A DNA stretch of 59,662 nucleotides from NCBI GenBank assembly GCA_035652755.1, contig DASRDE010000243.1, positions 1-59,662 of the forward strand. The letters run 5' to 3'. The DNA comes from Vulcanimicrobiaceae bacterium. GTDB taxonomy: Bacteria > Vulcanimicrobiota > Vulcanimicrobiia > Vulcanimicrobiales > Vulcanimicrobiaceae. Shown here piece by piece: positions 1 through 59,662 of this stretch. A program made the position numbers and the translations under genes. The notes beneath the pieces were generated by a model. That model made no database searches and was not told the DNA's origin. It saw nothing but the letters and a program-made list of their open reading frames with translations. Position 1 is the stretch's first letter. Each line of letters opens with the position of its first letter.

Positions 1-7
1 AAGCGAT

Positions 8-985
8 TTAAGGCGCGGGTTTGAAGTAGATTCCGTTGATCTTCCCGTCTTTGAACGAGATCTGCTCGAGCGCGCTGCCGTTCTTGCACGTGAAGCGATA
101 GATGTACACGCTGCCCCCGGGCAGCGATGCGTGCGTGACCAGCGCCACGGTTTGGATCGGTCCCAGCGCCGGGAGAATCTCGTGTAACTGCGCGACGGCG
201 TCGGCCGGAAGGTCGATCGAATACGCGGACTTATCGATTTTACCCGAGGCCCACGCTTCGAACTGCGCGCGCGCTATCTCTTGCACTCGAGCTGACGGTA
301 CGGCGGCGGAAGGCGCGTGCGACGGCGCGGGTGTCGGTTTGGGAGTTGGCACCGGTGTTGGTTTTGGTGTGGGTGCCGGTGTCGGTTTCGGAGTGGGCGC
401 CGGTGTCGGTTTCGGGGTGGGTTTCGGAGCCGGCGGAGCTACCGTCTTGGCTGCCGGTTTGGGCTTGGGCGCCGGAGACGGCGTGGGCTTCGGAGTCGGC
501 TTCCGAGTCGGCGTTGGCTTTGGAGTCGGCTTCGGAGTCGGAGAAGGCGACGGTGTCGGCTTCGGCGTCGGTTTTGGCGTCGGTTTCGGCGTTGGAGAAG
601 GCGACGGCGTCGGTTTTGGCGTCGCGGTAGGCGCAGGCAGCGCTTTGGGCGTTGGCTTGGGTTTCGGGGTGGGTGACGGCGTCGGTTTCGGAGATGCCGT
701 CGGCGTCGGCACGACGATCGGCGACGGCTCCGGCGCGGGCGACGGAATCGGTTTGGGGGTCGGCGAGGGTTTGGGCGTCGGCGAGGGTTTGGGCGTGCGC
801 GGTGCGCGCGTGGGCGAAGCGGACGGCGATGGCGATGCAGCTGTCGTCGGCAGCGGGGTCGGGGAAGGTGACGGTGACGGGAAAGGCGTCGACTGCAGGA
901 GCATCGCGAGTGCGAGCGCTGCGGTCATGGCCGGTCCTCGACTGCGTGCGGGTTCGGCTCGACGGGCAATCCGGCTTGCACCCAC
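8..985 (-). CDS. Secreted Pro/Thr/Lys-rich repeat protein with a ~95-aa non-repetitive C-terminal domain
   Basis: ORF 8..985 (325 aa, GTG start). An alternative ATG at 928 forms an ATGA overlap with the rhodanese stop. It has an Arg-rich n-region plus the hydrophobic [12 protein letters not shown] (signal-like), then ~200 aa of KPTP/SPSP repeats, then a globular tail ([12 protein letters not shown]...[14 protein letters not shown]). No family recognised. Confidence 0.6.
290..890. repeat. Low-complexity tandem-repeat DNA encoding the (K)PTP/SPSP linker
   Basis: Reiterated ggtgtcggtttcgg / ggcgtcggttttgg-type units on the + strand. They translate in frame on the - strand to [19 protein letters not shown] blocks, and the [18 protein letters not shown] block occurs twice. 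Confidence 0.7.
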
Positions 986-1242
986 GCCGCATAGCCGCCG
1001 TCGAGGGCTTCAACGCCCATATAACCGCGCTCGCGCAGGTTCGAGGCAATTCGCGAGCACGAGTTGCCGCTTCCGCAATACAGCACGACCCGCTCGTCCT
1101 TGGAAAACGGCGGGTCGTTCTCCAGTGCCGATCCCTCGTGGCGCGCCGAACCCGGAATGCGGGCGTCGTCGGGACGCTTGCGGATGTCGATGATCTTGAC
1201 GGATCCCGCGGCGGCGTTCTTCAGGTCGTCAACCGTTGCCAT
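925..1242 (-). CDS. Single-domain rhodanese-like sulfurtransferase
   Basis: 105 aa. Rhodanese layout with an active-site loop Cys in [13 protein letters not shown] and a GGYAAW tail. The stop overlaps ATG 928 of the downstream gene. Confidence 0.85.
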
Positions 1243-1317
1243 GCGAGCATGGATACAACAGGCGAGCGCCGCTCACCCGTTTTTCGCGGATGCGCGGCGC
1301 TCGCTGCCCGGTCTGCG

Positions 1318-2982
1318 TTAGTGGTGGTACGGGTCCGTTGCGAAGATGGCCTGAATCTGCGGCGTCGTCAACAGCGGCGTGGTGGATCCGGTCAGCGCAT
1401 CGGCGGTTGCGATAAATGCGTTCGCAACGAACGCATAACCCGTATTCGACGGATGCAGACCATCCCAACTCAGCAAACCCCCTCCGAAGGCGAGCGTGCA
1501 GCACTTGGGGCTGATCGTGAATTGTCCCGGAGCCGTACCGTTATACAACGCGGTGAATGTCGCGTTAATCGGGACCAGTCCGACGCCGTGGCCCGACGAG
1601 GAGCCGACTGCGTCGATGATCTGGTTGTAAGCGGCGTTCAAGGCAGTTGTGTCGGCGGCCAGCTTGTCGTTCAGGAAGTCGCACTCTGCTGCGAAGCCGG
1701 TTCCGGGCAGGACCGGCGTCGTGCCGTTGGGCGCGCACGTTGCGTTGTTCAGGCCCGGCGCCGGCGGCACCGCCAACGGATTTGCGGCGATTGCGGCGCC
1801 GATCTGCGTGAAGGCGCTGATAAAGCCCGTTTCGGTCAGATATGCACCGCTGTCGATGCCGTAGGCCGCTTGAACTTCCGCCGTGACGCCGGCTGCGTCG
1901 GCCTGCACTTGCGCGGGCGGAAGTGCAGGCGCAATTTGCGGAATGAAGTTGAGCAGCGCGCAGAAGAAGTAGTTCTGCAGCGGGCATTGCGCGGCCGGAT
2001 TCGCCGGGATGCTGCCCTGGAAGAATTGCGGCGTCTGCAGCACCGTCGGGAGATCGGCGAGAACGACCTTGGCGCCCGACGCATTAAGTTGGCCGACGAT
2101 CGACGTCAGATCGGCCTGGAACTGCGCGGGCGAATCGGTCGCCGGCGAGAGCTCGCCGGAGAAGACGAACTTGAGCAAATCGTTCGCGCCCAGCCACACG
2201 GTGACGAGCTTGGGATGCAGCGAAAGCGCCGCACTCAGTTCGGTCGCGCGTCCCGACCCGAGCGATTGCTGGAACTGGCCGAGAATCGGGTAGTACATTT
2301 GGCTTTCGCCCTGCACCAGCGACTGCAAGTTTCCGGCCGTCGGATCCAGCGGGTTGGAATTGTATCCGCAGTTCGGGCCGTTCGGCGGTCCGGTCAGCGG
2401 CGCCGTCATGGCGAGTGCTTCGTGCATGGTGATTCCGGGGACGCCGAGGTCGGCAATCGGCGCTCCGGGGTTCAAACGCACCGCAGCCCACGCAGTCGAT
2501 GAATACGCCTGGTCGTTGAAGCCGTCGCACGGCGAGTGCGTTGCGGTAAACGGCGGGGGCGGTGCGGCGTTTACGACGATCTCGCTGCCCAGCCCCGGTC
2601 CTTTAACGAGCGGAAGCGGACCGGTCAGCGGGTTTCCGAGCACGGTGTCGGCGTTGTAGCGCAACGGATCCAGCGCGATGCCGTTGATCTGCGCGTACAT
2701 CAACGCCCAAAAGCCGTTCTCCTGAGTGACCGGCACGATGTGGCCGGGAAGCCCCGATACCGGGCTTGTCACCGTGGGATCGCCGAGCAAACCGCTCGAC
2801 TGGTATCCTGCAGTCAAACTGTCGCCGATTCCGACGAAGTTTTGCTGCACGAGGCCGCCGTTCGCCGGCACTCCGGGAACGGGCGGCGCGCCCGGCGTCG
2901 CGGCGCCGGTTCCGTTTCCGCTGCATGCCGTTAATGCAGCGAGCGTCAGCAGTGCGAAGGGCCGTTGAAATACTCTTTTCAT
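1318..2982 (-). CDS. SGNH/GDSL-family hydrolase lipoprotein
   Basis: 554 aa. Lipobox LTLAALTAC-S, GDSL block FVGIGDSLTAGY, C-terminal D-x-x-H block SWDGLHPS. AAGGAA lies upstream of the ATG. Confidence 0.8.
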   Translation of the reverse strand: MKRVFQRPFALLTLAALTACSGNGTGAATPGAPPVPGVPANGGLVQQNFVGIGDSLTAGYQSSGLLGDPTVTSPVSGLPGHIVPVTQENGFWALMYAQINGIALDPLRYNADTVLGNPLTGPLPLVKGPGLGSEIVVNAAPPPPFTATHSPCDGFNDQAYSSTAWAAVRLNPGAPIADLGVPGITMHEALAMTAPLTGPPNGPNCGYNSNPLDPTAGNLQSLVQGESQMYYPILGQFQQSLGSGRATELSAALSLHPKLVTVWLGANDLLKFVFSGELSPATDSPAQFQADLTSIVGQLNASGAKVVLADLPTVLQTPQFFQGSIPANPAAQCPLQNYFFCALLNFIPQIAPALPPAQVQADAAGVTAEVQAAYGIDSGAYLTETGFISAFTQIGAAIAANPLAVPPAPGLNNATCAPNGTTPVLPGTGFAAECDFLNDKLAADTTALNAAYNQIIDAVGSSSGHGVGLVPINATFTALYNGTAPGQFTISPKCCTLAFGGGLLSWDGLHPSNTGYAFVANAFIATADALTGSTTPLLTTPQIQAIFATDPYHH

Positions 2983-2997
2983 CGTTAAATCCGTTCC

Positions 2998-4194
2998 TTA
3001 GAACTGAATGACGCTCGGCGAACCGATGCCGACTTCAAACTGAATCTGGGTAGCCTTCAGGCCGCCGACGACGGGCAGCGTATTGGAAGAACACGGTAAC
3101 GCGAAGCAATTCAACTGCTTGACGCCGTAGGGGCTGATGTTCGACGGACCGCCGCTGTTGAGCACGATCTGCGCGAAGACCATCTTTCCGAACGTCTGCG
3201 AGACGCCCGCGAAATACGCCATGTTGTGTTCGGGATACACGTCTTCGGGCAGATAGTCGCGCGACGCTTGCGGCTCCAGGAAGACCTTGGTCCTGGGGAA
3301 CGGCGTGTATTCCAAATAGAGAATCTGGTAGATCTGCGCGTGATTCGTTTGGTTCGCGCCTGCGGTGTGCGCCAGCCAGGTCGGCGCCGCCGTGAACGTT
3401 CCGAACATCTTGGGCGTGCGCAGGAACGGCAGCGTGAAGGCCACCGCGTACATCTGCGCGGTACGCGTATTCACGTTCGTATACGGGACTCCGTCGAGCC
3501 CGACGAACGGCACGATGTCGCCGCGGCCGTTCGAGGCCGCAACCGTCGACCACCGCGAGACGTACGTCGGCGTGACGACGATCGGAATGACGCGCCCTTT
3601 GAACGTCCCAAGGTCGATCAGCTTCTCGAAGAGCGCGAGGCCGAAGCGGTCCTTAGTCGTGACGTTGAACTGCGGATTGACGCCGGCGCACGTCGGCGAC
3701 GAGGTGCCGCTCAGATCGACGCACGACGGATTCACGCCGGGAGCCGGAGGAAAGCCCGGCGGCAGGAACAGCGGAACCTGGCCGCTGTTGAAGCCGACCG
3801 GGTAATGCTGAATTTCGTAGTAGTTCAGCACGAGCCGCAGCTGCGGTGAGACGCCGAAGCCGACGACCGCGTCGCCGCCGCCCGGCAGCCAACGCTTGCC
3901 GAGTGTGCCGATGTTGCCGAACGGATACGCCGACGAGGCGTCGACCATGTAGGTCCATCCGACGGGAAGACCGGTAGCGGCCGCGCCGCCGACGGGCTGC
4001 TGCGTGACGGGGGGGACCTGCGCTACGGTCGATTTCGACGGCGCGGGCTTGGCATTTTCCGCGTTCTTGATCGCGGTGTTCGCGCCCGAAACGGCAGAGC
4101 CGAAGACTCCGAACGGATCGGCGGCCGCCGGTGCCGTGGCCAGCACCCCCACCAACGTCAAGGCCGCGGAGGCACGAAGAAGCGTACGGACCAT
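2998..4194 (-). CDS. Putative outer-membrane beta-barrel protein (family not recognised)
   Basis: The track ORF starts at TTG 4206, but ATG 4194 has GGAG 6 nt upstream. Signal peptide MVRTLLRASAALTLVGVLATAPAAA. The composition is Gly/aromatic-rich and the protein ends ...PSVIQF (a terminal Phe is typical of OM barrels). Confidence 0.6.
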   Translation of the reverse strand: MVRTLLRASAALTLVGVLATAPAAADPFGVFGSAVSGANTAIKNAENAKPAPSKSTVAQVPPVTQQPVGGAAATGLPVGWTYMVDASSAYPFGNIGTLGKRWLPGGGDAVVGFGVSPQLRLVLNYYEIQHYPVGFNSGQVPLFLPPGFPPAPGVNPSCVDLSGTSSPTCAGVNPQFNVTTKDRFGLALFEKLIDLGTFKGRVIPIVVTPTYVSRWSTVAASNGRGDIVPFVGLDGVPYTNVNTRTAQMYAVAFTLPFLRTPKMFGTFTAAPTWLAHTAGANQTNHAQIYQILYLEYTPFPRTKVFLEPQASRDYLPEDVYPEHNMAYFAGVSQTFGKMVFAQIVLNSGGPSNISPYGVKQLNCFALPCSSNTLPVVGGLKATQIQFEVGIGSPSVIQF

Positions 4195-4212
4195 TTCGTT
4201 CTCCAACGGGGA

Positions 4213-4237
4213 TAGGCTTATTAAAATTAATAGCCTA
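4213..4237 (-). terminator. AT-rich imperfect hairpin between the RND stop and the barrel-protein start
   Basis: taggct-t-attaa aa ttaat-agccta: 11 paired positions with one bulge, in an otherwise GC-rich context. No clear U-tract, so it could be a terminator/attenuator or a promoter-region element. Confidence 0.3.
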
Positions 4238-4251
4238 GGGTTGGAGGTTGG

Positions 4252-7200
4252 TTACCTTACGGGTGCCGCAAAACCCTCGCGCTCCGCCGGCTCCACGGGG
4301 CCGTGCGGCGTCCCGTTGCCGCCGCGCCTCCCGCGCAGCTCGAGCGACTTGATGATCACGTACAAAACCGGCGTAATGGCCAAATTGAGGATCGTCGAGA
4401 CGATCATGCCGCCGAAGACCACCGTTCCCAACGAGTGGCGCGCCGCGCTGCCCGCGCCCGAGGCGAACACGAGCGGCGTTACCGCAATCACGAAGGCTAT
4501 CGACGTCATGAGGATCGGCCGCAGCCGCGTTTGCGCCGCCCGCGCAGCCGCGGTAACGATGTCCGCGCCTTGCGCGAGCTGCTGATTGGCGAACTCGACG
4601 ATCAGAATGGCGCTCTTGCTCGCGAGCCCGATCAGCATGACGTAGCCGACTTGAGCGTACGCATCGCTCGGCAGACCGCGCGCCATCATGAACAGCAGCG
4701 CGCCCAAAATCGAAGCCGGCACCGCGAGCAGCACGATCAGGGGATCGATGAAACTCTCATACTGCGCGGAGAGCACCAGGAACACGAAGACGATGCCGAT
4801 GCCGAAGATGATGATCGAGAGCGAGCCGCCCTGAATCTCGTCGAGCGTCAGGCCGGACCATTCATAGCTCACGCCGGGCGGATCGATCTGCTGCGCGAGG
4901 TTCTGCATGGCGGAGATGGCCTGTCCGGAACCTTTCCCGGGCGCCGCCGATCCGTTGATCTCGATCGATCTGAAGAGGTTGTAGTGGTTGATGATCGGCG
5001 CGCTCTTCGTCAACTGCGTCGACGCCAGGCCGCTTATCGGAATGATGCCGCCGCCCGACGAGCGCACGTAGAGGTACTGCAGGGCGCTCAACGTGGACCG
5101 GTACGGCATCTCCGCCTGCACGTAGACGCGGTACGAGCGGTTCAAATAGCTGAAATCGTTGACGTAGAACGATCCAATGTCCGTCTGCATCGTGGAAAAG
5201 ATATCGTTCAGCGACACGCCGATCGATTTGGCTTTATTGCGATCGACGTGGACCTCCAGCTGCGGCGAGTCGACTCGGAACGTCGTGAAGACCTGCGTCA
5301 GATCGGGATTCCGGTTGCCCATGCCCATGTAACCGTAGGCGGTGCGCATCAGCGTATCCAAGCCGACGTCCGCGTGATCCTCGAGCTCGAACTGGAAGCC
5401 GCCGAAGTTGCCGACGCCTTGAATGGCCGGCGGATTGAACGCGAAGATCTGCGCCTGCGGAATGCGGAAGAAGCCCATCTGCACGCGCTGGATGACCGAG
5501 TCGAGCGAATGCGCCGAACCTTTCCGATCGCCCCACGGCTTGAGCAGCACGAACATGATGCCGCGGTTCGGCGTCGCACCCGTGAAGCTGAACCCGGAGA
5601 CGTCGAAGACGTGCAGCACTTCCGGCTGGGCGCGGATGATCCGTTCGGCCTGCGCCGCCGTCGCGGCTTCGCTGGCGAGGGACGTTCCTTCTGGCGCCTG
5701 GACGGTCACGATGAAGTAGCCCTGATCCTCGTTGGGGATGAAGGCCGTCGGCGTGGTGCGGAAGAGATAGAACGTCGCGAGCAGCGCGATTGCAAAGAGG
5801 CCGGCGATGAGGTACCGCGCGCGTATGAGCGCGGGCAATGCGTCGCGGTACCAGCCGCGAAACGCCGTCAGGCCCCGGTTGAACCATTCGAAGAGCGCAA
5901 AGTTCGTTCGCCCTTCGTCGTGCAGAAGGCGCGCGGACATGACCGGCGTGAGGGTGAGCGAGGCGAAGAGCGAGATCGTGATCGAGGCCGCGATCGTCAT
6001 CGCGAATTGCTTATAGAGCTGCCCCGTCGTCCCCGGAAAGAACGCGACCGGGACGAACACCGCCAGCAGCACCAGCGACGAAGCGACCACTGCGCTTTGA
6101 ACTTCCCGCATTGCCGCAGCGGCGCCCTCGATGCCGCGCATGCCCTTCTCTTGAATGTAGCGCGCGATATTTTCGATGACGACGATGGCGTCGTCGACCA
6201 CCAGTCCGGTCGCGAGGGTCAAACCGAAGAGCGTAATCGTGTTTATCGTGAACCCAAAGATTTTCATGGCCGCGAAAGCGCCGATCAGCGACACGGGAAT
6301 CGTCACGGCGGGAATGAACGTCGAGCGCGGATCCTGCAGGAAGAGATAAATGACGGCGACGACCAGCAGGATGGAGAGAAGCAGCGTAAAGACGACTTCG
6401 CGTATCGACTCGTTTACGAACATCGAGGAGTCGAACGCGGTCTTCCACGTGACGCCCGGCGGGAAGGATTTCGAGAGCTGCGTAAGCTCGGCGGCGATGT
6501 CTTTGGTGACCTGCAGTGAATTTGCAGTCGGCAGCTGCAGAACGCCCAACCCGACGACCTTGCTGTCGCCGTCGAACTTGACGATGTTGGAGTAATCTTC
6601 CGCGCCCAGTTCCACACGCGAAACGTCGCCCAAACGCACGAACGCCCCGCCGCTTGCCGCGCGGACGATCACGTTGCGAAACTGCGCGGGATCGCTCAGG
6701 CGTCCTTCGGCGCGCACGCTCACGGTGAACGGCTGGTTGGGCGGCTCTGGCGCCGACCCGATGCTGCCCGCGGCAACTTCTACGTTCTGTTCGGAGAGCG
6801 AACTGATCACGTCGGAGACCGTCAAACCGCGCGCGAAGAGGGCGCTGGGATTGAGCCAAACGCGCATCGCGTAGCGCCGCTGCCCGAAGATGATGACGTT
6901 GCTGACGCCGCGCACGCGTTTGAGCGAGTTGACGACGTTGAGTTCGGCGTAGTTGCTCAAGACGAGCTGGCTGATCTGCGGGTTATGCGACTCCAGCGAG
7001 ATGGCCATGACGAAGCTGCCTGAGTTCTTCGTGACGGTAATCCCGGTTTGGATGACTTCGCCCGGGAGGCGTCCGCTGGCGGACTGTACCGCGTTTTGAA
7101 CGTCGGTTGCGGCGATGTCGAGATTGGTCCCCAAATTGAACGTGCACGTGATTTGGCTCGTGCCGTTGTTCGAGCTGGTCGAGCTGATATAGCGTAGACC

Positions 7201-7455
7201 TTCGACGCCATTGATCGCTTGCTCGAGCGGCGTCGTCACGGCCGACTCGACCGCCTGCGCGTTCGCGCCCGTATATACCGCCGTGACCGTGACGACGGGC
7301 GGCGCGATCTGCGGGTACTGCGCGATGGGCAGGGTCGGGATCGCGATCAGCCCCGCGATGAGCACGATCAGCGAGCAGACCGCCGAAAAAACGGGACGGC
7401 GAAGGAAGAACTCGATCAAGGACCCTCCGGAGTGACGGCGCGGCTTCCTTTGCAC
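4252..7455 (-). CDS. RND efflux transporter, AcrB/HAE1-like inner-membrane subunit
   Basis: 1067 aa. N-terminal FFLRRPVFS motif, two large periplasmic loops and a 12-TM layout typical of AcrB-family pumps. Confidence 0.95.
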   Translation of the reverse strand: MQRKPRRHSGGSLIEFFLRRPVFSAVCSLIVLIAGLIAIPTLPIAQYPQIAPPVVTVTAVYTGANAQAVESAVTTPLEQAINGVEGLRYISSTSSNNGTSQITCTFNLGTNLDIAATDVQNAVQSASGRLPGEVIQTGITVTKNSGSFVMAISLESHNPQISQLVLSNYAELNVVNSLKRVRGVSNVIIFGQRRYAMRVWLNPSALFARGLTVSDVISSLSEQNVEVAAGSIGSAPEPPNQPFTVSVRAEGRLSDPAQFRNVIVRAASGGAFVRLGDVSRVELGAEDYSNIVKFDGDSKVVGLGVLQLPTANSLQVTKDIAAELTQLSKSFPPGVTWKTAFDSSMFVNESIREVVFTLLLSILLVVAVIYLFLQDPRSTFIPAVTIPVSLIGAFAAMKIFGFTINTITLFGLTLATGLVVDDAIVVIENIARYIQEKGMRGIEGAAAAMREVQSAVVASSLVLLAVFVPVAFFPGTTGQLYKQFAMTIAASITISLFASLTLTPVMSARLLHDEGRTNFALFEWFNRGLTAFRGWYRDALPALIRARYLIAGLFAIALLATFYLFRTTPTAFIPNEDQGYFIVTVQAPEGTSLASEAATAAQAERIIRAQPEVLHVFDVSGFSFTGATPNRGIMFVLLKPWGDRKGSAHSLDSVIQRVQMGFFRIPQAQIFAFNPPAIQGVGNFGGFQFELEDHADVGLDTLMRTAYGYMGMGNRNPDLTQVFTTFRVDSPQLEVHVDRNKAKSIGVSLNDIFSTMQTDIGSFYVNDFSYLNRSYRVYVQAEMPYRSTLSALQYLYVRSSGGGIIPISGLASTQLTKSAPIINHYNLFRSIEINGSAAPGKGSGQAISAMQNLAQQIDPPGVSYEWSGLTLDEIQGGSLSIIIFGIGIVFVFLVLSAQYESFIDPLIVLLAVPASILGALLFMMARGLPSDAYAQVGYVMLIGLASKSAILIVEFANQQLAQGADIVTAAARAAQTRLRPILMTSIAFVIAVTPLVFASGAGSAARHSLGTVVFGGMIVSTILNLAITPVLYVIIKSLELRGRRGGNGTPHGPVEPAEREGFAAPVR

Positions 7456-7494
7456 CAGTTGACACGGCGCCGTTCGGGCCGGTTGCGGTCGCGC

Positions 7495-8388
7495 TTAAGT
7501 GAAAGCCTGCTCGGCGTGATAGGAACTGCGCGAAAGCGGGCTCGAGACGACTTGATGAAAGCCCTTCGAACGCGCCAGCGCCCCCAGCTCGGCAAAGCGC
7601 TCGGGCGTCACGAACTCGTGGACCGGAAGATGCTTCTTCGTCGGCTGCAGGTACTGCCCCATCGTGAAGATGTCCACCCCCACGGCGCGCGCGTCGTCCA
7701 TAGTCTGGGAGAGCTCCTCGTCGGTCTCGCCCAAGCCGAGCATGATCGACGTCTTGGTGTAGCGCTGCGGTGCGCGATTCTTGGCATGCGCGAGCACCGC
7801 GAGCGATTGGTCGTACTTGGCCCGCTTGTCGCGCACGCGCGGCGTGAGGCGGCGCACCGTCTCCAAGTTGTGAGCGAACACGTCCGGCGCCGCGTCCAGC
7901 ACGATGTCGAGCGCGTTCAAGTCGCCGCGATAATCGCCGCTGAGAATCTCCACGCGCGAGCCCGGGACGCGTTCGTGGATGGCGCGCACCGTGTTTGCGA
8001 AGATCAGCGCGCCCCCGTCGGCGAGATCGTCGCGATCGACGGCGGTAACGACCAAGTACCGCCACCCCAGATCGCGCACCGCTTCGGCGACGCGCACCGG
8101 TTCGAGCCAATCGACCGCGCCTTTCGGATTTCCGGTCTTCACGTTGCAGAAACGGCAGCCGCGCGTGCAGACCTCGCCCAGAATCATGATCGTCGCGGTG
8201 CCGGCACCCCAGCACTCGGCAAGGTTCGGGCACATCGCTTCTTTGCAAACGGTGTTCAGCGCCAAGCTGCCGACCTTCGCTTTGACGCGCTCGTACTCGT
8301 CGCCGTGCGGGAGCTTGACCTTGAGCCATTCGGGCTTCGGCGTGCGCGGCGCGCGCGCGCCGTCGATCAAGCTGATTTCGATTGCCAC
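7495..8388 (-). CDS. lipA: Lipoyl synthase
   Basis: Radical-SAM motif CTRGCRFCNV plus the auxiliary-cluster motif CKEAMCPNLAEC. Start moved to GTG 8388, because the track ORF to 9006 is an Arg-rich extension overlapping lipB. Confidence 0.93.
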   Translation of the reverse strand: MAIEISLIDGARAPRTPKPEWLKVKLPHGDEYERVKAKVGSLALNTVCKEAMCPNLAECWGAGTATIMILGEVCTRGCRFCNVKTGNPKGAVDWLEPVRVAEAVRDLGWRYLVVTAVDRDDLADGGALIFANTVRAIHERVPGSRVEILSGDYRGDLNALDIVLDAAPDVFAHNLETVRRLTPRVRDKRAKYDQSLAVLAHAKNRAPQRYTKTSIMLGLGETDEELSQTMDDARAVGVDIFTMGQYLQPTKKHLPVHEFVTPERFAELGALARSKGFHQVVSSPLSRSSYHAEQAFT

Positions 8389-9071
8389 GCCGCTGCCCCG
8401 TCTTGCGGGATCGATGGAGAGAAACTCAGTCCGAACGCCGTTTCGATGCACTGCGCCAAGACCGGTTTGACCTCGGCGATCGAAACGGGGCGGCCCGTCT
8501 CGCGGCTCAAGCTGGTGATGCCGCGATCGGTGAGGCCGCATGGATTGATCACGCGATCGTAATCCAATTCGGTGCTCACGTTGAGCGCGATGCCGTGCAG
8601 CGAGGTCATTTTGCGCACGGCAAGGCCTACTGCGCAGATCTGATTTCGGCCCGTCCAAACGCCGGCGTGCTCGCTCCAGCGCTCCGCCTGCACCCCAAAG
8701 TGCGCACAGGTGTCGATCACCGCCTGTTCGAGCGCGCGCACGAGCGGCACGACTTCGCGAAAGCGCTCCAAACGGCGAATCGGGTAGACCACGAGCTGCC
8801 CCGGCCCGTGATACGTCACGTCGCCGCCCCGCTCGATTTCGACCAGGTCGATGCCGCGGGCCGCGAGCGCTTCGCGCGAAAGCAGGACGTTCCGGCGGTC
8901 GGCTTTTCGGCCCAGCGTAACGACGGGCGGATGCTCGACGAAAATCCACGTTTCGCCCTCGTGCCCGAGCTGCACGGCATCGTGCAGCCGGTGCTGCAGA
9001 TCCCAAACGGTTCGGTACGGGCTCAATCCCAGATCGAGCATCGCGGCCTGTGACATTTTACTCTTCTTCAA
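8367..9071 (-). CDS. lipB: Octanoyltransferase (lipoyl(octanoyl) transferase)
   Basis: 234 aa, TTG start. RGGDVTYHGPGQLVVYP motif and catalytic-Cys context VINPCG. Sits immediately upstream of lipA. Confidence 0.9.
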   Translation of the reverse strand: MKKSKMSQAAMLDLGLSPYRTVWDLQHRLHDAVQLGHEGETWIFVEHPPVVTLGRKADRRNVLLSREALAARGIDLVEIERGGDVTYHGPGQLVVYPIRRLERFREVVPLVRALEQAVIDTCAHFGVQAERWSEHAGVWTGRNQICAVGLAVRKMTSLHGIALNVSTELDYDRVINPCGLTDRGITSLSRETGRPVSIAEVKPVLAQCIETAFGLSFSPSIPQDGAAAWQSKSA

Positions 9072-9096
9072 CCCTCGGCAAAGCGCTCGAGCTGCG

Positions 9097-10551
9097 TCAC
9101 TTCGCTCCGACGGGCGCCGGCGCAGGCTTGGGTTTTTGATTGACGATGTGGATGGCTTTGCCGTGCGCCGCTTCGGCGGCGTCCATGATGCCTTCGGTCA
9201 GCGTCGGATGCGGATGAATGGACAGGCCGATGTCTTCGAGCGTTGCACCCATCTCCAGCGCGATGACGCCCTCGCCGATGAGCGATTCGGCTTGCGGAGC
9301 GACGATGTGCATACCCAGCAGCAAGTCGCTCTTGGCGTCGCCGACGAGCTTGATGAGGCCGTCGCTTTCGTTCATCGTGCGCGCGCGTCCGCTGGCTGCC
9401 AGCGGGAACTTGCCGACGCGAACCTCGTAGCCCGCGGCTTTGGCCTCTTCTTCGGAAAGGCCGACCGTCGCGACTTCCGGATCCGTGTAAACGCAGTTCG
9501 GAACCGCGACGGGATCGAAGGCGGCGGATTTATCACCGGCGATCGCCTCGGCAGCGACGACGCCTTCTTTCATGCCCTTATGCGCGAGCATCGGCGCGCC
9601 GGTGACGTCGCCGATCGCGTAGACGTTGCGGACTTTCGTGCGGCGCTGCGCGTCGACGTCGATGAAGCCTTTTTCGTTGGTTGCCAGTCCGGCTGCCTGA
9701 AGGTTGAGCGCATCGGTGACGGGGCGGCGGCCGACGGCCACGAGCACGCAGTCGAACTCGCGTGTTTCGTCCTTGCCGCCGGTGCCGTCGCCGTTGAACG
9801 TGGCTTTAACGGTCTTGCCCTCGCGCTTGATCCCGTTGACTTTCGTCGACAGCATGATCTCGACGCCTTGCTTTTTCAATATGCGGCCCAGGGTCTTGGA
9901 GATCTCGAGATCCGTGCCGGTCAGGATTTGCGGGAGCGCTTCGATCACGAGCACCTTGGCGCCCATGCGCGTGTACACCGTCGCAAACTCCAGGCCGATG
10001 ACGCCGCCGCCGATGACCAGCAGCGTTTTCGGTACGCGCTTGAGCTGCACCGCATCGTCGGAATTAATGACGTATTCGCCGTCGTGCGGCCAGGCTTTGA
10101 CGTCGATGGGTGCCGAGCCGGTGGCGATGACGACGTCTTGGGCGCGAATCGTATCCTCGCCGCCTTCCTTGGTTTTGACCGCGATCTCGTTGGCGCTCTT
10201 GAACGATGCCTCGCCGTACAGAAACTGCACGTTGTTGGCTTTAAAGAGCGTCTTGACGCCGCCCACGTTCGCGTTGACCACGTCGGTCTTGAACTTGGCA
10301 ACGCCCTCGCGGTCGACGCCGGCCTTTTCGACTTTGAGCCCGATCGCGCCGGCGTGATCGATGTGGCGGATCACTTCACCGACGTGAAGCAGCGCTTTGG
10401 TCGGGATGCAGCCCCAGTTCAAGCAGACCCCTCCGACCTCGTCCCGGTCGACGCAGATCACTTTCTTGCCGAGCTGGCCCAGCCGGATTGCGGCGTGATA
10501 GCCCCCGGGGCCGGCTCCGATGACGACGGCGTCGACGACGTGTTCAGCCAA
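9097..10551 (-). CDS. lpd: Dihydrolipoyl dehydrogenase
   Basis: FAD motif VIGAGPGGY, redox disulfide CLNWGCIPTK, C-terminal HPHPTLTE interface motif. Start reassigned to TTG 10551, which is preceded by GAGGAG. Confidence 0.93.
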   Translation of the reverse strand: MAEHVVDAVVIGAGPGGYHAAIRLGQLGKKVICVDRDEVGGVCLNWGCIPTKALLHVGEVIRHIDHAGAIGLKVEKAGVDREGVAKFKTDVVNANVGGVKTLFKANNVQFLYGEASFKSANEIAVKTKEGGEDTIRAQDVVIATGSAPIDVKAWPHDGEYVINSDDAVQLKRVPKTLLVIGGGVIGLEFATVYTRMGAKVLVIEALPQILTGTDLEISKTLGRILKKQGVEIMLSTKVNGIKREGKTVKATFNGDGTGGKDETREFDCVLVAVGRRPVTDALNLQAAGLATNEKGFIDVDAQRRTKVRNVYAIGDVTGAPMLAHKGMKEGVVAAEAIAGDKSAAFDPVAVPNCVYTDPEVATVGLSEEEAKAAGYEVRVGKFPLAASGRARTMNESDGLIKLVGDAKSDLLLGMHIVAPQAESLIGEGVIALEMGATLEDIGLSIHPHPTLTEGIMDAAEAAHGKAIHIVNQKPKPAPAPVGAK

Positions 10552-10577
10552 GGTTCTACTCCTCTGAGTTCGGGCGC

Positions 10578-10711
10578 GTAGGGGAGCGGAGTTCGTTCGA
10601 CGGCTGCGCTCAAGGTAACTCTGGCAAGGCGCGGGCGCCGCCACAAGCACCAAAGTAGGGGAGCGGCCATCCAATGCGGCAAATGGATGGGAAATGGCTA
10701 AGATTGGATGG
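10578..10711. promoter_or_regulatory. Repeat motifs in the lpd/MocR divergent control region (candidate operator sites)
   Basis: Exact 12-mer GTAGGGGAGCGG at 10578-10589 and 10655-10666. Heptamer TGGATGG at 10684-10690 and 10705-10711, with its inverted copy CCATCCA at 10667-10673. These bracket the MocR ATG at 10694. Confidence 0.35.
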
Positions 10712-12148
10712 CTGCCGCCGCTCGATCGCAACAGCATCGTCCCGCTCTACCGGCAGATATACGAATCGCTCCGCGAATCGATTCTCGCCGGCACCCTGCC
10801 GGAGTCGACGAGGTTACCCCCCGAGCGCTCGCTCGCCCAGCAGCTGAACGTAAACCGGAGCACTGTCGTGCACGCCTACCGGGAACTGGTGGCCGACGGG
10901 CTGATCGAGCAGAAGGTCGGCTCGGGTTCGCGCGTCGTTCCGCAGCTGCGTTCGGGGCAGCCCGCGCGGTCCGCGGCCGTTCCGTGGTGGGTGACCCTGC
11001 CGCCGTGGCGCGTCGGCGAGTTTCCGACGATTCTGGGAGAGCTGGCGGCCAAGCAAGAGCCGGGACGTATCAGCTTCGTTCAAGGCGTCGCGCCCGACGA
11101 GCCGTCCCCGCTCGACGAACTGGCCAAGTGCTTTTCGCGCGTCGCGGGCGATCCGCGCTTCATTCTGTCGTACGGGGATTCGGAGGGATACGAACCGCTG
11201 CGCCAAGCGATTGCGCAGCGCATGGACGTGCGCGGCGCCCAAACGCGATCCAAGGACGTGATCGTGATCACCGGTTCGACCCAGGGGATCATGGTCGTGG
11301 CGCAGTCGCTGGCCGAGCCGGGCGACGAGATCATCGTCGAAACCCCGAGCTATCCCGGCGCGCTGCAGATCTTTCAAATCTGCGGTTTGCGTGCGATTCC
11401 CGTTCCGGTCGACGAGGACGGAATGCGCGTCGATCACGTCGAGGCGATTCTGCGCACGCGCAGGCCGCGCTTCATCTACACGATGCCCTCGCTGCACAAC
11501 CCGACCAACGTAACGATGAACGCGGATCGCCGCGAACGGCTGGTCACGCTCGCGCGCCGCGCCGGCATTCCGATCATCGAAGACGATCCGTACGGCGAAC
11601 TTTCGCAGAGCGGACTCTCGCCGCTCGTCGGTTTGGCTCCCGACTACGTGGTCTACCTGAGCACGTTCAGCAAGACGATCGCGCCGTCGCTTCGCGTGGG
11701 ATGGCTTGCGGCACCGCGAACGATTCTCGAGCGCCTGCTGCTGCGCAAACAAGCACTCGACATGGCGACCAGCTTGTACGTCCAGGCGGCGATCGCCGAA
11801 TACCTGGCGACGGCATACGACGCGCACGTCGCGCAACTGCGCGAAGAGCTGCAGTTGCGGCGCGAAATGGCCGACGCGGCAATTGCCGAATACTGGCCCG
11901 CGACGATGCGCACGAGCAAAGCGGCCGGAGGATTTTACCTGTGGGTGACGACGCCCAGAGAGATACGCGCGCGCCCGCTGCTCGATCAGTCCGAACGGCT
12001 GGGCGCCTCGTTCTTGTTCGGCGAGCCGTTCTTTGCAAGTTCGGGCGGCGATCACAACTTCCGTCTCGCGCTCACGCCCGTCACCCGCGCACAGATCCCC
12101 GAAGGCATTCGCCGGATCGGCAGCGCGATCTCCGCGCTCAAGCCGTGA
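10694..12148 (+). CDS. MocR/PdxR-type regulator (GntR wHTH fused to an aminotransferase-like domain)
   Basis: 484 aa. N-terminal LPPERSLAQQLNVNRSTVVHAYRELVADGLI wHTH, and a class-I aminotransferase fold with the PLP-Lys context STFSKTIAPSLRVG. Confidence 0.9.
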   Translation: MAKIGWLPPLDRNSIVPLYRQIYESLRESILAGTLPESTRLPPERSLAQQLNVNRSTVVHAYRELVADGLIEQKVGSGSRVVPQLRSGQPARSAAVPWWVTLPPWRVGEFPTILGELAAKQEPGRISFVQGVAPDEPSPLDELAKCFSRVAGDPRFILSYGDSEGYEPLRQAIAQRMDVRGAQTRSKDVIVITGSTQGIMVVAQSLAEPGDEIIVETPSYPGALQIFQICGLRAIPVPVDEDGMRVDHVEAILRTRRPRFIYTMPSLHNPTNVTMNADRRERLVTLARRAGIPIIEDDPYGELSQSGLSPLVGLAPDYVVYLSTFSKTIAPSLRVGWLAAPRTILERLLLRKQALDMATSLYVQAAIAEYLATAYDAHVAQLREELQLRREMADAAIAEYWPATMRTSKAAGGFYLWVTTPREIRARPLLDQSERLGASFLFGEPFFASSGGDHNFRLALTPVTRAQIPEGIRRIGSAISALKP

Positions 12149-12987
12149 AGCGGCCGCGCGGCCAGAGCGTCGCGGATGCGGATCGCGACGTCCGGCAGTA
12201 TTTGATTCGCATCGCCGGCATGCTGGGCGATCTCCTCGGCGAACGGTTGACCGCGTTATACGTCTACGGATCGCTTGCGGCGGGTTCGTTCCGGCGCGAG
12301 CGCAGTGACGTCAACCTGCTTGCGGTCGTAAGCCGCCCGCTCGACGCGGTCGAACGCGAAAGCGTCGCCAGGCTGTTGCTGCGCCTTTCGGACGAGCGGC
12401 CGATGCGCGGCGGCATCGACGTCGACGTCGTCGCGCAAGCGCACGCCGCGGCGTTTCGCCATCCGTTTCCGTTCGAAGTCCACTACGACGAACGCATGCA
12501 CGAACCCATCAGGCGAAGGCGCGTCGCATACGCTGCCGATCGCTCGAGCCTCGAGTTGGCAGCACGGATTGCGGCGGCGCGCGAACGCGGCGTGACGTTG
12601 GTGGGGCCGCCGGTGACCTCGGTCTTTGCTCCCGTGCCGTGGTATGCGTACATTGCCGGTTTGGAATCGGAGCTGCGTTCCGGAAGGGCTATCGTGGAAA
12701 AGTCGCCGGCGGAGGCAGTGCTGCAAGCCTGCCGCGTACTGATGGGTGCAACCAGTCCGCGCATGAACGCGCCGGGTAAAGACGAGGCTGCAGCTTGGGC
12801 GATGGAAAACGTTCCGCGCATCTACCGATCGACGATCAACGACGCGCTGGCGCTGTATCTGGGCAACAAAGACGCGGACGACGTCGTCTTCACGCCGCGC
12901 GAGGTGATCGCGTTTCGAGAATACGTGCGCGGGCAGTGCCGTCCGGCATTCGAGCGCGCCGCTCAGAACGGCGACGGCGACGAGTGA
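12145..12987 (+). CDS. ANT(3'')/AadA-like nucleotidyltransferase (NTase + DUF4111-type C-terminal domain) with an atypical D-x-N motif
   Basis: The GTG start forms a GTGA overlap with the MocR stop. YGSLAAGSFRRERSDVNLL matches the NTase G-S-x11-D-x-[DE] motif but has Asn at the last position. The C-terminal AAWAMENVPRIY...ALALYLG resembles the AadA ADWAMERLP...ARQAYLG region. Confidence 0.75.
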   Translation: MKRPRGQSVADADRDVRQYLIRIAGMLGDLLGERLTALYVYGSLAAGSFRRERSDVNLLAVVSRPLDAVERESVARLLLRLSDERPMRGGIDVDVVAQAHAAAFRHPFPFEVHYDERMHEPIRRRRVAYAADRSSLELAARIAAARERGVTLVGPPVTSVFAPVPWYAYIAGLESELRSGRAIVEKSPAEAVLQACRVLMGATSPRMNAPGKDEAAAWAMENVPRIYRSTINDALALYLGNKDADDVVFTPREVIAFREYVRGQCRPAFERAAQNGDGDE

Positions 12988-13892
12988 AGCGCGCGCGCAT
13001 CAACCGGCTGCTGCTCGAATGGTACGCCGGGCACGGGCGAACCCATCTGCCCTGGAGACGGACGCGCGACCCGTACCTCGTCTTGGTAAGCGAGTTCATG
13101 CTCCAGCAGACGCAAGTCGAGCGCGTGCTGCCCAAGTACGAGGCCTTCGTCGCCCGCTTTCCGGATCTGGGCTCGCTCGCGTCAGCGAGTACCGCCGACG
13201 TCGTGCGCGCTTGGAAGGGCTTGGGATACAACTCGCGCGCGGTTCGACTTAAGCAGATCGCGGGCGCGGTGGTCGAGCGCTTCGGCGGCCGCATTCCGCG
13301 CGACGAGCCGGCGCTGCAAGAGCTTCCCGGAATCGGCACGTATACCGCGCGCGCCATTATGGCTTTTGCCTTCGAGCTCCGCGCGGCCGCCGTCGACACG
13401 AATTTGCGGCGCGTCCTTCATCGCGTGCTCTACGGCGTAGAGCATCCGCCGCGCGCTTCCGACGCCGAATTGGAGGCGCTCGCATCCGATTTCGTACCGT
13501 CCGCGCAATCGCACGACTGGAACTCCGCGCTTATGGATCTCGGTGCTGCGATCTGCACGGCGCGCGCGCCGAAGTGCCTCATCTGTCCGCTCTCCCAAGT
13601 CTGCGCGGCGTACCCGATCGACGGCGCGGCGCTCGAGCGCGCGCGATCCTCAAACGGCCGGGGGCGTCCGCGTCAGCCGCCCTTCGAGCAGACGACCAGA
13701 TTCGCGCGCGGGCGCATCGTCGATCGTTTGCGCGAACTTGCGCCGGGGGCGCGCATCTCGCTGCTCGACCTGCACCGCGACCTCGGGCCGTCGACGGGCC
13801 GCGGCGCCGACGAGATAAGACGGATCGCGGGCGAGCTGCAACGAGACGGCGTCGTTGAAATTCACGGCGACATGGTGGCGCTCGGGGAATGA
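12984..13892 (+). CDS. mutY: A/G-specific adenine glycosylase-like HhH-GPD protein (short MutY type)
   Basis: GTGA overlap start. LVSEFMLQQTQV (catalytic Glu), LPGIGTYTA hairpin, VDTNLRRV (Asp), 4Fe-4S loop C-x6-C-x2-C-x5-C (CTARAPKCLICPLSQVC). The ~90-aa C-terminal region looks wHTH-like. Confidence 0.8.
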   Translation: MKRARINRLLLEWYAGHGRTHLPWRRTRDPYLVLVSEFMLQQTQVERVLPKYEAFVARFPDLGSLASASTADVVRAWKGLGYNSRAVRLKQIAGAVVERFGGRIPRDEPALQELPGIGTYTARAIMAFAFELRAAAVDTNLRRVLHRVLYGVEHPPRASDAELEALASDFVPSAQSHDWNSALMDLGAAICTARAPKCLICPLSQVCAAYPIDGAALERARSSNGRGRPRQPPFEQTTRFARGRIVDRLRELAPGARISLLDLHRDLGPSTGRGADEIRRIAGELQRDGVVEIHGDMVALGE

Positions 13893-14635
13893 AGATTCCA
13901 TTTCCGGCCCGCCGCGTACCGCGCAAGACCGCCCAAGCGGAACTGGCGATTCTCGAGCGGGCGTATCCGCACGCGCAGACCGCGCTTCACTATTCGAACC
14001 CGTTCGAGCTCATCGTAGCCGTCATTTTGTCCGCGCAATGTACCGACGCGCGCGTGAATATGACGACGCCCGCGCTCTTCGAGCGCTATCCCACCGCGCG
14101 CGATCTGGCCGGCGCGCGTCAGGAGGACGTCGAGCGAATCGTTAAGTCTTGCGGCTTCTACCGCATGAAGGCGCGAAACCTCATCGCCTGCGCGCGCGCG
14201 CTCGTCGAGCAGCACGGCGGAAAGGTTCCGCGCGAGCGCGATCAGTTGGAAGCGCTCGCGGGCGTGGGACGGAAAACGGCCAGCGTCGTGATGGCCGTAG
14301 CATTCGAGGAAGCCGCGATTGCGGTCGACACGCACGTCTTTCGGGTTTCCCACCGGCTCGGGCTTACGCTTGGAAAGACGCCGCGCGACGTCGAGGACGA
14401 TCTCGAACAGCTCGTTCCGCGCGAAAATTGGCGGCACGCGCACCACTGGCTCATCGAGCACGGCCGCGCAATCTGCAAAGCGCCGATACCGCTTTGCGGA
14501 CGGTGCCCGGTGAACGCACTCTGTCCGAGTGTGAAGATCGTCGCTAAAACGTTAGGGGTCCGGGGCCTTCCAGGTGCGCCGGACGCGGCAGCTCGGCGTC
14601 CTGCGCGATCAGCTTCAGCAAAGAAGAAGGCGTAA
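13889..14635 (+). CDS. nth: Endonuclease III
   Basis: ATGA overlap start. LAGVGRKTA (catalytic Lys), VDTHVFRV (Asp), Fe-S loop CKAPIPLCGRCPVNALC. A basic ~35-aa tail follows the last Cys. Confidence 0.92.
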   Translation: MKIPFPARRVPRKTAQAELAILERAYPHAQTALHYSNPFELIVAVILSAQCTDARVNMTTPALFERYPTARDLAGARQEDVERIVKSCGFYRMKARNLIACARALVEQHGGKVPRERDQLEALAGVGRKTASVVMAVAFEEAAIAVDTHVFRVSHRLGLTLGKTPRDVEDDLEQLVPRENWRHAHHWLIEHGRAICKAPIPLCGRCPVNALCPSVKIVAKTLGVRGLPGAPDAAARRPARSASAKKKA

Positions 14636-15059
14636 GTGCCTGGCCGTACCCGGCTTCGGTCGAAATTTTCGACAGATTGACGAGTGACGGCACCGCAGCG
14701 GACGGTTCGAACTGCCACTCGCCGTCCAAGCCGATGCCTGCAACGCGAACGAGCTGATGGACCTCGTCGAGGTCTAACGCCACGCGCCGGTCGTCCATGC
14801 GAAGGGCCAACCGCGGCGGCTTTTCGACGCGCACGAATTTCACGCCCCGGCGCGCGCCGAGGATCGCGTTCAAACGTTTCGTTCCGGACGCCAGCAGGTC
14901 GCCGAACGCGGTGAATGCTCCCGATGCGTCGTCGTACTGCCACTGCGGCGCAGCCCCGGCGTCTGCCGCGCGATCGATCTCCCGCCGCGCGCGAATACGC
15001 TCGGCCGCGGCGACGATCGGGTTTTGTGCGCTAAATTTTTCGTCGAAGGGATCGGGCAT
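14544..15059 (-). CDS. Hypothetical protein
   Basis: 171-aa ORF with coding-like codon bias. Its ATG lies 26 nt from the divergent peptidase gene. No motif recognised. Its 3' end overlaps the nth tail. Confidence 0.5.
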   Translation of the reverse strand: MPDPFDEKFSAQNPIVAAAERIRARREIDRAADAGAAPQWQYDDASGAFTAFGDLLASGTKRLNAILGARRGVKFVRVEKPPRLALRMDDRRVALDLDEVHQLVRVAGIGLDGEWQFEPSAAVPSLVNLSKISTEAGYGQALTPSSLLKLIAQDAELPRPAHLEGPGPLTF

Positions 15060-15085
15060 GCAGCAAGTATTCGCGAGCGCGTTCG

Positions 15086-17248
15086 GTGAACTCCGCCCGC
15101 ATGGGCAAATCCGTGCTCGCTGCGGTAGCGGCGGCAGTGCTCGCGCTGCAGGCGCTTGCCGCTCGAGGCGCTTCGGATCTCACCCCGGACGCGGTCTTCA
15201 CGCTCGCTCCGCCGTGGGGTTCGCAGCCGGATCGGGTCACGTGGTCGCCCGACGGCCGCTCCTTTCTCTACGTGCTGCCCACGCAAGACGCCGCCTCAGT
15301 ATTGCCCGTGCGCCAGTACGACACGGTCACCGGAAACGATCGCATCCTGATCGACCCGCAGCGGTACGGAAAGCAGGCTAAGACTCCGGATCAGCTCGTT
15401 TGGTCGCCCGACGGCAAATCCGTCGCGTTCGAACAGGACGGAACGCTGTACGTGCGCGACCTGCAAACCAATATCGACCGCGCGATCGACAAAGACGTCA
15501 AGGACGCGCAGTGGTCGCCGCACTCGGATGCTCTGGCGTACGTGAAGAACGCCGATCTGTACGTCGCGCGTTTGGACCAAAAGCTGGCGATACGGCGTCT
15601 GACCGCGGGAGGTTCCGATCAGAGCATCCTCAACGGAGCGCTCGACTGGGTTTATCCCGAAGAACTCGGCACGGAGCACGGCTTTGTCTGGGCGCCCGAT
15701 GCGCGCGCGATCGCATATCTGCAGATGGACGAGCGGCCGGTAACGCAATTTCCGATCGCGGACTTTCTCAAGACCGACAACACCGTCGAGTGGCAGCGCT
15801 ATCCGCTGGCCGGCGAGCGGAACCCCAAGGCGGTGCTGCACGTGATCGATCTGGCGAGCGGGCGCGACCGGACGGTCTACGACGCGGGTTCGCGGGACGA
15901 ATATCTGCCGTTTTTCGACTGGAAACCAAAGAGCGACTGGCTCGTCGCCGAAACGCTCGACCGCGCGCAGCAGCACCTTCGAGTATTTACGATCGCGCCG
16001 GCCGGCGCGCAGCAGACGCTCTACGTTCAAAACGACGCCAAGTGGGTCGGCGCGGTCGAAGGGAACGGCGACGTTCGGCTCCCGCAATGGCTGCCCGATG
16101 GATCGACGCTGTGGGTGTTGGACCGCGAAGGAAGGAGCGGGCTCTACCGCAGATCGCCGGCGGGATCCCTTTCGCGCCTGACCGGAGCGTATCGCGTTTT
16201 CGACCTGCTCGCGGTCGACGCCGCGGGCGAGTGGGCATACGTGACGGCCGCATATCCTACCAGACGCGATCGTGCGCTGCTTCGCGTACCGGCGAGCGGA
16301 GGCGCTGCGGTGAACCTGACGCCCGCGCCGGGGGCGCATCGAGTCTGGCTGGCCCAGTCCGCCACGTTTTTCGTCGATCAGCGTTCGGCATTGAACGAAC
16401 CGCCGGCTACCGAGCTCGTCGATGCGCGCACCGGGCAGACGAAGGCGACGCTCGCGCCGCAGAACGCGCAACTGCGCTCGCAGCTTCTGCCCACGCAGAT
16501 GCTCAGCGTACCCTCGCCGTACGGTCCGCTCGATGCGACCATGCTCCTGCCGCGCAATTTTGACGCGCACGCGAAGTATCCGGCGATCGTGTACGTCTAC
16601 GGCGGCCCCGCCGCGCCGACGACCGCGAACGCCTTCGGAGAACAGCGCGGCCTCTATCATCAACTGCTCGCACAGCGGGGATTCATCGTCTTCAGCATCG
16701 ACGGGCCGGCCTCGCAAATCGACAGCGACGCGCACGTGCAGCTCCTCTATCACAACTTCGGTCCGGGGTCGCTGGCGGGCCAGCGGATCGGCGCCGAGTA
16801 TCTGAGATCGCTTCCGTACGTCGATCCGTCGCGGATCGGCATTTGGGGCTGGAGCTTCGGAGGATACGAAACGGCCTACGCGCTTACGCACAGCGACCTG
16901 TTCAAAGCCGGCGCTGCGGTTGCGCCGGTTACGGATTGGCACTATTACGACACGATCTATACGGAGCGCTACATGGGCACGCCGCAAGCGCAGCCTTCGG
17001 CGTACGACGCCAGCTCGAACGTCAAGTCCGCCGGGAGCCTTCATGGCGACGTGCTCGTCAGCCACGGGACCTCCGACGACAACGTGCACATGGCAAACAC
17101 GATCGCGCTGCTGCAGGCGTTCATCGAAAGCGGCAAGACCAACGTCGATCTCTTCCTGTACCCGCGGCGCACGCATTCGATCTCGGGGCTGGCGCAGCGC
17201 CGCCAGCTGTACGAACACATGCTGGAGTGGTGGACGCGGCATCTATGA
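15086..17248 (+). CDS. Dipeptidyl-peptidase IV-like S9 serine peptidase (beta-propeller + alpha/beta hydrolase)
   Basis: 720 aa. Signal peptide (an alternative ATG at 15101 gives MGKSVLAAVAAAVLALQALAA), a DPP IV-type N-terminal region, and the nucleophile elbow GWSFGG. Confidence 0.9.
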   Translation: MNSARMGKSVLAAVAAAVLALQALAARGASDLTPDAVFTLAPPWGSQPDRVTWSPDGRSFLYVLPTQDAASVLPVRQYDTVTGNDRILIDPQRYGKQAKTPDQLVWSPDGKSVAFEQDGTLYVRDLQTNIDRAIDKDVKDAQWSPHSDALAYVKNADLYVARLDQKLAIRRLTAGGSDQSILNGALDWVYPEELGTEHGFVWAPDARAIAYLQMDERPVTQFPIADFLKTDNTVEWQRYPLAGERNPKAVLHVIDLASGRDRTVYDAGSRDEYLPFFDWKPKSDWLVAETLDRAQQHLRVFTIAPAGAQQTLYVQNDAKWVGAVEGNGDVRLPQWLPDGSTLWVLDREGRSGLYRRSPAGSLSRLTGAYRVFDLLAVDAAGEWAYVTAAYPTRRDRALLRVPASGGAAVNLTPAPGAHRVWLAQSATFFVDQRSALNEPPATELVDARTGQTKATLAPQNAQLRSQLLPTQMLSVPSPYGPLDATMLLPRNFDAHAKYPAIVYVYGGPAAPTTANAFGEQRGLYHQLLAQRGFIVFSIDGPASQIDSDAHVQLLYHNFGPGSLAGQRIGAEYLRSLPYVDPSRIGIWGWSFGGYETAYALTHSDLFKAGAAVAPVTDWHYYDTIYTERYMGTPQAQPSAYDASSNVKSAGSLHGDVLVSHGTSDDNVHMANTIALLQAFIESGKTNVDLFLYPRRTHSISGLAQRRQLYEHMLEWWTRHL

Positions 17249-18054
17249 GCGAACAGACCAACGTCCCGTCGCACGCGGTCATCGTGGATACGCCGGACTG
17301 GCGTCAAGTGCGCCCCAGGATACCGGACACGCCGCAAAGGCGCGAACTCGAGCGGCAGCGCAGCGTGCGCGAACTGGTCTTTGGCATACAGGACGGAATC
17401 TTGACCACGCTGGGAATTGCGACCGGCGTCGGCATCGCCGAAGGCAAAAACTGGTTCGTCGTCATCAGCGGCTTGCTCGCGCTGCTGTCGGGCGCGCTGT
17501 CCATGGGCGTCGGCTCGTATTTGGGCGGCAAGGCGGAACGCGAAGTCGTTCGCGCCACGATCGAAATGGAAAAGGCCGAGATGGACGCCAACCCGCACGA
17601 CGAGTTCGCCGAGCAGGTTGCGTATTACAAGCTCAAGGGCTTTAGCGCCGACGAAGCGCACACGATCGTCACGCGCCTCGCGCAGAATCCAGAGATCTAC
17701 TTGTACGAAATGATGCGCGACGAGTTCGGCATCGATCCGCGAATAGCGGAAGAAGGCGGCATTCGCGAAGCTCTCTCGATGGCGATCTCCTTCGCGGTAG
17801 GCGCGGTATTGCCGCTTGTGCCCTATTTCTTCAGCTGGCCCGGACGCATCACTCTGGCCGTGAGCCTCGGATTTGCCGTTCTCGGCCTATTCGCCGTCGG
17901 TTACTATGCGGCGACGCTGAGCAACCGTTCGCCGTGGCGCAAAGGCGTGGAGATCGTGCTGTTCGGCATGGCGGTCTTCGGGATCTCGTGGCTGGCGGGA
18001 TTGTTCTTGCCCGCGCTTTTCGGCCATCCCGGCGTGACGACGCTCGGCGGATAA
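17245..18054 (+). CDS. VIT1/CCC1-family iron/manganese transporter
   Basis: ATGA overlap start. ELVFGIQDGILTTLG motif, a central cytoplasmic helical segment and C-terminal TM helices. Confidence 0.85.
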   Translation: MSEQTNVPSHAVIVDTPDWRQVRPRIPDTPQRRELERQRSVRELVFGIQDGILTTLGIATGVGIAEGKNWFVVISGLLALLSGALSMGVGSYLGGKAEREVVRATIEMEKAEMDANPHDEFAEQVAYYKLKGFSADEAHTIVTRLAQNPEIYLYEMMRDEFGIDPRIAEEGGIREALSMAISFAVGAVLPLVPYFFSWPGRITLAVSLGFAVLGLFAVGYYAATLSNRSPWRKGVEIVLFGMAVFGISWLAGLFLPALFGHPGVTTLGG

Positions 18055-18082
18055 AAAAAAGCGCGGCATAAAAGCCGCGCTT
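18053..18082. terminator. Rho-independent terminator between convergent genes
   Basis: aaaaaaaa-GCGCGGC-ataaaa-GCCGCGC-tt. On the minus strand the stem is followed by eight U residues, terminating the Lys-rich gene. It lies directly after the VIT1 stop on the plus strand. Confidence 0.7.
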
Positions 18083-18104
18083 GGAATCCGATTATAAAGA
18101 CAGG

Positions 18105-18434
18105 TTACTTCGTGTGAGGCTTGGCGCCTTTCTTTGCCTTGGCGCTTTTTTTCGCGTTCTTGGTCTTCTTGGCAGGCTTCACTTTGTCGGCCGTCTTCTT
18201 GATGGCTTTCTTGTGCTGCTTGCCGTTCTTGGCCTTCTTGGCAGGCTTGACTTTGTCGGCCGTCTTCTTGATGGCTTTCTTGGCGTGCTTGGCAGTCTTG
18301 ACCGCGTGCGCGGGCTTAGCTGCCTTCATGGACTTAACCGTTTTGGCGGTCGTCTTCGCAGCCGGGTTCGCGGCCATGGCCGTGCCCGTCAGCAGAAACG
18401 CCGATGCAACGAGCGATGCGAGAATCTTCTTCAA
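18105..18434 (-). CDS. Secreted, extremely Lys/Ala-rich basic protein with an internal repeat
   Basis: The track start GTG 18443 abuts the GGAGG motif, whereas TTG 18434 lies 9 nt after it. That start gives MKKILASLVASAFLLTGTAMA-ANPAAK (a classical signal peptide). The mature part is mostly K/A/T/P, with KKAIKKTADKVKPAKK present twice. Confidence 0.65.
   Translation of the reverse strand: MKKILASLVASAFLLTGTAMAANPAAKTTAKTVKSMKAAKPAHAVKTAKHAKKAIKKTADKVKPAKKAKNGKQHKKAIKKTADKVKPAKKTKNAKKSAKAKKGAKPHTK
18165..18282. repeat. Near-perfect 49-nt direct repeat (offset 69 nt) inside the Lys-rich gene
   Basis: cttcttggcaggctt[c/g]actttgtcggccgtcttcttgatggctttcttg occurs at 18165-18213 and 18234-18282 with a single mismatch. 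The offset is in frame (23 codons). Confidence 0.8.
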
Positions 18435-18593
18435 TTTGTACACCTCCTCTCCGTGGATATGCCGTACTTCGCCCCGTTTGAAGAAGCGGAGTCGAAAAGG
18501 GAACGTACGGAGCCGCCGGTCTGTTCCGCGGCCTCGCTTGCTCCCCCTTTTTGAATTGTGTAAAGCGTACGGCTCAGACGGTAGTGCCCGCCT

Positions 18594-19778
18594 TCACGCT
18601 CCCGAGGACTTGGGCTTCCACTTCCCGACCAGAGATCGCGAGATGACGAGCCGCTGAATCTGCTGCGTGCCCTCGTAAATCTGCGTAATTTTAGCGTCGC
18701 GCATCATCCGCTCGACCGGGTACTCGACCGAATAGCCGAAACCGCCGAGCACCTGCACGGCGTCGGTCGTCACGCTCATCGCGACGTCGCCGCACTTGAG
18801 TTTGCACATCGCCGCCCAGAGCGTGACGTCGGGCGCGCCTTGGTCGCATTTGCGGGCCGCTTCATAGAGCAGCAAACGCGCCGCTTCGACTTCCGTCTTC
18901 ATGTCGGCGAGCATAAAGCCGATGCCCTGCTGCTGGCCGATGGGTTTGCCGAACGCGATGCGCTCTTGTGCGTATTTGGCCGCGTAGTCGAGTGCGCCGG
19001 CCGCAATGCCGAGCGCCTGCGCGGCGATGCCCGGACGCGACTTGTCGAGCACCTTCATCGCGATCTTGAAGCCTTCGCCTTCGGGGCCGATCATATTCTG
19101 CGCGGGCACCTGACAGTTGTCGAAGACCAGTTCGACGGTCGGCGATCCTCGAATGCCCATTTTCTTCTCGAGCTTGCCGACGGAGAAGCCCGGGAAGCCT
19201 TTCTCGACGATAAACGCGCTGATCCCCGCGGGCCCCTTCTCCGGATCCGTCACGGCGAAGACGCAAACGACGTCGGCGACGCTGCCGTTGGTAATCCAAA
19301 TCTTTTGTCCGTTGAGGACCCAATTCTCGCCGCGCTGCTCGGCGCGCGTGCGCATCGATCCGGCCGCATCCGAACCGCTTCCGGCTTCAGTAAGCGCGTA
19401 GGCGGCAATCCATTCGCCCGACGCCAGTTTGGGCAGATACTTCTTTTTCTGCTCCTCGCTGCCGCCGATGAGGATCGGCAGCATGCCCAGTTCCTGCACC
19501 GCGACGATGAGCGAAGAGGATGCGCAGGCTTTGGCGATCTCTTCGACGACCTTGACGTACGTTTCGAAGGTGCCCCCCAGCCCGCCGTATTCCGCCGGAA
19601 TCGGTATGCCGAGCAAATCGTTCTGCGCGAACAGTTCGCGAATGTCTTGAGGGTACTCGCCGCGTTCGTCGATCTCTGCAGCGCGAGGTGCGACTTTTTC
19701 GGCAACGAGGTCGCGGACGGTGGCGAGAATCATCGCCTCCTCTTCCGACGATGCGTGATGCGGCGCGGCTACGGCCAT
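18594..19778 (-). CDS. Acyl-CoA dehydrogenase (short/medium-chain type)
   Basis: 394 aa. ACAD architecture with TEAGSGSDA and the catalytic-Glu context YEGTQQIQRL near the C-terminus. Confidence 0.92.
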   Translation of the reverse strand: MAVAAPHHASSEEEAMILATVRDLVAEKVAPRAAEIDERGEYPQDIRELFAQNDLLGIPIPAEYGGLGGTFETYVKVVEEIAKACASSSLIVAVQELGMLPILIGGSEEQKKKYLPKLASGEWIAAYALTEAGSGSDAAGSMRTRAEQRGENWVLNGQKIWITNGSVADVVCVFAVTDPEKGPAGISAFIVEKGFPGFSVGKLEKKMGIRGSPTVELVFDNCQVPAQNMIGPEGEGFKIAMKVLDKSRPGIAAQALGIAAGALDYAAKYAQERIAFGKPIGQQQGIGFMLADMKTEVEAARLLLYEAARKCDQGAPDVTLWAAMCKLKCGDVAMSVTTDAVQVLGGFGYSVEYPVERMMRDAKITQIYEGTQQIQRLVISRSLVGKWKPKSSGA

Positions 19779-19863
19779 TCCCGAATTCTCCTTGGCGGCG
19801 GATTGCGGTGCCCAGACTTCGGGAGAGGCGCCCGCGTCCCCGCTATCGCATTACTGCGCTGGT

Positions 19864-20622
19864 ATGGACAAGGTCGTTGCATCTTGCGCCCTCGCCGTCC
19901 AAGACATTCGCAGCGGCTCGTCGCTCGCGGTCGGCGGATTCGGCCTGAGCGGCATTCCTCACAACTTGATCCAGGCGCTGCTCGAGCAAGGCGCAACCGA
20001 TTTGGTCACGGTTTCGAATAATTGCGGCGTCGACGGGTGGGGCCTGGGCGTGCTGCTCGAAGGCCGGCGCATTCGCCGCACGACGGGCTCGTACGTCGGC
20101 GAGAACAAGGAGTTCGAACGGCAGTACCTGCACGGCGAACTCGAGGTCGAGCTCGTACCGCAAGGTACGCTTGCCGAACGCCTGCGCGCGGGAGGTTGCG
20201 GCATTCCGGCCTTCTACACGCCGGCCGGCGGCGGCACGGAGGTTGCAGAAGGCGGCATACCGTGGAAGTACGACGCGCAAGGCAACGTCGTCGCCGCGTC
20301 GCCGAAAAAGGAGACGCGAACGTTCAACGGACGCGAGTACGTGCTCGAAGAGGGCATCGTCTGCGACTTCGCGCTCGTCCGCGCGAGCATCGGCGACCGT
20401 CATGGGAATTTGATCTTTCACAAGGCGACGCGTAATTTCAATCCGCTCTGCGCGATGGCCGGCCGCATCACGATCGCCGAAGTCGAAGAGCTCGTCGAGC
20501 CCGGCGCGATCGACCCGGAAGACGTTCACCTTCCCGGCATCTTCGTTCAGCGCGTCGTGCACGTGGGCAGCGCCGGCAAGCGCATCGAGCGCGTGACCAA
20601 CCGCAAGCGGGAGACCCGGTAG
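19864..20622 (+). CDS. scoA: 3-oxoacid CoA-transferase subunit A
   Basis: Start moved to ATG 19864 (MDKVVASCALAV...). GGFGLSGIP motif. Directly followed by subunit B. Confidence 0.9.
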   Translation: MDKVVASCALAVQDIRSGSSLAVGGFGLSGIPHNLIQALLEQGATDLVTVSNNCGVDGWGLGVLLEGRRIRRTTGSYVGENKEFERQYLHGELEVELVPQGTLAERLRAGGCGIPAFYTPAGGGTEVAEGGIPWKYDAQGNVVAASPKKETRTFNGREYVLEEGIVCDFALVRASIGDRHGNLIFHKATRNFNPLCAMAGRITIAEVEELVEPGAIDPEDVHLPGIFVQRVVHVGSAGKRIERVTNRKRETR

Positions 20623-21291
20623 ATGGCTTTATCGCGAACGCAGCTCGCCGCGCGCGTCGCTCAGGAACTGCGCGACGGGCAGTACATCAATCTAGGCATC
20701 GGTCTGCCGACGCTGATTCCGAATTATGTGCCGCAAGGCGTTACGGTCGTGCTGCAGAGCGAAAACGGCATTCTGGGAACCGGTCCGTATCCGTACGAGG
20801 GCGATGAAGATCCCGATCTCATCAACGCCGGCAAGGAGACGGTGACCGTGCTTCCAGGCGCGGTGTTCTTCGATTCGGCGCTCTCGTTCGGGATGATTCG
20901 CGGCGGCCATATCGACGTCGCCGTGCTAGGCGCGATGCAGGTTTCCGAGAAAGGCGATCTCGCCAATTGGATCATTCCCGGAAAGATGGTCAAGGGAATG
21001 GGCGGCGCGATGGACCTCGTGCACGGCGCCAAGTACGTCATCGTGATGATGGAGCACGTGGCCAAAGGCGGCGCGCATAAGATCCTCAAGGAATGTACGC
21101 TGCCTTATACCGGCCGCGCCGTCGTCAACCGCATCATCACCGACATGGCGACGATCGACGTGACGCCCGAAGGATTGGTGTTACGCGAGGTCGCTCCGGG
21201 AGTCGCAGTCGACGACGTTTTCGCCGCGACGGGTGCTCCGCTGGCCATGCCGGAGCACCCGAAGACGATGGTTATACCGCAAGGCGTCTAG
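20623..21291 (+). CDS. scoB: 3-oxoacid CoA-transferase subunit B
   Basis: 222 aa. LQSENGILG motif containing the catalytic Glu. The start abuts the scoA stop. Confidence 0.9.
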
Positions 21292-21301
21292 TTCGAGCGC
21301 T

Positions 21302-21724
21302 TTAGCAGGGACCGAGCCACGTTTCGTTCGTGGTTTCGCGAAGAGTCGCGTACTTCTGGAATGCGCGCCACTGCGCGTAGTCGTCCATGCCGGATTGCCG
21401 GTCGAGGCGTTCGTGCAGCCCGATTGGAGAAGCGTTCGTCGATCCCGGATGCAAACAGATAAAGCCCGCGCTCTGTTCGAATCCGTCGCGTGAAAACGTG
21501 AGCCTGGACTGGCCGACCGGCGCGTCCCAAACGATGTAGAAGCCGCGGCTGTCCGTCACGGCTGCCGCCGAGCCCGCCGGGCCCTGCAGCGTTACGTGAA
21601 CGCCCGCGAGCGGCTGGCCCGTCTGCGCGTTGACGACGCTGCCTTCGATGTATGCCGGACCCGTGGCCAGCGCCAGCGCGGGGCAGAATGCCGCGAGAAG
21701 AAGAGTGAGGAGAAAACGTCTCAT
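21302..21724 (-). CDS. Small secreted carboxypeptidase-regulatory-like beta-sandwich protein, paralog 1 (C-terminal Cys tail)
   Basis: 140 aa. GGAGG 5 nt upstream. Signal peptide MRRFLLTLLLAAFCPALALA. Core IEGSVVNAQTGQPLAGVHV...TDSRGFY...FSRDGF, then CLHPG, and the protein ends ETTNETWLGPC. Confidence 0.75.
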   Translation of the reverse strand: MRRFLLTLLLAAFCPALALATGPAYIEGSVVNAQTGQPLAGVHVTLQGPAGSAAAVTDSRGFYIVWDAPVGQSRLTFSRDGFEQSAGFICLHPGSTNASPIGLHERLDRQSGMDDYAQWRAFQKYATLRETTNETWLGPC

Positions 21725-21793
21725 GATGACCTCCGTTCACTTCTTCAACGCGCGAGCACGCCGATTTGCGACAACGATTGCGCTAACGCGCGT

Positions 21794-22207
21794 TTAGCAG
21801 TTCGCCAGCGTCGTCGCGTTCGTCGTTTGCATCAAACCGGACGAGTTGCGCGAACGCAGCCAGTGCGCGTACGCGCCGCTGCCCGGATCCGTCGACAGGC
21901 GCACGTCGACGACCCGTTTCATCCCGGGATGAATGCACATGCGGCCGCTCAGCGGAACGTAACCGCGGCGGGTGAACGAGATCGTGACCGGTCCGAGCGG
22001 CACGTTGAACAGGTTGAAGAAGCCCTTTGCGTCCGACGTCGTCGAGACCGAGCCCGAGCGCGAAACCGCACGCACGTGCACGGCGCCCAAGTGCGCTTTC
22101 GTGGAGAAGTCGGAGATCGTGCCCTGCACGATTGCGGTGTTGGTCTGCGCCCATGCCGACGCGGGCACGAGCATGGCGCAAGCGAGCGCCCAAGCCAAAG
22201 GTTTCAT
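21794..22207 (-). CDS. Small secreted carboxypeptidase-regulatory-like beta-sandwich protein, paralog 2
   Basis: 137 aa. GGAGGG upstream. Signal peptide ending ASAWA-Q. Core VQGTISD...SDAKGFF...FTRRGY, then CIHPG, and the protein ends QTTNATTLANC. Confidence 0.75.
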   Translation of the reverse strand: MKPLAWALACAMLVPASAWAQTNTAIVQGTISDFSTKAHLGAVHVRAVSRSGSVSTTSDAKGFFNLFNVPLGPVTISFTRRGYVPLSGRMCIHPGMKRVVDVRLSTDPGSGAYAHWLRSRNSSGLMQTTNATTLANC

Positions 22208-22248
22208 GGTTGCCCTCCCGGCTGCCGTTTACCCAGCCGGGCGGCTCT

Positions 22249-22659
22249 TTAGCACGGGCCCATGTAGCGGGTCGACGTCGTCTGTTCGAAGACCGGATTC
22301 TTCATCAGCGAGCTCAGGAGCACGTAACCCTGGCCGGTGTGTTCGTGCAGGTGCGTCGACACCGTCCGCGTCAGGCCCGGATAGATGCAGATCAGGTGCT
22401 CTTCGAGCATGAAGCCTTCGCGCTGAAAGGCGATGATCGCGGGTCCCGGCGGCACGTCCCACAACATGTAGAAGCCCTTTGCGTCCGTGCGCGAGGTCAC
22501 GTTTCCGCTGGCCGTAACGGCCATCACCTGAACGTCGGGGATGGGCTTGCCCGTGCGGGCATCGTTGACGGTGCCTTCCACGATGGCGGTCGTAAGGTCC
22601 GCGCGGCCCTGAGCCGTAGCGAGCATCGCCAGGGTGAGAATAGCCAAGAGCCGTTTCAT
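22249..22659 (-). CDS. Small secreted carboxypeptidase-regulatory-like beta-sandwich protein, paralog 3
   Basis: Start set at ATG 22659 (GGAGG 6 nt upstream), within over-extended ORF 22249..23565. 136 aa. Signal peptide MKRLLAILTLAMLATAQG. Core VEGTVNDARTGKPIPDVQV...TDAKGFY...FQREGF, then CIYPG, and the protein ends EQTTSTRYMGPC. Confidence 0.75.
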   Translation of the reverse strand: MKRLLAILTLAMLATAQGRADLTTAIVEGTVNDARTGKPIPDVQVMAVTASGNVTSRTDAKGFYMLWDVPPGPAIIAFQREGFMLEEHLICIYPGLTRTVSTHLHEHTGQGYVLLSSLMKNPVFEQTTSTRYMGPC

Positions 22660-22673
22660 AAAAAGCCTCCGGT

Positions 22674-24251
22674 TTATAACGCTTCGGCCTGGGCAAATGC
22701 GACGCCGCTTCCCGAAATCCGTGCCGAAGCAACCGCGAGCAGCAGGGCAGTCTCCGCGATACTGGCCGCAATTGCCAGCGCCGCACCTGCCGCGGCCGAA
22801 TGCAGGAGCAACGCTCCCGCCACGGCGAGCAACGCGGGGGGCAGCGCAAGCAAGTACGTCAGCAGCGCACGGACCAGCGCGAGCGGTCCGCGCTGGTCGA
22901 CCGACGACGGAAAGAGCGCGTACAGCACCAAACCCACCGCTCGCAACTGAAGAACCGCGGCCGCGGCGACTGGAAACCCGGCTAAGATGAGACCAGGCGC
23001 GCGCATTGCGATTGCCCAAGCGGCAACGCCCGCACAAAGCGCGAGCGCAACGCGCCAGGACGTGCCGCACATCCATGCCAGCAAGCGCATCCAAAGCGGA
23101 TCGGGGCCGATCCACCACAGCGGTTTGCGCAGATCCGCCGCCAGGCCGATCGCCGATCCCATTGCGACGAACATGACGATCAGGTTCGTCGCCATATAAG
23201 CGAAAAGCGCGGTTTCGAGCAGCGGATCCTTCGAAGCGGCTGCCATTCGACCGAAGATCGTGCCGCATACCACGCACGCGCCGGCGCCCAGGACGAAAAG
23301 CCGCTGGATCGATCCCGATCTGCGCAGCGCGAGCCACTCCTTCCAGACGATCGTCCACGAACCGCGCAGCGGTTCGCGCCCTTGCGAAGAGCCTCCGCTG
23401 CGGCGATACGCATGCTCCATCGCAAAAACCGCTCCGCCGCCGCGTTTGGCGCGCTCGCGAAACTGCGATGCGCGAATCGATGCCGCGTACAGCTCGGGTC
23501 CCAAGCCGGTGCCTACTGCGAACGAACCGCCGATCAAGAGCGCGGCGGCTCCGAAGAACGACCACACCGCCGCCGGGTTACCGCCGAAGACTGCGTTGAC
23601 GGCGCGGCCCGCGCCGAGTTGCTCGATGCCGTGCGCGGCGTGGCGCATCTCCGGACCGATCAGCGTGGAGAGCAGCACGAGCAGCGGAAGCAATCCCGCT
23701 GCCGCAAGTGCGCCCGCGAAGCTCTGCGCGCTGCGCATGCCGGCGACGGCGCGCAGTTTGAGCATCGGAATGGCGATCGCCGCGGCAAGCGCCGATCCGG
23801 CAACGACCGCCAGACTCACACCCAGCACGAGGCCGCTCGCAGCGAACATGACGGTGTAGATCACGAGCGTAAACGTCATGCGTAAGATCGCGGAGGCACA
23901 GCGGCGCAGCTGCAGCCACATGACGACAAGCCGCTCGGGAATGTGCGACCGCGTGAGAAAGAGTGCCTCGGCGCTCGACGAGAACGTTCCGGCCACTCCC
24001 GACGCAGCACCGTACGCCATCACGCCCAGCAGCGTGACGTAGGCGAAGAAGATCGCGCTCGCATAGGGCTCGGCCACCGAAGCGCCGGGCAGCGCGCCGT
24101 GGTTGCGCGCGCGAAAGACCGCGATGAAAGTGAAATAGGCGAAGACGAAGAGATAGAGCAGCGCGCGCCCGGGCCTCCGCACGACGCTCATGCAGCGGTT
24201 GACGATCTGGCGCCACTCCAGGTATGCCAGCGCCGAAAGGCCGCCGTTCAT
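22674..24251 (-). CDS. Polytopic membrane protein, putative ABC exporter permease
   Basis: Start set at ATG 24251, 5 nt after the ATPase stop. 525 aa. Two hydrophobic multi-TM halves separated by a charged segment (ASQFRERAKRGGG...RRSGGSSQGREP). The layout resembles the Pfam 'putative ABC exporter' family, but this is unverified. Confidence 0.7.
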   Translation of the reverse strand: MNGGLSALAYLEWRQIVNRCMSVVRRPGRALLYLFVFAYFTFIAVFRARNHGALPGASVAEPYASAIFFAYVTLLGVMAYGAASGVAGTFSSSAEALFLTRSHIPERLVVMWLQLRRCASAILRMTFTLVIYTVMFAASGLVLGVSLAVVAGSALAAAIAIPMLKLRAVAGMRSAQSFAGALAAAGLLPLLVLLSTLIGPEMRHAAHGIEQLGAGRAVNAVFGGNPAAVWSFFGAAALLIGGSFAVGTGLGPELYAASIRASQFRERAKRGGGAVFAMEHAYRRSGGSSQGREPLRGSWTIVWKEWLALRRSGSIQRLFVLGAGACVVCGTIFGRMAAASKDPLLETALFAYMATNLIVMFVAMGSAIGLAADLRKPLWWIGPDPLWMRLLAWMCGTSWRVALALCAGVAAWAIAMRAPGLILAGFPVAAAAVLQLRAVGLVLYALFPSSVDQRGPLALVRALLTYLLALPPALLAVAGALLLHSAAAGAALAIAASIAETALLLAVASARISGSGVAFAQAEAL

Positions 24252-24256
24252 TGCGT

Positions 24257-24967
24257 TCAGCGCGTCAGCTCGAGGAAGACGTCTTCCGCATCGGCATGCG
24301 TTCCGGTCCGCGCTTGCAGCTCGGCGAACGTTCCGCAGCCGACGAGGCGTCCGTTCTTGAGAATGACGACCCGGTCGCAAATCGCCTGCGCTTGGGCGAG
24401 CATGTGCGTGCTGATCATGGTTGCGGCGCCCTGCGCCTGCAGCTCCGCGATGATGCCGCGCAGCTCGCGCTGTCCGAGCGGGTCGAGGCCGATCATTGGC
24501 TCGTCGAATAGGATCACCGGCGTGGCAGCGAGCACCGTCGCCGCAACCAGCGTCTTCTGACGCATGCCCTTGGAAAGCTCCGAACCGAGCACGTCGCGCT
24601 GGGAAATCATGTCGAACCGCTCGAGCAGTTCGGAGGCGCGCCTTTGCCAGCCGTCTTTCAGGCGGCAGCTCTTGGCGACGAACACCATGTGTTCCCAAAC
24701 CGTGAGCATCGGATAGACGTCGGGCGTCTCTGGGATCAGCGCGACCGTCTGGCCGCGCCGGTTACCGAGCTCCGCGCCGTCCCACAGAAAGCGGCCCTCG
24801 TCGGGGCGCAGCAATCCTGCGGCGCATAAGAAGGTCGTGCTTTTTCCGGCGCCGTTGGGTCCGAGCAGTCCGACGATCTCGCCGCCGGCTACGTCAAAGG
24901 AGAGCCCGTCGACCGCCAGTTTCTTCCCGAAACGTTTGGTGAGCGCTCGAACCTCGAAGGCGGGCAT
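24257..24967 (-). CDS. ABC transporter ATP-binding protein
   Basis: 236 aa. Walker A GPNGAGKST, signature LSKGMRQK, Walker B VILFDEP. Confidence 0.92.
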   Translation of the reverse strand: MPAFEVRALTKRFGKKLAVDGLSFDVAGGEIVGLLGPNGAGKSTTFLCAAGLLRPDEGRFLWDGAELGNRRGQTVALIPETPDVYPMLTVWEHMVFVAKSCRLKDGWQRRASELLERFDMISQRDVLGSELSKGMRQKTLVAATVLAATPVILFDEPMIGLDPLGQRELRGIIAELQAQGAATMISTHMLAQAQAICDRVVILKNGRLVGCGTFAELQARTGTHADAEDVFLELTR

Positions 24968-25024
24968 CCGCCTCTATTGCCGGCGGCTTCGCGCGGTTCC
25001 CTGCGGTGCTGTGTTCAGACTCGG

Positions 25025-25588
25025 CTACGAGAGCAGCGTCTCGCGCTTACCGTTCCAGCCCAGCACTCGCGCGAGCATGTCGGCGCGGTTCTTGGCGCCG
25101 GTCTTTCGAAGCAGCTGCTTGACGTAATCCGCGACCGTGGTTTCGGCGATCGAGAGCGACTGCGCGATTTCGCTGCCGCTCAAACCGTTCAAGATGAGTG
25201 TCAGCACTTCGACTTCGCGCTTGGTCAATGCGTAGCGTTCCGCGGTGCCGGTCAGGTCCTCGCGACGAGTTCCGTGCTCGATGAAGACCGCCACGTACGA
25301 ACCGGCACTGCCGGCCAGGCGGGAGACGCGCAAGACGAGGCTCGGCACCGGCCTGATGACCGCTTCCCGCTCGTCGCCCGAGTCGCGCCAGGCGCGAACG
25401 ACCTTGGCTACGGCCTCTTCCAGGATGTGGGGCAGCCGATGCTGTTCTCCCGGTGCGGGGTTGGGGACGCAGAGCAGCATGTCTGCCGCTTCCGGCTCGG
25501 CGAAAGCGATGTGCAGGCTTTCGTCGAGGAACAATACACGCGGCTTGGCGCGTCGTTTAACAATCGTTTCCAATGCGTCGTTGTCCAC
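25025..25588 (-). CDS. LuxR-family transcriptional regulator with an uncharacterised N-terminal sensor-like domain
   Basis: 187 aa, GTG start. C-terminal HTH LTKREVEVLTLILNGLSGSEIAQSLSIAETTVADYVKQLLRKTG. The N-terminal ~110 aa resembles the adjacent small ORF. Confidence 0.85.
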   Translation of the reverse strand: MDNDALETIVKRRAKPRVLFLDESLHIAFAEPEAADMLLCVPNPAPGEQHRLPHILEEAVAKVVRAWRDSGDEREAVIRPVPSLVLRVSRLAGSAGSYVAVFIEHGTRREDLTGTAERYALTKREVEVLTLILNGLSGSEIAQSLSIAETTVADYVKQLLRKTGAKNRADMLARVLGWNGKRETLLS

Positions 25589-25662
25589 GGCACCCCGGCG
25601 AGAGATCCGATAGGTAGAGTGCCCTGTTTGGTACGGTGTCCGGGGCCTCCTGGCCGGGCAGG

Positions 25663-25986
25663 CTACGCGCTCTCGCGGAGGCGGAGTTCTTCGAAGATCA
25701 GGGCCGTCAGTGAGAGCGAGGGGCCGACGATGGGGACTGTGTGCATCAGGCAGCGGTCGCTCACGAAGCGGGTCGAGTTCGTACGCTCGTTCGCCCGCGC
25801 CAGCGCTTCCACGTCTTTGGGTAACCCGTCTTCCCCGAAAAACTCGGCGAAGAATGGATCGTCGCTCTCTTCTCGAGCTACGACGTTACATTCTTCGTCG
25901 ACTATTACTACAAATCGCCGCGCGCGTCTGCGGGCCACTGCGTCCTCCACTTTATTGAAAATACTTCTCCACAAAGTAGACTGCAA
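25663..25986 (-). CDS. Stand-alone sensor-like domain protein (paralog of the LuxR regulator's N-terminal domain)
   Basis: 107-aa ORF from TTG 25986 with no SD. An alternative GTG at 25938 is preceded by GGAGGA and would give ~91 aa. By-eye similarity to the N-terminus of the 25025..25588 protein: RRRARRFVVIVDEE vs KRRAKPRVLFLDES; LPKDVEAL vs LPHILEEA; LSLTALIFEE vs SYVAVFIEH. Confidence 0.55.
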   Translation of the reverse strand: MQSTLWRSIFNKVEDAVARRRARRFVVIVDEECNVVAREESDDPFFAEFFGEDGLPKDVEALARANERTNSTRFVSDRCLMHTVPIVGPSLSLTALIFEELRLRESA

Positions 25987-26003
25987 TAGTGGTTTGGGGC
26001 CTG

Positions 26004-26016
26004 TGACACGGTGTCA
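26004..26016. promoter_or_regulatory. Palindrome TGACAC-G-GTGTCA upstream of the small sensor-like ORF
   Basis: Perfect 6-1-6 inverted repeat within the relatively AT-richer 155-nt intergenic region between the response-regulator stop and ORF start 25986. Confidence 0.25.
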
Positions 26017-26141
26017 GTGCTACTAAAGGACTACTGCGATGGCGGGCCGCCGTCCGGGTCTTGATGACTAGCTGGAAGGGGCCGTACATACTCCTTCCTT
26101 CAGCGACCCCGCGAGAACGCGCGCTGCAAAAGTTGACGCAA

Positions 26142-26792
26142 CTAAACTATTCCGTTGCGGAATGCGTAGATGGCGATTTGCGTTCTGGCGGTGACGTTGA
26201 GTTTGGAGAAAATGTTGGCGATGTGATTCTTGATCGTCTTATCGGAAACAAGAAGGCGTCCGGCGATCTCTTTGTTGGTTAGGCCTTCGGAGACCAGACG
26301 CACGACTTCCAGTTCGCGCGGCGAGAGTTCGCCCATTTCCGGCGAGGCGTGCTTGCGGAGCAGCAAGCCCGACAGGCGGGGATCGGCGTAGAACCCGTCG
26401 ACGCCCAGGCGTTTGAGCGAGGCGATCAGTTCGGCGGGCGTGACGTCCTTGACGATGTACCCGTCGGCGCCTGCGGAGATGGCCTTCATCATGACGGTGG
26501 TGCTCAACTGCGACCCCAGGACGCAGATGCGCACGCCCGGGATGGCGGCGCGGGTACGCGCCACCGCTTCTTCAATGCCTGCGACTTCGGCGTCGCACCC
26601 GATGACGACGATGTCTGGAGCGGAGCGCTGGAGCGCTTCGGCGTCGTACGAACGGGAGTCCCCGACGATGGTCAGGCCCTCGTCCCGGTCGAGAATGCTG
26701 CACAACGCCTTGCATAAGAGCTGTTGCGATTCGATTACGTAAACGCGGTAGGACGGCGCCGTTACCTGCGCCGGTTCCTTGACTTGAAACAT
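26142..26792 (-). CDS. NarL/FixJ-type response regulator (REC + LuxR HTH) with an atypical receiver
   Basis: Start set at ATG 26792 (GAGGGGG upstream). HTH LSPRELEVVRLVSEGLTNKEIAGRLLVSDKTIKNHIANIFSKL. The receiver keeps the Ser (VLGSQ) and Lys (GYIVKD) positions, but the acidic pocket reads VIESQ and the expected phospho-Asp position reads VVIGCDAE. Confidence 0.85.
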   Translation of the reverse strand: MFQVKEPAQVTAPSYRVYVIESQQLLCKALCSILDRDEGLTIVGDSRSYDAEALQRSAPDIVVIGCDAEVAGIEEAVARTRAAIPGVRICVLGSQLSTTVMMKAISAGADGYIVKDVTPAELIASLKRLGVDGFYADPRLSGLLLRKHASPEMGELSPRELEVVRLVSEGLTNKEIAGRLLVSDKTIKNHIANIFSKLNVTARTQIAIYAFRNGIV

Positions 26793-26963
26793 ATGCCCCC
26801 TCAGATGTTTGGAAGGGCCGCTGTATAAGCTTGCGTCCCTCACTCACAGTTAACCAAGCCTAGTACCGATTGACTACCCTCGATTTTGGGGGGTTTTGGG
26901 TCTTTGGCACTGGCCTGCCGTAGTACCCGACTATGCCAAGGACAGGGCCGCGGCCGAACCCGG

Positions 26964-28763
26964 CTAAACGGCTTCCCGGAATTGCTTGCGGTATAGCCGC
27001 GCGTAGGGGCCGTTGGCGGCCAGAAGCTGCGCGTGCGTGCCCGACTCGGCGATGCGGCCGTTCTCGACCACGAAGATCACGTCGGCCGAAAGCACAGTGG
27101 AGAGGCGGTGCGCGATCACCAGGCTCGTGCGGCCGCGCATGAGCGGGACGAGCGCCGCTTGGATCGCGGCTTCGCTGTGCGAGTCGAGCGAACTGGTCGC
27201 CTCGTCCAGAATGAGGATCTTGGGGTCCTTGAGCAGGACGCGGGCGATCGCCAGGCGCTGGCGCTCGCCGCCGGAGAGCTTGTGCCCGCGTTCGCCCACC
27301 ACGGTCTGGTAGCCGTCGGGCAGCGACCGGATGAACTCGTCGATGTTCGCGGCGGCTGCTGCCGCATGGATCTGATCGGCGGTGGCGTCGGGCCTGGCAT
27401 AGCGAAGATTCCGCTCGACGGTGTCGTGGAACAGGTACGTCTCCTGCGTGACGATGCCGATGTCGCGGCGCAGGGCCTCGAGCGGGATGGCGCGCACGTC
27501 CTGCCCGTCGACGAGAACGCGGCCGCTCGCGGCGTCATAAAAGCGCGGAACCAGTTGCGTGATCGTGGTCTTGCCGGCTCCGGAGGGGCCGACGAACGCG
27601 GCGATTTGTCCGGGATGGACTTCGAAAGAGACGCCCCGCAATGCCTCGCGCGGTCCGCCGTAGGAGAACCGCACGTCCTCGAACCGGATGTCGCCGCGCA
27701 GCGCCGCCGGTGCGGCCGCGCCCGGGGGCTCGTACTCCTCGGTGCGCATGTCCAGATAATCGAAGATGCGTTCGAAGACGGCCAGCGCGCTGACGATCTG
27801 CACCTGAATGCCGGCCAGCGCTGCGGCCGACCCGTACAGGCGCGTTCCGATGAATTGGATGAAGGCGACGATCACGCCGATCCGCGCCAGGTCGTGCAGG
27901 GCGAGCCAGCCGCCTCCCAGCCAGACCAGTGCCGGACCGATCGTAACCATCCCCGCGATGAGCGCCATGAACCATCTGCCCACCATGGCCAGATTGATCT
28001 CCAGACGCATCAAGTCGGTGCCGGCCTTGTAGAACCGGTCGCGCTCGTACGGCTCGCGCGCGAACGATTTAATCAGGGTGATGCCCGAGATCGAGAGCGT
28101 TTCTTGCGTGATGGACTCGATCTCGTCGCGCTTTTCGCGCGTGCGTTTGCGCACGTCGTACATGCGTCTTCCGACGGGCCCGAGCGGTACGATCATCAGC
28201 GGAACGACCGGCAGCGAGATGAGCGCGAGCTTCCAGTTCCAGGCAAACATCGCGACGAGGGTCGTCAGGATCACGAAGACGTTCGTCAGGATCGTCGTCA
28301 GCGTACCCGTTACGACGTTGTCGATGTTGTCGACGTCGTTGCTCACGCGGTTCATGATCTCGCCCGTCTTCGTCCCGGTGAAGAAGGACAGGGGCATGCG
28401 GTGCAGATGCGCGACGAGGCGCGTGCGGATGTCGCGCATGATGCCTTCGCCGACGAACGAATTCAAGTAGCCTTGTGCCACGCCGATCAGCGCGGCAATG
28501 AGCGCCGATGCGAGCATGACGCCCACGTCGATCGCCAGCTCGCGCATGCTGCGGCCGGGAATCGCGCGATCGATGATTCTAGCGGTAACGAATCCGGGAA
28601 CCAGGCCGAGCGCGGATGCGGCCAGGATGCACCCGAGCACGAAGGCTTCCTGCTTCCAATAGGGCGCAAAAAGCGCACCGATGCGCTTCCAGTCGATGCG
28701 CTTGCGAATCTGCGGTTTGTCGGGCCGGTTCATCGCCGACCACATCAGCCCGTACGGGTGCAT
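26964..28763 (-). CDS. Fused TMD-NBD ABC exporter (MsbA-like, type I exporter)
   Basis: Start set at ATG 28763, 11 nt after the upstream stop. Six-TM domain, then Walker A GPSGAGKTT, signature LSGGERQR, Walker B ILILDEATS. Confidence 0.92.
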   Translation of the reverse strand: MHPYGLMWSAMNRPDKPQIRKRIDWKRIGALFAPYWKQEAFVLGCILAASALGLVPGFVTARIIDRAIPGRSMRELAIDVGVMLASALIAALIGVAQGYLNSFVGEGIMRDIRTRLVAHLHRMPLSFFTGTKTGEIMNRVSNDVDNIDNVVTGTLTTILTNVFVILTTLVAMFAWNWKLALISLPVVPLMIVPLGPVGRRMYDVRKRTREKRDEIESITQETLSISGITLIKSFAREPYERDRFYKAGTDLMRLEINLAMVGRWFMALIAGMVTIGPALVWLGGGWLALHDLARIGVIVAFIQFIGTRLYGSAAALAGIQVQIVSALAVFERIFDYLDMRTEEYEPPGAAAPAALRGDIRFEDVRFSYGGPREALRGVSFEVHPGQIAAFVGPSGAGKTTITQLVPRFYDAASGRVLVDGQDVRAIPLEALRRDIGIVTQETYLFHDTVERNLRYARPDATADQIHAAAAAANIDEFIRSLPDGYQTVVGERGHKLSGGERQRLAIARVLLKDPKILILDEATSSLDSHSEAAIQAALVPLMRGRTSLVIAHRLSTVLSADVIFVVENGRIAESGTHAQLLAANGPYARLYRKQFREAV

Positions 28764-28774
28764 CGACCGCGGGC

Positions 28775-29140
28775 CTAATGCGGGACGGTGATTTGGTGCA
28801 GCGTGACTTGGTTGCCTTCGGGATCGTGAAAGGATCCGAGCTTGCAAACGCCCGTGTCGTGGATGCGCTCCGTGCGCACGTTCTTGGAACGCAGTTCGGC
28901 GAACGCCTTTTCGATGTCCGGCACTTCGAACGCCACCATGCCGCCGCCGCGCGCCGAGCCGGCCCATTCCTCGGTCATGACGGCGAACCAGCCCGAACCG
29001 ACCTTCGCCTCGGCATATTTCTCGACGCCGTTCTCTTCGAACGGGCGCCCGAACTCGAAACCCAACGCGTCGGCGTAAAAGGCGCGCAGTGCCGCTACAT
29101 CCTTTGCGGGATAGGCGACGAAGGCAAAGTCGGTGACCAT
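28775..29140 (-). CDS. VOC (glyoxalase/bleomycin-resistance fold) family protein
   Basis: 121 aa with the paired beta-alpha-beta-beta-beta pattern (AFYADALGFEF ... FHDPEGNQVTL). Confidence 0.85.
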   Translation of the reverse strand: MVTDFAFVAYPAKDVAALRAFYADALGFEFGRPFEENGVEKYAEAKVGSGWFAVMTEEWAGSARGGGMVAFEVPDIEKAFAELRSKNVRTERIHDTGVCKLGSFHDPEGNQVTLHQITVPH

Positions 29141-29141
29141 A

Positions 29142-30161
29142 TTACTTCTTTCCGTTTCGGATGGCTGCCAGTTCGCGGAAGAGCTTCTTCTCTTTTTCGC
29201 TCAGATCCGTCGGCAGCTGGCCGATGAGCCGCACGTACTGGTCGCCCGCTCCGCCGTCGCGAACCTTGGGCATGCCCTTACCGCCCAAACGCAACAGACG
29301 GTTGTTCTGCGTTCCGGCGGGGACGGTCATCGTCACTTGACCGCCCATGGTCGGGACTTTAACGTCGCCGCCGAGCACGAGGTCGTAGACGTTCACGGGA
29401 AGATCGACGTACAGATCGTCGCCCTTCCGCTTGTAGGTGGGATCGTCCAGGATCTTGACGATTAAAAAGAGATCGCCGTTGGGACCGCCTGCAACGCCGC
29501 TGCCGCCCTGCCCCGCAAGGCGGATGCGCTGTCCTTCGGCTATGCCTTTGGGAATAGTCACTTCGAACTTCTTGGTCGAGATGATCCGTCCGGTGCCGTG
29601 GCAGTGCGTGCAGAGCGAGCCGCGATCCGTGCCGGTCCCCCGGCAGCGCGAACAGACGTCTTCGAGCTGCAGCGAAACCGCTTTCTTGCCGCCGTCGTAG
29701 ACGTCGCGCAGCGAGAGCTCGATCGTCGTCTCCAAATCCTGTCCGCGCTGCGCGAAACCGGTGGATTGAGCCGTATTGCGCCGTCCGATTCCCGAAAAGA
29801 ACATGTCGAAGAAATCGGAGAAACCGCTCGGCCCCGCACCCGCGCCCGAGCCGCCCATGTCGCCGAAATTGAAGTTGAACGTTTCGCTTTGAGCGTTGCG
29901 GTAGCGGCGCTGCTGCTCGGCTTGCCGTGCGGCTTGCTGCCAATTGCTGCCGAGCATGTCGTACTTTCGGCGTTTGTCCGGGTCGCCCAGGACTTCGTAG
30001 GCCTCCTGGATCTCCTTGAACTTCTCTTCGGCGGCTTGCTGGTTTTGCGGATTTGCGTCGGGGTGCCACTTGCGCGCAAGCCGCCGGTACGCGGACTTTA
30101 CGTCCTTCTCGGCGGCGTTTTTTGGAACGCCCAGGATCTGATAGTAGTCCTTGTAGTTCAT
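29142..30161 (-). CDS. dnaJ: DnaJ-class co-chaperone with a reduced zinc-finger region
   Basis: J domain DYYQILGV...HPD, G/F-rich segment, only two CxxCxGxG motifs (CSRCRGTG, CTHCHGTG), and C-terminal substrate-binding domains. Confidence 0.9.
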   Translation of the reverse strand: MNYKDYYQILGVPKNAAEKDVKSAYRRLARKWHPDANPQNQQAAEEKFKEIQEAYEVLGDPDKRRKYDMLGSNWQQAARQAEQQRRYRNAQSETFNFNFGDMGGSGAGAGPSGFSDFFDMFFSGIGRRNTAQSTGFAQRGQDLETTIELSLRDVYDGGKKAVSLQLEDVCSRCRGTGTDRGSLCTHCHGTGRIISTKKFEVTIPKGIAEGQRIRLAGQGGSGVAGGPNGDLFLIVKILDDPTYKRKGDDLYVDLPVNVYDLVLGGDVKVPTMGGQVTMTVPAGTQNNRLLRLGGKGMPKVRDGGAGDQYVRLIGQLPTDLSEKEKKLFRELAAIRNGKK

Positions 30162-30703
30162 TCAGCGGCGCGTTTGGCGACGATCACTTTGGCGGGACGC
30201 AGCAGCTCGTCGCCGATCGTGTAGCCTTTCTGCGCCTCTTCCAGAACGGTGTCGTCTTGCACGCCGTCGACGTTCTGCGTCCCGATTGCCTCGGCGATTG
30301 CAGGGTCGAAGGGTTTGCCCTTGAGCTCGATGGGCTTGACCGACGCCATCGTGAGCACGTTCTCGAACTGGCGCAGCGTATTTTGAAGCCCGCTGCGAAG
30401 CGCTTCGGCGTTCTCTCCGTTATAGCTGAGCGCCCGTTCGAAGTTGTCGAGTACGGGAAGGATCTGCAGTAATACTTTGCGCTCGCCCGCGGTCGAAAGC
30501 TCGCGGTACGAACGCTCCATCCGCTTTTTATAGTTTTCGAAGTCCGCCATCGCCAGCAGAAACTTGTTGTAGTTGTCGTCCGCGCGCGCCGTCTGCTCGG
30601 CCAGCTGCGATTCCAGTTCGGCGATAGAGCGTGCCGAGCTCTCGCCGTTCTCGGCCGCCGCGGGGACGTCTGCTTCGGTCGTGTATTCTTCTTGCATAGT
30701 CAT
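30158..30703 (-). CDS. grpE: Nucleotide exchange factor GrpE
   Basis: 181 aa. Coiled-coil N-terminus and conserved NFKKR-like segment (ADFENYKKRMER). The C-terminal beta domain ends RPAKVIV. 4-nt overlap with dnaJ. Confidence 0.9.
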   Translation of the reverse strand: MTMQEEYTTEADVPAAAENGESSARSIAELESQLAEQTARADDNYNKFLLAMADFENYKKRMERSYRELSTAGERKVLLQILPVLDNFERALSYNGENAEALRSGLQNTLRQFENVLTMASVKPIELKGKPFDPAIAEAIGTQNVDGVQDDTVLEEAQKGYTIGDELLRPAKVIVAKRAAE

Positions 30704-30757
30704 ATTCAGAACGCGCCCGGACGAGCTCGGTGTGCGAACTCGTCCGGGCGCCGTTCC

Positions 30758-32620
30758 TTATTTGGCCTCTTTGAACTCCGCGTCGATGACGTCGTCGGGC
30801 TGTTGTGCCGAACCCGCGCCGTCGGCGGATTGACCCGCCGCGCCGTCTTCGGCCTGTTCGCCCTGCGCCGCACCGTTCGCGCCGGCAGCCGTCTTTTGAT
30901 AGAGCAGCTCGGCCATTTTGTAGCTGGCCTGCTGCAGACGTTCGATGGCGGGCTTAATCTCCGCGATCGTGCCGTTCTCGCTCACGCGTTTGAGTTCCGA
31001 AAGCGCGCTCTCGACTTCGCCGCGTGCGCCGGCGTCGAGTTTCTCGCCGACTTCCTTGAGCGATTTTTCGGTCGAGTAAATGAGGCTCGATGCTTGATTG
31101 CGCACCTCGGCCTCTTCGCGCTTGGCTTTATCCGTCGCGGCCTGGAGCTCCGCATCCTTGACCATGCGCTCCACCTCGTCTTTGGACAGGTTGGTGGAAG
31201 CGGTGATCGTGATCTGCTGCTCCTTACCCGTCCCCAGATCTTTGGCGCTTACGTTGACGATGCCGTTTGCATCGATGTTGAAGCTGACCTCGATCTGCGG
31301 CACGCCGCGCGGCGCTGCGGGGATCCCCTCGAGGCGGAAACGTCCCAGCGTCTTATTGTCGGGCGCCATCGGGCGTTCGCCTTGGAGCACGTGGATGTCG
31401 ACCGACGTTTGGCCGTCTTCGGCAGTCGTAAAGACCTGCGACTTCTTGGTCGGGATCGTCGTGTTGCGATCGATCAGCGTCGTCATGACGCCGCCCAAGG
31501 TCTCCAGGCCGAGCGACAGCGGGGTAACGTCAAGCAGCACGACGTCGCGGACTTCGCCGGCCAAGACGCCCGCTTGAATCGCGGCGCCCACGGCGACGAC
31601 TTCGTCAGGATTGACGCTCAGGTTGGGCTCTTTGCCCGTCAGTTTGCGCACGAGCTCCTGAATGACCGGCATGCGCGTCGCGCCGCCGACCATGATGATC
31701 TCGTCCAACTGCGAAACGTCGAGCTTCGCATCGGCGAGCGCGCTCTTGAACGGCTGCACCGTGCGATCGGTCAAATCGCTCGTGAGCTCTTCGAACTTGG
31801 CGCGCGTGAGCGTCATGTCCAAATGTTTGGGTCCGTTCTGATCCGCCGTGATGAACGGCAGGTTGATGCTCGTCTGCACGACCGAGCTCAGCTCGATCTT
31901 GGCCTTTTCTGCGGCCTCGGTCAGCCGCTGCATGGCCTGCTTGTCGGAGCTCAGATCGATGCCTTGCTCCTTGCGGAATTCTGCGACGAGCCACTCGACG
32001 ACGCGGTGGTCGTAGTCGTCGCCGCCCAGATGCGTGTCGCCGTTGGTCGCCTTGACTTCGAAGACGCCGTCGCCGACTTCCAGAATCGAAACGTCGAACG
32101 TACCGCCGCCAAGGTCCCAAACGAGAATGGTCTCGTTGCCCTTCTTGTCCAAGCCGTACGCGAGCGCGGCAGCGGTGGGTTCGTTGATAATGCGCAGCAC
32201 TTCAAGACCCGCGATCTTACCGGCGTCTTTGGTCGCCTGACGCTGGGAGTCGTTGAAGTACGCGGGTACGGTAATCACCGCTTTGGTGACCCGCTCGCCC
32301 AAATAGTTGCTCGCGTCGTTCACGAGCTTCTGCAGAATCATCGCCGAGATCTCTTGCGGCGTGTAATCCTTGCCGTCGATCTTGACGTGGTAATCCGTCC
32401 CCATATGCCGCTTGATCGAAGCGATCGTGCGATCGGGGTTGGTGATTGCCTGGCGCTTTGCCAGTTGTCCGACGAGGCGCTCGCCGGTTTTGGTGAATGC
32501 CACCACCGACGGGGTCGTCCGCGACCCTTCGGCGTTGGCGATGACGGTGGGATTCGATCCCTCCATCACGGCGACGACCGAATTGGTCGTGCCGAGGTCG
32601 ATTCCGACCACTTTTGCCAT
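30758..32620 (-). CDS. dnaK: Molecular chaperone DnaK (Hsp70)
   Basis: 620 aa. [17 protein letters not shown] and VGGATRMP signatures, and a C-terminal lid. Confidence 0.98.
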
Positions 32621-32738
32621 GAAATTGCCCTTCTTTCCGAGCCCATGGACCAGCCGTCGCCGCGCGCCTTTTCATCCTGAGGTGTCAAAGGGACGGGCTC
32701 GGGCCTTGCCGCTTACTGGGCTACAAGGATTGCTCTGT

Positions 32739-32761
32739 GCCGATAATAGTACGTCATCGGC
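32739..32761 (-). promoter_or_regulatory. Inverted repeat GCCGAT-N11-ATCGGC enclosing a TATTAT -10-like hexamer in the dnaK leader
   Basis: Minus-strand TATTAT at 32743-32748, flanked by 6-bp inverted arms (32739-32744 and 32756-32761), about 120 nt upstream of the dnaK ATG. No convincing -35 hexamer. Confidence 0.25.
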
Positions 32762-32828
32762 CCAGCGGTGTTCCATTGCTTTTAACCGCCCCCAGCCGCA
32801 CCCGGTTGCAGGACGGACCTTTAACAAC

Positions 32829-32855
32829 GAGAGCCGCCCCGGAGGGACGGCTCTC
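32829..32855 (-). terminator. GC-rich hairpin downstream of htrA
   Basis: gagagccg(ccc)-cgga-(ggg)a-cggctctc starts about 25 nt after the htrA stop. It is followed on the minus strand by gttgtt, a weak U-tract. Confidence 0.5.
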
Positions 32856-32879
32856 TGCGGTTTGTCGCGGGTGCGGCGG

Positions 32880-34139
32880 TTAGGGGCTCTGCTGGTCCGG
32901 GTTTTGATCCTGCGGGGTCTGGTCTTGGGGGACTTGCCCCGACTGATCGAGCCCGGTCGGAGTGGAGCCCAGCGTCAGGGTGACGAGCCGCTTGCTTCCG
33001 GCCGTCCAGACCTCGAGCGTGACTTTTTGGCCCGCATGCATATTGCGGATCGCGCCCTGCAGGTCGGCGGGATTGTCGTAGGACTTGCCGTTCATTTTCA
33101 GGATGACGTCGCCCGGATTCAGGCCTGCCTGATCCGCTGCCGAGCCGCTCACCACTTGCGCGATGCCGACACCGCCGGTCCCATGGTAATTCGCCTGGTT
33201 GCGGAAGCCGGGCGTGATCGGCGCCAAGCCGACGCCGAGGAATGCCTGCTCGGGCGGTGTGGTGATTCCCGGATGCGCGATCATCTGTTCTACGACGCGG
33301 CGGACTTGATTGGACGGTATCGCGAAGCCGATCCCTTCGGCGCCGCCGCGCAGCGTGGACTGGTTGACGCCGATGACGTCGCCGTTGATGTCGAGCAGCG
33401 GGCCGCCGGAGTTGCCGGGATTGATGGGCGCCGACGTCTGCATCAAGCCTTTAAAGGTCAGCGTCTGCCCCGTTCCCGTTTGAATCGGCTCGCTGCGATC
33501 GAACGCGGAGACGACGCCCACCGATACGCTCTGCTGCAGCTCGTACGGTTCGCCGATTGCAATCGCCCACTGTCCCTGCTGCACGCGATCGGAGTCGGCG
33601 AGCTGCATCGGCGGCGGCAGATTCTTGGTGTCGACGCGAATCACGGCCAAGTCGGCCCCGATGTTCGCAGCTATAAGATGCGCGCTTGCGTGCGATCCGT
33701 TGGCAAACGTCACCGTCATGCTGCTCACTTGAGCGTTCGGGACGTCCGGATGCGCGACGTGCGCGTTGGTGACGATATCGCCTTTATTGTCGAAGACGAA
33801 ACCGGAACCGGACGCGCGGCCGCGGAACGGCTGCACGATCGACGGCCCTTGCCCGCCGAAGAACTGCTGCATGAACGGGTCCACGGGGATGATCTGCTTG
33901 CCGTTCACCGCCAGTTGGATGGCGACGACCGACGGCTTCGCCCTTTTAACGGCGTTGACGATGCGGTCTTGATCGCTCGCGCCGCCGCTGATCGGCGCCG
34001 CGCTTACGACGGGTGGAGTATTGTCCGGACCGGCCACGTTCGCGAAGTGCGAGCTGGCGTACAGCATCATCACGAACGAGCCGATGACGGCGCCGGCCAA
34101 AGCGACTATCGCCGTTGGTATTACGCGATTTCTCAACAT
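32880..34139 (-). CDS. htrA: HtrA/DegP-family serine protease with a PDZ domain
   Basis: 419 aa. N-terminal membrane anchor, trypsin-like fold with GNSGGPL, and one PDZ domain. The C-terminal Q/D/P-rich tail is unusual. Confidence 0.92.
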   Translation of the reverse strand: MLRNRVIPTAIVALAGAVIGSFVMMLYASSHFANVAGPDNTPPVVSAAPISGGASDQDRIVNAVKRAKPSVVAIQLAVNGKQIIPVDPFMQQFFGGQGPSIVQPFRGRASGSGFVFDNKGDIVTNAHVAHPDVPNAQVSSMTVTFANGSHASAHLIAANIGADLAVIRVDTKNLPPPMQLADSDRVQQGQWAIAIGEPYELQQSVSVGVVSAFDRSEPIQTGTGQTLTFKGLMQTSAPINPGNSGGPLLDINGDVIGVNQSTLRGGAEGIGFAIPSNQVRRVVEQMIAHPGITTPPEQAFLGVGLAPITPGFRNQANYHGTGGVGIAQVVSGSAADQAGLNPGDVILKMNGKSYDNPADLQGAIRNMHAGQKVTLEVWTAGSKRLVTLTLGSTPTGLDQSGQVPQDQTPQDQNPDQQSP

Positions 34140-34223
34140 GCCTCTACTGTAAGACTGCGTGGGATCATGGGCCTATCTACCCGCTTTACGCCAAAAGGTA
34201 GCGGGGTACTTTCCCAGGCTATT

Positions 34224-34949
34224 CTAAGGTAGGACGGGCGCCGCCACCGGGGGCGCGTCCGAGACGAGAAGGCCGTCCAAGACGCGCAGGACGCGCTTGG
34301 CGTGCGAAGCGACGTTCTCGTCGTGCGTGACCATGATGATCGTGCGCCCGCCGGCGTTCAACCGGTCGAACAGGCCCAGGATCTCGGCACTGGTCTTGGA
34401 GTCCAGATTTCCGGTCGGCTCGTCGGCCAGCAGGACGGCGGGATCGTTGACGAGGGCGCGCGCGATGGCCACGCGCTGCTGCTGCCCGCCGGAAAGCTCG
34501 CTGGGCTTATGGCGGGCCCGGTCCGCCAGGCCGACTTCGGCCAGGCGGTCCATCGCGGCGGCGTTGCGCTCCTTGCCGTTCACGCCGGCATAAAACAGCG
34601 GCAGCGCGACGTTCTTGAGGGCATCGGTTCGGGTGAGCAGGTTGAACCCTTGGAAAACGAAGCCCAACTTTTTTAAACGGATCTGCGCCAGCTCGTTGTC
34701 GCCCAGTTTTGAGACGTCGACGCCGTCCAAGAGATACGTGCCCGACGTCGCGCGGTCCAAGCAGCCCAACAAGTTCATCAAGGTCGATTTTCCCGAGCCG
34801 GACGGGCCCATGATGGCGACGTATTCGCCTCGCGCGATCGTGAACGTGACGCCGCGCAGCGCCTGCACCTGCATCGCGCCCATCTGGTACGTTTTGGTGA
34901 CGTCGCGCACGTCGATGACCACGTCGCGTCCGTCAATCGCTTTATTCAT
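34224..34949 (-). CDS. ABC ATP-binding protein (MacB/LolD type)
   Basis: Walker A GPSGSGKST, signature LSGGQQQR, Walker B LLADEPTGNLD. 8-nt overlap with the upstream permease gene. Confidence 0.93.
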   Translation of the reverse strand: MNKAIDGRDVVIDVRDVTKTYQMGAMQVQALRGVTFTIARGEYVAIMGPSGSGKSTLMNLLGCLDRATSGTYLLDGVDVSKLGDNELAQIRLKKLGFVFQGFNLLTRTDALKNVALPLFYAGVNGKERNAAAMDRLAEVGLADRARHKPSELSGGQQQRVAIARALVNDPAVLLADEPTGNLDSKTSAEILGLFDRLNAGGRTIIMVTHDENVASHAKRVLRVLDGLLVSDAPPVAAPVLP

Positions 34950-36135
34950 AGCGCAGCGCTTCTATCGGATCCAGGGCCGCGGCGCGGAACGCCGGTGCGG
35001 TGCCGCAACCCAGGGTGACGACCACCGTGAAGACGATCGTGGTCAGCGCCGCTTGAAACCATGGGATCGGCGGCGTGTAGCCGGTCAATTTGGCTATGGC
35101 CAGAGAGTTGACCGTCGTACCGATCAGCAGCCCGAATGCCAGCCCCAGGCCGCATCCGATGCCGCAGAGCACGAGCGCTTCGATGAAGAACTGCCAGAGG
35201 ATCTGCGAGCGCGTCGCCCCGATCGCTTTGCGAACGCCGATCTCGCGCGTACGCTCGGTCACCGAGACCAGCAGAATGTTCATGATGCCGATGCCCGCGA
35301 CGAGCAGCGATATCGCGCCGATAAACGCGACCACGAACGTCATCACGCCGAAGATGCCGTTGATGCCCTTGGTGAGCTGCGCCTTGTCGAAGGTATTATA
35401 CTCGAGCCGCTGGTTGCCGCGCAGCCGCCGCAGTTCTTGGATCGCCGCTACTTCCGTGACACTCATCGACGAGGGATCGTTGACGATAATGCGCGCGGCG
35501 CCTACGCGTTCGCCCCGCACGTAATCCCGCAGCAGCGTCGTGTACGGCGCCGAGACGTCGCCGCTGAAATTCAGTTGGATGAGGCCCTGTCGCGGGGCGG
35601 CGAGCACGCCGACGACGACGTAGCGGTGATCGCCGACGTACAGGCTTTTGCCCACCGGATCGGCGCCGTCCGGGAAGAGTTTCTTGAAAGCACGATCCGA
35701 GATGACCGCGACGTGCCGCTCGGCCGCGATCTCGTCCTGCGTGAAGCGGCGTCCGAATTGCAGCGGCGCATTGCTGAACGGCTCGAGCGGCTCGCCCGCT
35801 ATGGTATAGCGGGCTTGCAGGTGTCCGTTGCGCACGAGGTCGCTTTCGTCGACGAGCGGGATTGCCGTTTTCACGTTGGGCATCTGCGCCAGCTGGAGAA
35901 TGTCCGAGCGCGTCACGGCGGCTTTGAGCGCATTGGCCTGCGTCGTGCTTGGAAAGACGATGAAGGAGTCGTCCGTCATGTTGCCCAGCGCGCCGTTGAG
36001 CGCGCCGGACATGCTCTTGCCCAGGACCTGGATGGCGATGACGGACATGACACCGATCACCAAACCCGTCACGGTCAGCAGCGAGCGGACCTTGTTGCCG
36101 AAGATGACGCTGAGCGCTTCCTCGAAGTGCATCAT
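34942..36135 (-). CDS. FtsX/MacB-type ABC permease (copy 2)
   Basis: Start set at ATG 36135. N-terminal TM, periplasmic MacB_PCD-like domain, and a C-terminal FtsX domain with TERTREIGVRKAIGA. Confidence 0.88.
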   Translation of the reverse strand: MMHFEEALSVIFGNKVRSLLTVTGLVIGVMSVIAIQVLGKSMSGALNGALGNMTDDSFIVFPSTTQANALKAAVTRSDILQLAQMPNVKTAIPLVDESDLVRNGHLQARYTIAGEPLEPFSNAPLQFGRRFTQDEIAAERHVAVISDRAFKKLFPDGADPVGKSLYVGDHRYVVVGVLAAPRQGLIQLNFSGDVSAPYTTLLRDYVRGERVGAARIIVNDPSSMSVTEVAAIQELRRLRGNQRLEYNTFDKAQLTKGINGIFGVMTFVVAFIGAISLLVAGIGIMNILLVSVTERTREIGVRKAIGATRSQILWQFFIEALVLCGIGCGLGLAFGLLIGTTVNSLAIAKLTGYTPPIPWFQAALTTIVFTVVVTLGCGTAPAFRAAALDPIEALRYE

Positions 36136-36145
36136 GGCAATTGGC

Positions 36146-37336
36146 TCACGAGCGCAGCGCCTCGATCGGATCCATATTTGCGGCTCGCCAAGCGGGATAC
36201 ATTCCGAAGAGCATTCCGACCGCCCCTGAGAAGGCGATCGCAATCGCAACGATCAGCACGTAGGGAATGATGACGGTTCCAATCGTTTTGCTGATGAACT
36301 CCGCTCCGCCGATCGTGATGAGCAGCCCCAGGAGCATCCCGGTGCCGCCGCCGGCGAGCGCGAGCAGCAAGGCCTCCATGAGAAATTGCAGCGCGATGTC
36401 GTTGCGGCTGGCGCCGATCGACTTGCGAATGCCGATCTCGCGCGTGCGTTCCGTGACCGAGACGAGCATAATGTTCATGATGCCGATGCCGGCGACGACG
36501 AGTGCGACGCCGCCGATTGCCGCCAGACCGGTGCCGATAATGGCCAGTACCTTCTCGAACGTCTGCACCTGCGCCGCGCCGTTTTGGACGAAGTACTGCG
36601 CGTGCGGACCGTGTATATGCTGCAGTGCCTTTCGGGTGGCGGCGATGACTTCGTCGGCCTGCGCGGCGGATTTCGGATAGACCAGCAGGTTGTCGATGGG
36701 GCCGGGGTCGATCGCGTGAAGCGTCGAGTACGGAATCGCAGCCGTATTCGATCCGGCGAACGTGTTGAAGAACGATCCGCTCAGCGGCGAGTACACGCCG
36801 ATGACGGTAAAGCGACCGCCGTTGATGCGCACGTCTTTCCCCGTCGCAGGAACGTTCCCGAAAAGCGCCTTCTCGACGTCGGGGGTGATCAGCGTCACGT
36901 GCGCGGCCGACTCCACGTCGTCCAAATTGATGTGACGCCCTTCCTGGAGCGCGCCGGTGTCGTAGCGGTCGCCGTCGGATTGAACGTCCAAATACTGCTG
37001 CTTGCTGCCGTACCGCACGAGCCACTTGCGGTCCGAATAGGGCAGGACGTAGTCGGCGAGATCGCCGAGTTCGGCGCGCACTCGCGCCGCGTCGCGGTAC
37101 TGCATCTGCGCGAACTGGGGATAGTTTTGCGTCGGATCGACGATCGCGATGATCGGCAACTGACCGAACGAGGCGAAGGTCGCCGCGATGCCGCTGGTCG
37201 CGCCTTTGCTGATGCCGAAGACGGCGATGATCGAGGCGGTGCCGATGATCATCCCGAGCGTCGTCAGGAAGGAGCGCGTGCGATTGCGCCAGAGCGCAGC
37301 GGACGCTTCGGCCGCGTACGCGAGCAGCCGGGTCAC
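36146..37336 (-). CDS. FtsX/MacB-type ABC permease (copy 1)
   Basis: 396 aa with the same architecture (TERTREIGIRKSIGA). 4-nt overlap with the adaptor gene. Confidence 0.88.
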   Translation of the reverse strand: MTRLLAYAAEASAALWRNRTRSFLTTLGMIIGTASIIAVFGISKGATSGIAATFASFGQLPIIAIVDPTQNYPQFAQMQYRDAARVRAELGDLADYVLPYSDRKWLVRYGSKQQYLDVQSDGDRYDTGALQEGRHINLDDVESAAHVTLITPDVEKALFGNVPATGKDVRINGGRFTVIGVYSPLSGSFFNTFAGSNTAAIPYSTLHAIDPGPIDNLLVYPKSAAQADEVIAATRKALQHIHGPHAQYFVQNGAAQVQTFEKVLAIIGTGLAAIGGVALVVAGIGIMNIMLVSVTERTREIGIRKSIGASRNDIALQFLMEALLLALAGGGTGMLLGLLITIGGAEFISKTIGTVIIPYVLIVAIAIAFSGAVGMLFGMYPAWRAANMDPIEALRS

Positions 37337-38631
37337 GTAGAGGCGGGTGCGGGCGGCGGCGAGCCGGAGGCAATGCTGACCGGTTGGCGGTCCGTAAGGC
37401 CCGGAGTCTTTTGCGCTACGATCGTGTCGCCCGCAACTATACCCGAGACCACGATCGTCTGCGTGTCGCCGGATGCGCCGGTCCTGACCGAGGTCTTGCG
37501 CGCAATTCCTTTTCGGACGACGTACACGTACTGCTTTCCGTTCTCCGAGACGATGGCGTCGCTCGGAATCAGCAGTGCATTCTTGACGTCGGAGGTCACG
37601 ATGTCGACGTCAACGGTCATGCCGTCGCGCAGATAGCTGGGCGAGCTGTCCAGGCTGATAGTCGTGAGCACCTGCCGAGCGGTGCTCGACGCGTCCGTCG
37701 ACTTGGTCGCGACCGGCGAGATGTCCGCGACGCGCCCGGCAATGTGTTTTCCGGGGAAGTCTTCGCCCGAAACCACCGCGCGCTGCCCAACGTGTACGTT
37801 GATGATGTCTTGTTCGTCGACCTGGGCTTTGACCGTATATCCGCCGCTCGCGGCGATCGTGAACAGCGCTTGACCAGCGGTAACGGGGTCGCCGGCGCGC
37901 AAGTTGGTCAGCTGATCGTTGGGCTGGGTTGCGACGGACTGGATGACGCCGTCGAACGGAGCGGTGATGCGCGTGAATGCGAGCTGCTGCTGGTTGGCCG
38001 AATTGACGATCGCCATCTTACGCGCGTTGGCTTCGGCCATCTGCACGCTGTCCTGAGAGTATCCCGTCACCGCGCCCAAGTGTTCTTGCCGCATGGCCTG
38101 ATCGTATTGGACCTGCGCCTGTTCGAGTTTGGCGCGGTCGGTGTCGACCTGGTTGCGCGCGATCGCCTTATTCGCGTAGAGCGCGGCATCGGCGTTGTAG
38201 ACGCGCCGTGCCTCGTTCAGGTTCGAGAGTGCGGTCTGCACGTCGGCGTGGTACGTCACCTGTGCATTTTGCGAATTGGTGCGCGCGGTCTGAATGCTCG
38301 CTTCGGCCTGCTCGTAGTCTGCTTGCGAGCTGGCGGCGTTGGAGGCGAGAGTGGGATTCTCGATCGTGGCGAGCAGCTCGCCGGCCGAAACCGCATCGCC
38401 GGCCTTGACGTTGATGACCCCGATGTTCCCCGCGACGAGCGTGGGAATCGTGGCCGTGCGCGGCCGCTGGACGACGCCGTTCTCCGGCAATTTCGTCTCG
38501 AAGACGCCGCGTTTTACGGTGACGGTGTGCACGGCCATTTTGGCGCCGCTCGAGCCGTGAAAGTATTTTGCCAGCGCGAGCACGGCGCCCACCGCTAGAA
38601 CGATGCCCAGTAATATCGCAAGTCGTTTCAT
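37333..38631 (-). CDS. Periplasmic efflux adaptor (HlyD/MacA membrane-fusion family)
   Basis: 432 aa. N-terminal anchor, lipoyl-like hairpin halves (VKAGDAVSAGELLATIE ... AGDPVTAGQALFTI), a long coiled coil and a beta-barrel domain. Confidence 0.88.
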   Translation of the reverse strand: MKRLAILLGIVLAVGAVLALAKYFHGSSGAKMAVHTVTVKRGVFETKLPENGVVQRPRTATIPTLVAGNIGVINVKAGDAVSAGELLATIENPTLASNAASSQADYEQAEASIQTARTNSQNAQVTYHADVQTALSNLNEARRVYNADAALYANKAIARNQVDTDRAKLEQAQVQYDQAMRQEHLGAVTGYSQDSVQMAEANARKMAIVNSANQQQLAFTRITAPFDGVIQSVATQPNDQLTNLRAGDPVTAGQALFTIAASGGYTVKAQVDEQDIINVHVGQRAVVSGEDFPGKHIAGRVADISPVATKSTDASSTARQVLTTISLDSSPSYLRDGMTVDVDIVTSDVKNALLIPSDAIVSENGKQYVYVVRKGIARKTSVRTGASGDTQTIVVSGIVAGDTIVAQKTPGLTDRQPVSIASGSPPPAPAST

Positions 38632-38637
38632 CGGTTC

Positions 38638-39924
38638 CTACAGGTCGGCCACGGCGGAATGAGGGTCGTAAATGCCGAGCGCCACGCGAAGTTTCACCAC
38701 AGCGTCGGCATAGGCAACGCGCGCGTTGTACAAGTCGGCTTGAGCCGAGAGTGCGGACTGTTGACGCTGCTGCACGTCCACGAGCGTGATGAGTCCGTGC
38801 GCGTACTGCAGCTGCGCGACCCGCGCCGCCTCGACGGCGTAGCGGCTCTCTTGCTGTGCCGACGCAAGTTGAGCCAGCGCGGTGAGCGCCGCGCGGTACT
38901 GCTGGCGCACGTCGAGCTCGACCTGACCGCGCGCCGAGTCCAGCGCAGTCTGAGCGACGGCGATCTGCTCGTTCAAATTGCGGTGGTTTTCGGCCCGCGT
39001 GCCCCAATCGACCAGGGGAAGCGTGATCGTCGAGGTCACGCCGAGCAGCCAATACCCGGGCGTGCCGCGCGGTGCGTTCGCCTGCGCCGCCAGGGTGGGC
39101 GAAAACTGGTTTCCGATCTGCGCGAAGGTCTGAATCTGCGGATAGAGATCGGTATCGGCCGACCGCCGGTTGGTCCGGGCAATCTGCACGCCCTCGAACG
39201 CCGACGCAACCTCGGGCCGGTTCGACTGCGCGATGCGCATGAGCGCATCGAGTCCCTGCCCGGGCAGCGGCGGCTGCGGCACGTTGTCGGGAATCCCGAA
39301 CTGCGTGCCCAGAGGTGCGCCGATGCTTTGCGCCAGCGACTCTCGCGAGTTTTCCGTATCGGCCTGGGCGGACTCGAGCGCATAACGGCTGCGCGCTTGC
39401 GCCGCCCGGGCGCTCAACACGTCGACACCGGCGGCGACGCCGGCGCTTTCTTTGACTTGGGCGACGCGAAGCAACTCGGTCTGGTACGCCAGGTCGCCTT
39501 CGTCCAAGCGGACCGTTTCGTATTTGCCCGCCAAGCCGAAGTATGCGTCCGTTACCGAGTCGGTGATCTGCTTTTGGGTCTGCGAGAGGTTTGCGCGCGC
39601 TTGTTCAAGCTGCTGCTTTGCCAGCAACGACTGAAAGAATGCCAAACCGCCGTTGAACGTATACGTGGTTCCGAGCGAAACGCTGTTCTGCGAGAAGATC
39701 GATTGCCCGGGCGCACCGATGATGGAGTAGTTGGAGTAGTTTTGCGACTTCTGCATCTGATTCTGCAGCTGTCCCTGCACCGGCGGCAGGGTCTGCGCGC
39801 GAGCGCGCACGTATTGGGATTGCGCTTGTGCCACCAGGCCTTGCTGCTGCGCGATCGTGACGTTGTGGCTCATCGCGTAGTCTATCGCTTGTGCCAGCGT
39901 CATCGCCAGCGCCAACAGGTGCAT
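38638..39924 (-). CDS. TolC-like outer-membrane efflux protein lacking an obvious signal peptide
   Basis: 428 aa with the two-repeat OEP architecture. The N-terminus MHLLALAMTLAQAIDYAMSHN goes almost directly into the conserved mature-domain motif. Confidence 0.85.
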   Translation of the reverse strand: MHLLALAMTLAQAIDYAMSHNVTIAQQQGLVAQAQSQYVRARAQTLPPVQGQLQNQMQKSQNYSNYSIIGAPGQSIFSQNSVSLGTTYTFNGGLAFFQSLLAKQQLEQARANLSQTQKQITDSVTDAYFGLAGKYETVRLDEGDLAYQTELLRVAQVKESAGVAAGVDVLSARAAQARSRYALESAQADTENSRESLAQSIGAPLGTQFGIPDNVPQPPLPGQGLDALMRIAQSNRPEVASAFEGVQIARTNRRSADTDLYPQIQTFAQIGNQFSPTLAAQANAPRGTPGYWLLGVTSTITLPLVDWGTRAENHRNLNEQIAVAQTALDSARGQVELDVRQQYRAALTALAQLASAQQESRYAVEAARVAQLQYAHGLITLVDVQQRQQSALSAQADLYNARVAYADAVVKLRVALGIYDPHSAVADL

Positions 39925-39927
39925 CCG

Positions 39928-40656
39928 CTATCTGGCGAACAACGCAATGAGCGCGCCGCTCACGACCAGGACCGCGACGCCGCATGCGGCACCGATGGCT
40001 TTTGAGGTCCGCGCAACGTAGATCATGGCCATCGCTACGAGAACTGCGCTCCAAATACCCGTGACGTTAAAGGGCGCCAGAAACGCGGTCATTTTGAGAC
40101 CGGCGCCCGGCACCAGCCAGGCCAAGCTCGGCATTGCCCGGTAAGCGTCGGCCATCGAGCCGTAGCTCGAGGCGCCGCGTACCATCGCAATCAGGCCGTT
40201 GATCAGCGAGTAGATACCGAACGAAACGATGCTGATATTCACCGAGGCGCACCACAGCTGCTTGAAACCGGCATCGCCTCTGCCGATCGCTTTGAAGATC
40301 AGCATGACGACCGCCGTCAGCAGGCATGCGATGAGCAGCGTGATCGGCGAGAACAGCCACGACCACTTCACGAACCCGAGTGCGATATTGAGCTGATTCT
40401 GCTGCTGCTCGGGCGACATGCCGGCAAGCGCCGGGTTCGCGGCGACTTGCGCCGGCCAGCTCATCTGAAACGCGTGAACGGTCGCGGGGGTCGCCAGATA
40501 CTGGCCGATCGCGCCAAGTACCGCACTAATGAGGAGAGCCCATCCCCATGTGGGCGCGGTCCGCAGCGTTTCGAACGCCTCCCGCGGCGCCGTGATAACG
40601 TTCAGGGCGGTGTTCGCCCCGTTGACCTTGGGAGCGGTGGACGTGGAAACACTCAT
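39928..40656 (-). CDS. Yip1-domain-like five-TM membrane protein
   Basis: Start set at ATG 40656 (AGGAGAG upstream). 242 aa with five hydrophobic helices and a ~45-aa loop after TM1. The upstream part of the track ORF is Arg/Ser/Thr-rich non-coding-like sequence. Confidence 0.7.
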   Translation of the reverse strand: MSVSTSTAPKVNGANTALNVITAPREAFETLRTAPTWGWALLISAVLGAIGQYLATPATVHAFQMSWPAQVAANPALAGMSPEQQQNQLNIALGFVKWSWLFSPITLLIACLLTAVVMLIFKAIGRGDAGFKQLWCASVNISIVSFGIYSLINGLIAMVRGASSYGSMADAYRAMPSLAWLVPGAGLKMTAFLAPFNVTGIWSAVLVAMAMIYVARTSKAIGAACGVAVLVVSGALIALFAR

Positions 40657-40763
40657 CTGCGTCTCTCCTGCTTCGTCGCTCAAAGAAAGCGTGCCGCCCG
40701 ATACTACGGACAGCACGCTTGTTTGTTTCGCGGCAGGACGGCCCTCTAACCCTTCGGCCGTTT

Positions 40764-41030
40764 TTAGGATTTCAGCAGTTCCTCGACGGGTATTCGCCGC
40801 TCGACGGCGCGACGCACGCGTTCGAGATGCTGCGCTCGAAGTTCGAGCAATTTCAATTGAAGGATGATCTTCGCGCGGCGCAGGGCTCGGATCGAATACA
40901 GGTCGCGCGCGGTCGCGGCGGCGGCTGCGGGCGCCGGTTTTGGATGCGGACGTGCCGGCGCGGGGCTTGCGGAGCCCAGGGCCAAGGTTAGCGCCAACGC
41001 CGCGGAATAACGGAAGTCCATGCCCGCCAT
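40764..41030 (-). CDS. Possible small secreted coiled-coil protein (weak call)
   Basis: 88-aa ORF with signal-like MDFRYSAALALTLALGSASPAPA, then a helical Arg/Leu-rich segment. No clear SD. It fills an otherwise empty ~400-nt gap. Confidence 0.3.
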   Translation of the reverse strand: MAGMDFRYSAALALTLALGSASPAPARPHPKPAPAAAAATARDLYSIRALRRAKIILQLKLLELRAQHLERVRRAVERRIPVEELLKS

Positions 41031-41065
41031 TCACGCGATCGGCCCGCCTGGGCAACACCCGTCCG

Positions 41066-42769
41066 ATGGTTAACGGCCCGGCCAGCGCTCTGGTCGTTCC
41101 CGCCCCGCCGCCGGAACCGTTCGTGCGCATCGTGCCCTTGGGCGGCTGCGGTGAGATCGGGCGCAACATGACCGTAATCGAGACGGCCAACGACATCGTC
41201 GCCGTCGACTGCGGTTTGATGTTCCCCGACGAAGAGATGTACGGGGTCGATATCGTCATCAACGATTTCACGTACCTGCGGGAGCGCGCCGGGAAATTCC
41301 GCGCGCTCTTGGTCACGCACGGGCACGAAGATCACATCGGGGGCATCCCGTACCTGCTGCGGGAGTTCAACGTGCCCGTCGTAGGGACGCCGCTGACCAA
41401 TGCGCTGATCAAGGCCAAATCGCGCGACCACAAGATGATGGGCGAGGCGCAGTTCGTCACCGTGCAGCCCGGAGAACGCGTGCGTTACGGCGAGATCGAA
41501 GCCGAGTTCGTTCACATCAACCATTCCGTCTCGGGCTCGTGCTCGCTCGCCCTGCGGACGCCCGTCGGCACGATCTTCCATACCGGCGACTTCAAGTTCG
41601 ATCAAACCCCCATCGACGGAAAGCCCGCCGACTTTGCCGCCATCGCGCGCATCGGCGACGAGGGCGTCCTCTGCATGCTCTCGGATAGCACGAATGCCGA
41701 ACGCCCGGGGCACACGCTCTCCGAACGCATCGTCGGCGAGGCTTTCACGAACGTCTTTTCGCACGCGAAGGGGCGTATCATCGTCGCTTCTTTCGCCTCA
41801 AACGTCCCGCGAATCCAGCAGGTGATCGACCACGCGATCCTCTTCGATCGCAAGATCGCGTTCTTGGGGCGTTCGCTGACCAACGTCGTACACTTCGCGT
41901 CGGAACTCGGGTATTTGCGCGTGCCGGCCGAACGCACGATCCGCATCGAAGAAGCCGACGCGTATCCGCCCGAAAAAGTCGTGGTGATGACGACCGGCTC
42001 CCAAGGCGAGCCGATGAGCGCACTCACGCGCATGTCCGTCCGCGATCACGCAAAGTTCAAGATCGTGCCCGGAGACACCGTCGTCATCAGCGCGACGCCG
42101 ATTCCCGGCAACGAGAAAGGCGTGTACAAGACGATCAACAACCTGTACCGCCTAGGTGCGACCGTCGTGCACGGCACCGACGGAAAATCGCACGTGTCGG
42201 GTCACGCCTCGCAAGAGGAGCTGCTGCTCATGCTCAATCTGGTGCGGCCGGAATTCTTCGTTCCGGTTCACGGTGAGTACCGCATGCTCGTGCAGCACGG
42301 AAAACTTGCCGCCAGAACGGGCGTCGATCCGCAGAACGTCTTCGTCGTCGAGAACGGCGACGTGCTCGAGTTTACGGGCGAGTACGGCGACAAGATCGGC
42401 AAGACGTACGGCGGACACGTCTTCGTGGACGGCTCGAGCGTCGGCGACGTCGGCGAAGCGGTGCTGCGCGACCGGCGTCTGCTTGCCGCCGACGGCTTCA
42501 TGATGGTCGTCGTCACGATCGACAGCGAAGAGGCGCGCGTGATCGCCGGCCCGGATTTGGTCTCCCGCGGCGTGTTCTACGTGCCGGATTCCGACGGCGT
42601 GATGGAGGAGCTTCGCGGCGAACTGGTGGCGCTGATTCAAGAGGTATCGACCGAGGGCATTCGCGACGTAAACACCGTCAAGGAGCATATCCGCAACGGT
42701 CTGTCGCGGTCGATTCACGCGCGCTACAAGCGCCGGCCCGTTATCGTTCCCGTCGTGATGGAGGTGTAG
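41066..42769 (+). CDS. rnj: Ribonuclease J
   Basis: Start set at ATG 41066. Metallo-beta-lactamase motif HGHEDHIGG, beta-CASP domain and a C-terminal domain. Confidence 0.93.
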   Translation: MVNGPASALVVPAPPPEPFVRIVPLGGCGEIGRNMTVIETANDIVAVDCGLMFPDEEMYGVDIVINDFTYLRERAGKFRALLVTHGHEDHIGGIPYLLREFNVPVVGTPLTNALIKAKSRDHKMMGEAQFVTVQPGERVRYGEIEAEFVHINHSVSGSCSLALRTPVGTIFHTGDFKFDQTPIDGKPADFAAIARIGDEGVLCMLSDSTNAERPGHTLSERIVGEAFTNVFSHAKGRIIVASFASNVPRIQQVIDHAILFDRKIAFLGRSLTNVVHFASELGYLRVPAERTIRIEEADAYPPEKVVVMTTGSQGEPMSALTRMSVRDHAKFKIVPGDTVVISATPIPGNEKGVYKTINNLYRLGATVVHGTDGKSHVSGHASQEELLLMLNLVRPEFFVPVHGEYRMLVQHGKLAARTGVDPQNVFVVENGDVLEFTGEYGDKIGKTYGGHVFVDGSSVGDVGEAVLRDRRLLAADGFMMVVVTIDSEEARVIAGPDLVSRGVFYVPDSDGVMEELRGELVALIQEVSTEGIRDVNTVKEHIRNGLSRSIHARYKRRPVIVPVVMEV

Positions 42770-42772
42770 ATC

Positions 42773-43072
42773 GTGAGCACGCGCAGAGCATTTTTGGCCG
42801 CCGCGGCATCGACGGCGCTGGCGGGAGCGGCGCCACCTTCGCCCGGACCGACGCAGTCGCCTCCGCCGCCGAAGGCGCCGAAGGTGTCGGCCGCAGCCCG
42901 CGCGCTGGCTGAATCGATGCGTACGTTCGACCGCGCGCTCTCCTCCGGCGACGTCGAAACGATCGCGCGCAACATCGACGGAAATCTCAAGCTCGGCGCG
43001 GCGATCGATCCGAAAGGCCGCGCGCTGCGCAACTGGGACGAACCGGCCACCGTGTTCGAGGCGACGGAATGA
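42773..43072 (+). CDS. Small Tat-signal protein coupled to the amidase
   Basis: 99 aa, GTG start. Twin-arginine motif S-T-R-R-A-F-L, then an Ala-rich h-region, a Pro-rich linker and a ~55-aa domain. Its stop overlaps the amidase ATG (ATGA). Confidence 0.65.
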   Translation: MSTRRAFLAAAASTALAGAAPPSPGPTQSPPPPKAPKVSAAARALAESMRTFDRALSSGDVETIARNIDGNLKLGAAIDPKGRALRNWDEPATVFEATE

Positions 43073-44472
43073 ACTCCGAAGACCTGGCCTTCTCCGACGC
43101 GACGGCCATCGGCAAGGCGATCGCGCGCAAAAGCCTTTCGTCGGTGGAGGTCACGAAGCTCTATCTGGATCGCTTGGAGCGGTTCGGCAAGACGTACGGC
43201 GCCGTCGTGACGATCATGCACGAACGCGCCCTGCGCGAAGCTCGGGCTGCGGACAAGGAAATCGCAGCCGGACGCACGCGCGGACCTCTGCACGGCGTGC
43301 CTTACGGCGTGAAGGATCTGCTCGCGGCTGTCGGTGCTCCGACGACGTGGGGCGCCGCCCCGTACCGCGATCAGGTCTTCGACTACGATGCCACTGTCGT
43401 CAAGCGGCTGCAGGCGGCGGGCGCCGTCCTGTGCGCGAAGCTCGCGATGGTCGAACTGGCGGGCGGCTTCGGCTACAACGAGGCCGATGCTTCATTTACC
43501 GGGCCTGGGCGCACGCCGTGGAACCGCAATTATTGGAGCGGCGGTTCGTCGAGCGGACCCGGCGCGGCGACGTCGGCAGGCCTGGTCGGGTTCTCAATCG
43601 GTTCGGAAACGAACGGCTCGATCATGGTTCCGTCAGCGTACTGCGGCGTGAGCGGATTGCGTCCGACGTACGGCCGCGTGAGCCGGCACGGCGCCATGGC
43701 GCTGATGTGGACCTCGGACAAGCTCGGCCCGATCTGCCGTTCCGCGCGCGATACCGACACGGTGCTGCGCGCGATTGCCGGCGCCGACGCCAACGATGCA
43801 ACGTCACGCGACAAGCCGTTCGGCGGCGTGCGGGGCCGCAGGCCGAAGCTCGCCATCGTCAAGGGCGCGACGGCCAAGTCGCAGCCCGAAGTCGTGCGCA
43901 ACTTCGAAGCCTCGCTGCACGTGCTTTCCGAGTTTTGCGATCTCGTGCCCGACGTTCCGCTGCCCACGGGCGATTACACCGACGTCTTTACCGCAGTTTT
44001 TAACGGCGAGTGCGCCAGTGCGTTTCGCGACCTGATCGAAAGCGGGCGATCGCGCGAGCTGCAGTCGCCTTCCGACAAGCTCGGCGGTTACGCCGTTTAC
44101 GGTTCGCTGGCGGTGGACTACGTGGACGGAATGCGGCTTCGCGCCCTGTTGAACCGCGCGGTGGTCCGAGCGATGGAGCCGTACGACGCGATCGTGCACC
44201 CGACGCTTTCGACCGTCGCGCTGCCGATCGACTTGCCGTTCGACAAGGCGTATCCCAAGTATCCCGGCGTCCTCGACATGGGCAGCGTCGGCAACCTTAC
44301 GGGCCTGCCGTCCATCAGCGTTCCGAACGGTCTGGGCGAGAATCACTTGCCGACCGGCCTCGCCCTGCTCGGCAAAGCCTGGGGAGAAGCGACGCTCACG
44401 CAGATTGCCAAAGCGTATCAAGCGCGCACGTCCTTTCATCTTCGAAGGCCGGCGCTCGTTACCGCTCCGTAG
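43069..44472 (+). CDS. Amidase-signature family amidase (GatA-like)
   Basis: 467 aa. GVKDL Lys context and the AS signature GGSSSGPGAATSAGLVGFSIGSETNGS. No N-terminal signal peptide. Confidence 0.92.
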   Translation: MNSEDLAFSDATAIGKAIARKSLSSVEVTKLYLDRLERFGKTYGAVVTIMHERALREARAADKEIAAGRTRGPLHGVPYGVKDLLAAVGAPTTWGAAPYRDQVFDYDATVVKRLQAAGAVLCAKLAMVELAGGFGYNEADASFTGPGRTPWNRNYWSGGSSSGPGAATSAGLVGFSIGSETNGSIMVPSAYCGVSGLRPTYGRVSRHGAMALMWTSDKLGPICRSARDTDTVLRAIAGADANDATSRDKPFGGVRGRRPKLAIVKGATAKSQPEVVRNFEASLHVLSEFCDLVPDVPLPTGDYTDVFTAVFNGECASAFRDLIESGRSRELQSPSDKLGGYAVYGSLAVDYVDGMRLRALLNRAVVRAMEPYDAIVHPTLSTVALPIDLPFDKAYPKYPGVLDMGSVGNLTGLPSISVPNGLGENHLPTGLALLGKAWGEATLTQIAKAYQARTSFHLRRPALVTAP

Positions 44473-44478
44473 CCGCGC

Positions 44479-45318
44479 GTGATCGCGGCCGCATTCGGTC
44501 TGTTGTCGGCGGCGCTGTACGGCGCCGCCGATTTTTTGGGCGGTCTTGCCGCCAAGCGGAGCTCCATTTTCGCGGTCGTCGTCATTTCGCAGGGCGTGGG
44601 TCTCGTGCTGCTGGCCGCCGCTCTCCCGTTCTTCCGGCCGGTTTTCACCGCGCGCGCCGCCGGCTTCGGCTTTGCCGCCGGATGCTGCGGAGGTGTGGGC
44701 GTAGCGCTGCTGTATCGCGCGCTTGCCGTCGGGAAGATGGGCGTCGTCTCGCCGATTACCGCAGTGCTTGCCGCCGCAATGCCGGTTGCAATAGGAGTAC
44801 TGGCACGGGGTGAGCACCTGTCGATTCGGCAATCGGGCGGAATTGCGATCGCACTGGCTGCAATCGTGCTCGTGTCGCTGACGCCCGGCCCGGCGGGGCG
44901 CCTGGAATTTTCGGGCGCGGGCGTCCGCGAAGCCGTCGCTGCGGGCTTGGCGCTCGGCGGCTTTCTGATTCTGCTCGCGCTGGCGGGAGCGCGCGCCGGA
45001 ATCGTCGCGCTGCTCTGTGCGCGCTTGGGATCGACGCTGCTGCTGTTTGCGTATGCGCGCGCCGTCGGCGGCGTGTTGAAACCGCAGCGGGCGGCCCTTC
45101 CCGTGATACTCTGTGCGGGCGCCGTCGACGTCTGTGCGAACGCGTTGTACCTCTTAGCCGCGCGCTACGGTTACCTGGCCATCGCTGCGGTGCTCACGTC
45201 GTTGTATCCCGCATCGACCGTCGTGCTTGCGCGATACGTGCTGAACGAACGCTTGGCGCGCATTCAGAAAGTGGGGTTGGGCGCGGCCCTCGCGGCGGCC
45301 GCGTTGATCGCGTCTTAG
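44479..45318 (+). CDS. EamA/DMT-family transporter
   Basis: 279 aa, GTG start. Ten hydrophobic segments in two EamA-like halves. Confidence 0.85.
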   Translation: MIAAAFGLLSAALYGAADFLGGLAAKRSSIFAVVVISQGVGLVLLAAALPFFRPVFTARAAGFGFAAGCCGGVGVALLYRALAVGKMGVVSPITAVLAAAMPVAIGVLARGEHLSIRQSGGIAIALAAIVLVSLTPGPAGRLEFSGAGVREAVAAGLALGGFLILLALAGARAGIVALLCARLGSTLLLFAYARAVGGVLKPQRAALPVILCAGAVDVCANALYLLAARYGYLAIAAVLTSLYPASTVVLARYVLNERLARIQKVGLGAALAAAALIAS

Positions 45319-46161
45319 TTACGCGCGGCGTTTGAGCTGCGCGAGCTGCGAGGCGTGGATGTAACGCGCGAGTTCTTCGCGGGTTAAACCGTCGACGTCG
45401 ACGAGTTCGGCATCGTAGGCCGGGCGGCGCTGCGAATCGACGACCGGAGAAACGATGCGGGCGCGCACGTGCAGCTGCACGAACGGGCGGCGCAGGTATC
45501 GCCTGGGGACGCGGCGGTATCCGAAGGCGCCCGGAACGAGCTCGTCGTCTTTGCCTTTGTGCACGTCGAGCACGGCGTCGGGGAGCCGGAAGCTCAGCGA
45601 CAGCAGCTGACCGGCCTTGAGCGGCTCGTCCGCCCGCAGACGCAAGGCGTTGCCGGTCACGTCGCACGCCGCAGCTTGGCGGGGCAGCGCGCGCGAATCC
45701 TCGGTACGGTACGTCACGGGGAAGTCATCCGGCACGCGATAGCCCGTGAACTGCGAAATATCCACGAGCGACGTGTCGTAGCTGCGCGCCGAAAGCGCGC
45801 GGCGCTGCAGCATCGCCGACTCTTTTGCAAGCGCGTCGGCCTGGTTCTCAGGCAGCGCCTCGAGTGCGACCGCGTACTCGAAGCCCACGCCTCCGTTGCG
45901 CGGCGCGTACTGAGCGGCGATCACGCCGCTGATCGTCAAGACGGCACCATCGGCCAGGCGCCAGTCGAAGGAGATGGCCGTACCGCGCTCCATGCGCAGC
46001 CACGAGCGAATTCGCGCGCCTGCCAATGCGATGTGCAGCAGCGTGCCGGCGATCGGTTCGGCGATGCCGCGCAGCTTGAATTTGATCGGCACGTCAAAGG
46101 CCGGCGCAGCCACATCGGCATGCGGAATCTCGACCTTCGGTTTACCGTTGAGCCAGGCCAT
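45319..46161 (-). CDS. Protein with two degenerate PilZ-like beta-barrel domains (tentative)
   Basis: 280 aa. LHIALAGARIRS and CDVTGNALRLRADEPLKAGQLL resemble the D-x-S-x-x-G region of PilZ, but no RxxxR motif precedes either. Confidence 0.55.
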   Translation of the reverse strand: MAWLNGKPKVEIPHADVAAPAFDVPIKFKLRGIAEPIAGTLLHIALAGARIRSWLRMERGTAISFDWRLADGAVLTISGVIAAQYAPRNGGVGFEYAVALEALPENQADALAKESAMLQRRALSARSYDTSLVDISQFTGYRVPDDFPVTYRTEDSRALPRQAAACDVTGNALRLRADEPLKAGQLLSLSFRLPDAVLDVHKGKDDELVPGAFGYRRVPRRYLRRPFVQLHVRARIVSPVVDSQRRPAYDAELVDVDGLTREELARYIHASQLAQLKRRA

Positions 46162-46242
46162 CGATGCATAGCGTACTATGGCCCCCTTGGTTTTACTGCC
46201 CGTTTACGCAATCTTAATTGCGCGAAGTCGCCTTTCCGGGCG

Positions 46243-47343
46243 CTAGAGCGTGGACCAAATGTCCAGTTTACGCTTGACCCGCTCGATGACCGCGTCGGTG
46301 AACTCCGTCGTCCCGGTGTGGCCCCCCAGGTCGCTGGTGGCGACCCCGCCATGCACGGCTTCGAGCGCGGACTCGTAGATCGCGCGCGATGCGTTCTGCG
46401 CGCGCTTGTCCTCCATATAGGAAAGAAGCGCGCCCGCGGCCAGGATCATGGCCATCGGATTGGCGACGTTCTTTCCGAAGAGCCTGGGAGCAGTGCCGTG
46501 CGGCGCTTCGGCCATAACGACCGCCGCATGCATGTTCTGACCCTCGGTTTCCGCCGCGCCGGGATCGAACGCAAGCAGAACGGACTCGGCGCCCGCGATC
46601 GATCCGAAGAGCTGCATGACCAGATCGGAGAGGCAATCGCCGTCGCGGTTGAGCGACGGAATGACCATGGCTTTCTCACCGTCGGTACTCAGGAGCAGCG
46701 CATACGTCGCATCGATCAATTGGGGATCGTACTGCACGTTCGGATGGCGCCGCGCCGCCGCATCCATCTCTTCCTTGAGCATCCCTTCGTAGATGGGACT
46801 CACGGTGTACTTCGGGCCGCCGAAAACCTTGGCGCCCATCCGCGCCGCGTGGACGAATGCGTACTCCGCAACGAAGCGGCACACGCTGCGCTCGATCGTT
46901 TCCGTACGGTACGCGATCTCGCCCGATCCTTCGCCTTCGCGCCATTCTTTGGCACCGTATGCGTCGCCGACGGCCATGCGCACGACGCTGATCGGTGCGT
47001 GGATGCCTGCGACGGGGCGAACGCCCGGAAGCCTGCACCCCGTGCGCACGATCACCTTCCCGTCGATTTCGCGGCGAAGAATCGCATTGGGAGATCCGAC
47101 GTCGCCTTTGGTCTCGGGCGTAATCGTTGCGGCTTTTAATCCGTAGCCGGTGCGCTTCATCGCCGCAGCAGCTTCGTGCACGACCGCGTTTTGCGTCTTG
47201 CGGCGGTTTTCGAGCGAGAGGTCGAAGCGCTCGAAGTGCAGCTCCACGTCGATCACCGAGCGATCCATGACGCGCAGCGCTTCGAGCAGCAGCTCCTGAC
47301 CTGTTTCGTCGCCTTCGAGTACCGCAATCGTTGGGGCTGCCAA
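46243..47343 (-). CDS. Isocitrate/isopropylmalate dehydrogenase-family enzyme
   Basis: 366 aa. GSPNAILRREIDG and NRDGDCLSDL (metal-binding Asp cluster) are typical of beta-decarboxylating dehydrogenases. Substrate not assignable. Confidence 0.85.
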   Translation of the reverse strand: MAAPTIAVLEGDETGQELLLEALRVMDRSVIDVELHFERFDLSLENRRKTQNAVVHEAAAAMKRTGYGLKAATITPETKGDVGSPNAILRREIDGKVIVRTGCRLPGVRPVAGIHAPISVVRMAVGDAYGAKEWREGEGSGEIAYRTETIERSVCRFVAEYAFVHAARMGAKVFGGPKYTVSPIYEGMLKEEMDAAARRHPNVQYDPQLIDATYALLLSTDGEKAMVIPSLNRDGDCLSDLVMQLFGSIAGAESVLLAFDPGAAETEGQNMHAAVVMAEAPHGTAPRLFGKNVANPMAMILAAGALLSYMEDKRAQNASRAIYESALEAVHGGVATSDLGGHTGTTEFTDAVIERVKRKLDIWSTL

Positions 47344-47380
47344 AATGAACTCCTGTACCTATGACGAAAGAATCGAATCC

Positions 47381-49540
47381 ATGGCCCGCGTACGGCGCAA
47401 GGCGAGCCCGAAAGCGCGACTGAACTTCGAGATCGCCGGCATCGCCGCCATCGGTCTGGCCGTCCTTATCGGAATCGCACTGCTTTTGCCGCATGGCACC
47501 GGGGTGGTTGGTTTCGCCGCCCGCGGACTGTGGGCGCTCTTTGGAGGCGCAGCTCCGCTTTTCCCGGTCCTCGTTGCACTGTTCGGCGCCATCGTGTTCC
47601 TCGAGATCAACGTCCCGCGGATGATGGCCACGCTGGGCGCTGCAGCGCTTGCATACTTTCTGCTCCTGGACGCGTCGCTCGCGCGCCGCGGCGGCGCCGT
47701 CGGCGCCGGGCTGTGGTACGCTCTGCAGAAATTGGCCGGGGTGGCGGGCGCGCGCGTCATCGTCGGCATCGCGGCGCTGCTGCTCGCCGTCTGGATCACG
47801 AACGTTTCGGTCAAAAAAGTCATCGGGTGGACGATAGCATCGCTGGCCGCGGTCCGGTGGTCGCGCATTCGCCTCACTGCTCCGGCGCCGCGCGCGGTGC
47901 AGCCTGACGCGCCCGCGCGCGACGTGCGCGCGATCGTTCCGGTCGAAGCGTTCGTCCCGCCCGCCGCCGCGCCGGTGGAGATCGAGTGGGAAGACGTCAT
48001 CGACCACGACGCCGTACCCGAGCCGGACGAGCCCGAGCCCGAAGAGCCCCCGCAAGCAGAACAGGATCTCGATTACGATGCCGCGCCGCGGGCGAAAGTA
48101 CTCTACCGTCTCCCCGATCTTTCGCTCTTCGATCCGCCCCCGATGCAGATTGCCGACGACGCGAGCCGTTCCCACGTGCTCGAAGATACGCTGGGCTCGT
48201 TCGGAGTCGGCGCAAAAGTCGTTCATATCGAACGCGGTCCGTCGATCACCCGGTACGAACTGCGCCCCGATCGCGGCGTCAAGATTTCGAAGATCGCTTC
48301 GCTGGCGGACGATCTCGCACTGGCTTTAGCCGCGACGAGCGTGCGGATCGAAGCGCCGATTCCCGGAAAGTCCGCCGTGGGCATCGAGGTGCCAAACAAG
48401 ACGGTTTCGATCGTCGCGGTTCGCGAGATCCTCGAAACGCTGCCCGGACGCGGACAAATTCCGCCGCTGTGGATGGCGCTGGGAAAGGACATCACCGGCC
48501 GCCCCGTGTTCGGCGACTTGGGGAAGATGCCGCATCTGCTCGTCGCCGGCGCGACGGGCGCGGGCAAATCCGTGTGCCTCAATACGATCGTCGCCTCATT
48601 GCTGGTCAGCGCCACGCCCGATCAAGTGCAGCTGCTGATGATCGATCCCAAGCGCGTCGAACTGACGATGTACAACGGCATTCCGCACCTGATCAAGGAC
48701 GTCATCACCGACGCGCGGATGGCCGCGGGCGCGCTGTTCGAGATGACGAAGGAGATGGATGCGCGGTACGAGCGCTTTGCCAAGGCGGGCGTACGGAAAA
48801 TCGAGGAATACAACGCCCGCTTCCCCGGCGAGCACCTGCCCTATGTCGTCGTCATCATCGACGAACTGGCCGATCTCATGCTGGTAGCTCCCGCACGAGT
48901 GGAGACGTCCATCATGCGTCTGGCGCAGCTCGCGCGCGCAACCGGAATCCATTTGGTCGTCGCCACGCAGCGCCCGTCGGTCGACGTCATCACGGGGCTC
49001 ATCAAGGCCAACATCCCCTCGCGCATCGCCTTTGCGGTCAGCTCGCAAGTCGACTCGCGGACGATCCTCGATATGGCCGGAGCCGAACGGCTGCTCGGAC
49101 GCGGCGACATGCTGTACCTTCCCATCGACGCGCCCAAGCCGGTGCGCGCGCAAGGCGCCCTCATCACCGGCAGCGAGGTGCACCGCCTCGTCGACTTCTG
49201 GGCAAAGCAGTCGCGTCCGGAAAACCTGCTGGACGTGGACGTCGTCCCCATCACCGACGACGACGGCTTACGCAAGGACGTGGATCCGCTCTGCTACGAT
49301 GCCGCAAAATTCATCATCGAGAGCAACTACGCGTCGACTGCCGCGCTGCAGTCGCAGTTCTCGATCGGCCATCCGCGCGCGGTCCGGGTGATGAAGCAGC
49401 TCGAGGATTTTAAAGTCGTCGGGCCGCACGAGGGCACCAAGCCCCGGCGCATCCTGATCAGTGTTGGCGACCTCGAAACGATTGCGCCGCGTCTTGGGCG
49501 CGACGGAGGACAGCAAGATCTCTTCGCCACCGGCAGCTGA
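47381..49540 (+). CDS. ftsK: DNA translocase FtsK/SpoIIIE
   Basis: Start set at ATG 47381 (the track start 47345 lies 1 nt from the divergent gene). N-terminal TM helices, Pro/Glu-rich linker, motor domain with Walker A GATGAGKS, and a C-terminal gamma wHTH. Confidence 0.93.
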   Translation: MARVRRKASPKARLNFEIAGIAAIGLAVLIGIALLLPHGTGVVGFAARGLWALFGGAAPLFPVLVALFGAIVFLEINVPRMMATLGAAALAYFLLLDASLARRGGAVGAGLWYALQKLAGVAGARVIVGIAALLLAVWITNVSVKKVIGWTIASLAAVRWSRIRLTAPAPRAVQPDAPARDVRAIVPVEAFVPPAAAPVEIEWEDVIDHDAVPEPDEPEPEEPPQAEQDLDYDAAPRAKVLYRLPDLSLFDPPPMQIADDASRSHVLEDTLGSFGVGAKVVHIERGPSITRYELRPDRGVKISKIASLADDLALALAATSVRIEAPIPGKSAVGIEVPNKTVSIVAVREILETLPGRGQIPPLWMALGKDITGRPVFGDLGKMPHLLVAGATGAGKSVCLNTIVASLLVSATPDQVQLLMIDPKRVELTMYNGIPHLIKDVITDARMAAGALFEMTKEMDARYERFAKAGVRKIEEYNARFPGEHLPYVVVIIDELADLMLVAPARVETSIMRLAQLARATGIHLVVATQRPSVDVITGLIKANIPSRIAFAVSSQVDSRTILDMAGAERLLGRGDMLYLPIDAPKPVRAQGALITGSEVHRLVDFWAKQSRPENLLDVDVVPITDDDGLRKDVDPLCYDAAKFIIESNYASTAALQSQFSIGHPRAVRVMKQLEDFKVVGPHEGTKPRRILISVGDLETIAPRLGRDGGQQDLFATGS

Positions 49541-49556
49541 CCGAACGCGGCCGAAC

Positions 49557-50207
49557 GTGCAGCGAGTTAGAATATTCACGGCCGGAACGGTGGCGGGCTT
49601 CATCTTTTTCGCCGGCTTTTGGTGGCTTGGAACCTACGTGAGCGCGCATCCCGAGCCTCCGGCGCTGTGGGCGTTTGCGCAGGCGGTGCGCGGGCAGGCG
49701 ATCGGCCTGGCTTGGATTCTCACGAGCGCCGGTTTCGGGTACGTGCTCACGCCTCTGTACGTGGCCTGCATCGTGTTCGGCATCGTGAACCGTCCCTGGC
49801 GCGCACGCGCGTTTTTTACGGTTGCGGCAGCGCTGGTCTCGTGGATCGGCGGGGACCGATTGCAGCATTTCTTTCACCGCCCCCGGCGCGGCGACTGGCT
49901 GATCCAGCACGTGCACGCATTCTCGTATCCGAGCACGCATGCGTCCATCTCGACGGATTTCTACTTCTTGTGGGGCTTGCTGCTGCTGCGGTCGAACCTG
50001 GCGCCTGCCGTACGCTACGGGGGCTTTGCGTTCCTGACTGCGTTCACGCTGGGCATCATGTGGTCGCGGCTTGCCCTTGCGGCGCACTATCCGACAGACG
50101 TCATAGGCGGGGCATGCTTGGGTCTGGCAATCATTCTGCTGGGCGAACGAATCCTGACCGCGGGCGGAGGCCGCCTCGGGGAAAGCTCGGAGCCTGCGCG
50201 CAAATAG
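49557..50207 (+). CDS. PAP2-family membrane phosphatase
   Basis: Start set at GTG 49557, after the ftsK stop. PAP2 motifs HRPRRGD, YPSTHAS and SRLALAAHYPTDVIGG. Confidence 0.8.
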   Translation: MQRVRIFTAGTVAGFIFFAGFWWLGTYVSAHPEPPALWAFAQAVRGQAIGLAWILTSAGFGYVLTPLYVACIVFGIVNRPWRARAFFTVAAALVSWIGGDRLQHFFHRPRRGDWLIQHVHAFSYPSTHASISTDFYFLWGLLLLRSNLAPAVRYGGFAFLTAFTLGIMWSRLALAAHYPTDVIGGACLGLAIILLGERILTAGGGRLGESSEPARK

Positions 50208-50244
50208 GAAACTCCGGTCTCTCAAAAGGATACTTGCCCTCGCC

Positions 50245-51366
50245 GTGTCACTGCTCATCGACTCCGAACTTGCCCCGATAGAACGCAAAGTCGCCAGAGG
50301 CGAACGCCTCACGCTCGACGACGGCCGCGCGCTCATGCGCACGTCCGACATTCACGCGCTCGGGCGGATGGCTCGCGCCGCCAAGGAACGCAAGAGCGGG
50401 CGGAAAGTCTTCTACGTCCTTAACCGGTACATCAATTCGACCAACGTTTGCTATGCCGGGTGTAAGTTTTGCTCGTTCGCCGTAGACGAATTCAAAGAGC
50501 GGGACCGCGTCGTCCGCATGTCGGCGGACCAAGTGCTGGAAAAAGCGCTCGAAACGGGAACCAATTTCAACCAAATACACATCGTGGGCGGCCACGACCC
50601 GCGGCAACTCTCGCTCGACTACTGGCTGCCCCTGATGCGCCGCTTCAAAGAGCGGCTGCCGCACGTTCAACTTTCGCTGTTCACCGCGGCGGAGCTGGAG
50701 TACATGGCCAAGCGGCACCGCATGGCTTTCCCTCAGCTCATTGCGATTCTAAAAGAGGCGGGGCTGGACAACGTCAATGGCGGCGGTGCGGAGATTTTTG
50801 CCGAGGAAACGCGCAAGAAGATTTGTCCGGGTAAAGTCGGCACCGAAAATTGGCTGGCCATTCACGAGGAGCTGCATCGTCAGGGCGTCGCTTCCAACGC
50901 GACGATGCTCTACGGGCACATCGAATCGATCGACGATCGCCTCGACCATTTGATTCGCTTGCGGGAATCGCAGGATCGGTCGCCGGGTTACAATGCCTTT
51001 ATTCCGCTGGCATTCCACCCCGACGGCAACGAGCTGAGCGAGTGCGGGTGGACCGACGGCCTGGACGATATTCGCGTCTTTGCGGTTGCCAGGCTCATGC
51101 TCGACAACTTCGATCACATCAAGGCGTACTGGATGATCCAAGGTCTGAAAGTTTGCCAGGTCGCGCTGCAGTTCGGCGCGGACGACATGGACGGTACGCA
51201 CGGCAGCACCGACGAGGAGCTCATCTACCACAGTGCGGGAACGCGTTCGGGACAGTATGTGGACGACCGCGAGTTTCGCCGCTTGATTGAAGACGCCGGC
51301 TACGTGCCGGTTCGCCGCAACACAACGTATGACGAGTTTCCATTCGACTGGGCTCCCGCCGCATGA
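50245..51366 (+). CDS. Radical-SAM menaquinone (futalosine pathway) enzyme, MqnC/MqnE family
   Basis: 373 aa. CYAGCKFCSF cluster motif and CofH/MqnC/MqnE-like layout, adjacent to mqnA. MqnC vs MqnE cannot be decided by eye. Confidence 0.85.
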   Translation: MSLLIDSELAPIERKVARGERLTLDDGRALMRTSDIHALGRMARAAKERKSGRKVFYVLNRYINSTNVCYAGCKFCSFAVDEFKERDRVVRMSADQVLEKALETGTNFNQIHIVGGHDPRQLSLDYWLPLMRRFKERLPHVQLSLFTAAELEYMAKRHRMAFPQLIAILKEAGLDNVNGGGAEIFAEETRKKICPGKVGTENWLAIHEELHRQGVASNATMLYGHIESIDDRLDHLIRLRESQDRSPGYNAFIPLAFHPDGNELSECGWTDGLDDIRVFAVARLMLDNFDHIKAYWMIQGLKVCQVALQFGADDMDGTHGSTDEELIYHSAGTRSGQYVDDREFRRLIEDAGYVPVRRNTTYDEFPFDWAPAA

Positions 51367-52196
51367 GCTTGCGCTGCAGCCGCATGCGATACGTTAACGA
51401 CTTGCCGATCTACGCCGCAATTGACGCAGGTGTCGTGGCGTATCCAGGCACGCTGCTCGCGGACGTTCCGGCGCGCCTGAACGCGATGATGCGCGCGGGC
51501 GAGCTGGACATGGGGCCGGTCAGTGCGTTCGAGTACGCGCAAAATGCCTCGGCTTATGCGCTGCTGCCCGATCTTTGCATCGGCGCGCGTGAGGAGCTGG
51601 TTTCGGTGCTGCTGATCTCCAAGACGCCGCCGGCGCTGCTCTCCGGCGCGCGGATCGCCACGACGCCCGAGTCCGCGAGCGGCCGGAACTTGCTGCGGAT
51701 CTTACTGGAGCGGCGCTACGGCGTGCACGCGCACTTCGCCGCCAGCGACGATCCCTTAGAAGAGGCTCGCCGCGGTGTCCCGGCCATGGTTATCGGCGAC
51801 GCCGCAATTGACGCCGCGTTCGAGTTCCCGACCGAACAGGTTTACGACCTCGGCGCGCTGTGGAGAGACTGGACCGGCGAGCAGTCGGTCACGGCCGTCT
51901 GGGTCGCGCGGCGCGAAGCGTTCGAAGAGCGGTGCGGAGAGGTTCGGGCGTGCCTGCACGCTTTAACCGACGCCTACTCGTGGGGACGGGCGAATCTGGA
52001 CGCGGTCATCGCCCAGGCGCAGCGCACCAAGCCTCGTCCGGCGGGCTTTTACGAAATTTACTACGGCAAGCTGAACTTCACGTTTCATTCCGCAGCCCAG
52101 CGCGGTCTTGCCGCGTATTGCCGGGAGCTTGCCGCGCTCGGAGCGATCGACGCCGTTCCGTCATGCATTCCGGAGGTGACCGGTGTCGCTCCTTAA
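51363..52196 (+). CDS. mqnA: Chorismate dehydratase (MqnA-like, VitK2-biosynthesis fold)
   Basis: 277 aa, ATGA overlap start. YVNDLPIY ... P-x-x-LN-x-x-x-x-x-GELDMGPVSAFEY ... SVLLIS pattern typical of MqnA. Confidence 0.8.
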   Translation: MSLRCSRMRYVNDLPIYAAIDAGVVAYPGTLLADVPARLNAMMRAGELDMGPVSAFEYAQNASAYALLPDLCIGAREELVSVLLISKTPPALLSGARIATTPESASGRNLLRILLERRYGVHAHFAASDDPLEEARRGVPAMVIGDAAIDAAFEFPTEQVYDLGALWRDWTGEQSVTAVWVARREAFEERCGEVRACLHALTDAYSWGRANLDAVIAQAQRTKPRPAGFYEIYYGKLNFTFHSAAQRGLAAYCRELAALGAIDAVPSCIPEVTGVAP

Positions 52197-53265
52197 TCTT
52201 TTGGAAAAAGCCGCCGCCGGCGGACGTCTGACGTTTGAAGAGGGCGTGCAGCTCTATCGCGAAGCGGATTTGCACGATTTGGGAGCGGCCGCGCACGCGC
52301 GCCGCATGCAGCTCTATCCCGGCAACGCCGTGACGTACGTGATCGACACGACGATCAATTACACCAACGTTTGCAACGTGCACTGCACGTTCTGCGCATT
52401 CTTTCGCCCCGAGAAGCACCGCGAAGGGTACACGATGACGCACGACCGCGTGCTCGAGCGCGTCAAGCACGCCGCGGACCAAGGCGCAACGCAGATCATG
52501 ATTCAAGGCGGCGTCAATCCCGAGCTGCGCTTGGAATGGTTCGAGCGGCTCTTCGAGCGGGTCGCGCGCGAGTATCCGAACGTCGACATCCACTCGCTCT
52601 CGGTCTCTGAGATCGTCGGTCTTTCGAGCGTGGAAGGGCTGCCCGTGCGCGACGTGCTGCTGCGATTGAAGAACGCAGGCATGAAGTCCCTGCCGGGCGC
52701 GGGGGCGGAGATTCTCGTGGAGCGCGTGCGCAAGCGCATCAGTGCGCGAAAAGTCAAACCTGATGAATGGCTCGGCGTGATGCGGGAAGCGCAGCGTCTG
52801 GGCATGCCGACGACGGCAACGATGATGTTCGGTTCGATCGAAACCGACGAGGAGCGCGTCATGCACTTGGATGCGATTCGCGCGCTCCAGGATGAAATGG
52901 GCGGCTTCACTGCGTTCATTCCGTGGTATTACGTCCCGTGGAAGACGCCGCTGCGGGGCAAGGAAGCCACCGGGCTGCAGTACCTGCGCGTGCTCGCACT
53001 CTCGCGCCTGTATTTGGACAACGTGCCGCATTTACAGGCATCGTGGCTGACCCCCGGGCTGAAGATGGGTCAGCTCGCCCTTTTCTACGGGTGCGACGAC
53101 ATGGGCGGAACGATCATCGAAGAGCAGGTCGTTCACGATGCCGGTTCGACGAACGAAGCCAGCCGGCGCGATATCGAGATGCTGATTCGCTCGGCCGGAT
53201 TCGTGCCCGTCATCCGCGACACATATTGGAATCTTCGCCCCGAAATGGCGCCGGCAATCGCGTAA
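52183..53265 (+). CDS. Radical-SAM menaquinone (futalosine pathway) enzyme, MqnC/MqnE family
   Basis: 360 aa. INYTNVCNVHCTFCAFF cluster motif, FTAFIPW and GCDDMGGTIIEE motifs. 14-nt overlap with mqnA. Confidence 0.85.
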   Translation: MSLLNLLEKAAAGGRLTFEEGVQLYREADLHDLGAAAHARRMQLYPGNAVTYVIDTTINYTNVCNVHCTFCAFFRPEKHREGYTMTHDRVLERVKHAADQGATQIMIQGGVNPELRLEWFERLFERVAREYPNVDIHSLSVSEIVGLSSVEGLPVRDVLLRLKNAGMKSLPGAGAEILVERVRKRISARKVKPDEWLGVMREAQRLGMPTTATMMFGSIETDEERVMHLDAIRALQDEMGGFTAFIPWYYVPWKTPLRGKEATGLQYLRVLALSRLYLDNVPHLQASWLTPGLKMGQLALFYGCDDMGGTIIEEQVVHDAGSTNEASRRDIEMLIRSAGFVPVIRDTYWNLRPEMAPAIA

Positions 53266-53300
53266 TCGGGGCGCGCGGCGCGAAACGCCGCCGCGCTTTG

Positions 53301-53322
53301 AGTGTCCAAATTATTGGACACT
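53301..53322. promoter_or_regulatory. Perfect 9-4-9 palindrome AGTGTCCAA-ATTA-TTGGACACT upstream of the orphan wHTH gene
   Basis: Located 30 nt upstream of TTG 53352 and 36 nt downstream of the mqn stop, in a locally AT-richer stretch. Confidence 0.35.
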
Positions 53323-53351
53323 AACGAGGAGCAGGCTCCCAACAGGTCGCC

Positions 53352-53987
53352 TTGAACGTCGAAGACATTCGCTCCGCCGCTCTTCATCGTGAGGGTGTCT
53401 CAGTATTGGATGACCTAACACTCGTCCAGAATTCCGCTTCCGGCGACTCGGGCAGTGAATGCGAACCGCTCGTGGCCGTGCCGGCCTGGTGGAGCGGCTT
53501 TCTGTTCCACGTGCTCAATCCGCGCCAGGTCAGCATGTATCTGTATTTGATCATGCTCTGCGACGATCGCGGCGTTTGTCACCCCACGATCGAACAAATC
53601 CGCAAGGATCTCGGCCTGCTGAGCACCACGATGGTCTTCGAATCGATTGCGGTCCTGGAGGACCTGGGGTTCTTCATGCGCTCGCGTCAGTCGCTGCCGG
53701 AGTCGCGGTCGCGGCGCAACGTCTACCGTCGAACCGCCTGCGAGTACACCATCCTGCGTCTGCTCGAAACCGGCAAGATCGACGCCTCGATGCATCCGAT
53801 CGGTTCGGCGGACGCACAGTCGGAAGACGCTCGCCAACTCGTGTACCAAGGTTTGCGCGGGATCCTCGGCGATGCTGCCTGGGATCGCTATTCGAGCGCA
53901 GCCGGCGACGCCAAGAGCGGACTGCTGATCAACGAGCTCAATGCTGCGCTGCGCAAGCGCGCCGGCGGAATCTACGCGTACGATTAG
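53352..53987 (+). CDS. Orphan hypothetical protein with a winged-helix-like segment
   Basis: 211 aa, TTG start with only a distant GAGGAG. MYLYLIMLCDDRGVCHPTIEQIRKDLGLLSTTMVFESIAVLEDLGFFMR resembles wHTH domains of replication/phage-type DNA-binding proteins. No family assigned. Confidence 0.55.
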   Translation: MNVEDIRSAALHREGVSVLDDLTLVQNSASGDSGSECEPLVAVPAWWSGFLFHVLNPRQVSMYLYLIMLCDDRGVCHPTIEQIRKDLGLLSTTMVFESIAVLEDLGFFMRSRQSLPESRSRRNVYRRTACEYTILRLLETGKIDASMHPIGSADAQSEDARQLVYQGLRGILGDAAWDRYSSAAGDAKSGLLINELNAALRKRAGGIYAYD

Positions 53988-53990
53988 CGG

Positions 53991-55061
53991 TTAGAGGGCG
54001 CGCTCGATCGTAGCGGCGCCCAACACTTCCGGCCCGTCGAACAATGCGACGAGCTGCCCCGGCGCTATCGCGCGGACCGGCTGCTCGAAGCGAAGTTCCA
54101 GTACGCCGTCGCGTACGGTGGCCGCCGCGGTTTGCGCAGCCGAGCGATACCGGATCATTGCTTGGAGGCGTACGCCGGGCGCTGCGAACCGCTCGGGCCG
54201 GATCAGATTCACGTCGCGCGCGAGCAAGCCGGTCGCATGCAATTCGTCCTCGCGTCCGATCACGATCGTATTCGTCGACGCATCGATGCGCGTAACGTAG
54301 CGCGCCCCTTCCGAAGTTGCCGGGAGTCCGTGGCGCTGACCGACGGTGAAGTTGCCGATGCCCGAATGCGTGCCCGCCGCGGCACCCGACGTCGTCAGCA
54401 CCGCGCCCTCGCGGTTGAGCTCCGGGCGCAGCGTTCCGAGAAACTCGCGGTAGTCGCCGCCCTCGACGAAGCAAATATCCTGGGACTCGGCCTTATCGTG
54501 CACCGGCAACCCCAGGCGTTTTGCATGTGCGCGGGTCGCGCCCTTGTCCAGGTCTCCCAACGGGAGCAGCAGACGCGAAAGCTGATCGGGCGCGAGCTGC
54601 GCGAGCGCGTACGCCTGATCCTTGGCGTGCTCGCTGCGAAAGAGGTGCGGGCCGTCGGCGCGATGCTCCAAGCGCGCGTAGTGTCCCGTCGCGACAAAAC
54701 GGGCGTTCAAGGAATCCGCGTAACGCCGCAGAGCGCCGAGCTTGACCAGATTGTTGCAAGAGACGCACGGGTTGGGCGTTCTTCCGCGCGCGTAGTCGTC
54801 GGCGAACCGTTCGATCACGCTGCGCCGAAAGACTTCCTCGAAGTTGAGCACGTAGTGCGGAATGCCCAAAATCGCCGCACTGCGGCGCGCATCGTCGAAA
54901 TCGTCGATGCCGCAGCAGCTCTTTGCATGCGGCGCACGGCGCGGCGAATACATTTTCATCGTAACGCCGATGACGTCGTATCCGGCTTCCGCAAGCAGTC
55001 CCGCGGCGGTTGCGGAGTCGACGCCGCCGCTCATTGCAGCAATGACGCGAGTCTTTTCCAT
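53991..55061 (-). CDS. mnmA: tRNA-specific 2-thiouridylase
   Basis: Start set at ATG 55061 (356 aa). PP-loop SGGVDS, NPCVSCN catalytic-Cys region and KDQAYAL motif. Confidence 0.93.
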
Positions 55062-55109
55062 GGCTTCGATGGACAGGATAACAGGGGGGCGGCGCAAACT
55101 CCAAGCTCG

Positions 55110-55802
55110 ATGTCGCTGGGAGAACGCTTTCGCGCCGCCCGGGAGCAGCGAGGAGTAACGCTTTCCGAGGTTGCCGAGCATCTGCGCATCCGTTCGGTGT
55201 ACCTGGCGGCAATTGAAGACCAGAACTGGAGCGCGATCGGAGCCCCGGTCTACACTCGCGGCTTCCTGCGTACGTACGCGCGCTACCTGGGCCTGGATCC
55301 GGAAGAAGCGGTCGCCGAGTTCAACGCGGCCTCGGGCCAGGCGCCCCCCGGTGCAGCGGCGGTCACTCGTCCCGCGCCCGTAACCGAGTATCGCGAGCAG
55401 CGGAGCCTTCGCCCGCTCCTTTGGATTGCCGGGCTGGTAGCGGCCGCTCTCGTTGGTTTCGTGATCTACCTTTACTTGTCGCCGCCGCGTCCTGCCGGCG
55501 TCATTTCGGCCGCCCCGGCTACCGCGCCGCCCTCGGCCCCGGCTGCCACACCCGCGCCGACGCCCCTGCCCGTGCGGACGCTCGCGATCCGCTTGACATC
55601 CCCCTCGTGGCTGCGCGTCGTCGTTGACGGCAGTGTTAGTATTGAGGGAACGTTTCCGGCCGGTACGAGCAAGACGTTTCACGGCAAGACGGCGCTGGTA
55701 CGCGTCGGAAACGCCGGCGGCGTCCAGATCTCCGTCGACGGCCGGCCCCAAGGGCGGCTCGGCGCGGCGGGCGACGTCGTCGAACGCACCTTCACCATGT
55801 AG
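55110..55802 (+). CDS. rodZ: RodZ-like cytoskeleton protein (XRE-type HTH + TM + DUF4115-like domain)
   Basis: Start set at ATG 55110 (230 aa). [37 protein letters not shown], single [23 protein letters not shown], Pro/Ala linker and a C-terminal beta domain. Confidence 0.72.
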
Positions 55803-55808
55803 CGAGAG

Positions 55809-56303
55809 ATGGCAGCGGAATCGTCCTTTGACGTCGTTTCGAAAGTGGACCGGCAAGAACTCGACAACGCGCTCAACCAGGCGCGCAAAGAGATCGCCGG
55901 ACGTTTCGATTTCAAGAACAGCAAAACGAGCATCGATTTCGACGGTAAATCGTCGATCGTCGTCGTCTCCGACGACGAACTGAAGATGAAGAACGTCATG
56001 GACGTCATCGCTTCCAAGGCGATTAAACGCGGAATCGATCCCAAGGCGCTCGACTACGGCAAGATCGAGCCGGCGTCGCACGAGACGGTGCGCCGGGAAA
56101 TTACAATAAAGAGCGGCATACCCAAAGACCGCAGCAAATCGCTAATGGAAGCGATCAAAGCCCTCAAGTTGAAGGTAAACGCGCAGTATCAAGACGAGCA
56201 GATCCGCGTGAGCGCAAAGAGCCGTGACGATTTGCAGCGGGTGATCGCGCACCTTAAATCCCTCGACTTCGATCTGCCGCTGCAGTTCGTAAACTACCGG
56301 TGA
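55809..56303 (+). CDS. yajQ: YajQ-family (UPF0234) nucleotide-binding protein
   Basis: 164 aa. [31 protein letters not shown] is the characteristic YajQ N-terminus. Confidence 0.88.
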
Positions 56304-57688
56304 ACGCGCCGGACAAGCGCGTGGCCTTCGTCTCCCTCGGCTGCGCGAAAAATCTCGTCGACACCGAAGTCATGATCGCGCAGCTCGGCGCCGCGGGCTG
56401 GCAGCTCGCGGCCGATCCCGCGGACGCCGATACGGTCGTCGTGAATACGTGCGCTTTTATCGACGCGGCCAAAGCGGAGTCGACGGACGCGATCATGGAG
56501 CAAGCGCAGCGCAAGCGCAGCGGACAGCAGCTGATCGTCGCCGGATGTCTTGCCCAACGCTACGGGCGGCAGCTCCAGGCGCTCGTTCCCGAGATCGACG
56601 GCGTCGTCGGAACGGGCGCGTACGCGGGGATCGTCGAGTTGCTCGAAGACGCTCGCGCGGGGCACCATCCGGTCCGCTTGCAGTTCGACCGGGAGCCCGA
56701 ACACGGGTTTCTGCCCCGGCTGGTGACGACGTCCGCGGCGAGCGCCTATTTAAAGGTTGCCGAAGGCTGCGATCATCCTTGCACGTTCTGCATCATCCCG
56801 GCGCTGCGCGGTTCGTTCCGGAGCCGCAGCGAAGCGTCGATCGTGCAAGAGGCTCGAGCGCTCGCGCAAGCGGGCACGAGGGAACTCATCCTGATCGCGC
56901 AGGACACCTCGATGTGGGGGCGCGATCGGGGCTTGCGGCGCGGCGGATTGGCGCATCTGCTGGAACGTTTGAACGCAATCGAGGAGCTGGAATGGATCCG
57001 GCTGCTCTACCTGTATCCGGCGACCGTCGACTCCGAGCTCATCGAAGCGATGAGCGTGCTTCCGAAGGTTTGCAAGTACATGGACATGCCGCTGCAGCAC
57101 GCGCATCCGGAGGTGCTGCGCGCGATGCGGCGCCCGTCGAACGGCGAGCGCTACCTGGAGATTTTGGCCGAGTTCCGGGCGCGGATTCCGGACCTGGTCG
57201 TGCGCTCGACGTTCATTACCGGTTTCCCAGGCGAAACTGAGGAACACGTTGCTTATTTGGAAGAGTGGATCGGCCGGGCGGAATTGGATAAGGCGGGGTT
57301 CTTCGAATACAGCCCGCAGGACGGCACCTCGAGTGCGGATTTCGACGGGCAAGTACCCGCCTCTCAACGGCGCAAACGGCTGATCCGCCTGCGTGAGGCC
57401 CAACGGATCGCCTCGGCGCGCGCCCGTTCCCGGCGTATCGGTAAGACCGTGCGCGTGTTGACGGAGGAACGCCGATCGCTGCGCAAGACCGATCCGCTTC
57501 GCGAAGAACTGGGTGCCGCGAGCGTCTGGTTCGGCCGGTCCATGGGTGAGGCTCCGGGAGTGGACGGCGGCATCTACTTTACGGGCGACTCAGCCGTCGG
57601 CCAGTTCGCCGACGTCACGCTCGAGGGCATCGGCCCGTTCGACTTTTTCGGATCTGTGCAATCGGAGGTCATGTCGCGCGTTGGATAA
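56300..57688 (+). CDS. rimO: Ribosomal protein S12 methylthiotransferase
   Basis: 462 aa. N-terminal MTTase domain (VAFVSLGCAKNLVDTE), radical-SAM motif CDHPCTFCIIP and a C-terminal TRAM-like domain. Confidence 0.9.
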   Translation: MNAPDKRVAFVSLGCAKNLVDTEVMIAQLGAAGWQLAADPADADTVVVNTCAFIDAAKAESTDAIMEQAQRKRSGQQLIVAGCLAQRYGRQLQALVPEIDGVVGTGAYAGIVELLEDARAGHHPVRLQFDREPEHGFLPRLVTTSAASAYLKVAEGCDHPCTFCIIPALRGSFRSRSEASIVQEARALAQAGTRELILIAQDTSMWGRDRGLRRGGLAHLLERLNAIEELEWIRLLYLYPATVDSELIEAMSVLPKVCKYMDMPLQHAHPEVLRAMRRPSNGERYLEILAEFRARIPDLVVRSTFITGFPGETEEHVAYLEEWIGRAELDKAGFFEYSPQDGTSSADFDGQVPASQRRKRLIRLREAQRIASARARSRRIGKTVRVLTEERRSLRKTDPLREELGAASVWFGRSMGEAPGVDGGIYFTGDSAVGQFADVTLEGIGPFDFFGSVQSEVMSRVG

Positions 57689-59072
57689 TCAGCCGCATTT
57701 GGAGCCGGAGGGGCCGCACCGCTGGAGCGCCGGGCGCATCGCCGCCGTGGCTGCGGGGTTGCTGCTCATCGCCGTCGCTGCTACGGTTGCGGGCTTCTCG
57801 GTCGCTCAGCACCGCGCGCCCTGGCTCGTAATTGCCGACCTGGCCTCGCGTCCGCTCGCGCCGCCGCCGGCTCAGCTCTTCGGCAAGGATCGGCTGCTCG
57901 TACTGGTCGAGGGGCTGGATTACGATTACACCGCCAAGGACGAAGAGTACTCGACGCAGGCGCGCAGCGACGTCATTTGGGCGGTCGACCTCGATTTCCG
58001 CGACAACCACGTGTACGAACTCTCCGTGCCGCGCGACATGGACGCCGTGCTTCCGAACGGCCGCGAAACCAAGATCAACGAAGCTCAGGCCGAAGGCGGG
58101 GTGCGCGAAGCGCAATCGGTGATCGCCAAGTGGCTGGGCATTCCGCAGTTCGACCGCTACGTCGTGCTGCGAGTCAATACGACCAAGGATTTAATAACCG
58201 CGATCGGCGGCGTCGACGTGAACGTCATGAATTCGCACGCCGTCCAGAACGACGGCGAACCGAACGGGCCGCTCGATTACGACGATACGTGGGGGCACCT
58301 CCACATCCACCTCAAGCCGGGATTTCAGCACTTGAACGGCGAGCAGGCCGTGGGATATATGCGGTTCCGTCACGACTTCTGCGGCGACCCGTGCCGAATC
58401 AAACGGCAACAGCAAGTCGAGCATGCGTTCATCGAAAAACTGCGCGGCGACAAGATGAATACGCTGCTGCATCTGAACGACTTACTCGCGGTTTTTAACC
58501 GCGACGTCAACACGAATCTGAGCCGGCAGGAAGAATTGAGTTTGGCGGTCGCGTTCGCCGACATGCCAAAGAACGCGGTCGTTACCGATCAAGTGCCGTA
58601 CGTGGACGATAAAGTCGTGGCGGACGGCGGCGACGTGATCATTCCCGACGAGGCCAAGAAGGCGCAGCTGGTGCAGGACATGCTGCTGGATCCGCCGCTG
58701 CCGATGCCCTCGCCCGATGCCAGCGCGGTCGCTGCCGTAGCGCCGGGGACCGTTCGCGTAGACGTCGAGAACGGAACCGGCGTGGCGGGTGCCGCAAAGC
58801 GCGTGGCGGCGATGCTTCGCAAACAGGGGTTCACGATCGCGGACATCGGTAATTCGGGTTCGCTGCTCGAAACGACCGAATTGCACGAGCACACGCACAT
58901 CACGTTCGCCGGGCTGCGCGTGCGTCAGGCCCTTGGGAAAGCTGCGGGCAAGGCGCGCGTGATCTCGGAGAGCGCGTCGCCCGCGCCGCAGCCGTCGGCG
59001 ACCAGCGACGTCACGGTCATCGTCGGGCAAGACATGGCCGGTTCGCTCGGCCAAGCTTCCGTTCCGCAGTGA
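57681..59072 (+). CDS. LytR-CpsA-Psr (LCP) family protein with a LytR_C domain
   Basis: Start tentatively TTG 57681, overlapping the rimO stop. N-terminal TM, LCP core (ARSDVIWAVDL...VPRD...NEA...), and C-terminal VRVDVENGTGVAGAAKRVAAMLRKQGF. Confidence 0.85.
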   Translation: MDNQPHLEPEGPHRWSAGRIAAVAAGLLLIAVAATVAGFSVAQHRAPWLVIADLASRPLAPPPAQLFGKDRLLVLVEGLDYDYTAKDEEYSTQARSDVIWAVDLDFRDNHVYELSVPRDMDAVLPNGRETKINEAQAEGGVREAQSVIAKWLGIPQFDRYVVLRVNTTKDLITAIGGVDVNVMNSHAVQNDGEPNGPLDYDDTWGHLHIHLKPGFQHLNGEQAVGYMRFRHDFCGDPCRIKRQQQVEHAFIEKLRGDKMNTLLHLNDLLAVFNRDVNTNLSRQEELSLAVAFADMPKNAVVTDQVPYVDDKVVADGGDVIIPDEAKKAQLVQDMLLDPPLPMPSPDASAVAAVAPGTVRVDVENGTGVAGAAKRVAAMLRKQGFTIADIGNSGSLLETTELHEHTHITFAGLRVRQALGKAAGKARVISESASPAPQPSATSDVTVIVGQDMAGSLGQASVPQ

Positions 59073-59662
59073 ACCGGCGCGCGGCCGCGCTCGCAGCGAT
59101 CGCGTTCCTCGTGCTTGCGGCCTACGCGATCGTTCGCGCGATCCGGCACGAGCAAGGAGTGCAGCCTGCGATCGTGACGCCCGCGATGGATGCCCAGCAA
59201 GAGATTTCACCCTCGATCGCCGGTCGCCTCAAGCGCTTTTTCCGCGAACGCGTGACGTACGGCGACCGCAGCGGCCGTCCGAAATTGATCGCGCTTACGT
59301 TCGACGACGGCCCCTACCCGCTCTACACGCCGCTGCTGCTCGACGAGCTGCGCACCCTCGGCGTGCCGGCGACCTTCTTTCTGATCGGCCGCGATGCGCA
59401 GCAATGGCCGGAGCTCGCACAGCGGATCTCGCAGTTCGGAAACGAGATCGGCGATCACACGTACACGCATCCCAATCTCGATGCCGAAAGTGACGGCGCG
59501 GTGCGCGGCGAGATCGTGGACGGCGCGCGCGCGCTGGCTGCAATCGTCCGTGCGCCGGCGGTCTACAGATTTTTCCGGCCGCCGCACGGCCGGTATACGG
59601 TCGCCACCATACGGGTGGCACAGGGGCTGGGGTATGACACGATCCTATGGAACGACGACCCG
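59069..59662 (+). CDS. NodB-type polysaccharide deacetylase (3' end beyond the window)
   Basis: Not in the ORF track because it is open-ended. My own translation from GTG 59069 (GTGA overlap with the LCP stop) gives MNRRAAALAAIAFLVLAAY...LTFDDGPYP...DHTYTHPNL, which carries NodB motifs 1 and 2. The frame stays open to the window end. Confidence 0.8.
   Translation, partial: MNRRAAALAAIAFLVLAAYAIVRAIRHEQGVQPAIVTPAMDAQQEISPSIAGRLKRFFRERVTYGDRSGRPKLIALTFDDGPYPLYTPLLLDELRTLGVPATFFLIGRDAQQWPELAQRISQFGNEIGDHTYTHPNLDAESDGAVRGEIVDGARALAAIVRAPAVYRFFRPPHGRYTVATIRVAQGLGYDTILWNDDP

Follow-up and report, generated by a model that had tools for sequence, protein, structure and literature searches.

Do seven closely packed genes in this DNA form a single envelope system, as had been proposed from the letters alone, or were they brought together from parts with separate histories? 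The window, meaning the whole stretch of DNA that was analysed, is 59,662 nt long and comes from an uncultured member of the Baltobacteraceae (Eremiobacterota/WPS-2). In it, seven minus-strand open reading frames run from g1 (25986 side) to g7 (21302 end), and the gaps between them are, in order, 74, 57, 5, 14, 41, and 69 nt, exactly as the sequence-only reading had listed them. All seven genes are real: each is under purifying selection (dN/dS 0.016–0.124 in comparison with L056, the closest relative) and is represented by orthologs elsewhere. They probably form one operon, and a consensus scan found no terminator-like sites in their internal spacers. On the downstream side, g7 converges on scoB, with 10 nt between the two stop codons. 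On the upstream side is the gene for a 216-residue NarL/FixJ-family response regulator (26142..26792, minus strand), which is the first gene of a variable regulatory cassette. Between this gene and dnaJ are a glyoxalase gene and the gene for a 599-residue MsbA-like fused ABC exporter with ABC_membrane and ABC_tran domains (26964..28763, minus strand), the latter being conserved upstream of the ABC pair described below. The earlier description of the flanks was incomplete, as the MsbA-like and glyoxalase genes had been left out. Apart from the ATPase and the helix-turn-helix protein, the members had been thought unplaceable. This was overturned by the profile-HMM searches that had been suggested as a check, since Pfam assigns every member except g1. 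A literature search found no described system with this gene combination, as had been suspected, and a PADLOC search for anti-phage defence systems returned generic ATPase and HTH matches only, with nothing specific.

The core of the locus is an ATPase and permease pair. The product of g4 (22674..24251, minus strand; 525 residues) scored 65.6 bits against Pfam PF16962 (ABC_export, 'Putative ABC exporter'; gathering cut-off 29.7), with the best stretch at residues 262–512, and is thus a member of this family, as are all of its homologs (115/115). Its topology is 6+6 hydrophobic transmembrane segments split by a basic, 68-residue cytoplasmic linker. The outer loops are short (longest non-cytoplasmic loop at most 35 residues), a large extracytoplasmic domain is absent, and Pfam found no FtsX domain. 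Structure prediction, another suggested check, gave a partial answer. With the AlphaFold model of g4 (pLDDT 85), the best Foldseek match in the PDB was 8k1m_B (Rv1217c; prob 1.00, TM 0.45, E 9e-3, 496 columns), at 15% identity in the structural alignment, and half-length matches were to CcmB, NosY, Wzm, and ABCG5/8 (TMt 0.55–0.58). A profile of 20 g4 homologs searched against the PDB with E values up to 1 recovered no ABC permease and hence no detectable similarity to Rv1217c. The ABC-2/ABCA-type ATPase is encoded by a separate gene, g3 (24257..24967, minus strand; 236 residues), which ends 5 nt upstream of g4. Its Walker A and B motifs are intact and its signature is a non-canonical LSKGM, found in 49 of 49 orthologs. 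Among solved structures, the ATPase domain is closest to ABCA1/7/4 and next closest to Rv1218c, LptB, and NosF. The block contains no substrate-binding protein, as had been noted earlier, and this absence fits an exporter. Together, these data point to g3 and g4 as a predicted type V ABC exporter, with a fold match of moderate strength. A literature search on PF16962 and the g4 family found nothing relevant.

To see how the seven genes are distributed among relatives, we fetched 55 genome loci, about 40 of which were informative. In these roughly 40 loci the ABC pair is flanked by the MsbA-like exporter and scoBA, and neither regulator genes nor genes for secreted proteins accompany it. In many relatives the MsbA-like gene ends just 3 nt before g3. 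The ABC pair is present and the secreted trio (g5–g7) absent in approximately 50 genomes. The g3–g4 pair is the ancestral unit, usually placed straight after the MsbA-like exporter and facing scoBA. Upstream of it, a cassette comprising the kinase-less NarL-type gene, g1, and g2 was inserted in the window's clade. Downstream of it, two or three CarboxypepD_reg beta-sandwich paralogs were added, 14 nt after the permease gene. Because the ABC pair stands alone in most relatives and the regulator cassette is found in a minority, with the trio in one clade, the idea of a single seven-gene module has to be given up. The locus is a composite of a conserved core exporter and two clade-specific cassettes, not a new envelope system. 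We lean towards reading the block as a clade-specific operon built around a type V ABC exporter that is conserved in Eremiobacterota.

The first of these cassettes is regulatory. The protein g2 (25025..25588, minus strand; 187 residues) has a PAS-like N-terminal domain at about residues 1–115 and a GerE/LuxR helix-turn-helix at residues 120–171. The GerE domain scored 54.5 bits in g2 and 71.6 bits in the NarL-type neighbour (cut-off 23.5), and the receiver domain of the latter appears degenerate. There is no histidine kinase within 10 kb on either side of the locus. The gene g1 (25663..25938, minus strand) most likely encodes a cytoplasmic protein of 91 residues from a GTG start at 25938, with GGAGG 5 nt upstream, and public gene calls for the same contig give this length as well. 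The earlier estimate of 90–107 residues holds at its lower end; the TTG start at 25986 that would give 107 residues falls inside a conserved –35-like hexamer. The suggestion that the g2 N-terminus resembles g1 was borne out at the profile level. BLASTP gave no significant match (E 0.019 over 25 residues), so profile methods were needed, and hhalign aligned the two over 86 colinear columns (Prob 83.7%, E 8e-6). Diverged g2 orthologs also have N-domains that match an HMM of the g1 family (E about 1e-4). These comparisons support the view that g1 is a stand-alone remote paralog of the g2 N-domain. Pfam gave no match of any kind for g1 or for the g2 N-domain. The g1 model (pLDDT 84) has a beta-beta-alpha-alpha-beta-beta-beta order, which is a PAS-like topology, and PAS, Cache, and roadblock folds dominate its Foldseek list with weak matches (all E at least 0.036; TM 0.4–0.56), so that the model suggests a PAS-like protein at the level of fold topology only. 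The g1 family is tiny: a single-sequence HMMER search of 1.84 billion protein representatives yielded 12 cluster representatives and no g2-like proteins, and a word-indexed search with the g2 N-domain found close orthologs only. Two candidate relatives of g1 (P0137 and P0149) were rejected as spurious matches to long repeat proteins.

Upstream of g1 we found two putative sites on the minus strand. Alignment of the clade revealed a candidate promoter for g1–g7 at 25958..25986 (TTGCAG, 17-nt spacer, TATTTT), whose hexamers are kept in five of five clade genomes with a spacer that varies. It was missed by a consensus scan because its –35 agrees at only three of six positions; that scan, for promoters and terminators, did not exceed the number of sites seen after shuffling the sequence. 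A putative operator, TAGTCCTTTAGTAG, containing two AGTAG repeats 11 nt apart, lies at 26020..26033. This block occurs once within the window, and its consensus pattern, TAGTCCWTTRGTAG, is retained in four other aligned clade genomes.

The second cassette comprises g5 (22249..22659, start ATG 22659; 136 residues) and its secreted paralogs g6 (21794..22207; 137 residues) and g7 (21302..21724; 140 residues), all on the minus strand. All three belong to PF13620 (CarboxypepD_reg), with scores of 41.7, 39.1, and 42.5 bits for g5, g6, and g7, respectively (gathering cut-off 32.3). Pairwise identity among them is 31–35%, each is preceded by a GGAGG-type ribosome-binding site, and their N-termini, as read from the sequence, have the basic start, hydrophobic core, and AxA-type site of Sec signal peptides. 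The earlier description of three paralogous signal-peptide proteins, each with its own GGAGG, was therefore accurate. Outside the CarboxypepD_reg domain is a C-terminal tail of about 35 residues bearing a cysteine pair that is invariant across 20 sequences. A word-indexed search with g5 recovered close orthologs only, and a metagenome scan with the g5–g7 alignment added three further true loci along with five generic CarboxypepD_reg matches. One locus (L064) was inspected and then dropped. Two other ideas were also abandoned: an HxHEH metal site in g5, because orthologs read MYEHSG or MYEHQG, and a lipobox in g7, because L001 lacks the cysteine.

Are g5–g7 functionally linked to the exporter? 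The case for linking trio and pump comes from operon position, and the trio reflects effectively one evolutionary gain. The secreted trio or duo is confined to genomes with the type A regulator cassette, which are monophyletic in three trees; one of these (L060) has g5 and g7 and is missing g6. It is conceivable, if somewhat unlikely, that g5–g7 are unrelated cargo that entered a variable interval separating g4 from scoB, co-transcribed with the exporter and having no function in common with it. About 17 of 40 genomes hold inserts of 0.3–3.2 kb at this junction, and the interval elsewhere carries unrelated cytoplasmic genes, among them ArsR-like HTH, pirin, and GGDEF/NB-ARC genes. The restriction of the trio to one clade fits this idea, as would an exporter that presumably works without the trio in most genomes. 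Against it, the trio shares the strand of g4 and begins 14 nt past it, which leaves too little space for a promoter of its own, and the arrangement is preserved in five species-level genomes in which g4 is only 49–85% identical to that of the window. Moreover, in a second clade g4 is directly followed by the gene for an unrelated, secreted protein of 150 residues with two cysteines, which is compatible with a theme of periplasmic partners; Pfam found no match for this protein or for a 147-residue protein of L069.

We consider it unlikely that the NarL-type/g1/g2 cassette controls something else, such as surface or biofilm genes, and lies upstream of the ABC pair by chance here. In favour of such a separate target, L069 has the cassette beside scoBA with the ABC pair missing, divergent from a Fap-like amyloid operon of five FapBC genes and a C39 peptidase; therefore, the target of the cassette need not be g3–g4. 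Most genomes, in addition, have the ABC pair without the cassette. On the other hand, both type A (L001, L017, L030, L056–60) and the diverged type B (L002, L019, L026; g2 39–46% identical) adjoin g3–g4 directly upstream in at least nine loci, and the g2–g3 gap is just 57 nt with no terminator-like site. The NarL-type gene accompanies g1–g2 in L001, L019, L026, L030, L056, and L069.

It is very improbable that the seven genes are one regulator-coupled module for envelope stress or antimicrobial sensing of the BceAB–BceRS kind, as had been hypothesized. Like Bce modules, this locus has regulator genes adjoining ABC transporter genes, and g3 has sub-threshold matches to the lantibiotic-protection (TIGR03740) and DrrA (TIGR01188) ATPase models. 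These scores are far under the curated cut-offs (142 versus 309.75 bits and 165.2 versus 312.45 bits, respectively), and the seven genes have not been passed on together as one block. In Bce modules the permease, BceB, is of the FtsX type, with 10 TMs and a large extracellular domain, and the regulator is of the OmpR type. By contrast, g4 has 6+6 TMs and lacks both an FtsX domain and a large outer loop, the regulators here are of the GerE/LuxR type, and the histidine kinase of Bce modules is lacking. The other earlier hypothesis, in which the ABC pair is dedicated to exporting or handling g5–g7, is hardly credible. Adjacency and co-orientation, and nothing more, speak for it. Against it, g5–g7 carry Sec-like signal peptides with AxA-type cleavage sites, and neither a double-glycine leader on these proteins nor a C39 peptidase in the transporter is present. 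The substrates of type V exporters are lipids, polymers, and small hydrophobic molecules, and far more genomes have the exporter than have the trio.

Returning to a clade-specific operon around a conserved exporter, we suggest how it might work. The g3 ATPase may act as a homodimer, as Rv1218c does, and the g3–g4 pair would remove from the inner membrane a hydrophobic or amphipathic compound, perhaps a lipid-like molecule of the envelope or a small toxic one. The g2 protein could be a one-component PAS-like/LuxR transcription factor, with g1, as a free-standing copy of the sensor domain, modulating it by pairing or competing with its N-domain. The conserved promoter-like block upstream of g1 might drive g1–g7 as a single transcript. 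The g5–g7 proteins would be exported by Sec, and their tails could be stapled by a disulfide. Least certain is the step in which g5–g7, in the periplasm or envelope, would accept the exported compound or act as a scaffold for it. The specific combination of disulfide-stapled periplasmic acceptors for the hydrophobic product of a PF16962 exporter with a PAS-like/LuxR regulator and its free-standing sensor-copy modulator is, in our view, quite improbable. If true, it would represent an export route that depends on soluble partners, in a diderm phylum with almost no experimental study, and a regulator with a free copy of its own sensor domain would be a previously undescribed pair. With its conserved core and its pair of clade-specific cassettes, the locus opens no long-standing question. 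It does newly define two small, lineage-restricted families, the g1/g2 N-domain and the Cys-tailed CarboxypepD_reg proteins, both testable if Eremiobacterota become tractable, and PF16962 may now be interpreted as a family of type V exporters whose transmembrane domains are fused and whose closest solved relative is Rv1217c–Rv1218c.

Comparison with known systems places these parts in context. We take g2 to resemble EL222-type PAS(LOV)–LuxR one-component regulators, with which it shares a layout of fewer than 200 residues in which a small, sensor-like alpha/beta domain at the N-terminus precedes a GerE/LuxR helix-turn-helix. Unlike that type, g2 has no Pfam PAS/LOV match and no flavin-binding motif, and next to it lies a gene (g1) for a further, free-standing sensor-domain copy. 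Rv1217c–Rv1218c is a type V ABC multidrug/rifampicin exporter of M. tuberculosis (PDB 8K1M), in which Rv1217c has two fused TMDs of type V fold and Rv1218c is a homodimer with the non-canonical signature YSKGN (PMC11406275). As in that pump, both 6-TM domains of g4 are in one polypeptide, the ATPase is encoded separately, the signature has S-K-G (LSKGM in g3 versus YSKGN in Rv1218c), and a dedicated regulator gene is nearby. The mycobacterial regulator is the TetR-type Rv1219c, whereas those here are a PAS-like/LuxR protein and a NarL-type protein. Unlike the g3–g4 block, the mycobacterial pump has no described secreted partners, and its similarity to g4 is confined to the structural match at TM 0.45. 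NosDFY(L) and CcmAB belong to the type V ABC systems and serve partner proteins in the periplasm. Unlike in those systems, the permease here is fused (6+6), the locus is without an N2O-reductase or cytochrome-maturation context, and the candidate partners are CarboxypepD_reg beta-sandwiches rather than NosD, NosL, or CcmE. Like them, the locus has an ABC-2 type ATPase, with NosF among the relatives of its domain, a permease whose half matches NosY and CcmB at the fold level, and secreted proteins encoded in the same operon.

The seven minus-strand genes (g1–g7) running from position 25986 down to 21302 are separated by gaps of 74, 57, 5, 14, 41, and 69 nt, and both the ORF list and the sequence bear out the tight spacing described in the sequence-only reading. 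GGAGG-type ribosome-binding sites precede g5, g6, and g7, and the boundary of g5 was adjusted to an ATG start at 22659 (136 aa). The start of g1 is most likely the GTG at 25938, giving a 91-aa product. A GGAGG lies 5 nt ahead of this codon, the contig's public annotation likewise gives 91 aa, and the TTG at 25986, which begins the 107-aa version, falls inside a conserved –35-like hexamer. Comparison with the nearest relative (locus L056) gave dN/dS values of 0.016–0.124 across g1–g7, which indicates purifying selection on all seven and therefore that these are real genes. Read along this strand, the genes are dnaK, grpE, dnaJ, a glyoxalase gene, a 599-aa MsbA-like ABC exporter, a NarL-type regulator (26142–26792), and g1 to g7, which face the convergent scoB-scoA genes. 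The NarL-type regulator, dnaK operon, and sco genes had been recognized as flanks from the sequence; the MsbA-like exporter and the glyoxalase had been left out. Homologs of the permease g4 carry the names Candidatus Baltobacteraceae, Eremiobacterota, or Vulcanimicrobiota. LPS-synthesis genes and BamA were reported for this phylum in a genome survey, where an outer membrane was inferred (PMC6664022).

Upstream of g1, the hexamers TTGCAG and TATTTT are common to five genomes of the window's clade and the 17-nt spacer varies. Farther upstream, the block TAGTCCTTTAGTAG is also common to five clade genomes and is unique in the window. A scan of the internal spacers of g1–g7 found no terminator-like site, and 14 nt separate g4 from the start of g5. 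The simplest reading of these sequence features is that g1 to g7 would be carried on a single transcript.

It had been stated that only the ATPase and the helix-turn-helix protein could be placed in families, which was wrong because Pfam assigns every member except g1. The matches were a GerE/LuxR helix-turn-helix at residues 120–171 of g2, an ABC ATPase for g3, PF16962 ("Putative ABC exporter") for g4 (65.6 bits versus a cut-off of 29.7), and a CarboxypepD_reg domain in each of g5, g6, and g7 (39–42 bits, cut-off 32.3). PF16962 is itself an uncharacterized family; a literature search on it found no paper, and a PDB search for sequence relatives of the g4 permease found none. The permease (22674–24251) has 6 + 6 hydrophobic segments with a basic 68-aa linker between the halves, and none of its non-cytoplasmic loops is longer than about 35 aa. 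An AlphaFold model built from 64 sequences (pLDDT 85, pTM 0.77) had 8k1m_B as its best PDB match (probability 1.00, TM 0.45, 496 columns), followed by half-length matches to CcmB, NosY, Wzm, and ABCG5/8. We also observed that g4 evolves faster than any other gene here, with 85% identity to L056 versus 91–99.5% for its neighbors and a dN/dS of 0.124 versus 0.007–0.108 for the other genes. Across genomes g4 falls to 49–65% identity and g2 holds at 83–88%.

To examine synteny, 55 genome loci (numbered with the prefix L) were fetched via the permease alignment and all genes were mapped onto them. The ABC pair g3-g4 was present in nearly all of these; in about 40 it was flanked by the MsbA-like exporter on one side and convergent scoBA on the other, and in many just 3 nt separated the end of the MsbA-like gene from g3. 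The position between the MsbA-like gene and g3 carried a regulator cassette consisting of the NarL-type gene, g1, and g2 in the window's clade alone (L001, L017, L030, L056–L060; g2 83–97% identical). A diverged cassette was found in L002, L019, and L026 (g2 39–46% identical). This position instead holds a 399-aa MFS transporter in L004, L007, L008, L009, and L010 (about 5130–6300), a same-size gap in L028 (about 5130–6300), and a BTAD-like/LuxR regulator in L041 (5164–6252). The secreted paralogs g5–g7 were found only in the window's clade, with three in L001, L030, L056, and L057 and two in L060; in L058 and L059 the contig breaks off inside the second or shortly past it. Elsewhere the g4–scoB junction is empty or filled by unrelated genes. 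Trees of housekeeping genes, of g3-g4, and of the MsbA-like gene all recover the window's clade as monophyletic, so the co-occurrence amounts to essentially one gain. In L069, the NarL-type/g1/g2 cassette adjoins scoBA without the ABC pair. There (L069:1–7703, GCA_963830545.1, a 2.8-Mb contig) a divergent operon lies beside it; this operon comprises five PF27129 FapBC genes plus a C39 peptidase and makes up a Fap-like functional-amyloid system, here in a genome of the Eremiobacterota. The locus is a conserved core plus two clade-specific cassettes. Because the ABC pair is widespread, mostly on its own, and the cassette and trio are clade-limited, the seven genes are not inherited together as the single module that had been proposed.

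The proposed sensor-domain pair, in which g1 resembles the N-terminus of g2, fared better. BLASTP of g1 against g2 gave no significant similarity. The g1-family profile aligned end to end with that of the g2 N-domain (hhalign 83.7%, E 8e-6, 86 columns) and the g1 HMM matched the N-domains of diverged g2 orthologs (E about 1e-4); these results support remote paralogy. The g1 family is tiny (12 cluster representatives in a set of 1.84 billion proteins); two other matches, P0137 (1461 aa) and P0149 (1128 aa), are long tandem-repeat proteins with many short matching stretches and look spurious and repeat-driven. The g1 model (pLDDT 84) has the element order beta-beta-alpha-alpha-beta-beta-beta. 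Because its Foldseek matches, mostly PAS, Cache, and roadblock folds, were at E values of at least 0.036 throughout, g1 is called PAS-like. No histidine kinase was found within 10 kb of the NarL-type regulator. Its receiver domain scored weakly (31.5 bits) and its receiver N-terminal half did not align with an E. coli NarL sequence, so this protein may regulate in an atypical way that does not depend on phosphorylation.

As had been read from the sequence, g5, g6 (21794–22207), and g7 (21302–21724) are paralogs (31–35% pairwise identity), and by inspection each has an N-terminus that looks like a Sec signal peptide. This family is rare (12 clusters at 90% identity for g5). Two cysteines are invariant in 20 family members; the first belongs to the final strands of the beta-sandwich (C-x-[HY]-P-G), and the second is the C-terminal residue or close to it. 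A disulfide between them probably staples the roughly 35-aa tail. N-x-T sequons (NET, NAT, NVT) recur a few residues before the C-terminal cysteine in the majority of g6 and g7 orthologs, though not in g5. In a second, Rubrimentiphilum-like clade, g4 is immediately followed by the gene of an unrelated secreted protein (L014:8589–9044, L016:8592–9053, L018:8592–9050; frameshifted in L013 and L029). This protein is about 150 aa long, with one cysteine near each end and no Pfam match.

We propose that the g3-g4 pump would export a hydrophobic or amphipathic compound, that g2, as a PAS-like/LuxR one-component regulator, would control it, and that g1, a free copy of the sensor domain of g2, would tune g2 activity. 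The weakest part of this proposal is that the co-expressed periplasmic g5–g7 proteins may receive or organize the exported product. The secreted two-cysteine protein of the second clade lends this some support. The varied content of the g4–scoB slot in other genomes equally supports the idea that the trio is unrelated cargo. That the ABC pair is instead dedicated to secreting the trio, one of two hypotheses raised from the sequence, is unlikely because the three proteins seem to carry Sec signal peptides and the pump is distributed far more widely than they are. The other, an envelope-stress or antimicrobial-sensing ABC module, fails in its Bce-like form on permease type and the missing kinase. 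A PADLOC search of the locus gave no defense-system signature. Together, these data point to a probable operon in which a type V ABC exporter is accompanied by regulators and secreted accessory proteins specific to the lineage. The original observation holds and its interpretation does so in part: the sensor-domain pair is supported, the family placement and the single module are not, and both hypotheses look unlikely.

As a comparison, 8K1M is Rv1217c-Rv1218c, a type V exporter whose two TMDs form a single fused chain and whose ATPase is a homodimer (PMC11406275). For the ATPase domain of g3, the closest relatives of solved structure are ABCA1/7/4/3, with Rv1218c (5.5e-34), LptB, and NosF next. 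In all 49 g3 orthologs from the fetched loci (window g3 at 24257–24967), LSKGM replaces LSGGQ, which resembles the YSKGN reported for Rv1218c (PMC11406275); both signatures are non-canonical. The permeases share no detectable sequence homology but are alike in architecture, and our conclusion is that g3 and g4 make up a type V exporter built like Rv1217c/Rv1218c.
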